DNA of 63,545 bases, the filler included, from Octopus bimaculoides (Eukaryota), in assembly GCF_001194135.2 (NCBI RefSeq). It is 6 parts of 6 records of this genome, joined end to end, with 100 filler letters (N's around TTAATTAATTAA, not from the genome) between each part and the next. Parts side by side here need not be neighbours in the genome. Positions count along the whole stretch, not along the records: positions 41,647 to 56,774 come from NC_068985.1; 5 more parts are not named here. One strand, given 5' to 3'. Below are positions 1 through 63,545 of this stretch, one piece after another; position 1 is the first letter of the stretch; the number at the start of each line of letters is the position of its first letter. The notes under the pieces were generated by a model. The model was not told the DNA's origin, ran no database searches, and saw nothing but the letters and a program-made list of their open reading frames with translations. The position numbers and the translations under genes were made by a program.

Positions 1-80
1 AATGCCGATTTTCCTTCAGAAATTAGCCAAAAAATATATTATCATTATTAATTGGCTAATTTCTGAAGGAAATCGGCATT
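1..80. repeat. Near-perfect inverted repeat (30/29-bp arms, 21-nt AT-rich loop)
   Basis: 1-30 aatgccgattttccttcagaaattagccaa is the reverse complement of 52-80 with one bulged base. It may extend beyond the window start. Confidence 0.85.
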
Positions 81-428
81 TGTTTTATATTTACTGCCGA
101 TAAGAAACCGCAGATGCGCGGTAAATTTTGAAAATTTAAGCATGTAAGCACAAGTCGTGTTTCCTATGACTCGTGTTTACACGCTGTCCCGGTACTCTGC
201 TGAAGATAGTTATCGAGCAAGATATATTTTTATCTTGCTAAATAACTTGAAACCATGGTACAGAGTATAGACTGGTAAAAGTTTTTATTTTTCATTATCT
301 TTCGAAATTATCCCTATTTTTGTGGTATAGAGTTTTTTGCTGCTCTTTCTAGCGGGTTAGATGTCCTATTATAGGCATCTCTGTATTTTTAATGAATATA
401 CATGTGCATATATATATATACACATATA

Positions 429-2317
429 CAAGCATACCTCGGCTTAGGTCGTTCTCGATTATATCTTGGTTTTCAAAAATTATACATTGAAAAATATAAA
501 TCATGTTAAATTATTTTACTCAACTTTACGTCTGTCCACCACAAATATTGCAATCCTAAAATCACTAGAAAACCGTTAAAAGCACATAAAATCATGTTAC
601 TGTACAGTAAATAAGAATAAAAGCATATAAAATCATATTAAAATATGTACAGTAAATGTTAAGATACACACCATAAAGTAGTGTAGCTTAGTGAACGAAA
701 TCCTGAAATCAGCTGTGTTATACTATTTATTCTATGTCAACCTTTAGGCGTTGTTGTCACTCGTGATTCCCGCGATTGTTTTGAATTCAGATTTGTTTAC
801 GGCTGTTTATCGGCTACTTTCTCATTCTCATTCAATTCTGACTTAATTTTGCCCGCATAGCTCCTAAGAAAATTCAGTGAAAGTGCTAAGCATCATGCTA
901 TAACACTGGAAGATAAACTGGCTATGATAAAACGCAATAAAAAAGGTGAAAAATTGGTGGCGCACGATCTTTTGGGATGTATCGGACAACTGTAACGACG
1001 ATTGTACCCAATAAGGACAAGATTTTAGCAGCTATCAAGTCTGAAACCCTAGGCATGAAGGTTACTGTCATTAATAAGAAAAGAGGCAAAATCTTTGAAG
1101 AAATGGAAAGTCCTCTTTCTCTTTGGCTTGTTAGGCTGAATCTTCAGCGTGCTTCTATTAGTCAAGAAATCATTCAAGAGAAAGCGATGAGGAACTGAAG
1201 AGAAAATATCCAGATGAGAAAGATGCAGAGTTCAAGGCAAGTCAAGGATGGTTCATTACATTCAAGAAGTTATCACTCCATTAAAAAGCAAGGTGAAAGG
1301 GCTTCAGCTGACAAACAAGCAGCAGCGGAATTTCCTCATGCATAAAGAAAGTCATCGAAGAAAACGGCTTTCTTCCCGAACAGATTTTTAACGTAGACGA
1401 AACTTCCTGTTATATGGATGGCTAATTCAAAAGCATGGGTTACTGTTGTTGTTTTTGAAAATTAGTTCTTGAATCATTTTATCCCAGCTGCAGAGAAATA
1501 CCGTAAGAAGGAGATTACTTTTAAGGTTTTACTTATCTTACATAATGCTTCTGGCCACTCGAAAAACGTAGATTTTGACCCTAACGTTACCTTCGTATAC
1601 CTCCCGCCGAACACGAGGTCTCTTCTGAAATAAATGGATCGGGGAATAATTGCTATCTCCAAGTGTTACTATAAAAAGCGTACGAAGCGGCAAGCAATAT
1701 CTGCAACTGATCTTCATGAGTCCATCACACTTCGTGACTTTTGGAAGAGACACGATGTCTACAAGGTTGTACAGAACATGGCAGTGACATGGAATGATGT
1801 ACAGAGCACGGCTACGAATGGTGTATGGAAGAAGCTATGCCCGCAATTCGTGAATGATTTTAAGGGGCTTGATAATGTTGCCATAAACAAAACATTGGTG
1901 GCTATGAGCAAAGAACTGGAAATGGATTCGGAGGAGGGGGATTTCACAGATTTGTTTCAAAAAGAGAAGCAGCCCCTGACGGACGAGGATCTGATAGAGC
2001 TTCACGAGCAGCAAAATAAAGAAGAGGAGGAGGTGGAACCTGATCCACGTCACTTTACCATTAAGAAAATGCAGCAAGCGTTTGCATATATCTAAAAAGG
2101 TCTTTCTATGTTCGAGGATATGGATCCAAATGATGGAACATTTTCCAATATTATGGGGGCTTGTCACGAAGCTTTTATTCCTTATAGTGTAATCCTTGAG
2201 GGAAAGAAGAAAACAGTTCAAGGAACTCTCAACCGATTTTCTAACCGCATCGAACAAGAAATGCCAGAGACAGATGTTGATGTTGACGATCCACAGCAAT
2301 CTACATCCGCCATGTAA
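429..2317 (+). mobile_element. Decayed Tigger/pogo-family DNA transposon (CENP-B HTH plus DDE_1 transposase pseudogene)
   Basis: TA at 427-428 followed by a Tigger-like end CAAGCATACCTCGG. Broken reading from about 857: HHAITLEDKLAMIKR, EEMESPLSLW, EQIFNVDETS (1378-1407), LHNASGH, YLPPNTRSLLK*MDRGII. It has frameshifts, stops and an internal deletion after DETS. No right TIR is visible (possibly in the gap 2738-3338). Confidence 0.85.
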
Positions 2318-3710
2318 TCCACCAAATTTTATGTACGTATTGGTAAATTTTAAATAATTTAATCTTTTTACTATTGCAAAATAATGATAATTACTGAATT
2401 TGTTTTTTAAGCTTAAAAAAGGCTTTTATTTTACTATGTTTCATTGCAAAACCGCATTTATAAATAAAGCGTCTGCAATGTACGGTAAACATTGCCAAAC
2501 GGCATTCGTAAATTTAGATTACTGTTTTATTACTGTATTGTATTAAAAAATAAAAATTATTTGTTTGTAAGCTTAAAATAGGTTTTTTTATTAACCATAT
2601 ATTATTGAAAATGCGTTCATAAAATACATAACTCGGAATTATTATTATCAGTTTAGCCCAGATAGAAATAAATTCGGCCTAACCTAGCCTAGGGACAAGT
2701 TAATTCTACTTAAGTTGTGTCTCCTGGAACCAATTAANNNNNNNNNNNNNNNNNNNNNNNNNNNNNNNNNNNNNNNNNNNNNNNNNNNNNNNNNNNNNNN
2801 NNNNNNNNNNNNNNNNNNNNNNNNNNNNNNNNNNNNNNNNNNNNNNNNNNNNNNNNNNNNNNNNNNNNNNNNNNNNNNNNNNNNNNNNNNNNNNNNNNNN
2901 NNNNNNNNNNNNNNNNNNNNNNNNNNNNNNNNNNNNNNNNNNNNNNNNNNNNNNNNNNNNNNNNNNNNNNNNNNNNNNNNNNNNNNNNNNNNNNNNNNNN
3001 NNNNNNNNNNNNNNNNNNNNNNNNNNNNNNNNNNNNNNNNNNNNNNNNNNNNNNNNNNNNNNNNNNNNNNNNNNNNNNNNNNNNNNNNNNNNNNNNNNNN
3101 NNNNNNNNNNNNNNNNNNNNNNNNNNNNNNNNNNNNNNNNNNNNNNNNNNNNNNNNNNNNNNNNNNNNNNNNNNNNNNNNNNNNNNNNNNNNNNNNNNNN
3201 NNNNNNNNNNNNNNNNNNNNNNNNNNNNNNNNNNNNNNNNNNNNNNNNNNNNNNNNNNNNNNNNNNNNNNNNNNNNNNNNNNNNNNNNNNNNNNNNNNNN
3301 NNNNNNNNNNNNNNNNNNNNNNNNNNNNNNNNNNNNNNCAGAGAGATAGACAGATAGATATATATATAGATAGATAGATAGATGTACACACACTTTAACC
3401 TCATTGATTATTCGTTGATAAATGATTAGCTATTGATTAGATAACAAAGACGGCCAAAAACTGATGAAATCTGTCGGAGAGATATTTATAGAAGACAATG
3501 TTTAAATCGTTGGTGTTTGTCATGTATGGTCTGGTCGTTTGTTTATTTGTTTGATTGATATTAATTAAGAAGTGCAGTGGGAGGAAGTGACAGTTAAACT
3601 TTGTTGAAATTATGTTTAGTTTAGGGCCCCACAAGTTGTGTTTGTAGCACAACGCAGTTTACATAACATTTATTCCTATCAACCATAATTTCTTAATATA
3701 TAATTATACA

Positions 3711-3821
3711 TAGAAAGATATATTTTTCAACGCGTAAATACTGATAGAACAGTATACATGAGATATTATCCCATGTGTACTGTTCTATCAGTATTTACGC
3801 GTTGAAAAATATATCTTTCTA
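3711..3821. repeat. 111-bp palindrome: 44-bp perfect arms with a further paired core and 3-nt loop
   Basis: 3711-3754 is the exact reverse complement of 3778-3821. Inner tacatg/catgtg and gat/atc also pair, leaving loop att (3765-3767). Confidence 0.95.
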
Positions 3822-4429
3822 CTTCTACCACAATACATTTCAGCGCTTCAAAAACAAACTTAGGTTTGTTTACATATGACGTAATAATTTTAAACACATT
3901 GTGACGTTGCAGTGAATCCCTAATTACCCCAAGTGTAGTAGAGGATAGAATAGTTATAGGTGTGCGTGTATCTTTGTGGAGATATTGCGTGGTGGAGTGA
4001 TTTGAGTGTTATACTCCTACTTTTAAAATCAAGCTCACATCTTCAATTTTAACATCCGTTCACTCACACAACTCTTAAGATTCTTCTTCTCCACTACAAA
4101 ATAATCTGATAGATTTGTATATTTTCTCAGCAATTTCAGCCAACATCATTCCCTAAAATGTCTCACTCTTAAGATAGTAATTAACAGTTTTATTTTAAGC
4201 TTTTACTCCATCGAATTCTTTCCATTTGCTTTTTCTTGATTGACGTGTTTCTTTTCTTCCGTCTTTCTTGCTTTTGTTCTATTTTTTATACATTATATCC
4301 ATTCCCCACTGTTTATGTATATAAACATCTGTGTGTTTGTCTGTGTGTGTATGCGTGTGTGTGTCTGTGTATGTTTGTGTGTTTGTGCGTGTATCTGTGT
4401 GTGTGTGTGTATGTGTGTGTGTATGTGTG

Positions 4430-4754
4430 TAAGAACAAGCTGAGGTAGTTTTTTTCTCAATGCCCCAACGAGTTCTTCAGCTGGTAGAATAGGGGCTTCC
4501 GCTGTAACAGCGCTTCGAAGCATCCACCATTTGTTAGCGATTCTCCTCTCTTGGTAGTTGACCCACATTGCACCACTCAGGCGATAACACCGCCATCCCA
4601 TGGGTCTTTTTTGGGTCGTCGTTGCCCTTGAACGTTTTTAGGAAGTTGGGGTGCAAATTCTAGCTCAACCTCTTTTTGTCACCTTAAAACGTTGGGTCTA
4701 TTCTATGACCTGATCGTCCACAAGCAGCATAAGTATGAACCATAATTCCAATAC

Positions 4755-4760
<6 letters not shown>
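4430..4760 (-). mobile_element. Possible decayed LINE 3' fragment
   Basis: Non-microsatellite segment between microsatellites. The minus-strand translation has a KRPMGW..W pattern weakly like RTE C-termini. Confidence 0.3.
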
Positions 4761-4981
<221 letters not shown>

Positions 4982-6582
4982 GCGGTTGGATGTGTGTGTG
5001 TGGTGGTGTGCTGTGGTCTGGCTGTGTTAATTGCCTTTTCCAATTGTTCTTTTTAGTTTTTTGTTAGTTTCGGGGCCTTTTTTTTATGTAGTATAATGCA
5101 ATGATATAGAATTTATGAAATTGTTAATTATAAAAAAATAATGTCAATAGTTTCTATATACATTATAGATCGAACAAAGAATGAAGTCTTTATCTTATTT
5201 TTGTCTTTACTTGCAAACAACAAAAATACCAATTTCAAAAATGAAAAAGAAAAATTTCAAATATTAGATATATTATGATATATCATAATATATTATATTA
5301 TGCTATATTACATTACGTTGTATTATATTACATTACATTATTATATTATACAAAGCAAGTTAGCAAAGGACAAAATATGTAACAAATGCGAGAGGAAAAA
5401 AATTAACAAAATGAAACAAAAGCACTCACACACTCTCATTCGCACACACACATGAGTACATACATATGTCCATACACAAGTACACACATACATATGTCCA
5501 TACACAAAAACAAGACAAAATCTCTGAAAAAATATGGAGGATATGAAGAAAGAATTTTTTTCAAACATGGCTGTTAATCACTCTACCAGTTTTTTCAATT
5601 GCTTCTATCGATTATCTTTGAGTTAAATCTGTTGAGTTCATTAAATTAAATATTTTCTACTTTGTGTGTAAATGTGAGTTTGTGTGTATGTATGTATGTG
5701 TGTGTGTGTGTATGTGTGTGTGTGTGTGTGTTTATGTGTGTTTAGTATGATAGAGATGTGAAGTGGTGATTTTTACACGAATTTTCTTTTTCTGTTTGTT
5801 TTTTCGATATTGTTCTATTTCGTGTTTTGCTGGTTTATTTTAACTTTTACTTTTACGGGTAAATGAGGGCCAGATGCTTGCATCTATTGTCAAAATAAAC
5901 GGGTGAATTCTTTTGATTGTTTAGGAACCAGGTGTATATTTTGGTGTGCACCCTATTCTCTTTCTTTTTTCTCTCACTCATCAAAAATACAAAATTAATT
6001 ATAATAAACAAAAGCATCAAATTACAATGGAACCAGCTGCGTTTATATAGGAATCTTATATCGATGGCGTCATCAAGCATCATAAGGCATCATCAGACTT
6101 CATTAGGCATCAAGACTATTGTATAATGACAAATGAATGATAGAACGGCCCAAAATTAATTTTTTTATTGCACACAATGAGTCCTGCATCACTACTTGAT
6201 ATCTTGTTGCTGAATTTGATTTTATCCACTTTACTTCGAGCCGTGCGGATAATACCGGACTGACTTGGTGCTTCAAGTTAAGTACGTAATTCAACTGAAT
6301 CTTAATCGGAACAGAATCTTTATGCATATATACATACAATGCTTGAACACACACATACATGTATACTAGAGTGAAACGCATACCCAAACACAAATACAAG
6401 ATAGCCACGAGCACAAAAATACACATATATACACACATCACCTGATACCGACGACCACAAATCCACAACATCTGCTTTAAATGAAACAAAAAAAGATCTG
6501 CTACTTAATGGCCACCTTGAATTTCCCAAACGAAAACGTTAGATAAGAAAACACATACATACATACATACATATATACATAC

Positions 6583-8909
6583 ATATTCCAAGGAGACAGC
6601 CTATCTGTGATGTTGTTTATACTTTCTGTAAACCCCTTGTCATTCATGTTAAGGAAGTCTGAAGGATATCTCATTGGTTCACAAGGAAACAGAAATACCA
6701 AAATTACACAGTTTCTTTGTGGATGATTTAAAACTTTATGCAAAGAATATGCATGAGATAAAACAAGAGCCATGACCTAGTTACAACATTCTCAAAGGAT
6801 GTAGGATTGGATAAATGTTGTTTTATGGCTGTGAAAAAGGGGAAAACTATAAAGCTGACTAGAAACATCTCCATTAATGATTTGACTGTTCCCCTGTATC
6901 TGACGAGGATTATTACAGGTATCTGGGGGTGGATGAAAATATATCTTACAGTGGCACCTGTAACAAAATACGTATCACTAAAGAATATTACAGCCGAATA
7001 AAGAAAGTTTGGACCTCAGAAATCTCTGCATTCGATAAAACAGTGGCCCATAATGAGCTTGCAGTGCCAGTACTCATACCAATATTTGGGCTGCTTGATT
7101 GGACGCTTGATGAGATCCGAGCCACTGATGTGAAAACCCGAAAAATACTAACAAGCACACATAATTTCCACATCAACTGTGTTGTAGACCACCTCCACCT
7201 AAAACGAAAACAAGGGGGAAGAGGCGCTTAACATCGATCCAAAATGCCTTTGAATGTCCCTTCATATTCCTTCGGCAACATATTTTAACCACCAAGCGTC
7301 GAAGTGCATCCCTTTACCAAGTTTGTATGCATGAGGCTGATAGCATCATAAGACTTGGAAGGCAGCCCCTTGAGCAACATTCGTTGTCTGATAACCTAGA
7401 ATACATACCCAAAGAAGTCGCACGCCTCTACCACAACAAATTATCAGATGAAAGGATGAGCCTATGTGAGCAGAAGACTATGCATTAATATGTTATTAGA
7501 AGGCTCTATGATGATAGTAACATCGATCGTCAAAGCAGTTTATCATGGACCAATAGCCGGTTTACTACCTCCCATTTTGAAGGGTATGCGTTTGCAATCC
7601 AGGAACGGGAAATAAGAACCAAGCACCTGATGCACAAAAGGGATAGAGATGCATGTAAAGCCGTAAATGTGACAACCGATGCAGACTTTGTGGAGTTCAC
7701 ACTGACGATATCACCCATACATAAGCAGTTGTCCGAAAATGTCACCATGGTATTATCCAGCGATGAGACATGACATTGTAGCTAGGACGCTCTATAATGA
7801 AATCCGTCGGAAGAATAATCCCAAGGAGAAAAGAAAAAAGAACCCACAATACGGTAGAAGACATAGTTACTCATAATAAAAAGAAATACTGGTGGAATAT
7901 ACCAGTGAAGACCTCAATAAAATGTAAGCACAACAGACCTGATATAATGATCTGGGATTGAGAAGAGAAACTGCCCAGCGGATGTTCACATCCGGATGTT
8001 AAGATCAGTGAAAATGAGAACACCTATGCTGAACTATTGAGAAATCTGCAAGTACTCTACCCAGATTAGAAGTTCAGGTTTATACCTGTAATTATTGGAG
8101 CTCTGGAAGTTGTAACACACTGCCTAAATGCCAATCTTGAGAAATTAGGCTTCACAAAACCAGAAAGAAAGCTAATTCAAAGATTACAGATCCTATCCAT
8201 CACTGGAACTGTAAAAATCTGTAAAACTTTCCAAAAGTTTATCATTTAAATATATCTGAGCATGATCAGATATGCAACTATATGCATCAGAATACATACA
8301 TAAAACATGCAAATCTACATATACATACATACATACATAGATGCATACATACAGGAGTGGCTGTGTGGTAAGTAGCTTGCTAACCAACCACATGGTTACG
8401 GGTTCAGTCCCACTGCGTGACACCTTGGGCAAGTGTTTCTACTATAGTCTCGGGCCGACCAAAGCCTTGTGAATGGTTTGGTAGACGGAAACTGAAAGAA
8501 GCCCGTCGTATATATGTATATGTATATATATGTGTGTTTGTGTGTCTGCGTTTGTTCCCCCAACATCGCTTGACAACCGATGCTGGTGTGTTTACGTCCC
8601 CATAACTTAGCGGCTCGGCAAAAGAGACCGATAAAATAAGTACTAGGCTTACAAAGAATAAGTCCTGGGGTCAATTTTCTCGACTAAAGGTGGTGGTCCA
8701 GTAGGGCCACAGTCGAATGACTGAGACAAGTAAAAGAGTAAAAGAGAGAGTAAAAGAGTATACATTCATACATACATACATACATACATACATACATACA
8801 AAAATACCCTGTTGCTGAGGAAATTCCAATGAAGGAGCCTTGGATCTAGGTTAGAAACCTGTATTGGCAAGAAATCTTGATATAAACTGAATAATGACAT
8901 ACATACATA
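6583..8909 (+). mobile_element. 5'-truncated R4/Dong-like non-LTR retrotransposon (RT, CCHC finger, restriction-like endonuclease), decayed
   Basis: IFQGDSLSVMLFILSVNPL (from 6583), FVDDLKLYAK (about 6717), ORF 6929-7231 ending RKQGGRG, CRLCG..H..SSC...RHDIVARTLYNEI (about 7680-7805), KHNRPDIMIW, and C-terminal FIPVIIGAL..TGTVKICKTFQKFII*. The 3' UTR resumes at 8801-8909 after a nested SINE. Confidence 0.85.
8352..8760 (+). mobile_element. tRNA-derived SINE, family A (nested in the Dong-like 3' UTR)
   Basis: A-box TGGCTGTGTGG, B-box GGTTCAGTCC, CORE-like ACCTTGGGCAAGTG, internal (TA)n, and a (GTAAAAGA)n tail. Matches copies at 9048, 13545, 23446, 38495 and 43310. Confidence 0.85.
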
Positions 8910-9047
8910 AAAATGCTGATGTGGATATTTCTTTGAAAATTAAAGCGAGCGTGGTTGACTACAGACAGCTGATTTGAAACCTTAGCATCTCTACCCAAGT
9001 CATGAATATACATTTATATCAATAAAACTGAGTAAGAATTATTTTGT

Positions 9048-9456
9048 TTACTCTATTCTTTTACTCTTTTACTCGTTTCAGTCATTTGATTGCAGCCATG
9101 CTGGAGCACCGCCTTTAGTCGAGCAAATCGACCCCAGCACTTATTTTTTGTAAGCCTAGTTCTTATTCTATCATCTCTTTGCCGGACCGCTGAGTTAGGG
9201 GGACGTAAACATACTAGTATCGGTTGTTAAGCGATGTTGGGGAGACAACACAGACACACAAACATACGCACACACATACACACACATATATATATGCGAC
9301 GGGCTTCTTTCAGTTTCCGTCTACCAAATCCACTCACAAGGCTTTGATCGGCCCGAGGCCATATTAGAAGAAAATTGCCCAAGGTGCCACGCAGTGAGAC
9401 TGAAGCCGGTACCATGGGGCTAATAAGCAAGCTACTTACCGCTCAGCCATTGCAGC
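9048..9456 (-). mobile_element. tRNA-derived SINE, family A
   Basis: Reverse-complement match to 8352-8760 over its full length. Confidence 0.85.
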
Positions 9457-10574
9457 GTTTATTCATTTATTTATTTTGTCTTTGGTTTATAATTGTTATT
9501 TTCCATTCGCTTTTATCTAGAATTCAAAGGAAATTACTATAATTCCTTTCAAACTTTGCTTTTGCGACCTGGACATCAATGTTTTCGCACTGATCTATTT
9601 TTATTACATTTCAGACAGGTTCAGTGCTTCGTCGCTGAAATAGAAACATCTTTATAGCAAATATTCTGCTCAGTCGTTTGACCTTAACGACTTGCCAATA
9701 TGTGCATGTCTGATGATGAGCAGGCGTAGTAGGGATGGGCATCATAGCCATATGTTCTGAGGGATTATTTGGGGTTTGAATAAATGTAACAAAAGCAAAA
9801 TTTGAAGCAACTATTAGCCATTTTTCATACTTTATAAGGGTAAGCGAAGAGGAAATAATCATTTTCCAAGAACAAACATCGTGTTATATTGTATAATAAT
9901 TGGTGCCCATGGTTCAGTTAGTAAATACCTAATCTAAAATCTGAACAAGTTTCAGTTTTCAGAAAAAGAAATCAAATAACCCACTCGGACATTGTAGATA
10001 AACTCTGTAAGCAGAACATTATAAATGGCTAAGATGTTTTTAAAGTTCAAAACGTGACATTGTTTTTGATATCTACATTCCAACGATGGAGCTTTGTATA
10101 TTTGTTAGAATCCAGCACCTTCTTTTATTTGAAGGAAGACTTCAAATATTTTAAAACAGAACAGAGCAATCATATATCCATATACAAGCATGTACAGATT
10201 CGTTAATATATTTAGAGCTTGAAGGACTCATAGCAAAATAAGAAATAATTTTTCCTAATTGGGCTTGTTTACCTATTCTATAGCATAACATCACTGAATC
10301 TATCGCCTTCAGAAATCTAAGGCATTTTGGAGTTTCTCTGTAAAACAAGTAAGGGAGCTCCAACGAACATCTGAGCATGACTTGCTAGAAGTAGCAGTCA
10401 AATAACTATTTCAAACTGATATCACAGATAAGGAGTGGACCTCCTTAAATACTGTATTCATAGATACGACTCTGTATATGTGTGAGTTTCTGTATGATTG
10501 TCTACATATATCCATATTCATACACACACACCGCACACACACACACACGCACACAAACACGCGCGCGCGCATGT

Positions 10575-11060
10575 ATGAGGATATTATTGTTTATAATAAT
10601 ATTAAAGGCTTAGCATGCGTAAAAAATCTCACAACGGTAAAAAAATTATCAATTAAAAATTAAGGGTACTAACAAGCAGTACCAGAATGCTAAATATAGC
10701 AGTCAAAATGACCAAACCACAAGTTTTCACTTAAACAAAAAGGTGCAAGCGGGCAAATGAATAAAAATCCTAAAACCCCGTACCAATGACGAAAATAATC
10801 GAAAATTGAAAAAGACAGACATATCCGCATCACCGTGATTTCGAACTCTTAGTTCATCTTCATCGAGTCTTACTGACCCCAGGATTATAGAGATTATTCA
10901 TCTCACTAATGTGCACGACGACCGTTTTTAATACCGCAGCCAAAAAGTGATCGAAGTGAATTAAATTTATTTAAATAAATATGAGGGTATTATTGTTTAT
11001 AATAATATTAAAGGCTTAGCATGCGTAAAAAATCTCACAACGGTAAAAAAATTATCAATT
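10575..11060 (-). repeat. Tandem ~406-bp unit (second copy cut by gap), pLTR-like, with a degenerate hammerhead-like motif at 10825-10866
   Basis: 10575-10653 recurs at 10981-11060 with one mismatch. The minus strand reads ATGAAGA-T-GAACT/AGTTC-GAAA-TCAC-G-GTGA-TG. Confidence 0.6.
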
Positions 11061-11854
11061 NNNNNNNNNNNNNNNNNNNNNNNNNNNNNNNNNNNNNNNN
11101 NNNNNNNNNNNNNNNNNNNNNNNNNNNNNNNNNNNNNNNNNNNNNNNNNNNNNNNNNNNNNNNNNNNNNNNNNNNNNNNNNNNNNNNNNNNNNNNNNNNN
11201 NNNNNNNNNNNNNNNNNNNNNNNNNNNNNNNNNNNNNNNNNNNNNNNNNNNNNNNNNNNNNNNNNNNNNNNNNNNNNNNNNNNNNNNNNNNNNNNNNNNN
11301 NNNNNNNNNNNNNNNNNNNNNNNNNNNNNNNNNNNNNNNNNNNNNNNNNNNNNNNNNNNNNNNNNNTATATATATATATATATTGATAGAAAAGGTAAGG
11401 CAACAAAAGAAAGAAAGAGACCGCGATATTATGTAAATAGAGGAATATATCTGCATGTGCGTATATAGACGTGTGTATGAAACTTTTTGCGCGTGTGTGT
11501 ATGCGTGCGAGCGTATTGCGTCCGCGTGTGTGTGTGTGTGAGCGTGTATGCGGGTATATATATATATATATATATTATTTTTGTTTTGGCGAATGTGTGG
11601 GTGAGCATGTGTGTGTTTCAGGTGAGGGTGGATGAGTATATACATATAGGCGCATGTACGTGGGTGTGCGAACGCGCATGTGTATGTATGGACTGGTGCT
11701 CTTACGCGATACGAAGGACATTTTTACTCCCTTACCTTTACTCCCTCCCCTCACTTAGTGGTAATTCTAATAGCTCTTTTGTCTTAATAACGGTCAACCA
11801 CACAGCAATTTCCCTTTGTTTAACGGTCATTTTCATAGCATTCTTCGATGGTCA

Positions 11855-11915
11855 GATAACTGAAGAGATAGCAGCATGGGTTTCCGCCCCGGCATCCGAA
11901 ACTCGGAGTTTTATC
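11855..11915 (+). ncRNA. Minimal type I hammerhead ribozyme motif in a Penelope-type terminal repeat (repeat about 11690-11945)
   Basis: GATAA-CTGAAGA-GAT..ATC-C-GAAA-CTC-G-GAG-TT-TTATC: stem I GATAA/TTATC, palindromic stem III, GUU cleavage triplet. Homologous to 15001-15062. Confidence 0.65.
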
Positions 11916-11957
11916 ATGGCTACCGAATAATTGTCACATATTTTATATATATATATA

Positions 11958-12285
11958 ACTGGCACTCTGTCTGTTACGACGACGAAGGTCACAGTTGATC
12001 CGATCAACGGAACAGCCTGCACGTCAAATTAACACGCAAGTGGCTGAACACTCCACAGACACGCATACTCTTAACGTAGTTATCGGGAAGATTCAGTGTC
12101 ACAAAGACTGTAATAAGGCTAGCCTCCTTTGAATTACAGGTACAACTCATTTTTGCCAGCCGAATTTACTGGAGCCATGTGAAATAAAGTGTCTTGCTCA
12201 AGGACACAACGCGTCGCCGGGAATTGAACTTACGACCTTGCGATCGTGAGCCGAACACCTTAATCACTAAGCCACGCGCGTTCAC
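11958..12285 (-). mobile_element. tRNA-derived SINE, family B head with tail 1
   Basis: Minus strand TGGCTTAGTGATTAAGG...AGTTCAATTCC, then GTCCTTGAGCAAGACACTTTATTTCAC. The 3' about 130 bp match 58720-58856. Confidence 0.8.
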
Positions 12286-12732
12286 ACACATACACACATA
12301 TATAGATACATATATATATATATATATTATATAAATACATGCATGTATGTAGGTAGGTATGTATATGTTTAGTGTATTTTGGGTAAAAAAAACCTCGTAA
12401 CGTGCGTTTAAGAGCTTCTAAGCTGTTGTGTGATTACACGTGAGGGTATTTTGAGGATGGCAGTTAAATGACTTTAATATTGGGTCACGACGTAAGTTTC
12501 TGCAGGTTTCTGTATTCCACAGTACGCCACAGTACGTACATTACCTGACGAAGCACCTTCAAAGAGCTGATGTTGAATACTATTCAAGAACATAGTAAAT
12601 ATTAAGAGCAATCTTACATGATGCCAAATGAATATGAACAGAGCAGCTCAAAGCTGTTGCGTGTGTGTGTGGGGGGGGCAAGCGTAAGTCGTGATCCACT
12701 GTTACAGCCTATCAACTTCCATCCTCCTGCTA

Positions 12733-12766
<34 letters not shown>

Positions 12767-12887
12767 GTTTGTATGTGTGTGTATATATGTACAAGCATAT
12801 ATATACATACATATATCTATAACTATATTTATATATACATGCATATATAAATATGAGTGTGTGAATGTGTGTGCATATATATGTATA

Positions 12888-12918
<31 letters not shown>

Positions 12919-13544
12919 NNNNNNNNNNNNNNNNNNNNNNNNNNNNNNNNNNNNNNNNNNNNTTAATTAATTAANNNNNNNNNNNNNNNNNNNNNNNNNN
13001 NNNNNNNNNNNNNNNNNNTATACCACATTGACGAACATAAGTTATATTTTTGTGAATGATTGTGTTTACTTGCACGTGAGCGTGAGAGGAAGAGGGGGAG
13101 AACGGGAGCAATGTGTATGTTGTTGTCACAGATCACGTACGTGTGGATGTGTGTGTTTTCACGTTTCAATGTTATGAAAAATAGGTAAAGAATACTGAGA
13201 GGAAAGTTTAATCTATGACGTTGTATGTATCACTTTCTCTCTCTCTCCCTCTCCCTCTTACTCTCTATATTTTTATGTTGAGCGCGTGTGTAAGAATGGC
13301 ATTCCAGGTAGAAGGGAAAAGATATAAAAGTTGCTAGAAACAACAGCCAAATCTCCCTTAAATCAGACAAAGTAAACGGAATTTAAAAAATCTAATTACT
13401 GTACTGGAAAGTTCACATCGAGAAAAATCCATTGATTTTAAAATTTTTACGAAAAAGTGGAAAATGTGGATTTCTATAAACTTTTAAAAAGGCTTCACAC
13501 AGACACACAACTTCACACTTATTATATATAAGATATATATATAT

Positions 13545-13840
13545 AGGCGCGGCACCTTCAGCAAGTGTCATCTACTATACCTTTGGGCTGACCAAAATCT
13601 TGTGAGTGAATTTGGTAGACAGAAACTGAAAGAAGTTCGTCATATGCGTGTGTGTGTGTGTGTGTGTGTTCCTGTGTGTCTGTGTTTGTCACACCCACCA
13701 TAACTTAGCAGTTCAGCATAAGTGTCCGATAGAATAAGTACCAGGCTTACGAAGAATAAGTCCTGGGGGTTGATTTCTTCAACTACAAAGTCGTGCTTCA
13801 GCATCGCCATAGTCAAATGACTGAAACAAGTAAAAGAATA
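13545..13840 (+). mobile_element. SINE family A lacking most of its tRNA head
   Basis: taggcgc is joined directly to ggcaccttcagcaagtg; body and tail match family A. Confidence 0.75.
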
Positions 13841-13850
13841 TACATATATA

Positions 13851-14290
13851 CAAGGGGGTACTCAAAAGTAACTAGAAACGTTCTCTGTGGGTCATGCCCA
13901 TGGTAGTTCAGGTGTCTGCCACTAGAAGCCACTTGATGCAACCCTCAGGCATCCATCTGCTGACCAGTGGCGTCATGTTAAGTCATACTGCCACTACATC
14001 TGTGTTTTGCAATGCTTCTCCCGTGTTTGTCAATTTTTGTGATAGCTGAAGTGAAGGAACAGCGTGCTTCCGAGCTGGGGAAAATGGAAGCCAAAACAGC
14101 TATCATACTTCAAACAGCTTACACAGATGCTGCAATGAGCAAAACACAAGTTTATGAGTAGTTTTCACACTTTAGGAATGATCACTTGTTGCTTGAAGAC
14201 CAACATTGTTTAGGGCAACCACCGGCCTCTCGAATGAATGAAAATATGACAAAAATTCATGAACTAATTTTGGAGAACTGTCGCTGAACA
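13851..14290 (+). mobile_element. Mariner-family transposon 5' fragment (left TIR plus decayed HTH region)
   Basis: TA + CAAGGGGGTACTCAAAAGT end. Translation EQRAS..LGK..ILQTAYTDAAMSKTQVYE*FSHFRND..LEDQHCLGQP..NENMTKIHELILENCR follows the mariner N-terminal pattern. Confidence 0.75.
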
Positions 14291-14896
14291 ACTGACTTAC
14301 TTGAAAATTTTATGGTACCTTCACTCCCTCTTTGACTAAACATATTCGCATATACCATTCTTGTAAATTTTCTTTTACATTTTTTATTACTTATTCACCC
14401 TATTACCCCCATAGAAAAAAATAACCTACCAATTATTATTTTAGTCATTTACTCAACATCCCAAAGAGACACATAAATGAAAAGGCATGATTTAAACATA
14501 TTCAGCCTTTCCTTTTCTTCTCTATGCTCTTCTTCTTATTTATGTATTTTCCTTCACTCTGATTAAGCTCCACGTTCCAGATTGGTATTATTAACAAGTA
14601 TGATGAATATATCAATGACAGTACCATATAACATTGGAAGCAGAAAGAGCTGTTAGATGGGATGCAGTCTATTGGTATTGAATTAAAAAATAATTGATGT
14701 TAGTCACTTGTTGTTGATCAACATTTCTCCATTTTCTGTTTACTTTAAATTTGATGCCTGATAAACGCATGTTCATCTTTGTCATTACCTGTAATCTATG
14801 AGCATAATATACTTGTATGTTCAGGGTTAACAAAGGTAATTATACTGGTTACTGTTATCCCATAGACAGTTATTCCAACCTCCAACTCTACTAACC

Positions 14897-14897
<1 letters not shown>

Positions 14898-14968
<71 letters not shown>
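14898..14968. repeat. (TA)n microsatellite
   Basis: Uninterrupted TA run. Confidence 0.98.
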
Positions 14969-14969
<1 letters not shown>

Positions 14970-14970
<1 letters not shown>

Positions 14971-17018
14971 GTAAAAATATGACACTTATTCAGTAGCCAT
15001 GATAAAACTCCGAGTTTCGGATGCCAGGGTGGGGGGTCCAGCCCAACATCTCTTCAGTTATCCAGCCATTGAAAAGAATAAGAAAAATGCGAGATTCACG
15101 TAGTTCGATATTGTTGATTTTTATGCTTCTATCTCCAAAGAACTGCTAGATAAAGCCCTCACTTTCGCAAGCGGATTTATAGAAATCAGTACACAAGATA
15201 AAGATATAATCTTCCATGCTAGAAAGACTTTACTCTTCAGCGAGAATGCAGAGTGGGTCAAGACTGCCGATACAGAGGGTACTTTCGATGGAGCAGGCAT
15301 ATGCGATCTTATTGGACTATTCCTACTAGATGCGTTGTGCAAGACTTTTCCTAACGTACACTTCGCAATTTATAAAGATGATGCCCTAGCTTTAACCACT
15401 AATACAAATGGACCAGCACAGGATAGATTCAGAAAGAATATTATCCATTTGATGAAAACCTTCAGCCTTAGTATAACTACAGATACCAACCTGACGGTCG
15501 TCAACTACCTAGTTGTGTCCCTAGATCTAAATAAGAATATTTATAAACCTTATAGGAAGCCCAACGATAGACTTAATTACATCAATGTGGGTTCCTGCCA
15601 TCGCCCCATAGTGTTTAGAAATTTAGTTAAGAACATTAGTAAAAGAACATCTAGCCTCTCCTCTGATAAGGACATTTTCAATAGCGTTGCCCCAGTATAT
15701 AATAAGGCTCTAAAAGATAGTGGTTTTAATGAGGGAAAACCTATACACCTACCACCAGTCCAGTAGCAAAAAGAAGAAAGCATAGAAATAGGAAAATAAT
15801 CTGGTTCACACACCCCTACTCACCTGAAGTGACCTTTAATATAGGCAGATATTTCTTGACATTGATAGACAGACACTTTCCAGTTAACCATAATTATAGG
15901 AAGATCTTCAGCACACATAACTTAAAAATCAGTTTCAGCTCAACTGCTAATTTTAAGAATATAATCGCACACAATACACAAAAGTTGCAATATGAAGCCA
16001 GCTGTTCATGCAGAGATAAAAACTTGTGCCTGCTAAATGGAGCTTGCATGTCTGAAACCATCATTTATGAAGCCACCATAGATTCTGTATCGACTAAGAA
16101 TGCAGATTCCACGAAGAAATACGTGGGCCTCACAGAGGGTAATTTCAAGGCCAGATACAATAATCACACTTTGAGCTTTAGGTACTGGGACAAAAGAAAA
16201 ACGACAAAATTATCCAGTCATATATGGTCTTTAAAAGATAAAGGTGTCAGTTACAACATCCATTGGAAGATCTTACTTCGCCAAGTGTAAACCCTACACC
16301 AGCAGCAGCGGAAGGTGCGGTCTATGTGATATGGAAAGATGGCTCATCTGGAAAGGCAGCTTGGACCCTACCACATGTCTAAATTCAAAGACTGAAGTTT
16401 TCGGATCATGTCTACATGTGACCAAATATTTGCTACGTTTTTGGTCCCCCTGAGATTACAGATTGAACTTGCTTTCTATTTTTTTTTTTGTCTCTATATA
16501 ATTATTTCTTATATTTTATATATATATTTTTTAATATTTGTGCTGATGGGCGGCACTGATTGGCTTCCATATTGTGTCTTGCATAAGTTTCTCACTTCTT
16601 ACCTGAATTTTATATTCTTATATTTTTATATTATTATATATTTTTTAAAATTATTTTCATGGTTTTTACATAGTTATAGGGTTAATGAGTTTTTTGTATT
16701 TTTCCACATATAGTTTTCTGTTTTCTCCCCTCCAAACTTTTTTCCGTACGCTCATAGACACGTACAAGGAACTTTATATGTGCGCGCTTGTGAGTGTGCG
16801 CGTGGATGCGCGTGTATGTAGATATATACATGCGTACATTGAGATATGTGCGTGCATGTATGATATACGCAGTTTTAGATACGTTTTGTCACTACACAGT
16901 AATTTCCCTTTGTTCATTTTCCTTTGTTTTTAATTTCCCTTTGTTTTTAACGGTCATTTTTCAAAGGAATTTTCAATGGCTGGATAACTGAAGAGATGTT
17001 GGGCTGGACCCCCCCCCT
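14970..17018 (+). mobile_element. 5'-truncated Penelope-like element (RT plus GIY-YIG endonuclease pseudogene) with an inverted 5' pLTR copy
   Basis: FDIVDFYASISKELL (about 15104), GAGICDLIG, YKDD, YRKPND, IIWFTHPYS, CSCRDKNLCLLNGAC, IIYEAT..YVGLTEGNFKARYNNH, RCGLC..SCLH (to about 16440), with frameshifts. 15031-15075 is the inverted copy of 16970-17014. Confidence 0.88.
15001..15062 (-). ncRNA. Minimal type I hammerhead ribozyme motif in the inverted pLTR
   Basis: Minus strand GATAA-CTGAAGA-GATGTTGGG..CCCTGGCATC-C-GAAA-CTC-G-GAG-TT-TTATC. Confidence 0.7.
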
Positions 17019-17144
17019 NNNNNNNNNNNNNNNNNNNNNNNNNNNNNNNNNNNNNNNNNNNNTTAATTAATTAANNNNNNNNNNNNNNNNNNNNNNNNNN
17101 NNNNNNNNNNNNNNNNNNCTCTCTTTCTCTCTTTCTCTCTCTCT

Positions 17145-17468
17145 GAAAGTATCTGTCATTACAGTATCGAAATGTGATTGTTTCAGTTAGTGGAATAGTT
17201 TCATTTTTAAAGTGAAAGTATTTGACATGAGTGTTTTTGTTTCACTTTTGACACGTAATACTTAAATAGTGGAGGAGATATTATGTTGCCGTGTGCTCGA
17301 ACTCGGCAAGAAGTTAAAAAATTTTTTGGACTAAAACACAACTGGAACCCTAAGTAAGGCATGTGTAAAATTTGAATGAAATTGGTTGCGTAGTTCTCGA
17401 GTTTTAGGGATTCACACAGACAGACAGACAGACAGACAGACACACATTCTCATTTTTATATATATAGA
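17145..17468 (-). mobile_element. Helitron-like/HINE-like non-autonomous element 5' end
   Basis: A|TCTATATATATAAAAATGAG followed by (GTCT)n. Nearly identical to 41283-41546; ends at a gap. Confidence 0.6.
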
Positions 17469-17829
17469 TACTTTTGTTGGTGTGAGAAAATAGATGTAGA
17501 ATAATGTACATTTATTTGATGACTCTTTCATCACTACTTTAGTCAACGAATTATATTGTGTTAATTTTTCCTGTAAGAAAAGGAGACTTAGCCTTTATTG
17601 TATTTGCTGAAAAAATTGTCATAGACTAATATTGATTTTATCTCTTTATCTAATTATTTCTAGCTAGCTTTTTAATGCTTTCTGCTTTAAATGTTAACAC
17701 TAACTCAACTATTGTTTTTCATGAAGAAAGTATCGCTAAATTATTTATTCCCTGAGCATTTTTTCCTATGCAACTCCCTGTACATTCTTGTACATTAATT
17801 TTGTAATTTTGTTACTACCACTTTATCAG

Positions 17830-18705
17830 GTAGGGTGAACACATTGCTTTGATGCTGAGGTCAGAATAAGATTCAAATATGCTTGGAATTGTCTCATGCT
17901 TGCCAGAAATTATGGAAGTGGATGTGCCTCCAAGTCAGTGAACAAATTTACAATTTGACACTCATTAATATAGAGTCATTTCTTATGATGATTAAGGTCA
18001 TGTTTTCTGTTGCACAAGTGTTATTACATGTGCACATGAAGACAACATGCTGGTTCATTGATACCCTCAGTTAGTACCTTATAAACCTTTCTCCTAATAT
18101 ATTCTCTGTTAAATGCATTGAATCATTGCAATGGGTTTGCAATTTAGCTGAAACATGCAATTTAGCTGGAGCTGCACAGTGACATTTAGGATTTGTTATA
18201 GAAAGATTCAACTAGGAACTGTTACATTCAATAATGATATGGTAATGTTACTTCTGAAAATCTTGATCAAAAATAACATTGTTACATACAATTTTTTTAA
18301 GTGCACTATAATTGCAGAAGGTTAATGCTTTCCTCTCAGTGTGATATCAACATTGCAAATACTAATAATTTTAGAATTTAAATTAGTTTGTGACATACCT
18401 ATGTCATGCATAGCTAGTTGTGCAGTAATGGAAACTTTGTTCAATGCATCTGAGCTTATAAAACTGTGAGAACTGGAAGAGTCAATGAGTGTGAAAAGGG
18501 AATGATTGTTTATAATTACCACCTCCTCAGAAAAAGATAACCTACAGTGATGAAGTCATTATGATGATCTTAAGACCCATGAGCAAAGTATTGGTACGAA
18601 AACAGTAGCTGAAATTGGTCTTCAATCATGATTTTTGTTGTTGACATCACACTTTGCAAACATGCAAACCTTGGGAAAATGATCTTTCTTACTATAGTTA
18701 TTACA
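17830..18705 (-). mobile_element. Highly decayed Ty3/Gypsy gag-pol relic
   Basis: Minus strand CNNYSKKDHFPKVC (zinc-knuckle remnant), VIINNHSLFTLIDSSSSHSFIS (aspartic protease LIDSG-like), LNCKPIA, LTEGINEP, NLFTDLEAHPLP (RT N-terminus), in gag-PR-RT order. Confidence 0.6.
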
Positions 18706-19600
18706 ACCATCATCATCATTTAAGATCCATTTTCCATGCTGGCAAGGGTAAGATGGTTTGATTGGAACTGGAGAGTCGAAACTACACCAAGCTCTGTGGT
18801 CTGTTTTAGCATGGTTTCTATGGTTGGATGCTCTTCCTAATGCCAACCAGTTCACAGACTATATTGGGTGCTTTTTATGTGGTACCAGCACTGGTAAGGT
18901 CACCATGTAACTTGCTGGACAAGACCCCTCAACTGGCAGGAGTAGTTTTGAAGGATAGAATGGTATCTTGCGCTAGAGAGAGACATGGCTTCGTCAGATG
19001 GAGAAAGGAGAGGGAGGAGAGAAAGATGAAGCTGTGACAGAGAGGGGCAGAGACAGTACACTCAAGTTACAGGGTAGTGTATATAGTGAAGGGAGCTGGG
19101 GGATTGGAGAGAATGGGTAGGTGGGTGAGTTCACAAGATTTTGAGAGGAGAGTGGGAGCTAGAGGGGGAAGGGGTAGAATTTAACCAGGGTATACTGTGC
19201 AGGTGTGTGGGTGGATATGTGAGGTAAAATGAAGGAAAGTGGAGGAAACAGCAGTGGTGAGCATGGGTGGGTTGTGGGGGTGGAAGGGGGTTGTGGACAC
19301 AGATTTTACTTTGCTGAGCAGGTCTTCTCAAGCACAACATATCTTCAGTTATCTTGGTCTTTTGTCATCTCTGTGAGGTTCAACATCTGAAGATCATTTC
19401 TCACCACTTCATCCCACATCTTCCTGGGTCTTCCTCTGCCACAGGTTCCCTCCATATTTAGACATCGGCAATTCTTAATGCACCTGTCCTCATCCATATA
19501 CATCACATGACCGTACCAGCACAGTCTTCTGCCCAGCACACTACAATTGGTGCTTTTTATATCCAATTTTCCTTTCAAAACATTTACACTTTGTTGTACA
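18706..19600 (-). mobile_element. RTE-clade LINE 3' end, family R1 (RT C-terminus, 3' UTR, (GAT)n tail)
   Basis: ORF 19345-19605 RRLCWYGHVMYMDEDRCIK..EGTCGRGRPRKMWDEVV. The tail motif ggatgctcttcctaatgccaacc and catcatcat lie at 18706-18850. Confidence 0.8.
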
Positions 19601-20293
19601 TGCACAGTTTATACAACTTATACAATATTTCTTGTGATGGAATAAATAGCAATATTTAGATTTGAAAGAGTGAGTTGCGGCAATTTTAAGTGTTGTTTCT
19701 GCAATTTTTGAGTAAGACCAATATACTTGTCTTGATCAGGTGCCACACCTTGAGTGTGTGTAATATTTTCTAAGACACTAACAGTTGAAGGGTGATGAGA
19801 CACTATTGATGAAAAAATCCTGTATCAATTTCTCACAATATTTTTCTCCTGTGACTGGCTGAAAATTTATAATCTTTGCTGAGTGTTTGAAGTCGTCGTC
19901 GTCGTCGTCGTTGTTTAACNNNNNNNNNNNNNNNNNNNNNNNNNNNNNNNNNNNNNNNNNNNNNNNNNNNNNNNNNNNNNNNNNNNNNNNNNNNNNNNNN
20001 NNNNNNNNNNNNNNNNNNNNNNNNNNNNNNNNNNNNNNNNNNNNNNNNNNNNNNNNNNNNNNNNNNNNNNNNNNNNNNNNNNNNNNNNNNNNNNNNNNNN
20101 NNNNNNNNNNNNNNNNNNNNNNNNNNNNNNNNNNNNNNNNNNNNNNNNNNNNNNNNNNNNNNNNNNNNNNNNNNNNNNNNNNNNNNNNNNNNNNNNNNNN
20201 NNNNNNNNNNNNNNNNNNNNNNNNNNNNNNNNNNNNNNNNNNNNNNNNNNNNNNNNNNNNNNNNNNNNNNNNNNNNNNNNNNNNNNNNNNNNN

Positions 20294-20581
20294 CAACGGC
20301 CCCGCACAAGAGCCAGTCCAGGGGCACTGGCAACGGTCTCGCTCGAAAAATTTCTTGTGTCACCCGCACAAGAGCCAGTCCAGGGGCACTGGCAACGATC
20401 TCACTCGAAAGATTTCATGTGTCGCCTGCACATGAGCCAGTCCAGGGGAACCAGCAATGATCTCGCTCGAAAATCCTACAACGGCCCCGCACAAGAGCCA
20501 GTCCAAGGGCACTGGCAACGGTCTCGCTCGAAAAATTTCTTGTGTCACCCGCACAAGAGCCAGTCCAGGCGCACTGGCAAC
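20294..20581 (-). repeat. Minisatellite of ~61-62-bp units (5 visible), homologous to the R1 LINE 3' UTR
   Basis: Unit gcacaagagccagtcc starts at 20304, 20366, 20428, 20489 and 20550. It is the reverse complement of the units at about 31975-32280. Confidence 0.9.
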
Positions 20582-21849
20582 AATAAAAATTCAAGAAACT
20601 CATCTGGTTGTTGTCAGATTCAAGAATTTGACAACTTTTGATATCTTCATAAATTGTAACATAACTATGATTTCCAAATGTGTGATACTTATATGGTGGA
20701 TTTGTTGCACAGAAACTATGTAACCAGTGCTTCCTTTCCTTAAATGCAGCTGGAGTATTTGGACAGTTTCACATCATACAGGGCAAATCAGTTTCTCCAT
20801 GATGAAAATATTGATTGAAATAAATTGAGATAAAGAATACCAATTGAAAAGGCCTTATTTCATTCAAATGATAAAGAAGAAATGTAGTAATATACTAACT
20901 CCATAACAATGAGATATGGCAAATTATCATACATGCATTATCTTATTAGTTCAGTGATGATGAGGAGGTGGAGGAAAGGGAGGAGCATGATGATGATAAA
21001 ATAATAGTTTGAAACCACAATATAGACTTATTTATAGAGTTATTAATACTTATCCATATATAACAGATTCTACATACTTCCCCAGAAGTACTTATCAAGC
21101 ACTTCAATGTCAATACATATAATACTCCCTTTAATGTGTGTGTGTGTGTGTGTTATTGAAAACAAGACTACGTTCTATTTCTTTTTTCCTTTTCGTTCAG
21201 GTTTGATTGTTCATATTCATGTGGGAGTATTGTGTCTGATTTTATTCATTAACACTGGAGTTTAAGTGTTCTTAATGCTGTCAACAGGTTTCTTTTACCA
21301 GTTAAGAAGTTGTTGAATTTAAGTACCATTTATGTAACTGGGATTGCTTTGTGCATATAGAACTTTTGTGTTGTATGTGCATATTTAGCTCCTAGTTGAC
21401 ATTCATACGAAAACGAACATAACAGTATTCCCATGAGTTTTGTCTATAAAATAAATGTGGTTACTTTCATTAGCTTCATTCCACTCAGAATATAAGGAGA
21501 GGAACTCAGAATTCCAAGTGAAAGACTTCACTACTGAAAATATTTCAAGCCTGGATAAACCACAAGTTTGCTTTTAACCCACAAGCTGTATACAGATAAA
21601 TGACAGGAAAAATATCATTGTAAAAAATATCATCCCAGGAAAGAGTCCTTTTCACGATGATATTTTTTCCCAGAAAGATCTAAAATTCTTTTGATCCATG
21701 ATCTGGAACAAAAGTAAGGATTTTAATCAAAATGCAGTATGACTAAACATAATAATTTGAGAATATTACACCCACACTAAGAGTGAAACTTATACTAACA
21801 ATATTAAAACTTTCACCAATGCTGTGGAAAAGCTACATAATGAGAAGAC

Positions 21850-22100
21850 ACCAGGGACTACTGGTACTTAATGTAGACTTTTTATAGAAAGCCACTTATA
21901 CAAACATTTCAAAAAACTATGGATCATCAGATAGACATACAGAACTTTGCTCATACCTTTGAATGAGCAAACCTTATGACCAAGAATAAAAACAAAGCTT
22001 TGGCAGAGAACTACAAACTCATAGCCTACCTTAACATTATGTACAAATTGTACACAAGCCACATGAGCTGACTCTTCCAAGATGATTGTGAGTCACTGAT
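21850..22100 (+). mobile_element. R4/Dong-like RT N-terminal fragment
   Basis: Decayed translation KNKNKALAENYKLIAYLNIMYKLYTS matches the NYRPIACL..YK RT motif. Confidence 0.55.
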
Positions 22101-22345
22101 GCACTTAGTGCACTTGGTTATGTTAGCATATATCTAAGAAACAATCAGGAGACAAGCTAGGATTTTCAAGCAAAGAAAGAAACTAGCTAGCATAACTTTA
22201 TAGATACAATTGGTAACTGAAACAGCAAAAATATGCAAAACTTTCTTAAAGATTAATATATAACAATTATCATTGTTGTTATCCAGTTCCAATGCTGGAG
22301 CTTTTTGTTTCTTTGTTAGAAAAAGACTTGTTCCTTCCAAAAAGA

Positions 22346-22533
22346 ATCATCATCATCATCATCGTTTAACGTCCGCTTTCCATGCTAGCATGGGTTGGAC
22401 GATTTGACTGAGGACTGGTGAAACCAGATGGCTACACCAGGCTCCAATCTGATTTGGCAGAGTTTCTACAGCTGGATGCCCTTCCTAACACCAACCACTC
22501 CGAGAGTGTAGTGGGTGCTTTTACGTGCCACCA
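22346..22533 (-). mobile_element. R1 LINE 3' tail fragment
   Basis: catcatcatcgtttaacgtccgctttccatgctagcatgggttgg...ggatgcccttcct. The same tail occurs at 47235, 52105 and 53470. Confidence 0.8.
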
Positions 22534-22592
22534 GCACATACATACATACATACATACATACATACATACATGCATACATACATACATACATA

Positions 22593-23405
22593 TCTGGTGC
22601 ACAAAAGGGACAGAGGTGCAGAAAGAACACCAAAATGTGATAACTGATGCAGACTTTGTGGAGTTAACATAAGCAGTTGTCCAAAAATGTAATTGTTGTA
22701 TAATCTACTGATGAGACATGTTGTTGTAGTCAAGACACTGTATAAAGAAATCAGTAAGAAGGATAATCCTGTGACCAAAGAAGTAAGAACACACAGTATG
22801 GTAGAGGTCATAGCCACTCATAATATGAAAAAATACTGGTTGAATGTCCCAGTGAAAATCTCAATAAATGTAAACATAACAGACCTGACATAGTGATTTG
22901 GGATAAAGAAGAGAAACTGTGTACAGTAGTGGAAATCAGCTGCCCAGCAGATGTTAACATAAAACTAAAGATCAGCGAAAAAGAAAACACTTACACTGAA
23001 CTATTGAGAAATTTACAGTTACTCTAGTCGGATTACAACTCAGGTTTATATTCTGGGTAGAGTTGTTGCAGGTTTCAAAGTAGTATTAGGGCACTGGGAT
23101 ATATAATGCACTGTCTAAGTATCAATCTTGAGAAATTAGGCTCCTCAAAACCAGAAAGGAGAAAACTGATTCAAAGATTACAGATCCTAGCTATCAATGG
23201 AACTGTAAAAATTTGTAAAACTTTCCACAAGCTTATCATTAAAGTATATACGCGCATGTCTAGACATGTGGCTATATGCATGAGAACACATACATAAAAA
23301 AAAACATACAAATTTGCACATGCACTGACTCCAAATACTGCACATATACACACATATATGCACAAATACCCTGTTGATGTTGGTGAAATTCCAATGAAGG
23401 AGCCT
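22593..23405 (+). mobile_element. Second R4/Dong-like copy (endonuclease region and 3' UTR)
   Basis: Aligns to 7627-8250 and 8801-8830 of the first copy, and begins directly after a (CATA)n tract (22537-22592). Confidence 0.85.
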
Positions 23406-23445
23406 ATATCGTACATATATAGAAACATATATAACATATATACAT

Positions 23446-23866
23446 TAGGCGCAGGCGTGGCTGTGTGGTAAGTAGCTTGCTTACCAACCACATGGTTCTG
23501 GGTTCAATCCTACTGTGTGGCACCTTGGACAAGTGTTTTCTACTATAGCCATGGGCCAACTAAAGCCTTGTGAGTGGATTTGGTAGATGGAAACTGAAAG
23601 AAGCCTGTCGTATATATGTATATATATATATATATGTATGTGTGTGTATATGTTTGTGTGTCTGTGTTTGTCTCCCCAACGTTGCTTGACAACCGATGCT
23701 GATGTGTTTACGTCCCCGTAACTTAGCAGTTCGGCAAAAGAGACCAATAGAATAAATACTAGGCTTACAAAGAACAAGTCCTGGGGTTGATTTGCTTGAC
23801 TAAATGCGGTGCTCCAGCATGGCCGCAGTCAAATGACTGAAACAAGTAAAAGAGTAAAGAGTAAAA
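23446..23866 (+). mobile_element. tRNA-derived SINE, family A, full length
   Basis: taggcgcaggcgtggctgtgtgg head, GGTTCAATCC B-box, (GTAAAGA)n tail. Confidence 0.88.
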
Positions 23867-24023
23867 TATGTATTATATACATTACATACATACATACATA
23901 CATATGTACATACATGCATAAGTACCTACAGGTATATATACTTGCTCACACAAGTATACATATACACATGCGTACATGCATACACAGACATTCACACATG
24001 CACATACATGCATATACACACAT

Positions 24024-24066
<43 letters not shown>

Positions 24067-24402
24067 CCAATACCACCTACCCACCAGACATTATAACAAA
24101 TTCTATTGACGGAATAAATAAATAAAATAATGTAATCTATCCTGCATTAGGGACATTTTCAGCTTTTCCTCTCATTACAATGGAGCACTACTAAAAAGTA
24201 GCTTTTACGAAGAAACGTTTTATAAGGAGTGCCTTTCTCAAAACAGCAAACCCCAAAAGATGAATATATAGTTCATCCCACCAGAGACTATAACTGTAAA
24301 AGATGAACTTAACTGGAAATATTCCTGTCATTAATAGATAAGCATCATAACTAAGATTGTGAATTAGCAGAATTGTTATGGTGTTGGAAAAAATACCTTG
24401 AA

Positions 24403-24621
24403 CTTTTAGCATCCAGGTTACTCTGTAAAATGGTTATACTTATTTATTCATGCTGTTTTGAATTAATTGTGCACTATTGTGTGGCTTTGAGATTTCAATA
24501 ATGTGATTGCCTATTTCTGAATGACATTGCAAAGTTGGTATGGGAGGCCAGATCTGACTGATTTGAACATAAAACAAGTAGAATATTTGATTCGGATATG
24601 GCTGGTTTAAATGCTAAAGGA
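24403..24621. mobile_element. piggyBac-type MITE, family M1
   Basis: Ends ..ttttagcat / atgctaaaggattaa; homologous to 52807, 52933 and 54485. Confidence 0.65.
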
Positions 24622-24629
24622 TTAAGAAT

Positions 24630-24760
24630 TTTGTTCTGGATCTCTGTAGTCTAAATTCAAAACATACTGAGGCCAACTTAGCCTTTCATCTTACTGGGAT
24701 CAATAAAGTAAAGTACCAGTAAAGTACTGAAGTTGATGGAGAAATATTACCTTACTTGGA
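24630..24760 (+). mobile_element. Old SINE, family C (conserved central domain)
   Basis: gccaacttagcctttcatcttactgggatcaataaagtaaagtaccag. The same motif is at about 27300, 33640 and 41765. Confidence 0.55.
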
Positions 24761-24880
24761 ACCAGATGTGGGTTGGAGATGGAAGGGCATCAGCCTTAGA
24801 ATATCTGCCTCATTAAACTCTACATGACCCATACAAGTATGGAAAAGTAGACATTAAAATGATAAAAAAAAACGGTTTAA

Positions 24881-25100
24881 CCCTTTCGTTACCAACCCGG
24901 CTGAAACCGGCTCTGGCTCTGAGTAAAAATGTCTTGTTTTCATAATTTTTGAATTAAAATCTTCCACCAAACTTTAGTCACATCTTATGTTTTTAACACT
25001 AGCTGAATGAAAACTAAGTTATTTTACTAAATTCTTTGTTATATTTAAAGCAATTGAAAGAAATACAGAGCATCTCAAAATAAATACAGTAACGAAAGGG
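24881..25100. mobile_element. piggyBac-type MITE, family M2 (220 bp)
   Basis: TTAA|CCCTTTCGTTAC ... GTAACGAAAGGG|TTAA: perfect 12-bp TIRs with TTAA target duplication. Confidence 0.9.
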
Positions 25101-27264
25101 TTAAATCATATCCAGGTTCATTTTGTCGTTTGTCCTTCTGCTGTTGAGGAAATAAGTATTGGAGACCATGTTGTTGTAATGACTGCTGATTATTTGCTGT
25201 GCCGTGGTTTAATTGGTAAATGAAAATATGTTTCTTGGCTGCTTTGAGAAAAATAACTTAAACAGTATCCATGAATGTTCAACTGGAGAATTTATTGTTG
25301 CACATAAAGACAATCTGTATTACCCATTTACAGCTAAAAACAGTAATAATTACAAACTGAGAGAGAGATACTACTCTGAGAGTACAGAAAGCTATTGGTA
25401 CAGTTATATGCAGTTGGCCCAATATATCTGAAATCAGCTGTGCTGTCTTTGTGACAATGGGGGTCCTTGGTCATTTGTTCGAGGCTGTCTCTGTAGGTCA
25501 TCTACCTTCTAAACTGCACATCAAATGGATTTTATAGGAAATTGGAAGCCAAATTCCAGAATGTTTGGTAAAATCCTGCCATACTAATTGGTCAATTAAT
25601 AGTTCAATCACATGAAACTGTGGTGGTTTGCTCATGATGTTTGACCATGTATCCAACGATTTAGTTTCAACTCACTGCTACAATTTATTAAACTATTTCT
25701 CAGAGGTGGTGCTCTGGTATAGCTGTAGTCCAAGAACAAAAATCAGTAAAAGAGTTTAATAATGGATTCAGTATCCATTTCCCTCTAAAATTAGTCTTTT
25801 GCCTAGTCAAAAAAAAAAAAAAAATCTTAATTTACGACACATATATTACACATTGACTTACAAAAATTAAGCAAATATTTACAATTCTATTGAAAGCATA
25901 TCCTACTTATCAGTTAAAGAAATAACATGAACACTGGTGAAGAAATGTCTAATTTCCTCTGGCATACTTTATTTTCTATCATTAAGTTTTCAACTAAGAA
26001 TGGTTGACTAACTTTCAGACATGTCTTTCATTTGCCAGAAATAGTTAATATGACTAGCAAGATAAATAGTAATTAGCTAGCCAAACTAAAGCTAGTAGTA
26101 GTTTTACAGTAAGTAATCAGGAAAAACAGTTAATAATAGTTAGGTATAGTAATTAATTAACAAGATCTAATGATTTAATGATTCAAAAGAATTTTTTGTT
26201 TATTTTCTAGATTATTCCCCACCAAAAAAGAAGAGAATTAAAGTACCTTTGAAACATATATATAAGTTTGGTGAATGAATGAGTGAGTATGCCCAACCCT
26301 AATGACTGGGTTGGGGAGGCCTCAGACATACCCACTCCTCCCTACTCACTGTGGTCTCATGTAGTTTCAGTACATTTCCCCACAGCCCTCCCATTCCAGT
26401 TCATGATGTTATTGTTCCATGTTTGTCTTTATCACTCACAAATCTGTTTTCTGTCCATCCAACCCTGAAAGATGTGGTTACTGAGGTTCTGAGCTCTAAT
26501 AACGGGGCCAAAATACTGCAGTCTTTGCTGCTGTTCATCATCGCCAACTTTCATTCTATTCCCATATCTCTGTGGACTGGATTATTCATCTTACAGACTG
26601 CCTAACAGAGCTACAGCACTTGCCTGTTGTATATTATCATGAACACCTTCTGTGACTTTGATAGGGACAACCAAAACATTTATTTAAAACTTATTGAAAA
26701 TGTATGAATAGATTTAGATTATATATTTGGCCCAAAGTCAAAAGAATTAGTGTCTACCAAAACTATGGAGTGACCACAAATTCCACTCCTTGTTGTTGTG
26801 TGTTGGCTTGTGTGTCTCAGTGACCATGAGAGTCATATCAACAGAGTGTAAGCTCTTGGTGTGGCTTCCCATGCTGGACAAATCAAAGGATAGAGGCCAG
26901 AATAATATGGACTATCTCTTCCTTGAGGTAAAAATGGGTTTGCATACAGCCAACACTCCTACCTAGTAAAAAGCAAAATTACAAAAGCATCGATGATAGT
27001 TCAAAATAAACAAGATCTTGTAGAAGGGTCTCCCTTAAGGAAACATATGACACACTACAGCAAAATCTGAAAAAAAGCTGCAAACTTCAAAAAGCAGGGA
27101 TCCAACTGGAAAGAAGCAGAAAAGACAACCCGAAGTTGAGAAGAGTGGAGAAAAGTCATTGATGACAATACTCCATAGGAAGCAGATGGCTTAAGTAAGT
27201 TTAACTATGAGGCTTTAAGAAAAAAAAAAAAACGTCTAGAGCCATTGAAGTAATGGATAGAATG

Positions 27265-27370
27265 TAGTGTGGTATTTGTTTGACTCTCTGTGCTCTGAGT
27301 TCAAATCCTGTCAAGGTCAACTTTACCTTTCGCCCTTTTAAGGTCAATAAATAAAGTACCAGTCCAGCTG
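27265..27370 (+). mobile_element. SINE family C
   Basis: gagttcaaatcc B-box followed by ggtcaactttacctttcgcccttttaaggtcaataaataaagtaccag. Confidence 0.6.
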
Positions 27371-27390
27371 CTGGCATGACTCTGTCTCTC

Positions 27391-27429
<39 letters not shown>

Positions 27430-29529
27430 TGAGCTGTCACATCCTGGTTTCTTCACTGGGTCAGTAGTAAGCAAACCAGGAAGGTAACTGTATTTGCTTG
27501 CATCTACATGGGTGGTACCTGAAACCATTAGCAAAAGTATGGTAATGAAGAGATACCAAATCATCCTCAATTACAAGTGATGACTGTGGAAGTTATGTCA
27601 CATGGAAAAAAAGAAAAAAATTTATAACAAAAGTATTACATGAACAAATTTACTGTAAAAACAGTATTACTTTTTAAATGGGTAAATCAAAATATATTTC
27701 ATTTAGCCATAACAATATTTTTTTCTTATGTTTGTGACATAAAAATATGTCACAAACTTGATGTTTAAAAAACTGATATAATTTAAACAAGTATGTCTCT
27801 GTACATTTCAATAAAAGTATTTTTAATTTCCATATGTATTTTATACTAAGCTACAGAATTTACTATCTTTCAGAGAATTAGTATTTTTCATAAGTATGTT
27901 AGTTACATAATAATGCAACTATGACAATGAGTATTCAATAAATCTATAATTTATTTCCCTGTTGGTATACAATGTCTAGCAAGTAAGACTACTGAACTGA
28001 AAGTACCTTCCCTTTACACTGGGTGAGTCTATTATATCAATATAAACTCCATATAGTCAACTAATATCATTGGAAAAGTTATAGGTATTAAAATATTTTG
28101 TTTCAGATATTTCAAAATACCTAATTTTATATCTCATTTACTTCACCTATAAACCTGTGTTAATTCAATCATAAATAATAGAGATTACATTGATAGTGAG
28201 TGTTGAACAAAATAAACTGTGATTAATTTCTGGATTTCTCAATTCTGAGTTCAAATCCATCTGGGTCTGATTTTCATCCCATGGGGATTGATAAAATAAT
28301 TACTGATAATATTCTGACTTCTAACATATACTACATCCTTTCTCTTTAGAAAATAGTTCTTATATGAACACAGATTTTAGTATTGGACAACACTTGATTT
28401 GGTATTGGACAATAACTTGATTTCTTTGGCTAGTATGAGGCCTTAAATTCACAGGGAAGGGTAAATGACATTGACCTTTATTTTGTATGTGTTATAAATG
28501 AAAAAGAATGGTTATAGCTAAATATGAAAACTGGGTCACAGACTTTGTTGGCTTTCCGGAAGCTTATCTCTACTATACAGCACAGACTACAAATAAGCTG
28601 ATCAATAGTAAAAATGGAGGAGACCCTAGTAGTTGTAGATGAGAAATCTATTATTATTAGCATTGGTGTATAAATAGCAACTAGGTCTTTGAATTCACCT
28701 TGTACCAGTAGGTCTTAGATGCTAGAACATTGATTTTTTTTTTTCAATGCTAGGTTATGAAAACATTAACCATTTCATCTAATCTGTATATGAGCCCGAA
28801 AAGGAGCTTTTACATGCTCATTTGACCTGCCAGAAACATCAGTCAAATCTCCTTCAGACTATAGTTTATTGTATTAAAAAAAAAGATACATTGGCAATGC
28901 AGTCAAAAGTACACTGAAATTGAAAAAAAAATGTGGTGGTCATGGCTGGAGAGTCTTTGAACATTGGGCAACCTGATCAAGTTTGACCCAAGGTTAAACA
29001 ACAACAACAACTACCAGCATGAGAGCCTCTACGAGTCACTAAAACTGCAAGAAATACTTGCCAAATCTCCCTCAAATCATATCTTAGATAAAGAATACAT
29101 TGGACAGTATAGGCTGAGTATAGCAGGCTGCATGTGACATGGCTCATCATCATCATGCAGACTGCACAACTAAAGAAAGGTGAAGGTACACCTGTGATTG
29201 TAGATTTACTCATTTGGTACTTACCTAGGGCTAAACAACAACTGATATACATGTTAAAATGTATATTGTGTTGTCAGTATAGAAAATCACCTCAATTGTT
29301 GAAATTATATACAATTATGATTGTCTTTCTGACATGAATTACTACACTGCATCTTAAATAATATTTCTATTGATTAAAAACAGATATATTAATTTTTATC
29401 AAATTTGAATGTTGTTTATCCAGATGGATAGTGATTAGCATCATTAATTTTCAATAAGAATACCAGGGTACATACATACCCAGCATTTCTAGACAGTATT
29501 GTGTGTGAGTCTTTTGTACAATACCACAG

Positions 29530-30900
29530 TTATCTCTGCTCTTTGGAAGTGACTGGTCTCATCCTAGCTCCACTCAAACACGCCCATCTCACTAATCTCC
29601 TTTTTTTGTCATCATTGATGTTCTCTTCTTCCTCACCCCAGTCTCTTACTACTGTGTCCAATCATTTCTTATTGGAATGCTGGCCAGCTGAAATTTTCTC
29701 TCTGCACATGTTTTTCCTACAGCCATCAACTTGCAACTTAAAAAAGAATGTTAACTCTGTTACTGTCATTAATCTTGCAAGATCTGCAAAGACCATGGGC
29801 ATGGCAAATTCCTCCAGACTAATCCAATAACAATAGTAAAAGCTATCCTTTACTTTCTAAATGTGAGGGGAGATATCTTCCCACCATATTAAATTGTTTC
29901 ACAATATATAATAAGTATATCAAGGTTATATATTATGGATTATGCCAATCCTTCTTAGCTTTATATTTTACATAGATCTCTTCCATAGTTCACTTCCAGC
30001 AAAAGGGTCTCTTTTACTCATGCAAAATTACTATCCAAAATAGTGCTTTCATGTATTGCAATACCTAAAAGCTGTCTCACCTACCAAACTGCAGTTGGTC
30101 CTTCCTAAAAAAGATCTTTAACAGTTTTGAGGAATCTTCCTATTTGTCTTTCCTTAACCAAGTTGGCCGCACAAGTTGTTCTTCTAAAAGAAAAGACAAA
30201 ACAAAAACCACCACATTTACTGCCTGCGTTTGTCTCCAATTTTACACTGCACACATTCAATAAAACTCTTCAAAACTTTTTCCACTCCACCAATCACCTC
30301 ACTACAAACACAGGCTTGTCAATTGCAAAAACAACTCTCGTTGGTTCCAACCAACAAGGTTACTGATTCTGTCAATATCCCTTCAATTATTCTCAAATAG
30401 TGCATTCCAGAAGTTGAGCCTAATCTTGCTAAACTCTCCAATCTTTCTCCCTCTATACTAGGATTTATTGTAATTTTCAGAAACATGCTCCAGCATGTCC
30501 CATCCACTACAAAGGCAACCCATTTAACCCTGCTTATTGTTTTCTTGCTCAGCATCTCAAAGATGATATAAATAGTCATTAACAATCAATTTTTCCAACA
30601 ACTGTATGCCCTTTGTAGAGCCAGGTCTATAGGGATTTGCTGCTCTCTATTGTCTTCCAGTAGCCTTTCATCCTTAAAAAGTTTATTGAAAGCAATCAGT
30701 GCACTTGGCACCAGTAAAAACTTCTATTATGTCTGGTATGAAAATCTTCCAGTTAAGTTGCCTCCCTATGGAGTCTATCTGTGTCTCATCTCCTAGATTA
30801 GATATTTCTAGTAAGACTACAAAATTGAAGTGAGCACTGATACAACTTTGTATGATCCATATTAAACCAGCTCTGCATGTCCTCAAACTTCAGTTATTCT
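29530..30900 (-). mobile_element. Decayed L1/Tx1-like LINE fragments
   Basis: Minus-strand remnants MKGYWK (resembling the GYWKFN motif after the endonuclease) and ELTFFFKLQ. Heavily interrupted. Confidence 0.35.
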
Positions 30901-31284
30901 TTTATTCTTTTATGTTCCAGCCTTGAAGCTGTGGCTATGCTGGGGGCACCACCAGTGGTATATATAATCTTTTGTACTCTTGCCTTCACCTCTAACAATA
31001 CTTACTTCTGCACAGATGATATCATCCTTTACTCTTCTCTAACTTTCTGCATATGGGTATTTTCTACATACTAAACTCGCACTGTTTGGGGAAAAGATAT
31101 TTCTACTTGACTGAAGTTGACCTGGGGGTAAAAGAAAACAATAACAACAGCAGCAACACTTTTGTTGCCACAACTACATTCATCACCAACAGATATATGA
31201 ACAAAGCATTTAAAAACTAAATTTAATTGTTTTAAGTGTAGCTTTATTGAATTTCATACCATTTTCTCACATTTAATATCATTG

Positions 31285-32282
31285 CTCGCTCAGTGTAAAA
31301 GGCAGACTGTATGAGGCATGCGTACGAACAGCTATGCTACATGGCAGTGAAACACGGGCCGTGACTGCTGAGGACATGCGTTAGCTCACAAGAAATGAAG
31401 CCAGTATGCTCCGATGGATGTGTAATGTCAGTGTGCATACTCGACAGAGTGTAAGTACCTTGAGAGAAAAGTTGGACCTAAGAAGCATCAGTTGTGGTAT
31501 ACAAGAGAGATGATTGCGATGGTATGGTCACGTGGCAAGAATGGATGAGGATAGCTGAGTGAAAAAGTGCCACACCCTAGCGGTTGAGGGAACCTGTGGA
31601 AGAGGTAGACCCAGGAAGACTTGGGATGAGGTGGTGAAGCACGACCTTCGAACATTAGGCCTCACCGAGGCAATGACTAGTGACCGAGACCTTCGGAAAC
31701 ATGCTGCGCATGAGAAGACCCAGCAAGCCAAGTGAAACCATAACCCGCAGCCTTTGCCAGGGGTGTAGCCAGCTCACTTATGCATACCTTTCCTTCATTG
31801 GATACTAAACTCTGCTTGCAAAGACCTGTTGAGGCAAGTGAAATCGAAATTGAAATCGAACCAAATTCGTTGACTGGAACCTATGCCAACCTTTCCTTCA
31901 TCGGACACTAAACTCTGCTTGTGAAAACCTGTTGGGGCAAGTGAAATCGAAATCGAAATTGAACCAAATACGATGACTGGCACCCGTGCCAGTAGAGTGC
32001 TATCAGCATTGTCCAAGCGTGATCATTGCCAGAGCAGCTGTCTGGCTTCCGTGTCGGTGGCATGTAAAAAGCACCATTTGAGCGTGATCGTTACCAGTGT
32101 CGCCTGACTAGCACTTGTGCCGGTGGCACATGAAAAAACATTCGAGTAAAGTCACTGCGAGTGCTGCTGGACTGGCTCCTGTGCAGGTGGCACGTAAAAT
32201 ACACCATTTGAGCGTGGCTGTTGCCAGTACCGCCTGACTGGCCCTTGTGCCAGTGGCACATAAAAGTACCCACTACACTCTC
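31285..32282 (+). mobile_element. R1 RTE LINE 3' part with repetitive 3' UTR
   Basis: SVKGRLYEACVRTAMLHGSET..LRWYGHVARMDED..GTCGRGRPRKTWDEVV..KTQQAK* (stop 31733-31735). An ~100-bp duplication follows (about 31788 and 31890), then ~60-bp units. Confidence 0.9.
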
Positions 32283-33564
32283 CAATAGTTTTAAGAATCT
32301 GCCATATAGTACCTATTCATCTGTACTACAGTATGGCAGTTATGGTAGTACGTGTTTAATGCATCATGATACAGTTCTTACTTAGTTGCATCACTGAATA
32401 GTAACTATTTAACTATGATAACTATGGAGTGTTAAGTGTTGTGCACATGGAGATCAGCCAGCAGACAGAAACTCTAGGCTCATGTAACTGCAACTCCACT
32501 CTCACTGTAGAAAGAACACATTGGGAAAATTAGTCTGACAAAAAGACAGGATGGACAAGATGAGAATGACTTTGATTATATGTCTGGTTGATCAGGGCTG
32601 ATTAATAGCAACTATCAAATTCTTTCTTAACTTGTATTTTATCTATTATTCAACCAAGAATCATTATGTACTTGCCATTGATTTCTTGCCATTGATTACT
32701 TGCCATCTATTTATTGCATTATAATATAAGAGGTTGAATTTATAGTGAAAATGACCAAGAATTCTCTAGATGCTTATGCTCTTAGTGTAATTTTCAAGAA
32801 GACTCAATAAGATACTGTATGTTATATGGCAGATTCTTAAAACTATAGGTGCAGGCCATCTGGTGACCTTCCTCATAGTTTCTGTCAAATTTGATTCATA
32901 AGGCTTGAGTTGATCCAAGGCTGTGGTTTAAAAAACAAAATTTGCCAAAGGAGCCACATAGTAAGATTTAACTTATTGATAGTTTGGTCTTACTTTGTAT
33001 CAATACATTTCAGGTTATAACTTGTCACAAGTTTTATACCATATTCAGCAAACTGTGACATTATTCACTCCTAAACTCATTGATACAAATAATTATAAAA
33101 TCAATCTCTATATAGAGACATAGTTCATAGTCTTAACTAACATGTACAAACCTGATACAATTTAAGAACTGTCACTCCTTTAACTCATTCAAGTTTATAT
33201 CTAATGAAAGAAATGTTTAGTAACTAAAATACAGCAGTTTAAAATTTTTGATTTTACTGTTGATGGATTAATATATTTGAAGCATATGACAAGTACTGTA
33301 GCATGAAAAATAAATTTTCAGTCATCAGAAACTAGAACATAATTTCAATCCTTATTGGATGTTATATCCTTTCCCTTACATTACAATTACTTTTGGGAAT
33401 AGTACACATGTTACAAAAACTGTTTTATTTTGCCTATATAAAACACATATTTGAAACTAATGCTGCTAGAAGTTCTGTACAATGGGTTCTACATTTCTGT
33501 TCCAAATCTTCATTGGGAATAAAATTTCTTTCAAGCTTCCAATTGCTGTCATTATTCATAAATG

Positions 33565-33735
33565 CTGAGTTGTTAGCGCACTGGGCAAAATGCTTAGCAG
33601 TATTTCATCTGTTGCTATGTTCTGAGTTCAAATTCCGCCAAGGTCGACTTTGCCTTTCATCCTTTCAGGTTTGATAAATTAAGTACCAGCTGAATAATGG
33701 GGACAATGTAATCGACTATCCCCCTCCCCGCTATT
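33565..33735 (+). mobile_element. SINE family C
   Basis: gagttcaaattcc followed by ggtcgactttgcctttcatcctttcaggtttgataaattaagtaccag. Confidence 0.7.
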
Positions 33736-35257
33736 TCAGCTATTTTAACAGTAAATCTTGACAATGGAGTGGTTAAATCAGGTTCACAGTTGCTAGCAAC
33801 ACTCTTGATAGTTGTCATACGTAACTAATATAACCATGAATAAGTATACAGAGAACTTGCTCAGTGAGTCTATTATTATTTATATATAAATCCAATTCAA
33901 ATATTTACTCAGTAAGCACTGAGTGGATGATATAAGGTTAAACTGGCGTAAATTTGTATTAATAATATATAAGCTACAATTGTTATGCATTCAAATAACT
34001 GTACAGATAAAAATTTCATAAAATGTCCTTGCCCTATATCACAGTATGAGTGTTAGAACTTCTGTTTCACCATTCCATATGTTTTCAATGTTTTATCCAA
34101 TAGTCTCTGTATTTTCATAATTATTGCATAGCCCCAGGCTAACCAATAACCAGATATTCCAGCTGAGAGTATCCTATCTTTTTGTATATCAGGAATTAGA
34201 TTGTCCAGTGTGTCCTTCCTTCTTTTAAGACACTAAGGCTTGATCTAATGAAAATTTAGCTATTAATTCAAGTAGATTTTGTTGGCTAGTATATTTTAAT
34301 ACTAAATCCTGCCAGTAAGTTAAAGCTGTCTACTATAATCTATTAAATGCTAGGACATGACCTGCTGGATGATGATATGTAATATGGCAACTCTGAATGT
34401 TCAATTCTAATTTATGCTTGAACTTTTATTTCTTCATTATTAAGTGTCTGACATGAAAAATAGTCTCATTCCTCTTCTAAACTAACAGAAATTAGTTTCA
34501 TCTGTCAGAGAAATAACTATTGTTCAGATGTAGTTTCTTCATTGCATAGACAACAATAATAGGCATCAACCAACCCAATTCATACCCTATGTGATGATAA
34601 TTGCTATTATTCCATAACAGCAATAAATTTACAGATACTTTCCAGTTTAGTTACGTTGTCATGTTTTTGTTAGATGTTGATATAGTTAAATTTGAATATA
34701 TCTACTAACAGCACTTAAGTTGGATTCATTTACACATCTGCTACTTGAAAACTATTAATGATACTTATCCAGAGTAGACTCCATGATTAAGGATGGGTCA
34801 TAGTTTCATGATGCTATTTCAGAAAGAAGAAGGAAGGGTGATGTGAAAATATTTATAATAGTTTTAATATTTTTTGTATTGCTAACAGTTCATATTTAGT
34901 GAACATTTCGGATGGAATTAAGTGAATTAGATTGGATAAACATTGTGATATGATTTAGTCTTCAAATATTGGCATCATCCAAAATTAACATGACTTTTCA
35001 CCCTTTGGTGAGGGAATTATTGTTTAACTCCAGGTCATCTCTGACTGTGCAGAGCAGATTTCTGAGTAAGTTATTTTAGTCATGACCACTCCATCTTCTC
35101 AGACAATGCTCTCAGAATCACGTTACCCAATACGTTCTTGTCTTCTAAGATGGTAGGTGTATGATTTGAGGGAGATTTTGCTATAATTATTTGCTGGTCT
35201 AGCAACTAATCAGAGGCAATCTCATTGGTTTGTCATCTCTCATTGGCTCAGGTCTCC

Positions 35258-35326
35258 AACAACAACAACAACAACAACAGCAACAACAAAAACAATAACA
35301 ACAGCAGCAGCAACAACAACAACAAC
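35258..35326. repeat. (CAA/CAG)n microsatellite
   Basis: Visible triplet array. Confidence 0.9.
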
Positions 35327-35629
35327 CATCCATTATCGATAAGACTTCTGATATATCTTGTCATGGAGATATGATAACCTGAATTGTGTCTAACGATACT
35401 AAAATGTAAATATTATTTCTAGGATTAAAAAACACATTTAATTCTTTTATGAAACTAACTTTCTCAATATTGATTTTCCTCAATACAGATGCTTGTATTT
35501 GTCATGGATATAATCCATCTTAGAAATCTTCCTTTCATTTTTTTTATATTGCAAAAGATGTTTCAAGATTTAGCATTTTGTTGAGAATCAAAATACCATT
35601 CAACCCTTAGCAAATGCTGGTTGATGCCT

Positions 35630-37330
35630 CTTACGCCCAATTTTTCTCTCAATACATTTGCACTTTGTTGTATGTGAACACAAATTGCACATCCAATGGA
35701 GCATACTAGCTTCCATTTCTAGTTTACACATGTCCTCTGCATTCACAGTCCATGTTTCAATACCTTGTAGTATTGCTGTTCATACATGAGCTTCATATAT
35801 TCTGTCTTTCACTTTCTGAGAGGAACCTTTTGTTATTGACAGAGGCAACATCCCTCTGAACTTTCTCTAGCCAGTTTGTATTCTAGCAACTATACTTTCA
35901 GAACATCCTCCTTCATAACTAATTAAGACACCTAGATAACAGAAACTATTAATAACCCCTAAGTGCTATCCATAAGAAAATCTATTTTCCACACATTCTT
36001 AATGCTTATTCCTCCTGTATATTTGCCACAAAGTTTACTTTTTCTCTTAATCTTCCAGTTATTCTACTACACTGTACCTCTTGTATGTCCATAACTTGCA
36101 CTAGGTAAACCATATGAAATTCATACCTATATAATTTCTACATGTTGGACATGGCTAGTGAAGGTGCATGGCTCAGTGGTTAGAGCGTCGAGCTTACGAT
36201 CGCGAGGTTGTGAGTTCAAATCCTGGGCCTGGGTTTTGTGTTGTGTTCTTGAGCAAGACACTTTATTTCACGTTGCTCCAGTTCACTCAGCTGTAGAAAT
36301 GAGTTGCGACGTCACAGGTGCCAAGCTGTATCGGCCTTTGCCTTACCCTTGGATAACACTGGTGGCATGGAAAAGGGAGGCCGGTATTCATGAGCAACTG
36401 CTGGTCTTCCATAAACAACCTTGCCCGGACTTGTACCTGGGAGGGTAACTTTCTCGGTGCAATCCCATGGTCAGTCATGACTGAAGGGGGTCTCAGCTCA
36501 GGACATGACTATTTTCCTGAAAAGGATTAGCATCTTGCTTCTTTTCCTGCTTACTAGAACTTTGGCCTTTGATAAGTTAACTTTAAGGACTTTTGATTCC
36601 AGGTTTTGCTTTCATGTTTGGAATTTCTTTTCTAATTCTACTACAAATTTAGCTTGAAGAAGAAGGCTATGAAAATAAAGGAATTCCAATGGGCAACCAG
36701 TCTTAAACTCCTCTGATATGGCCTGGAAAACAATGATATTATGGAGGAGACTGAGAACTGAGCCCTAGTGAACTTCTACCTGCACACTAAATTCATTGTT
36801 GTATCATTGCTAACTCTCACTTTACTGACAGTACTCACCAACTATCCATTTGTCTATTCCTAGCTTCCACAGTGATCACCGTATCAGAGAATAAGGGACC
36901 CTATCAAAAGCTTTCTCCAGGTCAATAAATGCCAGTTACAGCAATTTACTTTTGGCTAAATACTTCTACAGCTACGTTACATCAGTAGTACTTCTGCCTG
37001 GCATAAAACCAAGCTGCACCTCATCTAGACTAATTCTCAAGCTAACAAGCTGAGCTACAACTCTTTCTATAACTTTCATGACCTGGTCAGCAATATGATA
37101 CCTCTGAGGCATTTTCTTTATCCTTACAGTTGACTATAATGCTGCTATATCAGTAATCAGTATGATACCTTCCCATACTATATGATACCTTCCATTAACT
37201 ATACTGGTGACTAGACTGTATTACACTCCACTAAATATTTAAAGATCTCAGCAGTAGTTCCTGATGGACTGGGTGCTTGCCTTATCTTCATATCCCTTAC
37301 TTTATCTTACTGTACTCTGTAAACTAGAAT
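35630..37330 (-). mobile_element. Decayed R1 RTE LINE RT region interrupted by a SINE
   Basis: Minus strand SFCYLGVLISYEGGCSESIVARI..KVKDRIYEA. 36670-36800 is the reverse-complement homologue of the RT at 56426-56774. Confidence 0.75.
36158..36494 (+). mobile_element. tRNA-derived SINE, family B head with tail 2
   Basis: TGGCTCAGTGGTTAGAG..GAGTTCAAATCC, gttcttgagcaagacactttatttcac (as at 12170-12215), then a 3' half unlike the 11958 copy. Confidence 0.85.
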
Positions 37331-38494
37331 GAGCAGTCTCTCAGTCAGATTCACATTAGGAAGACTCTCTTTCTTTCATGCTTTCACGGCATTTAGTAGC
37401 TTTTGATATGGAAAAGTTCATAACTTGATAAACTTTCATTTGAAGTTTCAAGAAAATGAAAGAAACATTCAACAATAGCCCATAATACTAAAATTTGGCT
37501 ATAAGATACATTAACGAAAGTAGGAAAAGAGGAAAAGGAAGAAAAAAGGGTTACTATTGCGGAAATGTCATAACCAGAGAAAAATGCTAAATAAAATTTT
37601 AAACCTGCTATTTTCCCTGGTAAATGGTAGATTCAAAAAATTTTCTGCTAAATGCTGAAAAAAATGCTCAATCTAGCATAAAATATGCTAAATTGGCAAC
37701 CCTGCATTTTACTCCTTTGATATTGAAACTTCTCTTCTTGAATGCCTTAAACTTGACTAAACAAATGTGACTCTGTGTGTGTGTGTGTGAATGCTTAAAA
37801 CCTACACTGGGCTATGGTTAGAGATGGTGAGATCATCATTCGTAGCTCAGCTACAAGAGGTGACACCACATTTTGTGACTGGGTATCAATTAAAGATGTT
37901 TGTTTCTGTTCACAGACTCTATACTTTTGAATTTCTCTGGAATATAAAATCCCTTACTTGAAAAATCTTGCCTAAAATACCCCCGCCCACTTATAAGCCA
38001 TGTAAGCATAGAAAAATAGATGTTACTGAACAACCAACAAATAAAACATTTCATATTTTCTATTAAAATAATATATTTTAATACTGTCAGTGTTGCATAT
38101 AACACTTGCTTTGTAAAATAGCATTCATGTTTACTTTTTTATAATGTTTAAAACATCCTGTTTGAGACACATAGCATGCTACTACTTGAAGCTTATTTAA
38201 AGTCCATATCTCATTTATCTGGATTAGGTTGAAATTGAAGAACAAAATGAAGTGCCATTACATATGTGTGAAAGTCTTCATGATACTTATGATGTTCCTA
38301 TTTTTAGCTTTTATATTTCCAGTTCCGCATGCAGTAAGATTCAATATCTCTGTAGTGAACAATGTACACACACAAGCACGTATACATGCATACATGCACA
38401 CACTCATGCACACATACACAGTGGTGCAGTATGATAGGAGAGTAGTGTTAATAAGACAGAGAGAAAAATTTCCATGGTTTAAAATTCATAAACA

Positions 38495-38630
38495 GGTGTG
38501 GGCTGTGTAGTGAGAAGTTTGTTTCTCAACCACACAGTACCAGGTTCAGTCCCACAACATGGAACCTTGGACAAGTGTTAGCCCTGGACGGAGCAAAGCC
38601 TTTTGATTGGATTTGGTAGACAGAAACATG

Positions 38631-38674
<44 letters not shown>

Positions 38675-39200
38675 CTATCATGAAATATAAATAAACCACT
38701 GACTGTGTATATGTGAGATTATTGAGAGAAGAATTGGGACCATGGAGACAAGTTGCATATGAACTAAGAGGTACATGTCTCATTTGTAACACTTCACATG
38801 CAGATACAGGATTATTAACCATCTAGTCCACTTTGCTAAGTGGTTGGTTTTTAGGAAGAGCATCCAGCTGTAAAAATTCTTCCAAAACAGTCACAGAAGT
38901 CTGGTGCAGGCTTTGGCCTGGCTGGCTCTTGTGGTTCTGTCCCACCTATGCTAGCATGGAACATGGATGTTAACTGATGATGATGATGATGTGTCTGTGT
39001 CTTTATGATTGTTTGTCCCTTACCGCCACTTAACAACCAGTGTTTGTTTACGTCCTGTAACTTAACAATTTGGCATGGGAGATCAATAATAAGTACCAGA
39101 CTTAAAGACAGTACTTAGGTCAATTGATTCCTCTAAAACCCTTCATACCTGTGCCCCAGCATGGCCAGTGTCCAATGACTGAAACAAGTGAAAGTAAAAG
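38495..39200 (+). mobile_element. Old family A SINE split by (GT)n and an antisense R1 tail (about 38840-38990)
   Basis: Head at 38495-38630; body and tail (catggccagtgtccaatgactgaaacaag) at 38990-39200. Confidence 0.6.
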
Positions 39201-39864
39201 AACTACCTCACTTCCCCCACATATGTCTTGTTGGAAATGTATAAATGTGGGTGAATTCTAACATAGGTTTATTTTGAATGAGCATACGGTTCTAATATTA
39301 GCAATGATGACAACAGGTGGCATGATATTCAAAATGTGTGTATTAGCACATTAACAGAAAGATACTGTCAACTTGCCAAACTTTCATATATGAGGACAAT
39401 ATTTTAATGAAAGCAGCCAGACTTTTATTTAACTGCCAAGCAACAGAGGCCTGTTTGTGTAAAATAAAGCCCATTGATTTAAGACTTCTTATATTGGGAA
39501 TTACCATAATCTTTTTATAAAATGTGTAGCAAACCTAGTTCATTTGCAAACAATTCAACCTCAGAAAGAATAAACATATTAAGTTGTCCTCAATGTGTCT
39601 GCTTCAAAACCAGAGTTCCAAAATACACTTGTCTGTAAAATACTAATTAGGTAAAAGTTGCAATAAAATATCTTTTAGCTATTTTCTTCTTTTTTTCCTT
39701 TTTACCTGTGGCAATCATTGGGCTGCTGCTATACTGAGGCACCACCTTGAAGGGTTTGGGTTGAAGAAATCAACCCCAGAACTTACTCTATCAGTTTCAT
39801 ATGTGAAACTGCTTAGTTATGGAGCTGTAAATAAAACCAACTCCAGTTGTCAAGTGGTTGGTGT

Positions 39865-39866
<2 letters not shown>

Positions 39867-39947
<81 letters not shown>
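39867..39947. repeat. (CA)n microsatellite running into a gap
   Basis: Direct observation. Confidence 0.98.
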
Positions 39948-40418
39948 NNNNNNNNNNNNNNNNNNNNNNNNNNNNNNNNNNNNNNNNNNNNNNNNNNNNN
40001 NNNNNNNNNNNNNNNNNNNNNNNNNNNNNNNNNNNNNNNNNNNNNNNNNNNNNNNNNNNNNNNNNNNNNNNNNNNNNNNNNNNNNNNNNNNNNNNNNNNN
40101 NNNNNNNNNNNNNNNNNNNNNNNNNNNNNNNNNNNNNNNNNNNNNNNNNNNNNNNNNNNNNNNNNNNNNNNNNNNNNNNNNNNNNNNNNNNNNNNNNNNN
40201 NNNNNNNNNNNNNNNNNNNNNNNNNNNNNNNNNNNNNNNNNNNNNNNNNNNNNNNNNNNNNNNNNNNNNNNNNNNNNNNNNNNNNNNNNNNNNNNNNNNN
40301 NNNNNNNNNNNNNNNNNNNNNNNNNNNNNNNNNNNNNNNNNNNNNNNNNNNNNNNNNNNNNNNNNNNNNNNNNNNNNNNNNNNNNNNNNNNNNNNNNNNN
40401 NNNNNNNNNNNNNNNNNN

Positions 40419-40469
<51 letters not shown>

Positions 40470-40470
<1 letters not shown>

Positions 40471-40905
40471 GTATCCATCGGTCCCAAAAGAACAAAGATT
40501 TGTGCCTGAAGAATTTTATGTCAGCTGCTGAAGGTGGTGCAACATCTGCTGCGGCTGTACAGGCCCACACAGGAGTGGCAGTCTCACATGCAGCGACTGC
40601 ATTTGAAGAAACTCTCCACTAGTGTTTCTTCGAGTGCGCTTTTCTTTAGTGGTTCCAGTTTCTCTTCCCCTCACTCTATCACCTTATGTAGTACTTAGCT
40701 CCAGTGTGAGCAATCATTTGTGACTCCTTCCACCACAAAATCCAGATCTACTGACTTTATATCTTTTTTTACAAACATCCTTGAAGCAAAGATTAGGTTG
40801 TCCTTGTGCTCTTATGCCAGTGTACATGACTATCGGACATCTTTCTTTCTTTCTCTCTATTGTAGCTGGAACAAGGAAGACGTGTTCTTGTTTGTCTCCT
40901 GTCCT
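40470..40905 (-). mobile_element. RTE (BovB-like) LINE 3' end, family R2
   Basis: Minus strand QGQPNLCFKDVCK..FKCSRCM*DCHSCVGLYSRSRCC. Homologous to 54885-55195. Confidence 0.7.
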
Positions 40906-41282
40906 AGCTTGATTTACACATTCACCACCACAACCTCGTTTAGGCTTAGCAGCCCTTCCTGTTTGTTTTCACTGTCTTGTTTGTGTTACCAATTTTGACC
41001 CTCTGCAAAATCCCAAATTTTATTTAATTTGTTTTGCGGAAGCAACTGTTTTATCGAAAGCATATATTGTTATTAAATGCTGGAAATACGAGACTAGAAA
41101 AACAGTCAACAACTGATGAGGGGTCGTTCTTTATGTTGTTTGTTTGTTTTTTCCATTTGTGCCTTTCATTGTTCGAAAGAATAGTTCATGTTCCATGTAC
41201 TTGTGCTTCGTACTTTTTTGTTGTACACGTTTCGTGATGTCCTGTGCCCACATATGCATATATATATGTATATATATATATA

Positions 41283-41546
41283 TCTATATATATAAAAATG
41301 AGAATGTGTGTCTGTCTGTCTGTGTGTGTGTGTGTGAATCCCTAAAACTCGAGAACTACGCAACCAATTTCATTCAAATTTTACACATGCCTTACTTAGG
41401 GTTCCAGTTGTGTTTTAGTCAAAAAATTTTTTTAACTTCTTGCAGAGTTCGAGCCCACGGCAACATAATATCTCCTCCACTATTTAAGTATTACGTGTCA
41501 AAAGTGAAACAAAAACACTCATGTCAAATACTTTCACTTTAAAAAT
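41283..41546 (+). mobile_element. Helitron-like/HINE-like 5' end (second copy)
   Basis: A|TCTATATATATAAAAATGAG plus (GTCT)n; near-identical to 17205-17468 in opposite orientation. Confidence 0.6.
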
Positions 41547-41754
41547 NNNNNNNNNNNNNNNNNNNNNNNNNNNNNNNNNNNNNNNNNNNNTTAATTAATT
41601 AANNNNNNNNNNNNNNNNNNNNNNNNNNNNNNNNNNNNNNNNNNNNGGGGAATCGCATGACCGTGACATATAGAACACATTATCGAAAACGAAAATCGTG
41701 AAAATAAATAAATGAAAAAAATGTTACAGTCATTTTCCCTCAGTGTCTAATTCC

Positions 41755-41860
41755 AATGTCCACCGAGGTCGACTTTGCCTTTAATCCTTTCGGGGTTGAT
41801 AAGTACCAGTTGAGTACTGAGGCCTATCGCCCTCCCCCAAATTTCATGCCTTGTGCGTAT
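41755..41860 (+). mobile_element. SINE family C central-domain fragment
   Basis: gaggtcgactttgcctttaatcctttcggggttgataagtaccag. Confidence 0.6.
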
Positions 41861-43309
41861 TAGTAGATAGATTATTCATGACGCAAGTGCGCACCAAAGT
41901 CTGATTATTCATTTAGACGCGTTCGAATAGCGGCCATTCGGTTTTTAAAAGAATTCCACTTGTGTAATCATCTGTCCTTTCGAAAACGTAGTCGTCTCGT
42001 TCCTTTTAGGTCGAAACTTTCCTTGTTGCACCGTACATTTTTAATGACATTTGATAGGTCATATTTTATACTTGATTAAAGCAGGGTGGAGAATGAACAA
42101 TAAGTGACAAATTCGCGTGTGTTTATGTATTACTGTTGCCCAATATGCTAGAAACAACAGTTACATTCCTCGTTAGTCCTTAAATTTCGTTTGTTAAAAA
42201 TTCATAGATGTTCACGTCGGCAATGCCTTTGAGAGCTGACCCGGGACTCATCAACAATTACAACTAGCGATATGCTGGATGGTTAATTTTGGAACGCCTT
42301 TATGAAGATAGGATAGTTACCGTTACAGGGCATTTAAAAGAGGGGGAATACTTGCTTGGAAAGCTTTGTAAAGACGGAATGCCTTCAAAAAGACCTGTTT
42401 TAATTATCTGTGCACACATCGATCGATGTAGTTGTTTAAACGCAAGCGAAAGTTAGATTAGTTATTTTCGGTTATGAAAGATTTCAGTTTCTGAGACTTA
42501 AACTTCTGCTACTAACGAAAATATGCCCTTCTTATTTAGGTATAAAGTGTCAACTTTTGGTGTAGGAAACAGTAAATTTCTCGACACCTTCGGAAGGATA
42601 AAACAGTGAAATTGAGGTACATAGATTTGAACTCAGAACGTAACGAACTGGAATAAAGCAAAATATAATAATCCGACACACTACCGATTGTGCTAATGCC
42701 CCTCCCTAAACAAATGTATTATCAAATTACATTGCTAAGAACCCATATAAAGGCATATCCTTAACATCCTTCAGTAATTCGTTCAACTAAAATAAAAAAA
42801 TAAAAGACGTAACATGGAGGCAATATTTCAAACAGAGTTGTTAATATATAATTGTTTTAATAAATGATTTCTACATATTTTTACACATTTTTTATTTATA
42901 TATTTCCACTTCAGTATTGGCTTCCAGGGGTTTTTTCCCTTTTAAATCTATGCTTCTTAAGCATAGACTGACCGTCGTAACGTTGGATAAATCGAATGAA
43001 GTTGACGTTTAATGTTTTGTTTTTTTTCANNNNNNNNNNATACATACATACATACATACACGCACACACATAAATTACAGAAAAGCAAAAGACGAACACA
43101 GGTGTATAAACAACAAACAGGTGTATTAGTTTAACGCTCGCGAATGTGACAGTCTTTTACGTTTCGAGCCTACGCTCTTCAACAGAAAGGAACACGAGGG
43201 AATAAACAAAATAATCAAAATATCTCTAAACCAAACTGAACATAAGAATATATATATATAAATCCAATGAACTACACATTCTAAATACATACGTATAGAA
43301 TTATGATAC

Positions 43310-43590
43310 AAGCGTGGCTGTGTGGTGAGAAGTTTGCTTCTCAACCACATAATGCCAGGTTCAGTCCCATAACGTGGTGGCACCTTGAAAGGTGCCTTCT
43401 ATTATATCCATTCTCGCGGCTAACGAAAGCTTTATAAATGGATGTAGTAGCTGGGGAAAGAAGCCTGTCTAATGTGTGTGCTTGTCCCTTATTCCGCTTG
43501 TCAACCAGTGTTGGTTTGTTTACTTAAGTCCCGTAGCATAGCGGTTCAGCAAAATAGAGCAAAAGAATAAGTTACAGACTTAAAGGCGGT
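43310..43590 (+). mobile_element. Old family A SINE
   Basis: gcgtggctgtgtggtgagaag..ggttcagtccc..ggcaccttg head and a diverged body. Confidence 0.7.
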
Positions 43591-44450
43591 TCATGACCAC
43601 AGTTGAATCATTTAAAGAGATACAAGATAAATAATCTAAATAGATAAACATAATAATTTATATCCATAGACATATTAAATAACTCGATAGACGGAATTCT
43701 ACTTTACGCATCCCACATAACCCNNNNNNNNNNNNNNNNNNNNNNNNNNNNNNNNNNNNNNNNNNNNNNNNNNNNNNNNNNNNNNNNNNNNNNNNNNNNN
43801 NNNNNNNNNNNNNNNNNNNNNNNNNNNNNNNNNNNNNNNNNNNNNNNNNNNNNNNNNNNNNNNNNNNNNNNNNNNNNNNNNNNNNNNNNNNNNNNNNNNN
43901 NNNNNNNNNNNNNNNNNNNNNNNNNNNNNNNNNNNNNNNNNNNNNNNNNNNNNNNNNNNNNNNNNNNNNNNNNNNNNNNNNNNNNNNNNNNNNNNNNNNN
44001 NNNNNNNNNNNNNNNNNNNNNNNNNNNNNNNNNNNNNNNNNNNNNNNNNNNNNNNNNNNNNNNNNNNNNNNNNNNNNNNNNNNNNNNNNNNNNNNNNNNN
44101 NNNNNNNNNNNNNNNNNNNNNNNNNNNNNNNNNNNNNNNNNNNNNNNNNNNNNNNNNNNNNNNNNNNNNNNNNNNNNNNNNNNNNNNNNNNNNNNNNNNN
44201 NNNNNNNNNNNNNNNNNNNNNNNNNNNNNNNNNNNNNNNNNNNNNNNNNNNNNNNNNNNNNNNNNNNNNNNNNNNNNNNNNNNNNNNNNNNNTATAAATA
44301 TATAGATATATGCATATATCGTACATATATGGACATACGTACATCTATATATATATATATATATATATATACTTGTGTGTAGAATACAAATTCGTAAAAT
44401 GTTTTGAAAATTCTAAAAAATAAAGTTATAAAGGGTTATATGTCGATTAT

Positions 44451-44497
<47 letters not shown>

Positions 44498-44724
44498 CCA
44501 TGTTGGAGTTCTGTTTTCTTGGTTGCATCACCAAAGCTATATATGTATATATATAAACACGATATCTAGATAGAGAGAGAAAGCCGTAAAGGCTATAGCT
44601 TAGAAGAAAGACTACTAACAATTATTGCAGTAGTCAACTGAGAAGCTACACGACAGCTGATATAGTGTTCGGTAAATACATTCCGTGCAGTAAGAATAAA
44701 AGAATAAGAGTTTATAAGCGGTTA

Positions 44725-44795
44725 TGACGTGGAGGATGTGACCTCCGTTGGGTCATTGAAGCCGTGCCGGAAGTGCACAGTCCCCATCTCTTTCT
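44725..44795 (+). promoter_or_regulatory. Ribosomal-protein-type core promoter: CRE-like TGACGT (44725), ETS site CCGGAAGTG (44767-44775), TCT initiator (44787-44795)
   Basis: TCTTTCT at 44789-44795 matches the TCT consensus YC+1TYTYY; no TATA box seen. The combination is typical of metazoan RP genes. Confidence 0.7.
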
Positions 44796-44811
44796 CGTTT
44801 TTCAACCTGAG
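44788..44811 (+). other. UBA52: Probable non-coding exon 1 (5'TOP leader) of the UBL-eL40 gene
   Basis: Pyrimidine tract ctctttctcgtttttcaacctgag followed by a strong donor G|gtaagt at 44812. Joining to the acceptor at 48327 is inferred. Confidence 0.65.
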
Positions 44812-47234
44812 GTAAGTCACCATTTTATTTTACGTCGTGTATTTTTTGGACATTTATTCCTTATTTATGCGTCTTTAAACATTAAAATGTAATTTTATTT
44901 AACCATAACCTTTGCTAAATACCTCTTACCTGTTTATATTGTACATACATCAGTGTGTAAGTCTTTTTTTGTGTATAATTGTGTCGTTGTACTTTGCCGT
45001 GCTTCTACCACGTGTAGACTCTCAGTCTCTTAATATGTCGTTGAACCATTTTATTATTTGTAAAACTATTTAAAAATGCTAGCATTAATTGGTAGTAATC
45101 TTTTTACTAAGCTGCTGTCTTTTCCTCTCTATTCAGCTAGATAGATAGTGTGTTGTATTTATATACATGCATATACTAGTTTTTGTGATACGATCAGGAA
45201 AATAGAACTCTAATATGTATGTTCATATATATCATCTCTCTCTCATATATATATATATACATACACACGTATATATATATATATATATACATACACNNNN
45301 NNNNNNTATATATATATATATACATACACACGTATATATATATATATATATATATATACATACACACGTATATATATATATACACACACGTATATATACG
45401 CGCACACACATATTTATGATTATCGGCAGAAGTCCAAGAGTGACTCAAGGGCAGAGAATTTCGTGTATTGGTGCTTGTCGAGATATCTATTATGTATATG
45501 GATTTAAATTAAGCTTCAATTAATTTTGAAAATATTAGAGAATGTAGTAAGATAGACTTGTCATTATTTAAGCTGCTAATGGAGAGTAAATTGACGTATT
45601 GTGCTGTGTCGCTACAACTTAGATCTCTCCAAGATATGAAGTTTGTATTGCAGGAGCAAGGACTATTTTAGACGGTTTGGTATTAAAAATGTTAAATATG
45701 AATGTCATTTGTTGTTTGCAAAACTTATAGGGATATGTTAAACGTTTACAATAACGACCTGTGTTGAATACACCTTAAGTTCATATGTTCTGTTTATTCG
45801 GTACCGGATGGGTATTCTTTCGTGCTATTTCTAAGAATACCGTTTATTAGCCCTTTTATACTCCGTAAGAGCTCTGATCTCCGAACTCTGGGCGTGTACA
45901 TCCTTGGTGCTGAAATAATTTATTGATGATCGAAGGTATATTTGAATGGATAAAGAAATAAAATGCCAAGCCTTAATACTGTTTTAAACAATTGGATGTT
46001 GGTTGGTTATAAGTAACTTAGTCTGTAGGTCAAGGTCGTTTATAATTAGTATATATCGTTTTTCTCCTATATTACGTTTCCCATTTATATTCTATATAGG
46101 TGGTAGATGGGACGTGGATATTAAATTTTTTACTTTCGTAGTCATGTGCGCTAATTTAAGAGATAGCATATAGGAAGCCGGTGTCATTGATAACCATTTT
46201 CCTCGTACAAAAATGTCCGGACAGCTCGCAGAATAGGACAAAATGCTAAGCATTTTTGCTGATCAACTTTGCCTTTCTTGTGACATTTAACCGACTTTCC
46301 CCTTCCCCTGAAAAATTGCTGGCCTTGTGCACAATTCTATACAATGCAGTGATTTGTTTTTACTCTCTGCTATGAGTTGAAGAACAATTTACCATTTTTG
46401 TGTAAATCACGTGTCTGAAACAGCTAGATTCGTGGGGTAGGGATGTAATTTCGAATTTTTGTAGGTTTAAGGGGATAAGAAAATCTTTTACTATTATATA
46501 AGTGATGTGAAATATTTAGGGGTTCAAAGTCTAGTGAGAGATTGGATTCAACTTTCAAATGTTGCCAGAAAGGTGTTTTATTCTTGGATCAATTCAAACA
46601 ATTATACATTTGAACCTAGTTCTGTATATCATGCTAAAAGTAGATGTCAGGAATCCTATTCAATAAGTGTTGCATAAAATGTCAATCTTTTCTGGAATGA
46701 TGTTGAAACCCACAAAACATTACTGTTCCCATGCTTCAATAAATTGTAAAAATAATAATAAAGCAATATTTGGTACATAAAAAATTTAACATGAAATTTT
46801 GATGTTTTTAAATTAGTTGATTTAAAACAGGAATTTAGTATCATAGAATCTGGATCATCGCAGGCAGATTGGTGTCAACTGGGTTAACTTTACTCATGGA
46901 ATGTATTATTCTTGTAATGTATGTTGAAGTTAATGGTTATTCTAAGTAACTTTTCCCCATTGCAACATTTGAAATTTGCATTGATCAATTTTGTCCAGTG
47001 TATGTACTTTGAATGAGTTGAAATTTTGATTTAGTATGAAGTGTTGATAAACCTTTAATAGTGAAAAGGAATTAAAAATTAAGCTATGCTTACATAGCTT
47101 ATAATGCTAGAAAAGTTGAATTTCAACATAAGCTCTTTAAAAACAAGACTTTGTATTTTAGTATTTAAAGTATCATGTACACCAACACCAGCATTTCTTG
47201 TCACACTGAGCAAGGTTTCTCTTTGTCCAGTAGT

Positions 47235-47525
47235 CATCATTGTTTAACGTTCGCTTTCCATGCTAGCTTGGGTTGGACAATTTGACTGAGGACGGGTGAA
47301 CCGGATGGCTGCACCAGGCTCCAATTTGGTCTGGCAGAGTTTCTACAGCTGGATGCCCTTCCTAATGCCAACCACTCCGAGAGTGTAGTGTGTGCTTTTA
47401 CGTGTCACCGGCACGAGGGCCAGTCACGCCGTACTGGCAACGGCCACACTCAAAATGGTGTTTTTTGTGTGCCACCTGCACAGGAGCCAGTCCAGCAGCA
47501 CTGGCAATGACCTCGCTTGAATGAT
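47235..47525 (-). mobile_element. R1 LINE 3' UTR/tail in intron 1 (a diverged sense-strand R1 piece lies at about 47600-47955)
   Basis: Matches 22346-22533 plus the ~60-bp UTR units. Confidence 0.75.
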
Positions 47526-48335
47526 TTTTCTGAGGTACATGTAGATAGATAGTAATTGTAGCTGTGAATCAAATTTAATTCTTAGAAGTTAGAAGGGGGG
47601 GGGGACATGTAAAAGGGTAGATCCACGGAGACATAAGATGAAGTGGTGAGAAAAGATCTGATGTTGGGCCTCACAGATGACATAAGGGACTGGTTTGCTG
47701 TGCTGGAGAAGACATACCAAGCTAAATAAAATCACGGCTGTCTATGCATACATCCCTTAGCTGAGAGATCTTTGTCTTGTGTCACGTTAAAGTATCAAGT
47801 ATGCTCTGTAAAGTGGTTGCCATTGGAAAGGGTCATGCAGCTGTAAAAACCATCCCAAAACATACAAATGGAACCCTGGCAACTCCCAAGCTGGTCAACT
47901 ATCAAATCATCCCATCCATCCCAGCATGGTGAGCAGACCTGAGGATGATGATGGTGGGAAGTAAACTAATTGAAAAGTAAAGCTGTGGCTCTTTCTATAG
48001 ATAGGGTCTGACATCTATAGCAAATTGCTCAGTAATGGGAATATATGTATTACATCTGAGATTAAAAATAGAGGTATTAATGCTTAGATGTAAGACTGCT
48101 GGGTAAGTCAGTGGAATATATAATCTGGATTCTCTAATACCTTATGGTGCTAAAAGTTTACAAAAATTCATTTTTCTTCAGATTTTGCTAACTTTGATAA
48201 TCTGGGTTTGGGAATTTGCGTTGCAGATTATGTATGGAGTGGGTCTTCATCACAGTTGATGTGGAGAAGTGTCTGTTTCACTGTATTATGCAGACATAGT
48301 GATAGTGTTGTTGGCTTCTCATTTCAGATACGAAA

Positions 48336-48438
48336 ATGCAACTCTTTGTATCGAATTTGGCCGGGAAGACCCTGGCCCTTGACATGCATTCATCCACCAC
48401 CACAATGGATGTGATGGATTCAATTACAGCCAGGGAAG
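48336..48438 (+). CDS. UBA52: UBL-eL40 coding exon 1 (aa 1-35)
   Basis: Acceptor tttcag|ATAC at 48327/48328, ATG at 48336, donor GAAG|gtaagt at 48438/48439. Confidence 0.95.
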
Positions 48439-51400
48439 GTAAGTATTTTATGCATTTCTCCTCCTCCTTCCATCAAACCTTTTCTGTTCTGGTTTTGATA
48501 GTAATTGAAGGAAATAAAAAGTAGTTATGTTATTGCTTCACGCATAAGAATGTGGTTATGTCGGATTGGCAGTTGTAGAGTGTGAAAGGGATAAATTGTG
48601 ATTAGTGTTAGCAAAATTTGGGTAATTACATGTAGAAACCATCTAGATGAAGAGGAAGGAATGGGTTGAGGGTGCTAACGTCTGGCATGGTAAAATCAGA
48701 ATTTTGTAAGGGAAACAGAAATAGAGTAGCTAAGCATAAGAAAACTACTACAGCAAATATGTATTAAATGTTTTTGGCTTGTGTATATTTATATAAAAAT
48801 TCACTTAATTTTCCATAAAAGCAGAGTTACAGCTATGACACAGTGTGCCTACATTTACTAGTCTGATAGAGTACATTCATGGAGAGTTTTGTCTCATGCT
48901 TTTGTAAAATCCTTTACATCTTAAACTAACCTAGTTTATTTTTCTCAGATGCTCATTATTTGAATTAACTCAAGTCCTTATAGTTGTATAAGTTCTGCTC
49001 TCAGCCATATTGCTATTATTTTGCCTTTATTTTGTAGGTTTATTGGTGATTTTCTGTTTCTTAAATATATAATATCTGTCCACTCTCACAATTTTAAATG
49101 TTACCCAATTTGTTAACATCCTTTGTATAGTTTGTGTTCTGGATTTCCCATTCATACTTCTACGAGCACAACCCAGCGTCTGCTGGTATATAAAAGTACT
49201 CGGCTGTAATGACTACAATACATATTTGCCATGCTCCAACTAGTACGTTTAATAACTTCATTTCTGATGGTTGTTTCGTAACCATATGGTTTTGGTTTCA
49301 GTCCCACTACACAGCACCTTAATTAATCTTTTTGTTGTCAACCTGCCTGAGAACGCATGTTTCAAAGAGCATTTCTACAGAAATGTGGTAGGGAAAGGGT
49401 GAAGTACTTCCTATAGTCCTGGGTCGGATCTGTTCAATTTGGCTCACAGATTTTTTAATTAATTCTTTTTAATACAGTTCTATTTAAGGGATAAGGAATT
49501 ATGTACATTATTTACATTTGACAGATATTTGCCATCTTGTTTGTTGCTGAGGTGTCTTGGGGAAATTTCGAACCTGGGTTCTCATTCCTATGGTATTTTT
49601 CAATGTTATTATTCAAGTCGCTGCCTGGAATTTAACTCGGAATCTTGGGGTTAGTAGCCTGCACTCTTAACCACTATGCCATATGCCCGAAGGCTGGAAG
49701 GTATATCAGCTGAAATGTTACCAAAATGAGGGCAAATATCTGTCAAATGTAAATAATGTAATTCTCACACAGAGCACGGTTTACTTAGAACATTTTTGAC
49801 AAAATTTGGTATTTTAGAAGTTATTTCGTGTAAAGTTGTTGTATTTGGGTAATTTCAGCCAATCAGTGATATGTATTCGGTTGAAGAAGGCTACTGCTGT
49901 TTGCGATAGTAATCGAAAAATAACAACTTCTGGGTCATCTCTTCTAAATGTCACCACTGTTCTATTCGTAAGGCATTTTGAAACTACATATACATGAACG
50001 GCAAAGAAGCTAGCTGGAGACTCATAGCTCTGTAAGTCTTTTAAACACTGGTGCACTTTATGTGCAAATATAACACTGATGTCAGGCAAACAATAAATAT
50101 ATGTAAATAATATTTCTTGCTTCTTGGTGTTGATTCTTCGATGTTTACTGGTTACTCTGACGCGAGAATCAAAAAAATAGGCAACACAAGCAGTAATGAT
50201 TAAAATAGAACAGTGGAGATGACCCGGAAGTTGTTCCTCTTCTGGTACTATCGCAAACAGCAGCAGCTTTCTTCAACCGAATACACATCGTTGATTGGTT
50301 GAAATTATCCAAATACGACAACATAAAATAACTTCTAAAATACCAAATTTTGTTCAAAATAAACTGTGTTCTGTGTGAGACATTCCACCAGTATACGAAG
50401 TTTCAAACTGTTAGTAAAAAGTAATTAACAAATCTGTGGGTTTATGTGGTAAATAGAAACTGTAAAGAAGCCCATTGTATTTATATTACATTGTGTTTCT
50501 GTCTCCTTGTCAAGCGGTCTTGTTTGCAATTTTGATTGGAAATTAGTGAGAGAAAAGGCATTTTTCTGTCTCAACAAATCCTGTCTGAACATTGATATAG
50601 TGACTGATATGGACAATGTAATCTTTAACTTGAAAAGTGCTTGCACCTCGTTAATTGATTTCCAGCATATCATAAGAACCACTCATCCTCTTGTGCTTAT
50701 GTTGGAGTATTGGTAGAGTCCTCTTCTTTTGCCAATTTGTTTCAAAGTTGACGTTGTCATGTCTGTGTTGGTTACATTGATAAGGGTGAATTTGAAACTT
50801 ATTCATGGATTTATGTATGCACGGATTTTTTTAAATATATTTTCTGTTCATAATTGAATCTTAGCTAAGTCATATACAATAAACAGGTTAATGTTTAAAT
50901 TTTTAATTATGCAAATTGTCTTTCAGGAATCCCCCAGAGCCTGCAACGACTTGTGTACTCGGGCAAACAGCTGGACGAAACTGCTAGGCTGAGTGAATAT
51001 GGTGTTGCTACAGGTAAGATCTTTGGCATTTGCATGTTCTTTAGCATTCAAAATGTTTTCGTGTCTTTTGGTGAAAAGTTGTTAGCATAACATTTTTACA
51101 CTGTCTCAGACAGTTGTGTTGTTTTCTTTGCAATGATGTTCCAGGTTTGATCCCACTGCACAGTTCTTTGAATGAGTGGGTGATAGTATGGATCTCTGTT
51201 CATATTCACTTGCGAATCAAATTGATACATTAACAGAATGAAATAAGATTGATTGCTGTCCTGTGACTTTTATACAATATTAGTAATGTAAGCTTTATCT
51301 TGACATACGAAATTACAAACCTGGACTTATTTTTCTGTTGCAAAGCTAGGTGATTTATTCAGTGTCCACTTTTCCCCATTCTAGAATAGTTCATCCATTT

Positions 51401-54222
51401 GTTCCCCTCTTGGGAGTCATCCAGATTTTACCTCTGGTGAGACATTTGTACATGAAATATTTTATGTTTGGTTGTTAGATATTACTTAATTTGTTTCCGA
51501 CTAGGTTACCATCATCAAAGAAACTTACAGATTTTATTGCTTTTGAAAAAAATGGTCAGAAAAGAGTTGTACTATGATATATAGGTTTTATATTAGGGTT
51601 AATGTTCATTAATATGGAATTTGGAATCTTTATAGGTGGCAACAATTTAAAACTATTGTCATTTGTATTAACATGTGACATTTCGGGCAAGTGTTTTCTT
51701 CTGTAGCAAGCCTACAGTTGGATGATGGCTTGTAATAGGAGTTGATTGATGGAAACTACTAGGCTGCATGTCATGTACATATTTATTGTCTGTGTCTAAG
51801 CAAGATATTGAAACTCTCCAGAAAAAGAAATGGTTGATACTGCAGTTTTGACATGTGCAGGCAAGTTGAATGGAAAATAGCCATCAAAACAATTGACAAT
51901 TCATGACAGCGAAGTCATCCAGCTGTTGAAAAGAGTCTTCTATAACCTTTGCCACCATGGAAAACCAAATGACAGAATTGTTAGGGCATTAGGTGTAAGA
52001 GTGATATTTGATCTGGCTGAGATCATCTGAGCTTTTCATCTTTCCATGATTGATAACTTAGAGCACCAGTCAGCACCTGGGTTTCTCTAATTTCTCAACC
52101 TAACCCTAACCCTTCCATACTAGCATGGGTTGGACGATTTGACTGAGGATTGGCGAACCAGATGGCTACACCAGGCTCCAATCTGATTTGCTAGAGTTTC
52201 TACAGCTGGACGCCCTTCCTAATGCCAACCACTCCGAGAGTGTAGTATGTGCTTCCATGTGCCACCTGCACAGAAACCAGTCCAGCGGCACTGGCATCGA
52301 TCTTCCTAGAATGTTTCTCACGTGCTACCGGCACCTATTACATATTTGCTGTAAGAATGTTTATACTTTGCTTGTGAATTATTTCTGAATTAATATTTAT
52401 TTATTCATTGTTGTGTTGCAGGAAGTACTCTCCATTTGCTACTCCGCCTTCCTGGTGGTATCATTGAACCCAGTTTACGTATGCTTGCTTCAAAATACAA
52501 CTGTGAGAAGATGATCTGCCGAAAGTAAGTACAACCTGTTACTGTTTGTTTTTAGATTGGAATTAATTACTGTATTTGCCAGCATATAGGCTGTGCTTTT
52601 GTATTTTTACATGTATAAAAAAAAAATTGCCCTGCATTTAATGTAACTATAAGTAGAGTATTAAAAAGAAGCCAAAATATCCATCTGCTAGCACTAACTT
52701 ACCAATAATTGCTTATGGCATGTTGGCAGTTATATGGAGAGATCATATCTCGTACCTCCTTACCTGGTATACATAATCCACACTTGATATGTTGTACATT
52801 ATTTAGCCCTTTAGCATTTATAGAACATTATATGGTACTTTCTAAAAGGCTGGTTCTGACTGTAAAACAGGCAGAATATTTCAGCCACATGGTCAGTTTA
52901 GATGCTAAAGGATTAATGAGTGCTACCATTAACTTTTTAGCATTTAAATCGTCTATATCCATCCCAAATATTCTGTCTGTTTTGTATTCAAAATGTCATT
53001 CGAAGAATAAACTAGCACTTCAAGATCTTGTAGCTATGATTAATTCAGAATAATGTGAATCAATAACATTACATTTGAAGGTACTCATGAATGCTAAAGA
53101 GTTAAATGGTTTTTGATAATGTAAATGAAATTCTAGAATGATGAGAAGAATGTAATTTTCATCAGTTTCTCAGCTATTTGTAATGCATTAATGACAAAGT
53201 AGTATGGTACACCTCCCTGATGACCTATTGTGGTAACATGAAACATCATAGCCACTATGTATGTTTTACGTACTGTATAACAATTCTCTTGATCAAAGTA
53301 GAAATAATTATGCAGTTGATCTGATGCAGAGAATTGAAATACAGTACTCATGTAATGTAGTTTATGTGATAAATTTACGGTTTCATACTTTGTTCAAATA
53401 TACTGTCACAGCATTGTATTTACATGCACAGAATTACTTTTCCTCGACAAATGTCTTATATGCTAGTATGTTGTCATCATCATTTAAACGTCCGTTGTCC
53501 ATGCTGGCATGGGTTGGATGCTTTGTCTCGGGCTGGAAGGCTGCACCAGACTCCAGTCTGATTGGACATGGTTTCTGTGGCTGGATGCCCTTCTTGATGC
53601 CAACCACTCTGATAGTGTAATGGTTGTTCTTCTCAAGCACAACAATGCCAAAGGTCTTAGTCCTTCGTCATTGCCTCTGTGAGGCCCAATGCTCAAAAGG
53701 GTGCTCTCTACTTGCCATTGGCATGAGTGCCAGTTTACATGGCACCAGCATCAGCTGCGACTATGATTTCACTTGGCTTGATGGGTCCTCTTAATTAGCG
53801 AAAAATGTATTTGTGGTTAGATTCTGAATGACTGACTAAATCCCTGAGCCGGGTTTAATTTTTATCGAGATCCCTGTTTTTCACTTCTATATAAAGATTC
53901 AACTCTAGTAATACTCTTTGTATTACAGTTAAGGAAAATTAATCAAAGATATTGCAGTCTTGATCACTACTGATTGTTTGGACTGCAAAATATATTGTTT
54001 ATTAGAGGGTATGATTTAAGAGATTTGCTTGTTACTTTTAATAATCTGTTACAACAATGTAATACTATTGACTCTTTCTTTCTCACTATGTTCCAGTAAA
54101 TTAATATCTTCTTTTACTGTTCTTTCAGGTGCTATGCTCGCCTTCACCCACGTGCTACCAACTGCCGTAAAAGGAAATGTGGCCATAGTAATAATCTGCG
54201 GCCCAAGAAGAAGCTAAAGTAA
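48336..54222 (+). CDS. UBA52: Ubiquitin-like domain-ribosomal protein eL40 fusion (UBA52/RPL40-like), 128 aa, join(48336-48438,50927-51013,52422-52524,54129-54222)
   Basis: Spliced translation [128 protein letters not shown]. 387 nt, all introns GT-AG, compatible phases 1/1/2. The symbol is assigned from eL40 and gene layout; the N-terminal domain is not canonical ubiquitin. Confidence 0.96.
49505..49759. mobile_element. Intronic element with 29-bp perfect inverted ends, an antisense tRNA-like head and a truncated hammerhead remnant
   Basis: 49505-49533 is the exact reverse complement of 49731-49759. Minus-strand TGGCATAGTGG..GAGTTAAATTCC at about 49615-49687; GA-A-GGCTG..CAGCT-GAAA at 49689-49715. 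Confidence 0.7.
49763..50380. mobile_element. Fold-back/MITE element with ~165-180-bp inverted arms in intron 2
   Basis: 49763-49941 and 50216-50380 are reverse complements at roughly 80-85% identity by eye. No clear TSD. Confidence 0.85.
50927..51013 (+). CDS. UBA52: UBL-eL40 coding exon 2 (aa 35-64)
   Basis: tttcag|GAATCCCC..GCTACAG|gtaag; 87 nt. Confidence 0.95.
52105..52330 (-). mobile_element. R1 LINE tail in intron 3
   Basis: Matches 22346-22533. Confidence 0.75.
52422..52524 (+). CDS. UBA52: UBL-eL40 coding exon 3 (aa 64-98, spans the PGG|IIEP junction)
   Basis: ttgcag|GAAGTACT..CGAAA|gtaagt; 103 nt. Confidence 0.96.
52807..53101. mobile_element. Two M1 piggyBac-type MITEs in opposite orientation (52807-52912 and 52933-53101) in intron 4
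   Basis: Both have CCTTTAGCAT-type TIRs with TTAA-like flanks, and their adjacent ends are mutually complementary. Confidence 0.7.
53470..53790 (-). mobile_element. R1 LINE tail in intron 4
   Basis: catcatcatttaaacgtccgttgtccatgctggcatgggttgg..ctggatgcccttc. Confidence 0.75.
54129..54222 (+). CDS. UBA52: UBL-eL40 coding exon 4 (eL40 C-terminus, stop TAA 54220-54222)
   Basis: tttcag|GTGCTATGCTCGC encodes [30 protein letters not shown]. Confidence 0.97.
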
Positions 54223-54253
54223 ACATTACATATTTTATTGTGATGTTCAATTG

Positions 54254-54259
54254 AATAAA
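54254..54259 (+). terminator. Polyadenylation signal AATAAA
   Basis: Lies 31 nt after the stop and is followed by T/GT-rich sequence, giving the short 3' UTR typical of RP mRNAs. Confidence 0.8.
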
Positions 54260-54484
54260 CGTTTAAGTATCTACTTGGCCTTTGTTTTTCTATTTGTCTA
54301 CTTGAGTTTCGGATTTATTGTTTATTGCAGGACTCTAAGTGTGATAAATGTTTATGTAAATTATGTATTTGAAGATTCTTTCTCAGAGTATTTTAGTCAG
54401 AAGGGAAAACAGGGCTTTGGGACTGGAGGGCATACCATAAATAACTGAATTTCAGAAACTACACGCAAGATAGTTATTTTTTAA

Positions 54485-54657
54485 CCCTTTAGCATTCACA
54501 TTCTGTCAAATTTAATGCTTTCTTAGTCACATTATTTTGTAGATTTTGATGAGGTAAATGTTAATTTTTAGAATGACATTGTAGGATTGGTGTAAGAAAC
54601 TAGATCTGATCACTTTTAACCTAAAACAATATTTTGGCTGGTTTAACTGCTAAAGGA
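54485..54657. mobile_element. M1 piggyBac-type MITE
   Basis: TTAA|CCCTTTAGCA ... TGCTAAAGGA|TTAA. Confidence 0.8.
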
Positions 54658-54884
54658 TTAAATATATTTTTCTCTACACGTCTACCTCAAATTATAAAAG
54701 GTGATTGATGTATTCATATATTGCATTGAACCACAATCCTATTGTATGATTCTAACTTAATTCATGGACGTAACCTTCCACCACCATGAATTCAACTATT
54801 TCGGCTCTACCATCTCTGATAACCATTCCTTAGATACTGCAATCAGCATCCTCTACATTCGCCAGGCTCATCTTCGTTTCAAAG

Positions 54885-55195
54885 TCGTCTAAAAGAGAGA
54901 TATGAAGTCAATAGATCTAGATGTCCTGAAATAGGAAGGTCGAAATTGATCGCCCACACTGGAGACAAATACTATGCAAAGGGACTGGGCGTAGGGAAGC
55001 AAACTAGAACTTGCCACTAAAGAAACACTCTTTCGAAGAAAGAAGTCGGTAACATTTGGGGAGGGTTTCAAATGCAAGCGTAACTCACATGTGGGCCTGT
55101 ACTGCAGCAACAGAAATGAAATGGCTCCATCAGCAGCTGACGAATTCTCCAGGCGCAGATCCATGGTCCCTCAAGACTAACGAATGCCTATCTAC
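54885..55195 (+). mobile_element. R2 RTE LINE 3' end
   Basis: Homologous to 40470-40905; contains tcaaatgcaagc..cacatgtgggcctgtactgc. Confidence 0.65.
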
Positions 55196-56425
55196 TTCGT
55201 AGTGTATATCCCTTATCTCTAACTTGTTTCAATTATTGAACTGTAATCATTCTGGAACACCACTGAGCAGTATCAATGGAACTGATTTTTTTTTTCCTAA
55301 AGTCGGTCGTTTTAGCCAAGCCACTAATTTACAGGGACAGAAATCAAGAGCGGTTGTCAAATGAGGTGCGAGGGTGAAGTATATATATATACACGGGCTT
55401 CCTCACTATTTCCCTCATCCAAATTCACTTTCAAGGCATTGGTTGGCCTAGTGCTGCACAATGACATTGAACCTAGAGCTACGTGGTTGTCAAGCAAGCT
55501 TCTTAACCACGACGTCTGTGCTATTTGACAGGAAGCTATTGAACCAAGATGTTAATGTCAAAATGAGATGAGTCAGCACCTGTAGCCAGATTTTCATGCC
55601 AAACATGGTCAGGTGGTACAGCCTAATTCTTGCTGATGGATGGCAGTTGTGTGTGATGGGAGATTCAAGCACACTTCAAAGATCTGCATAGATTTTTGTA
55701 GAAAAAAATAAAGAATGGTGAATGCTGGAGCTGCTAGCTTTCAGGGTTGTAAAAGGAGCATTGCCAGGGTGGTGCTCTTGCAGATATGGAGCACAAATAC
55801 CAAAATACCTTGTGGTATTATTACTGCTTCCGACGCTCAATATTTACTTTTTACTAAGCCTGCTGGTTATTTTCTATACTAATAAGTGAAGAATCACTGC
55901 TATTGAATATATTGTTGGCAGTGATATTTGGCTGGTATGCAGGGCTGGGCGCCTGCTACTGAGGTGGTGTTCTGGCTCCCATACCAAATCTCATTTGCTA
56001 TGATACGTCTGTGTACTTAGCCTGGTGCGTCTACATGAGAAGACCTCCCAAAGAATACTACAATATTCAGCACTCTAATAATATTTCCCACGTCTATAAG
56101 GATATAAAGACTGATTTTTGGTATTTAAAACGCTTCCATCGCAACGGTCCCTATTTCTCGTGTCCACTTGCAGCTTCTCTTACAACCACCGAAACCAAAT
56201 AAAGTATTCACTTTTATCAGCACTACTGATCTTGTATCACTGACTGACGTAGTTAACCAAGGCAGAACTTTGAAGTCACTATCAACCCTATCCTTGCCAA
56301 GATACACACACAAATGTAAGGGCTTTCAGTTTCTGTCAAGAAAATCCACTCACAAGATTGGTCGGTCTGGGCTAGCTAAAGCATAAGACATCCAACGGAA
56401 ACTGGAAGAATTTCTTTATAAACAC

Positions 56426-56774
56426 GGCTTTCGTTGACATGGAGAAAGCCTTTGACAGGGTCCCCCGATCCCTTATCTGGTGGTCAATGAGGAAACTTGG
56501 GATAGAAGAATGGTTAGTGAGAGCTGTGCGAGCCATGTACAGAGATGCTGCCAGTAAGGTGAGGGTTGGAAATGAGTACAGCAATGAATTCTGGGTAGAA
56601 GTAGGGGTCCACCAAGGTTCCGTCCTCAGCCCCCTCTTATTTATCATAGTCCTCCAGGCAATCACAGAGGAGTTCAAGACAGGTTGCCCCTGGGAGCTCC
56701 TCTATGCTGATGACCTTGCCCTAATTGCGGAGTCACTCAGAACTAGAGGAGAAGTTTCAGGTGTGGAAGCAAGG
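56426..56774 (+). mobile_element. RTE LINE reverse-transcriptase fragment (little decayed, cut by gap)
   Basis: AFVDMEKAFDRVPR..GVHQGSVLSPLLF..LLYADDLALIA. Confidence 0.92.
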
Positions 56775-57247
56775 NNNNNNNNNNNNNNNNNNNNNNNNNN
56801 NNNNNNNNNNNNNNNNNNTTAATTAATTAANNNNNNNNNNNNNNNNNNNNNNNNNNNNNNNNNNNNNNNNNNNNATATACGCACACACACACCTGTGTAG
56901 TACTTGTGTTACATTAGTCTGTTAAAACGTCTATATTTAGAAGTACATATTAATGAGGAGTATACGTGCAAGATCATATAAATGTGTTATCATTCGTACC
57001 AGTGCAGCGGTTTTTTTTTTATTGCGGATGGATTCAGTTGCTCCCCCAACTGGTTATTGATTATATATTGCGATCATGATCATAGCTATGTTGGGTGGCC
57101 GTTAAATGGTCACAATAATTTTATAATGTTGTGGATTGATAGTTCGAGATGGAGTGTGTACGGTGTCAATCAAGACGAAGTGGTTTGTATGCGTATATGA
57201 ATATGGTCTGCAGTGACAGTGAGTGTAGAGGCGCTTTGGTGTGAGTA

Positions 57248-57536
57248 CGAGGTGATATAAAAAAAGTTCCAGCACTTGTTATGTTCAATACAAAAATAAC
57301 TTATTTACCTAAGTTTTAACGTCATCTCTGTTCCTGTCCTTGACAAAATCGCAGACTACAGCATACACGTGATCACAAAAGCACAAATCTCACAACTTGC
57401 GAAGTAAACACAGCGATGCCACTCGGCACACTGCCTCATGAAGGTCATTGCTAACCCTCATTGCGCACGCAGCCGTGTGCTGTTATTTGTTGGCGTGCAA
57501 CAGAACTAGTCCCAGAACTTTTTGCTATCACCTCTT
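57248..57536. mobile_element. Mariner-derived MITE (~290 bp)
   Basis: TA|CGAGGTGATATAAAAAAAGTTCC and an imperfect reverse complement gaactttttgctatcacctc at the right end. Confidence 0.6.
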
Positions 57537-58243
57537 GTGTATCAGCTTTTCGTATGCATACAATTTGTATTGGACAGAAGTCAACAAGTTGTTCATAATA
57601 TAAGTTGCAAAATAAAATATAGACGTAAAATATATGTAAAATACATGTGGAGGGAAATATAACGTGGTTTTTATTGATTTAGTACGGTGGTGATAAGAAT
57701 AGAATGGTGGATTATTACGCAATCATCTCATGGTAATTGTGTTACCCTTTAAGTATGTTGACAAATGAAGATACCTATTGGCTTTAATAAAAAGCTGTTG
57801 CTGTAGAAGATTCGGTCAATGGTAATAACATGTTCCTCAGCACGAAATTGCATTCTCTGTGAACCAGATTTTACGGAATCTATAAATAACAGCAGAGTCT
57901 ACACTGTCATGAAATTGGAGGCATTTAACAACACGTATAGTATATGTAAAGGCCGTTCTTGTTTTAATTTCAGAGTCGTACGTACTTTATATGTTCTGGA
58001 ACGATTTTTAGAGACTTCTTTGCTTTCTCCTCCTTTGCTTCAAAATTCTACTGAGTGTATTTTATGTTTGCCTGAACTCATGTTGACAAGTAAAGCCTCG
58101 GACTCTATGTTTCCCAGCATTTCATTTTCTGGCTGAAATCAGATCACAGCATGCAAGATCATAAAAACTTTGATAAATACCGATTTTTCGGTTGAAGTCT
58201 GTACACTTCATTTAATATTGCAAATAATCTCTCCCATTAGACA

Positions 58244-58390
58244 TGGAGGAGCGTGGCTTAGTGGTTAGAGTTTTGGACTCATGATCGTAAGTTTGCGTCG
58301 GACCGGCCAACGCATTGTATTCCTGAGCAAAACACTACATTTCACGTTGCTGGCAAAAAAAAAATGAGTAATCCTGCGACGGACCGGCTC
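58244..58390 (+). mobile_element. Truncated family B SINE, ending near a 22-bp tandem duplication (58383-58426)
   Basis: tggcttagtggttagag..ctgagcaaaacactacatttcacgttgc; accggctcttataactcgagaa occurs twice. Confidence 0.6.
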
Positions 58391-58466
58391 TTATAACTCG
58401 AGAAACCGGCTCTTATAACTCGAGAAGATAACTTTTATCGCTTTAGACGTGTTTACTTGTTTAGAA

Positions 58467-58856
58467 GTGGAGGCGCAATGGCCCAGTGGTTAGGGCAGCG
58501 GACTCGCGGTCGTAGGATCGCAGTTTCGATTCCCAGACCGGGCGTTGTGAGGGTTTATTGAGCGAAAACACCTGATGCTCCACGAGGCTCCGGCAGGGGG
58601 GGTGGGGGGTGGCGAACCCTGCTGTACTCTTTCACCACAACTTTCTCTCACTCTTTCTTCCTGTTTCTGTTGTACCTGTATTTCAAAGGGCCAGCCTTGT
58701 CACACTCTGTGTCACGCTGAATCTCCCCCGAGAACTACGTTAAGGGTACACGTATCTGTGGAGTTCTCAGCCACTTGCTCGTTAATTTCACTAGCAGGCT
58801 GTTCCGTTGATCGGATCAACTGGAACCCTCGTCGTCGTAACCGATGGAGTGCCAAC
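58467..58856 (+). mobile_element. tRNA-derived SINE, family D head with tail 1
   Basis: TGGCCCAGTGGTTAGG..GTTTCGATTCCC head and a distinct body. The 3' about 135 bp match the 11958 SINE tail. Confidence 0.85.
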
Positions 58857-60011
58857 TTGTTTAGAAACATTGAATATATGTTGGATTATGTGCCCGTCTG
58901 ACAACAGAGTTTATCTCTACTTCCTGTAGAGTTTCTTTCGAACCGGTTGCGCCCCTTTGTAGCAATGCCAGGCCATAGACATTTGGAAATTATCCATGGT
59001 AGTCCCTCACCAGAAAGTCCTCCGGAACAGACTAATCAGTCTATTTTCTTCCACGACCAGAGTCTCTTCAAGAACGTCGTCACACTTCCCTGCCACTAAT
59101 TCGCTATACATGACTAAAGTTAAACAAAGTCGAAGGCTGCTCGTAGCCTTTTTCAACCCAATATTTACATGCTATCATTTATAGCTTTAGGCACTTTGAG
59201 ATTCACTATTCCCAAAATAAAAAGAACTGTATATATATATATATGGGAGAATGTACGAAAAAAACAACAACAGAAGAGGACAGGTGGTGTAAACCACAAA
59301 AGGATGTATTAGAATGACATATATNNNNNNNNNNNNNNNNNNNNNNNNNNNNNNNNNNNNNNNNNNNNNNNNNNNNNNNNNNNNNNNNNNNNNNNNNNNN
59401 NNNNNNNNNNNNNNNNNNNNNNNNNNNNNNNNNNNNNNNNNNNNNNNNNNNNNNNNNNNNNNNNNNNNNNNNNNNNNNNNNNNNNNNNNNNNNNNNNNNN
59501 NNNNNNNNNNNNNNNNNNNNNNNNNNNNNNNNNNNNNNNNNNNNNNNNNNNNNNNNNNNNNNNNNNNNNNNNNNNNNNNNNNNNNNNNNNNNNNNNNNNN
59601 NNNNNNNNNNNNNNNNNNNNNNNNNNNNNNNNNNNNNNNNNNNNNNNNNNNNNNNNNNNNNNNNNNNNNNNNNNNNNNNNNNNNNNNNNNNNNNNNNNNN
59701 NNNNNNNNNNNNNNNNNNNNNNNNNNNNNNNNNNNNNNNNNNNNNNNNNNNNNNNNNNNNNNNNNNNNNNNNNNNNNNNNNNNNNNNNNNNNNNNNNNNN
59801 NNNNNNNNNNNNNNNNNNNNNNNNNNNNATATTATATATTGTATATTATATTATATATTGTATATTCCATATTCTATACCCCACATTGGTTCTGCAGGAA
59901 TATAAATAAAACATAAAAAACAGACAGTGTTGGAACTCTTTTAAACAAAATAATATATTCCTCTATACACAATCATACAAAAAAACCCTCTTTTTTGTAT
60001 TTATTTTTACT

Positions 60012-60056
<45 letters not shown>

Positions 60057-60069
60057 GCTTATTGGTGTT

Positions 60070-60233
60070 GTCGATGATGATGACGATGACGATGACAATG
60101 GTGATGATGATGATGATGATGCTATCTCCTCGTTTTATATTTTCTTTCCCTTTTCGCCCTCCTTTCTCTACTGACACATTGTCATGAACACTCATACCAT
60201 AGTTGTTGATAATGATGATATTGATGATGATGT

Positions 60234-60266
<33 letters not shown>

Positions 60267-60282
60267 CGATGACGATGACGAT
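60070..60282. repeat. (GAT/GAC)n microsatellite clusters
   Basis: Arrays at 60070-60121 and about 60205-60282. Confidence 0.9.
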
Positions 60283-62469
60283 ATTCTCTCATCTTTCACT
60301 GTTTTCTTAATTTTCTTTCTATTTCTTCTACCCCGCCCATCACCAGTCTCTTTGTCACATCTTCTGCTAGTTGGTTGAGCAAAAGCCAATCGCCTTGTCG
60401 TTGTCTCGGTGTCATACATTCATACAAGTAAGCCAAACTTTTGTTTTTGATCTAATTTCTAATTAATCCACAGGAAATAACCTCACTATAAGATCAATAT
60501 AAACAAGAATGTTTATGCGTAGATTATTTTATGTGGAAAGCATCTTCAGATATTTTACTAATGTGAATGAAGGCCCGAAGGGATTAGGGATGAAGGAGCG
60601 AGGTCATCCACGTGCAAGACCGATAAATCAAGTGAGCTAAAGTCAGTAAAGTAATGTAATGAGATGTAATGAAATTCATTGTAATGTAATCATATGAAAA
60701 GCTCTTTTCTATTACTGCAGGACAGCGGGAGGCCTCTCTTTACATATGATCTGAACATCAAAACCAACTCTTCCGGGTCAACGGTTTCAGAAAAGTGGTT
60801 TAAAAAGACAAGTGTTCTCATGATGTAAATGAATTTCAGTCTTTCAAAGTTTGGTTTCTTAATGACTTAATGAACACGCCGTGCTGTTCAGTAAACTGTG
60901 AGGAAGGCACAAAGATGTATCTATCTGCGTGTATGTCTATGTATATGAGTGTATTTGTGTTAGCATGTTTGTGTGTGTCTGGTGAGAATGTATATCCGTT
61001 AGCATGTTTATGTGCGTTGTGAGAGTGTATGCATGTGTGTGTTTGTATATTTATGCGTGTACCTAACACACAACCACGCTATAAATACAGAAAAAGAATT
61101 ACCAATATGCATTTATGCTTGGATGTGTATGTCTCTGTATGTGCGTGTATGTGTTAGCGCGCGCGCTTGTAATTAATACGCACACACCAATAATATAGAA
61201 AAAGGAAACACCAAAATCATCCCCCATCCCCACCGTACGCCCGCATTCCACTTTAAATTAACTTAAATATCGCAGTTGTCTCCCATGTCTTTCTTTACCA
61301 GAATTACTCATCAAGCTAACGGTTTTTTTTTCCTAACCCGAACCTAACATATTATGAAAATTTTTATATACATGTAAATTTTTATGCCTTACAGAACCTT
61401 AAAAGTGTGGCCTTCTTTTCCCCATCCACAGTCTTCGAAATTTTGTTTTCCAGCCTTCATCGACTTAACCATGCGCACATAATTCTTACAATACTGAAAT
61501 ATTTCAAACCATGTTAAATTTCCAAATAACATATACTCCTTCCCTGAAAATATATACATATCAACTAAACTTTAATATTTTTAATCTTTAGGATTAGAGT
61601 ATATTAATGGTAGAAAGGTTATTTATCGTGTTTTACATATTTATCAATTTCACAGTATTAGCCCTTTCAATAGCTATAGATGAGTACTTGAACATTGCCC
61701 TAATTTAGACGAAATACAATACACGGCACATGATAAATTCCTAGTATAGTTTCACTTAATTTGTTCTCACAGTTTTATTATTCATTCAAAAATGTGTTAC
61801 CAATATATTAAGTTATAAGAAATATATATCAATTTTAGTTTATTTTAGTATAATGTGTTCTGAGACCATTTTTAATGCATCAACAAGTTTAAAACATTTT
61901 CAGTTCTCGTTTCCAGTTTATTCAAAACTAAACGGACTTATGCTTTTAGCAATTTAAACTTGATTAAATCCTTGCATCCAGAGACTTATCAATGTACTGC
62001 TATATATTTTCTATATATGTATTTGATTAGATAACAACATTGTTTCAAAACGTATCACATTGTTTCCTTCAATATCATGAATACTACATTAATTGTTGAG
62101 TTAGAATAGTACTGAAAGTCGTACTGTTTTTAGAAGTTATGTAGGTACGTTATATTTTTCTTTATATGTTTAACTAAGTCTCATATTTTTATGCATATAA
62201 ATTAAGAAATTAAGAGACAATTGTATCAAAATTATCAATTTAAGTATTTATAAATTTTAATGTTAGTTACACACATGCACACGCACATATACGCACATAT
62301 ACGTATATATATNNNNNNNNNNNNNNNNNNNNNNNNNNNNNNNNNNNNNNNNNNNNTTAATTAATTAANNNNNNNNNNNNNNNNNNNNNNNNNNNNNNNN
62401 NNNNNNNNNNNNTAGGAGAGTATTGCAGTTCGCTTGAAGCATTGTGTATTGTTTGTAAAGAAGAAAAAG

Positions 62470-63545
62470 TCTTGAATGGTACAACAATGCACTATGATAC
62501 AAAAAAATGGACTATATACCTGTTGTAATTTAGTTATTATTCATAGTCCGATGATATTTCGGAATACAATTCCTTCTTCAGATATTCTTATACGGAGTCG
62601 CTGCGATAATCGGTTTTCCAACGGCTTTTCTTTTTACGGAAGCGTCTCAGCAGTGGTCTCACCAAGCTCCTTCCGGAATCCCTCATGAGGAGTGCGTGAG
62701 GTCGGCTATGTCTCAATCTCGTGTGTGTTGGTACATCTGTAGCGCTGCTTCTAAGTTATGTATTATACGTGCAGCTTCCTTGGTTTTCCTTTTTTTTCTC
62801 TTCTCTTTTTTTTTGTTATAAGCGATAGATGAGCATATCAAAAATGATCCTACATGCATCCAGGTGTAGCTAAATAATATATTGATTACCAACCTATAGC
62901 CTGTTGTTAATTTGGGTCCTAGTCTGTGTATGGGTATAGATTCCTTAATTCTTAAATTACCCAAATTTCTTTCATTGGCCTCAATTGTGACTGTTATGCT
63001 TTTGTCGGTGTTCCGGCATCTGTCTAGATGTTTTCCGAAGGAGGAGGCTCTCGTGTTCAGATGTTCTTTGATGCGGACGTGTAACGGTCTTGTTGCGCTA
63101 CCCACATAGAACTTGTTGCATTTGTTACACTGTATTCTATACACAACAATTACCCGTTGGCATAAATCTGTGTCACGGATGAGACAATTTGTTGATTGTT
63201 GTCCCTTGTTCGTTTCTTTGGGAGGTGTCCTCTTAGAGAGGGGCCGGAGTGGGCTAGTTGTATGTCTAGGCGTTCTCTTCTTATGGCTCTTCGGATGGCT
63301 GTAGTTATCCTCTCGCTAAAATAAGGTATTTTAAGGAAGCATGTGTTACTGGGTTTTCTATGTGTTCGGCGTGTTGGTCGTCTGGGATATTTAAGCCGAT
63401 TTATAATGGATCTATGATACCCATTGGTTTTCAATATATCTAGGAAGCGTGTAGTATGGGTCACCTTGTCCTCCGTTCTGCTGCAGTTGCCTTGAATGCG
63501 TGCAAGTTCATTTCTGGCGTATCCTATTTTGGCACCGAGTGGAAG
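62470..63545 (-). mobile_element. Penelope-like element 3' part (RT thumb, linker, GIY-YIG endonuclease, pLTR)
   Basis: ILKTNGYHRSII..FLKIPYFSER (63150-63464) and YRIQCNKCNKFYVGSATRPLHVRIKEH..NLRIKES (62713-63144), frameshifted. Continues beyond the window. Confidence 0.88.
62547..62588 (-). ncRNA. Candidate minimal hammerhead ribozyme in the pLTR
   Basis: CTGAAGA-A-GGAAT/ATTCC-GAAA-TA-TC: intact core and stem II, loopless palindromic stem III, AUC triplet. Stem I is weak. Confidence 0.5.

Follow-up and report, generated by a model that had tools for sequence, protein, structure and literature searches.

Gene structure at the locus

The window, a stretch of 63,545 nucleotides of Octopus bimaculoides DNA joined from six parts, carries in its part from NC_068985.1 a gene in which the ribosomal protein eL40 is fused to a diverged ubiquitin-like domain (UBL). 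The features of this UBL-eL40 gene are as follows.

44725..44775, + strand: core promoter elements together (TGACGT and CCGGAAGTG motifs)
44725-44730, + strand: CRE/ATF-like motif TGACGT, upstream of non-coding exon 1, read from sequence
44767-44775, + strand: ETS/GABP-like motif CCGGAAGTG, upstream of non-coding exon 1, read from sequence
44788..44811, + strand: non-coding exon 1, with a putative 5′ end, a pyrimidine-rich (TOP-like) start CTCTTTCTCGTTTTTCAACCTGAG and a donor gtaagt at 44812
48328..48438, + strand: exon 2 in full, with 8 nt of 5′ UTR, the ATG at 48336, UBL codons 1-34 and base 1 of codon 35
48336-48438, + strand: coding part of exon 2 (103 nt) from the ATG at 48336, spliced by script
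50927..51013, + strand: exon 3 (87 nt), UBL residues 35-64, preceded by a phase 1 intron
52422..52524, + strand: exon 4 (103 nt), UBL residues 64-76 including LRLPGG, the Gly76/Ile77 junction and eL40 residues 1-22
54129..54222, + strand: exon 5 (94 nt), the remaining eL40 with the zinc-ribbon cysteines, the C-terminal KKKLK and the TAA stop
54254..54259, + strand: predicted AATAAA polyadenylation signal, 32 nt past the stop codon, read from sequence

Reading of the window and scripted splicing gave a CDS of 387 nt encoding 128 aa in an intact open reading frame, with AG acceptors and GT donors throughout the coding exons. The original prediction of an intact 128-aa frame in four exons was therefore confirmed. 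So was the 8-nt leader before the ATG, which directly follows a splice acceptor (catttcag|ATACGAAA ATG, exon start 48328). The block 54122-54265, from the last coding exon to the poly(A) signal, is 87% identical to its counterpart in Argonauta. Introns of ribosomal-protein genes often carry snoRNAs; an Rfam search of the UBL-eL40 introns detected no snoRNA, and returned only sub-threshold microRNA matches due to TA/CA microsatellites.

O. sinensis and O. vulgaris share 91% identity with the promoter block, which is also kept in Argonauta (L003 7719-7789) and is partly kept in Sepia pharaonis (L004 11864-11896, TGCCGGAAATACATAGTCCCCGTCTCTTTCTCG). The first-exon sequence CTCTTTCTCG is the same in Octopus, Argonauta and Sepia, and the GT donor of exon 1 is kept in the octopods. 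The names CRE/ATF and ETS/GABP follow what is known of ribosomal-protein promoters, the two motifs being candidate sites. The conserved upstream non-coding exon begins with pyrimidines and is accompanied by an ETS-like site, which appears to mark a typical ribosomal-protein promoter of the TOP type.

Identity of the encoded protein

On ungapped re-comparison, residues 1-76 are identical to ubiquitin at 37/76 positions and residues 77-128 to human eL40 at 45/52, the very counts first proposed. The Pfam ubiquitin family (PF00240) matches residues 3-73 (E=7.5e-18) and Ribosomal_L40e (PF01020) matches residues 78-127 over the whole model (E=2e-31). The C-terminal domain has the 52 aa and four zinc-binding cysteines of eL40, and the N-terminal beta-grasp domain is joined straight to it via a Gly-Gly/Ile junction, as in UBA52/RPL40; this junction, GG|IIEPSL, is kept in all six coleoid sequences compared. 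The AlphaFold (AF2) model of the UBL is a beta-grasp with pLDDT of 82-89, and superposes on ubiquitin structures with TM of 0.92-0.98 and rmsd of 0.6-1.9 Å.

Ubiquitin itself, 76 aa long with seven lysines and the tail LRLRGG, is near-invariant: between animals, fungi and plants its sequence changes at no more than 3-4 positions. Only about half identical to it, and with the tail LRLPGG, the octopus domain is not ubiquitin proper. It does carry the C-terminal Gly-Gly of a conjugatable UBL, since G75-G76 is invariant and lies directly before eL40, from which cleavage would expose it.

The exact protein is present in databases as XP_014769892.1 / A0A0L8IFH5 of O. bimaculoides, annotated plainly as "ubiquitin-60S ribosomal protein L40" after a first NCBI name 'L40-like'. 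Its sequence is chain m (eL40) of the O. bimaculoides ribosome structure 9EHO; the 2026 octopus-ribosome preprint behind this structure mentions neither eL40 nor ubiquitin.

Orthologs and descent of the gene

Orthologs were sought with a profile of the UBL plus 9 aa, a search with the full-length protein being crowded by di-ubiquitin-eL40 models, from which one ortholog cluster (P0019) stood apart. The same diverged leader and the same four-exon gene were found in O. sinensis, O. vulgaris, Argonauta hians, Sepia pharaonis and another decapodiform, and a counterpart of exon 2 is present in loci L001-L004 and L008. An uninterrupted spliced transcript contig (L005) and a second, partly chimeric one (L006) come from cuttlefish-like decapodiforms. 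Decapodiforms also carry an intron-less UBL-eL40 retrocopy (L007).

The exon lengths 103/87/103/94 nt and the phases 1, 1 and 2 recur in octopus, in Argonauta, in Sepia and at three bivalve loci; the bivalve genes are canonical Ub-eL40, with exon lengths identical to those of the octopus gene. The coleoid introns thus lie where orthologs of the canonical molluscan genes should have them, and the eL40 tail is of the molluscan type. At none of the eL40 loci were adjoining genes called within the 8-10 kb flanks. The shared exon lengths and intron phases argue that the coleoid gene descends in place from a canonical, UBA52-type Ub-eL40, as had been anticipated from exon lengths, and the molluscan-type tail bears this out.

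Divergence and selection

In Ub-eL40, the ubiquitin half is generally taken as practically invariant and as a main source of free ubiquitin. Coleoid UBLs are identical to ubiquitin at 37-41/76 positions. At 28 of the 76 positions all six coleoid sequences differ from ubiquitin, and 31 ubiquitin residues are common to all, among them Q2, F4, L8, I36, R42, G47, K48, Q49 and H68, as well as L71, R72, L73, G75 and G76. The coleoid UBLs share 18 derived residues, including K27M, K29S, K33R, K63T and R74P. Lys48 is the only ubiquitin lysine retained across them: K6, K27, K29, K33 and K63 are replaced in the octopus UBL, and K11 is lost too in decapodiforms. Arg74 has become Pro in all, Arg54 is lost, and Ser65 and Lys6/Lys11 differ between lineages. 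All retain the fold, both the Ile44 and the Ile36 patch, Arg42, Arg72 and the Gly-Gly. On this comparison, a ubiquitin-derived domain about half identical to ubiquitin appears to have been conserved over the whole of coleoid history.

In coleoid comparisons, dN/dS was 0-0.03 for the eL40 half and about 0.09-0.18 for the UBL half, for which Fisher tests against neutrality gave p=5e-11 for Octopus-Argonauta and 2e-6 for Sepia-other decapodiform. Five of the six coleoid sequences agree fully in the eL40 half and the sixth (cephX) carries one replacement there, although synonymous change is saturated. Bivalve ubiquitin halves are identical to ubiquitin at 76/76 positions and show 0 non-synonymous changes between them. 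The coleoid UBL leader is thus under moderate purifying selection. The suggestion that this ubiquitin half had escaped its usual constraint holds, the half being still under selection; its dN/dS is, as anticipated, below 1 yet above that of ubiquitin (0.09-0.18, against no non-synonymous change in the bivalve halves). A pseudogene or drifting copy was ruled out by dN/dS and promoter conservation.

Kinship with other ubiquitin-like proteins was considered and rejected. An MQLFV start and a YSGKQ motif had suggested FUBI or NEDD8. The coleoid UBLs match FUBI at 21-24/76 positions, versus 37-41 for ubiquitin. They match NEDD8 at 26-28/76 and retain Arg72, Ala72 being the hallmark of NEDD8. Gene structure, which is of the Ub-eL40 type, speaks against both, and the fusion partner, eL40 and not eS30, against FUBI. 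The coleoid UBL is unrelated to FUBI and derives separately from ubiquitin itself.

A probable cleavable leader for eL40

UBL-eL40 is the coleoid cephalopod ortholog of Ub-eL40 (UBA52/RPL40), probably a housekeeping ribosomal-protein gene, and we think it probable that the diverged half serves as a leader acting in cis. Most likely the UBL is cut off eL40 after helping it in cis, much as FUBI is on eS30. The half of the gene that codes for ubiquitin would have been released from the constraint on ubiquitin sequence in the common stem of octopuses, squids and cuttlefish, would have fixed at least 18-28 amino-acid changes, and would afterwards have persisted as a distinct UBL under moderate purifying selection. 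Translated as one precursor, UBL-eL40 would profit from a beta-grasp leader that may help in cis the expression, folding and solubility of eL40, which is small, basic and zinc-binding. A deubiquitinase-type protease would then cut past the conserved Gly75-Gly76, and eL40 alone would join the 60S subunit. Selection would retain what the leader's job needs, namely the hydrophobic core, the Ile44/Ile36 patches gripped by the protease, Arg42/Arg72, Leu71/Leu73 and the Gly-Gly, leaving the helix face and six of the seven chain-forming lysines free to vary. The released UBL would probably be no major conjugated modifier, and free ubiquitin would be supplied by polyubiquitin and Ub-eS31 genes. That other loci supply it had been proposed, and canonical ubiquitin peptides and a Ub-S27a gene are indeed documented in octopus (PMC7693380 supplement).

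The model matches yeast Ub-eL40 and human FUBI-eS30. The ubiquitin moiety is a cis chaperone for eL40 that SUMO can partly replace (PMC6721733), and the FUBI leader, 36% identical to ubiquitin, needs its Gly-Gly and USP36 (PMC8354635). Two observations run against it: Pro74 is unusual at a P3 site and might slow or redirect processing, and a leader that merely folds and is cut might drift beyond a dN/dS of ~0.1-0.18.

Alternative explanations

The invariance of Lys48, Arg42, Arg72 and the Ile44 patch fits recognition by the ubiquitin machinery (E1, E2, receptors) equally well. The released UBL could accordingly be imagined as a new ubiquitin-like modifier or ubiquitin-chain editor, made one-for-one with ribosomes, activated (perhaps by UBA1, given the kept Arg42, Arg72, Leu8, residue 44 and Gly-Gly) and attached to proteins, a reading that we hold to be doubtful. 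Gly75-Gly76, Arg72, Arg42, Leu8, His68, Lys48, Gln49 and Leu71/73, all invariant in coleoids, are E1 contacts listed in PMC12355090, the dN/dS of 0.09-0.18 reflects real constraint, and conjugation of FUBI has been proposed as well (PMC8354635). As Lys48 is the sole conserved lysine, such a modifier could extend Lys48-type chains only, or cap other linkages. However, the E1-contact residues L8, R42 and R72 persist but R74 and R54 do not (contacts per PMC12355090); Arg74, another UBA1 crossover-loop contact, is Pro in every coleoid. The kept surfaces are equally needed by the processing protease, so the conserved residues do not separate the leader from the modifier, and the variation of Ser65 and Lys6/Lys11 between lineages suggests no fixed signalling code. 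Coleoids already stand out for their unusual ribosomes and extensive RNA recoding. A bolder proposal, which we regard as quite unlikely, is that they make an unrecognised UBL 1:1 with ribosomes as a lineage-specific modifier or chain terminator coupling ribosome output to proteostasis. With its Ile44 patch, Arg42, Arg72, Lys48 and Gly-Gly intact, this UBL would remain readable for part of the ubiquitin machinery, while Pro74 and the loss of six lysines would insulate it from the rest.

Redundancy could also account for a diverged leader, if a canonical Ub-eL40 elsewhere gave most of the eL40 and the UBL copy were a lineage-specific, relaxed or specialised paralog (for example for tissue-specific ribosomes). 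The first NCBI name, 'L40-like', would suit such a copy, but several features make it very improbable: the eL40 half has hardly changed across coleoids despite saturated synonymous sites, the housekeeping-type promoter and first exon are kept from octopus to cuttlefish, the exons are arranged just as in the single bivalve gene, and the ribosome modellers took the UBL-eL40 entry as eL40 in 9EHO. In addition, exact look-up of five guessed forms joining canonical ubiquitin to a coleoid-type eL40 tail found none in a collection of 15 billion proteins, which includes the annotated proteomes of three Octopus species, Argonauta and Sepia pharaonis; this negative is a weak one, since a single changed residue would let a paralog escape it. 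Finally, the Arg74-to-Pro change might block processing, so that the domain would stay on ribosome-bound eL40. Pro is unusual at P3, dermatophyte UBL-eL40 proteins have it there too, and a precedent exists in the uncleaved Ub-like eS31 of Giardia (cited in PMC8122580). Retention of the UBL is nevertheless extremely unlikely in our judgement: Leu71-Arg72-Leu73 and Gly75-Gly76/Ile77 are strictly kept, a hallmark of a maintained cleavage site, FUBI is cut although it has Leu, not Arg, at the equivalent position, and yeast 60S maturation is blocked if ubiquitin stays on eL40 (work cited in PMC8354635 and PMC6721733).

Significance and comparison with known systems

A whole major animal clade whose ubiquitin half has been half-diverged and still selected since its common ancestor amounts to a natural experiment. 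The coleoid UBL may separate the needs of eL40 production (fold, protease-gripping patches, Gly-Gly) from those of signalling (lysines, helix face, Arg74). It also offers a second animal system, independent of FUBI-eS30, for studying ribosomal-protein UBL leaders together with their proteases, and it predicts that coleoid ubiquitin comes only from polyubiquitin and Ub-eS31. There is a warning for annotation as well, such proteins being labelled plain "ubiquitin-60S ribosomal protein L40", likewise in a ribosome structure deposit.

Canonical Ub-eL40 (human UBA52, yeast UBI1/UBI2, C. elegans ubq-2, bivalves) shares with the coleoid protein the 76-aa beta-grasp, the Gly-Gly and the fused 52-aa eL40, with a near-identical tail (45/52 to human), a promoter apparently of the ribosomal-protein type and, in bivalves, the exon lengths and phases. 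It differs in the leader, which in coleoids is identical to ubiquitin at 37-41/76 positions and has not conserved Arg74 and six of the seven lysines.

FUBI-eS30 (FAU, holozoans) is likewise a diverged UBL leader on a small ribosomal protein with the Gly-Gly kept; FUBI has one lysine left and Leu at the ubiquitin-74 position, and has to be removed by a USP-type protease, USP36, for subunit maturation (PMC8354635). In contrast, the coleoid partner is eL40 and not eS30 of the 40S subunit, and FUBI is far older and more diverged. UBL-1 of C. elegans and C. briggsae, fused to eS31/S27a, resembles the coleoid case as a lineage-specific decay of a ribosomal-fusion ubiquitin into a UBL, and has been cited in favour of the leader acting as a chaperone (PMC6721733, PMC10556562). 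The ubiquitin half of eS31 fusions is known to vary more (Catic and Ploegh, cited in PMC6332867), whereas the coleoid change hits the usually conserved eL40 fusion and spans a whole major animal clade.

Searches of the literature for eL40/UBA52/RPL40 in cephalopods, divergent L40 fusions and the LRLPGG motif found no description of such a protein. This agrees with the original remark that no characterised divergent UBL-eL40 came to mind in animals, though the framing was too strong: such fusions also occur independently in dermatophyte fungi and in two proteins of unknown origin. Dermatophyte UBL-eL40 (Microsporum canis XP_002847964.1, Trichophyton spp.) has the same 128 aa, a ...LPGG tail with Arg74-to-Pro, and 42/76 identity to ubiquitin; unlike the coleoid UBL it has Asp for Arg72, and it is known from database entries alone. 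It arose independently, the related Coccidioides having canonical Ub-eL40, and is apparently undescribed. Arg74 has been lost repeatedly, in coleoids, dermatophytes, one protein of unknown origin and FUBI, which hints at a common first step taking the leader out of the ubiquitin pool.

Structure and identity of the gene

The spliced frame at 48336-54222 is 387 nt long (128 codons followed by TAA) and is assembled from four coding exons, all AG/GT bounded:

48336-48438, coding exon 1
50927-51013, coding exon 2
52422-52524, coding exon 3
54129-54222, coding exon 4

In an ungapped comparison, the leader (residues 1-76) is identical to ubiquitin at 37/76 positions, and the last 52 residues are identical to human eL40 at 45/52. 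Pfam matched both halves (ubiquitin family, E=7.5e-18; Ribosomal_L40e, E=2e-31). The original prediction, a four-exon ORF of 128 aa with these same identities, therefore proved exact on re-splicing and Pfam search. The encoded protein is a 100% match to Octopus bimaculoides XP_014769892.1 / UniProt A0A0L8IFH5, named 'ubiquitin-60S ribosomal protein L40' in the database. It is also chain m (279.8 bits, 128 residues) of PDB 9EHO, an octopus ribosome cryo-EM model. Its June 2026 preprint (10.64898/2026.06.25.734654) makes no mention of eL40 or ubiquitin and passes over the diverged leader. Chain m is deposited as the full 128-aa precursor, 'Ubiquitin-ribosomal protein eL40 fusion protein', an annotation that conceals the divergence of the leader.

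Promoter and surroundings

A splice acceptor lies 8 nt before the ATG. Comparison with Argonauta revealed a conserved block at 44754-44823, about 3.5 kb upstream of the ATG; dispersed-repeat-like matches excepted, it is the sole block conserved beyond the coding exons and the sequence directly beside them. Its sequence, ...TGACGT...GCCGGAAGTG...CCCCATCTCTTTCTCGTTTTTCAACCTGAG/gtaagt, reads as an ETS-like site, a pyrimidine-rich putative start site and a splice donor. Animal ribosomal-protein promoters that carry a short non-coding first exon are typically arranged in this way. O. sinensis and O. vulgaris match this block at 91% identity, and Sepia pharaonis still has a discernible version of its core, GCCGGAA..AGTCCCC.TCTCTTTCTCG.

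A dispersed repeat of ~100-190 nt, probably an octopod SINE, occurs three times (copies 77-89% identical): at 47256-47442, ahead of the ATG exon, and at 52113-52299 and 53535-53631, within eL40 introns. It also matches the Argonauta locus. Other features nearby are:

49792-49941 / 50216-50360, foldback of ~570 bp in the first coding intron, arms of ~150 nt, 86-90% complementary
49504-49544 / 49720-49760, 41-nt hairpin pair in the first coding intron
56439-56774, + strand, reverse-transcriptase ORF (Pfam RVT_1, E=4e-12, YADD motif), cut by the piece edge
43030-43039, 43724-44292 and 45297-45306, assembly gaps (N runs)
43724-44510 and 45215-45430, long TA/CA microsatellites

The inverted repeats of the first coding intron resemble remnants of MITEs or foldback transposons, and the ORF is a retrotransposon fragment ~2 kb downstream of the eL40 gene. 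The microsatellites adjoin assembly gaps on either side of the promoter; sub-threshold Rfam matches to mir-297, mir-466 and the like arise from them and were rejected as spurious.

Distribution and descent

Coleoids with the same diverged leader, and amino-acid differences from O. bimaculoides
O. vulgaris, O. sinensis: 3
Argonauta hians: 10
Acanthosepion (Sepia) pharaonis: 21
two Sepia-like Logan transcript contigs
further decapodiform, ENA assembly ERZ21867824

Genes extracted from the coleoid genomic loci (L001-L004 and L008) each have four coding exons, with all intron positions and phases identical. In bivalve canonical Ub-eL40 genes (L009-L011; product identical to the Crassostrea protein), the exon lengths are 103/87/103/94, exactly as in coleoids, and the coleoid eL40 tail is of molluscan type. 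On these two grounds the coleoid gene is read as an in-place descendant of an ordinary Ub-eL40 rather than as a new fusion. Derivation from UBA52, proposed earlier, was thus correct. The diverged leader is real, is under selection and dates back at least to the coleoid crown group.

Residues changed and kept

With ubiquitin taken as the ancestor, 28/76 positions differ from it in every coleoid, and 18 of these carry one common derived residue: I3L, T7N, I13L, K27M, A28D, K29S, D32A, K33R, P38Q, Q40L, I44V, E51D, D52E, N60G, K63T, E64G, V70L and R74P. A large share of the substitutions is therefore older than the octopus-cuttlefish split. The 31 positions unchanged in all coleoids include Q2, F4, L8, I36, Q41, R42, L43, G47, K48, Q49, H68, L71, R72, L73, G75 and G76. 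The hydrophobic core is retained, as are the Ile44 patch (where V44 and L70 are conservative changes), the Ile36 patch and, Arg74 excepted, the C-terminal tail. The helix face is lost, and six of the seven lysines are missing in at least one coleoid lineage, Lys48 alone being invariant. AlphaFold modelled the leader as a confident beta-grasp (pLDDT 82-89), and crystal structures of ubiquitin align with the model at TM 0.92-0.98. Affinity to NEDD8 (26-28/76 identities) or FUBI (21-24/76) was rejected against 37-41/76 to ubiquitin.

Selection on the two halves

The eL40 half has the same amino acids in five of six coleoid sequences and one replacement in the sixth (dN/dS 0-0.03, synonymous sites saturated). 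For the UBL half, dN/dS was 0.09 between Octopus and Argonauta (dS 0.78), 0.17 between Sepia and the other decapodiform (dS 0.50) and 0.11-0.18 between octopods and decapodiforms. By site counts, its non-synonymous rate is far below the synonymous one in both independent pairs (Fisher p=5e-11, 2e-6) and its non-synonymous change significantly exceeds that of the eL40 half (p=0.002, 0.017, 4e-9). Bivalve ubiquitin halves had zero non-synonymous change. The leader is therefore functional yet released from the constraint on ubiquitin.

Expression and gene copies

Support for expression is indirect and comes from three decapodiform sequences. One contig, L005 (Logan, SRR29271476), has a complete uninterrupted frame from which all three coding introns are gone; since the intron ahead of its ATG exon is still present, it is RNA-derived and not a retrocopy. 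In a second contig, L006, coding exons 1-3 are joined. The intron-less, truncated L007 (9824-10119; ENA ERZ21867824, ctg65875l) spans coding exons 1-3, runs out into a (TA)n tract and differs from its parent gene, L008, by 17/291 nucleotides and 8 amino acids. This decaying retrocopy derives from the decapodiform UBL-eL40 mRNA, which must therefore once have been present, spliced, in the germ line.

Exact look-up of five forms of canonical ubiquitin joined to a coleoid-type eL40 tail, in a 15-billion-protein collection including five annotated coleoid proteomes, returned none. This absence, the near-perfect eL40 conservation, the housekeeping promoter and the orthologous structure hint that UBL-eL40 may be the only eL40 gene. 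Free ubiquitin was expected from other loci, and octopuses certainly do have canonical ubiquitin: O. vulgaris yielded the peptides ESTLHLVLR, IQDKEGIPPDQQR and TLSDYNIQK, and the O. bimaculoides annotation includes a Ub-S27a protein, XP_014787008.1 (PMC7693380 supplement).

Function of the leader

In yeast, productive eL40 expression requires the ubiquitin moiety, for which SUMO is a partial substitute (PMC6721733), and, according to work cited there and in PMC8354635, 60S maturation requires ubiquitin removal from eL40. Human FUBI-eS30 has a UBL leader (36% identical to ubiquitin, Gly-Gly, a single lysine) cut by USP36, and 40S maturation requires this cleavage (PMC8354635). The coleoid UBL probably does the same job, as a foldable, cleavable leader for eL40: it would fold as a domain ahead of eL40 and be gripped by a deubiquitinase, which would cut the precursor after Gly-Gly. 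The conservation pattern fits this reading. The same kept residues are also, Arg74 excepted, the UBA1 contact set (PMC12355090), as would suit a released UBL acting as a modifier, which we consider possible but rather unlikely. That the gene is a redundant paralog seems less likely still, and an uncleaved UBL domain remaining bound to the ribosome is the least probable reading, with very little chance of being right.

Comparison with known systems

Of the ubiquitin fusions, S27a has been described as the more variable and those of L40 as conserved (Catic and Ploegh, as cited in PMC6332867). The original prediction named no characterised divergent UBL-eL40 in animals, and neither a diverged leader on cephalopod eL40 nor the LRLPGG tail is described in the literature that we searched. 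Profile search also returned 128-aa UBL-eL40 proteins of dermatophytes (P0246, P0247, P0250; Microsporum canis XP_002847964.1, Trichophyton interdigitale, T. benhamiae), for which a limited literature search returned no describing paper. Their leader has 42/76 ubiquitin identities and the tail LVLDLPGG, with Arg74-to-Pro as in coleoids and an Arg72-to-Asp of its own; the related Coccidioides has a canonical Ub-eL40 protein. This case is independent of coleoids, as are two further diverged leaders on eL40, P0252 (JGI, 126 aa; tail LRLLGG) and P0255 (Logan, 112 aa), which keeps LRLRGG. FUBI has Leu at the position equivalent to Arg74. With Pro or Leu there in coleoids, dermatophytes, P0252 and FUBI, Arg74 loss thus recurs in ribosomal UBL leaders, and we hypothesise that it may remove the product from the ubiquitin pool. 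A UBL leader on a ribosomal protein is an architecture already known from nematode UBL-1-eS31 (PMC6721733) and likewise from FUBI-eS30.

Follow-up and report, generated by a model that had tools for sequence, protein, structure and literature searches.

Ubiquitin is the standard example of a near-immutable protein; it is 96% identical from yeast to human, carries seven lysines and ends in LRLRGG. An eL40 gene of Octopus bimaculoides, lying in the NC_068985.1 part of the window that we analysed (63,545 nucleotides in six joined parts, assembly GCF_001194135.2), raises the question of whether the domain fused ahead of this ribosomal protein is still ubiquitin and, if not, what it does there. The domain ends in LRLPGG, with proline in place of Arg74, and a first-pass annotation of the window had treated this substitution as the decisive defect of a tail that otherwise resembles that of ubiquitin. 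Reviews describe eL40 and eS31 as fused "practically invariably" to ubiquitin itself, and one recent survey discarded domains below 80% identity with yeast ubiquitin (PMC8122580), a filter that would have hidden the cephalopod gene from it. We propose that the gene is a coleoid descendant of Ub-eL40 whose N-terminal moiety has ceased to be ubiquitin and is now a lineage-specific ubiquitin-like domain (UBL) acting as a cleavable tag in cis, a reading that we hold at roughly 60% probability.

Gene structure and ancestry

Four GT-AG exons on the plus strand splice to an uninterrupted coding sequence of 387 nt, and the 128-residue product is 100% identical to XP_014769892.1 (Octopus bimaculoides), annotated as ubiquitin-60S ribosomal protein L40. 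Coding exon 1 (48336..48438), placed by tblastn and a splice model, encodes M1-E34 and the first base of G35, covering the beta1-beta2 hairpin and helix of the UBL. Exon 2 (50927..51013) is bounded by an AG acceptor and a GT donor, runs from G35 to T63 and the first base of G64, and carries R42, V44 and K48. Exon 3 (52422..52524), with the same kind of boundaries, extends from G64 to R97 and two bases of K98 and joins the end of the UBL to the start of eL40. Exon 4 (54129..54222) completes K98 and continues to K128 and a TAA stop; an AATAAA polyadenylation signal can be read directly at 54254..54259 (+), about 30 nt 3' of the stop codon. All four zinc-ribbon cysteines of eL40 are present, C96 in exon 3 and C99, C110 and C115 in exon 4.

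At the 5' end, an acceptor-like ...tcatttcag stands 8 nt upstream of the ATG, and a cuttlefish transcript has the same layout, so the gene probably has an intron in its 5' UTR, preceded by a non-coding exon. When the octopus upstream region was compared with that of Argonauta in search of a promoter or a 5'-UTR exon shared by both, only repeat-like matches emerged, and the first non-coding exon was not located. An Rfam scan of the introns for snoRNAs gave none at gathering score, and matches resembling mir-297/466 sat on TA/CA simple repeats.

The exon lengths of 103, 87, 103 and 94 nt, and the positions and phases of the three introns, are identical in five cephalopod genomes (O. bimaculoides and four others) and in the canonical Ub-eL40 gene of the bivalve Mactra antiquata; exons 2 and 3 kept their lengths in all species compared. 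Because this structure matches that of the canonical bivalve gene, we regard the octopus gene as the ancestral locus, the coleoid descendant of Ub-eL40 (UBA52/RPL40). Like human UBA52, yeast UBI1/UBI2 and the genes of Mactra and Crassostrea, it encodes 76 plus 52 residues with a GG/I(I/V)EP junction, and its eL40 zinc ribbon is near-identical to theirs. The presumed logic is also common to both: an N-terminal tag is removed before eL40 works in the 60S subunit. All three coding introns were removed in transcript L001. A processed pseudogene or retrocopy was ruled out by the introns at ancestral positions and by an intact reading frame under selection.

Divergence and constraint in the ubiquitin-like half

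Both halves of the protein were recognized by their Pfam families. PF01020 (Ribosomal_L40e) scored 108.1 bits against a cut-off of 23 and covered 1-50 of its 50 positions (canonical protein, 112 bits), while PF00240 scored 64.5 bits against a cut-off of 25.4 and covered 1-71 of 72 (canonical, 114 bits). The UBL comprises the N-terminal 76 residues, ends in GG and directly abuts eL40. An AlphaFold model built with an alignment, which was dominated by true ubiquitin and on which the model leans, had pLDDT values of 79-87 across the UBL and superposed on 1UBQ with a TM score of 0.95 and an RMSD of 1.1 A, predicting that the beta-grasp fold is kept; the single-sequence model (pLDDT 39) was unusable. 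Residues 77-79 fell below 50, and the junction is predicted to be flexible and accessible.

The canonical fusions carry a moiety that is 96-100% ubiquitin, whereas the octopus UBL is identical to ubiquitin at only 37 of 76 positions (49%) and differs at the other 39. Lacking the near-invariant sequence, the seven lysines and the LRLRGG tail, it does not qualify as ubiquitin proper. Its substitutions include K6S, K27M, K29S, K33R, K63T and R74P; five of the seven ubiquitin lysines are thus gone (K6 in octopods, K27, K29, K33 and K63), and K48 is the sole lysine retained in every cephalopod species compared. The helix at residues 23-34 keeps 3 of 12 ubiquitin residues, its face having been replaced. 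Between octopus and cuttlefish the UBL is 55/76 identical, and 24 of its positions vary among cephalopods. The eL40 half, by contrast, is identical at 52/52 positions across all coleoids sampled and at 45/52 with human eL40. In both major coleoid lineages the ubiquitin half has drifted to 49% identity next to a frozen ribosomal partner.

Divergence on this scale does not amount to decay. We compared Octopus with Argonauta, the only pair giving a reliable omega since dS between octopus and cuttlefish was saturated, and found pS of 0.48 and pN of 0.07 in the UBL (Fisher 5e-11; omega 0.094), which shows purifying selection at dN/dS of about 0.09. The eL40 half had zero nonsynonymous changes (omega ~0), and the nonsynonymous counts of the two halves differed (p=0.0017). 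What the UBL keeps is its hydrophobic core, the L8/V44/H68/L70 and I36/L71/L73 patches, R42, R72, K48 and the diglycine; R42, R72, GG, L8/V44/H68/L70 and K48 are invariant across coleoids. The retention of R42 and R72, which had been noted in the first-pass annotation, is seen in the translated gene. At the mutation-sensitive positions of yeast ubiquitin, 8 of 10 residues are identical to ubiquitin and the other two are conservative changes, compared with 29 of 66 elsewhere, a modest enrichment (p=0.035 in octopus, 0.06 in cuttlefish). The gene offers a natural experiment on which ubiquitin residues are required simply for chaperoning eL40 and being cut off, and its answer, the hydrophobic patches, R42, R72, K48 and GG, overlaps the yeast mutation-sensitive set.

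We also considered whether this gene is a redundant, relaxed or tissue-restricted paralogue standing beside a canonical Ub-eL40, in which case its divergence would be of little consequence. Only a few transcript contigs carrying the UBL-eL40 protein were present in the collection searched, as such a paralogue might show, but the selection estimates for both halves do not describe relaxed evolution, the exons are arranged as at the ancestral locus, and NCBI gives the name L40 to the UBL-eL40 protein in three octopus species. The exact sequence of canonical ubiquitin followed by the cephalopod eL40 tail was absent from a collection of 15 billion proteins. Ten guessed combinations of canonical ubiquitin and a mollusc tail were looked up exactly; three exist (oyster, insects and amphioxus, and others), and no cephalopod name appeared among the members listed for the canonical clusters (40 per cluster), a weak negative. 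Similarity searches were uninformative here. The best 120 matches to the canonical-cephalopod chimera were without exception polyubiquitins or proteins of the 2xUb-eL40 type, in which domain scores add up; the best 150 from a HMMER search with the octopus protein in a 1.84-billion representative library were multi-domain polyubiquitin-like proteins; and the eL40 tail alone returned only proteins of at most 91 residues, missing the octopus UBL-eL40 itself. A dispensable paralogue is, in our judgement, distinctly unlikely.

The LRLPGG tail and the proposed release of eL40

The tail and junction are encoded by nine codons, CTC CGC CTT CCT GGT GGT ATC ATT GAA, at 52442-52468 (+). The first-pass annotation had read them correctly as LRLPGG followed by IIE; its interval, 52443-52472, starts one base late and translates in the wrong frame if taken exactly. 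LRLPGG itself occupies 52442..52459 (L71, CTC, 52442-44; R72, CGC; L73, CTT; P74, CCT, 52451-52453; G75, GGT; G76, GGT, 52457-59), I77 follows at 52460-62, and the predicted cleavage site, the bond between G76 and I77, falls between 52459 and 52460.

We found LRLPGG in O. vulgaris, O. sinensis, Argonauta hians, Acanthosepion pharaonis and a spliced cuttlefish transcript (Logan), that is, in four assembled genomes and one transcript beyond O. bimaculoides. A base-call error or a failure of conservation in orthologues, either of which the first-pass annotation had accepted as fatal to its idea, is disposed of by this distribution; five genomes agree, and every coleoid orthologue found carries P74. 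Codon 74 is CCT in Octopus and cuttlefish, CCC in Argonauta and CGT in the canonical bivalve gene, and L71, R72, L73, P74 and G76 all vary synonymously across the coleoid orthologues. G75 and G76 are invariant in coleoids, with a synonymous change of GGT to GGC in Argonauta, and the GG/IIEP junction with eL40 is likewise present and conserved. Because R74P is one of 21 substitutions common to octopods and cuttlefish, parsimony places its fixation before the two lineages split, and the synonymous CCT/CCC difference indicates that proline has been held since. Canonical Ub-eL40 has LRLRGG at this place, and its ubiquitin is essentially frozen where the UBL evolves measurably (omega about 0.09). 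Our literature search turned up no paper containing "LRLPGG", and queries combining cephalopod, ubiquitin and L40, or octopus and UBA52, yielded no pertinent titles or abstracts. As far as these searches show, there is no earlier account of this natural variant of a protein that textbooks treat as invariant.

What would the proline do? In canonical fusions the ubiquitin moiety chaperones its partner in cis, and Ub-eL40 that stays uncleaved interferes with both the biogenesis and the function of the 60S subunit (PMC8122580). By our preferred reading, the UBL would serve eL40 in the same way as a folding and expression tag, and a deubiquitinase-type protease would release eL40 by a cut behind G76, either ahead of 60S assembly or in the course of it, on the pattern of Ub-eL40 and FUBI-eS30. 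The surfaces retained would be those needed for docking and cutting by the protease, the tag having been freed from service as ubiquitin, and the supply of ubiquitin would fall to other genes, presumably polyubiquitin and Ub-eS31. P74 might then have changed the choice of enzyme at the tail, making it a poorer substrate for Arg-preferring hydrolases and perhaps for the enzymes of conjugation, with cleavage not abolished.

The first-pass annotation had gone further, proposing that P74 slows cleavage or demands a dedicated protease and so creates a regulated step in 60S maturation. UCH-L3 has a narrow preference for Arg at P3, with hydrophobic residues below about 30% (PMC7477763); FUBI-eS30 relies on USP36 (PMC8354635); and the proline has been kept since before the octopod-cuttlefish split through a synonymous codon change. 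Other enzymes that cleave after LXGG accept a non-basic P3, however, and several deubiquitinases act redundantly on ubiquitin-ribosomal protein fusions. The statement that R74 is read by deubiquitinases and E1 finds partial support in the P3 preference of UCH-L3; for E1, R72 rather than R74 is described as the primary determinant (PMC9378703), and R74 is absent from the sensitive positions named in the yeast fitness-landscape study (PMC4862753). Moreover, with 20 other substitutions common to the same lineages that could equally alter protease choice, and with the whole domain at 49% identity, a change in protease or E1 use is not attributable to residue 74 alone, and the framing of R74P as the key lesion is not supported. 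We consider a P74-imposed maturation step rather unlikely.

At the extreme, P74 could block cleavage and leave the UBL on eL40 in the mature ribosome. Giardia provides a precedent by analogy, since a naturally uncleaved form of Ubi3, with a ubiquitin-like eS31 fusion, is reported in all its ribosomes (PMC8122580). In yeast, however, uncleaved Ub-eL40 impairs Tif6 recycling and elongation by interfering with the GTPase-associated centre (PMC8122580), and the diglycine has stayed invariant in coleoids despite synonymous change, as selection for cleavage or activation would predict. With the flexible, accessible junction predicted by the model, we regard a permanently attached UBL as highly improbable.

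The possible fate of the released domain and its closest parallels

The released UBL might still be a conjugatable modifier: R42, R72 and the hydrophobic patch would serve in its activation and G76 in its attachment, and K48 could be a site of extension or ubiquitination. It would act either as a pared-down ubiquitin or as a novel modifier of cephalopods with an LPGG signature. The residues that this would require are those invariant in coleoids, including the only lysine kept everywhere. R72 is described as the main residue determining E1 use (PMC9378703), the interaction with E1 is said to impose many of the constraints on ubiquitin (PMC4862753), and FAT10, whose tail is CYCIGG, is activated although it lacks Arg at the 74-equivalent site. 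Against this, the ubiquitin network holds real ubiquitin almost invariant, and a 51% change in sequence together with the loss of K6, K27, K29, K33 and K63 argues for exit from it. FUBI also keeps GG, and its conjugation is not firmly shown. The retained residues double as protease contacts; R42, the I44-type patch, R72, GG and K48 would fit protease docking and E1 activation with K48 chains equally, so their conservation does not separate residues kept for a protease from those of a domain still conjugated. We judge continued conjugation unlikely. The fuller version, in which coleoids would release from every eL40 precursor a new E1-charged modifier that is attached through LPGG and extendable only at K48, is more improbable still. 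If it were true, a parallel tagging system would run in step with ribosome production and be invisible to standard K-GG proteomics; the LPGG remnant on lysine has a computed mass of 324.180 Da, in agreement with the +324.18 given in the first-pass annotation. In proteomic and annotation work on octopus and cuttlefish, the product of this gene should not be counted as ubiquitin.

The tag reading has its closest precedent in FUBI-eS30 (FAU), a diverged UBL-ribosomal protein fusion (PMC8354635), and the analogy drawn in the first-pass annotation is apt. In both, a diglycine-ended UBL precedes a small ribosomal protein, begins MQLFV, is poor in lysine and lacks Arg at the 74-equivalent position; cleavage of FUBI-eS30, by the protease USP36, is required for subunit maturation. 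FUBI, however, is joined to eS30 of the 40S subunit, is holozoan-wide and much older (PMC8354635), and is more diverged from ubiquitin (36%). Direct kinship was rejected: the octopus UBL is fused to eL40 and shares 22 identities with FUBI against 37 with ubiquitin, which makes it an independent derivative of ubiquitin. It also provides a second, independent FUBI-like system for studying why cleavable UBLs are found on ribosomal proteins, by which proteases they are processed and whether the released UBL has a role of its own.

Lineage-specific divergence of the ubiquitin moiety has a likeness in the other classical ubiquitin-ribosomal protein fusion, eS31, in a different phylum, a case likened here by the protein name in a paper's table. 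The other ubiquitin genes of that lineage presumably stay canonical.

Finally, the search with the eL40 tail alone surfaced an environmental contig (L007; ENA ERZ27237291) in which eL40 stands behind a non-ubiquitin domain that begins MQLFV and, like the cephalopod one, has a non-Arg tail (ARLAGG). This UBL is shorter and far more diverged (26 identities to ubiquitin, 22 to the octopus UBL), and the reading frame becomes continuous only when a 22-nt GT..AG segment is taken out. The contig shows that cephalopods are not alone in having a diverged UBL fused to eL40.

Gene model and divergence of the ubiquitin half

We modeled the gene by tblastn with canonical Ub-eL40 and then inspected the junctions. 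It comprises four exons on the plus strand (48336-48438, 50927-51013, 52422-52524 and 54129-54222) separated by GT-AG introns, and the spliced coding sequence of 387 nt encodes 128 aa, with an AATAAA approximately 30 nt 3' of the stop codon. Its product matches XP_014769892.1 of Octopus bimaculoides, annotated 'ubiquitin-60S ribosomal protein L40', at 100% identity. An acceptor-like ...tcatttcag was observed 8 nt 5' of the ATG (48320-48335), implying that the gene would have a 5'-UTR intron and a non-coding first exon farther upstream, although a search did not locate that exon; the cuttlefish transcript had the same acceptor-before-ATG layout. A telomere-like short motif, ctaaccctaaccctt, lies in intron 2 at 52100-52114, just 5' of exon 3.

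The first-pass annotation had read the end of the ubiquitin-like domain (UBL) as an LRLPGG tail with Arg74 changed to Pro. Codons and residues were confirmed, with CTC CGC CTT CCT GGT GGT ATC ATT GAA encoding L71 R72 L73 P74 G75 G76 and then I I E, but the run begins at 52442, one base earlier than had been given, and the frame of exactly 52443-52472 is wrong. The tail codons sit within a short exon whose splice sites are AG (acceptor) and GT (donor).

The eL40 half is identical to human eL40 at 45 of 52 residues, scores 108 bits against PF01020 (112 bits for the canonical protein) and keeps the zinc-ribbon cysteines. The octopus UBL matches ubiquitin at only 37 of 76 residues and scores 64.5 bits against PF00240 (114 bits for ubiquitin), with substitutions that include K6S, K27M, K29S, K33R, K63T and R74P. 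Given this breadth of substitution, R74P is one feature of a general divergence and not a lone lesion in ubiquitin. The original single-substitution framing was thus too narrow, R74P being among 21 substitutions common to octopods and cuttlefish. On parsimony, these 21 would predate the octopod/cuttlefish split; a further 24 UBL positions vary within cephalopods.

Conservation, introns and transcription in cephalopods

P74 proved to be conserved, as LRLPGG was present in orthologues from O. vulgaris, O. sinensis, Argonauta hians, the cuttlefish Acanthosepion pharaonis and a Logan read assembly (run SRR29271476). Across codons 70-79, cephalopod species differed synonymously at L71, R72, L73, P74 and G76. 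The P74 codon was CCT in Octopus and cuttlefish and CCC in Argonauta, while position 74 in the bivalve was CGT. These synonymous differences in the tail codons show that selection holds the proline and the diglycine in cephalopods.

Every coleoid sampled had an identical eL40 (52/52), and the octopus and cuttlefish UBLs were identical at 55 of 76 residues. For the unsaturated pair Octopus-Argonauta, the UBL gave pS 0.48, pN 0.07 and an omega of 0.094 (Fisher 5e-11), eL40 had zero nonsynonymous changes, and the nonsynonymous load differed between the two halves (p=0.0017). Together, the low omega and the difference in load show that the UBL is functional, yet under constraint far below that on eL40 or true ubiquitin. 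The strength of constraint on UBL-eL40 also leads us to disfavor the view that it is a redundant paralogue.

We extracted the orthologous genes from 4 more cephalopod genomes; in all 4, the three introns interrupt the coding sequence at the octopus positions and in the octopus phases. In the bivalve Mactra antiquata, canonical Ub-eL40 had a matching exon structure (103/87/103/94 nt); these common intron positions rule out a retrocopy origin, and the cephalopod gene is thus either the ancestral locus or a copy derived from that locus at the DNA level. All three coding introns of the cuttlefish genome were missing from the Logan contig; the orthologue is therefore transcribed and spliced. The annotated A. 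pharaonis protein (P0123, from L003) carries a 59-residue N-terminal extension absent from every other species, probably a mis-called upstream exon. The Logan protein (P0124) leaves the eL40 sequence shortly before the exon 3 boundary (MICPK... versus the expected MICRK...) and resembles a product of failed splicing or faulty assembly.

Retained ubiquitin features and the proposed role of the UBL

Invariant UBL positions include the core, L8, I36, R42, G47-K48-Q49-L50, H68, L71-R72-L73 and G75-G76, with conservative replacements at I44 (to V) and V70 (to L); helix 23-34 retains just 3 of 12 residues. K48 is the sole lysine kept across every coleoid UBL (window exons 1-3 and orthologues L002-L005), K11 being retained in octopods only and K6 in cuttlefish sequences only. 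The yeast fitness landscape marks R42, I44, K48 and G75-G76 as sensitive and adds L8, I36, V70, L71 and L73 under stress (PMC4862753). The surviving UBL positions mirror this landscape: of the ten sensitive positions, 8 were identical to ubiquitin and 2 conservative, against 29 of 66 elsewhere, a modest difference (p=0.035). AlphaFold with an alignment predicted secondary-structure elements in ubiquitin order (pLDDT 79-87 over the UBL, below 50 at junction residues 77-79), and the model superposed on 1UBQ with a TM of 0.95 and an RMSD of 1.1 A, which is supportive but not independent evidence because the alignment was dominated by true ubiquitin.

In Ub-eL40, the Ub moiety serves as a cis-chaperone and is taken off quickly; its retention on eL40 interferes with Tif6 recycling and with elongation at the GTPase-associated centre (PMC8122580). 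Our best reading is that the cephalopod UBL would serve as a cleavable cis-chaperone tag for eL40, freed from duty as ubiquitin, with the docking patches and tail keeping it cuttable. It is unlikely that the UBL remains uncleaved on the ribosome, given the selection on the diglycine and the yeast phenotypes of uncleaved Ub-eL40. Because the retained residues are also those required for E1 charging and K48 linkage, the released UBL could still be conjugatable, a reading that we regard as doubtful.

P74 may plausibly alter which enzymes handle the tail. In peptide libraries, UCH-L3 strongly prefers Arg at P3, while other LXGG-cutting enzymes tolerate non-basic residues there (PMC7477763). The main E1 determinant is described as R72, not R74, and FAT10 is activated despite Ile at the 74-equivalent position (PMC9378703). 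Overall, the earlier interpretation was partly supported, in that P74 is conserved and the mass arithmetic for an LPGG remnant (+324.18 Da) is correct; its ideas that P74 may slow cleavage or call for a specialised protease, and that the UBL may be conjugated, are hypothetical.

Related fusions and neighboring sequence

The gene is already annotated in Octopus bimaculoides. A literature search for LRLPGG returned no paper containing the string, and cephalopod and octopus searches, judged by title or abstract, yielded nothing relevant on UBL-eL40 divergence; we thus found no published description of the divergence of a gene itself known by annotation. A 2021 survey of ubiquitin fusions left out domains less than 80% identical to yeast ubiquitin (PMC8122580).

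FUBI-eS30, which joins a cleavable UBL to a ribosomal protein, is a parallel to the cephalopod gene and its predicted cleavable tag; the FUBI domain is lysine-poor and diverged, ends in diglycine and needs USP36 (PMC8354635). Nematode UBL-1-eS31, likened here by protein name, is a parallel case of a UBL on a ribosomal protein. We also identified another UBL-eL40 at 106-487 of a 629-nt environmental contig (L007, ENA ERZ27237291), reading MQLFVRSIDGQ...ARLAGG and then VIEPSLR...; its UBL is more diverged than that of cephalopods, with only 26 identities to ubiquitin, and its reading frame stays open only if a 22-nt GT..AG segment (L007:244-265) is taken out. This ARLAGG-ended fusion suggests that non-ubiquitin tags on eL40 are probably not unique to cephalopods.

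The piece bearing the gene contains 589 N, including a run at approximately 43700-44300 that is followed by TA/CA-type simple repeats (44300-45520). Matches of these repeats to the Rfam families mir-297, mir-466 and mir-3149 fell below threshold (best 51 bits, gathering score 90) and almost certainly represent artefacts of low complexity. A plus-strand ORF at 56439-56774, lying downstream of the eL40 gene and cut by the edge of the piece, matched RVT_1 (PF00078, 46.6 bits) with a YADD motif and is a retroelement fragment.
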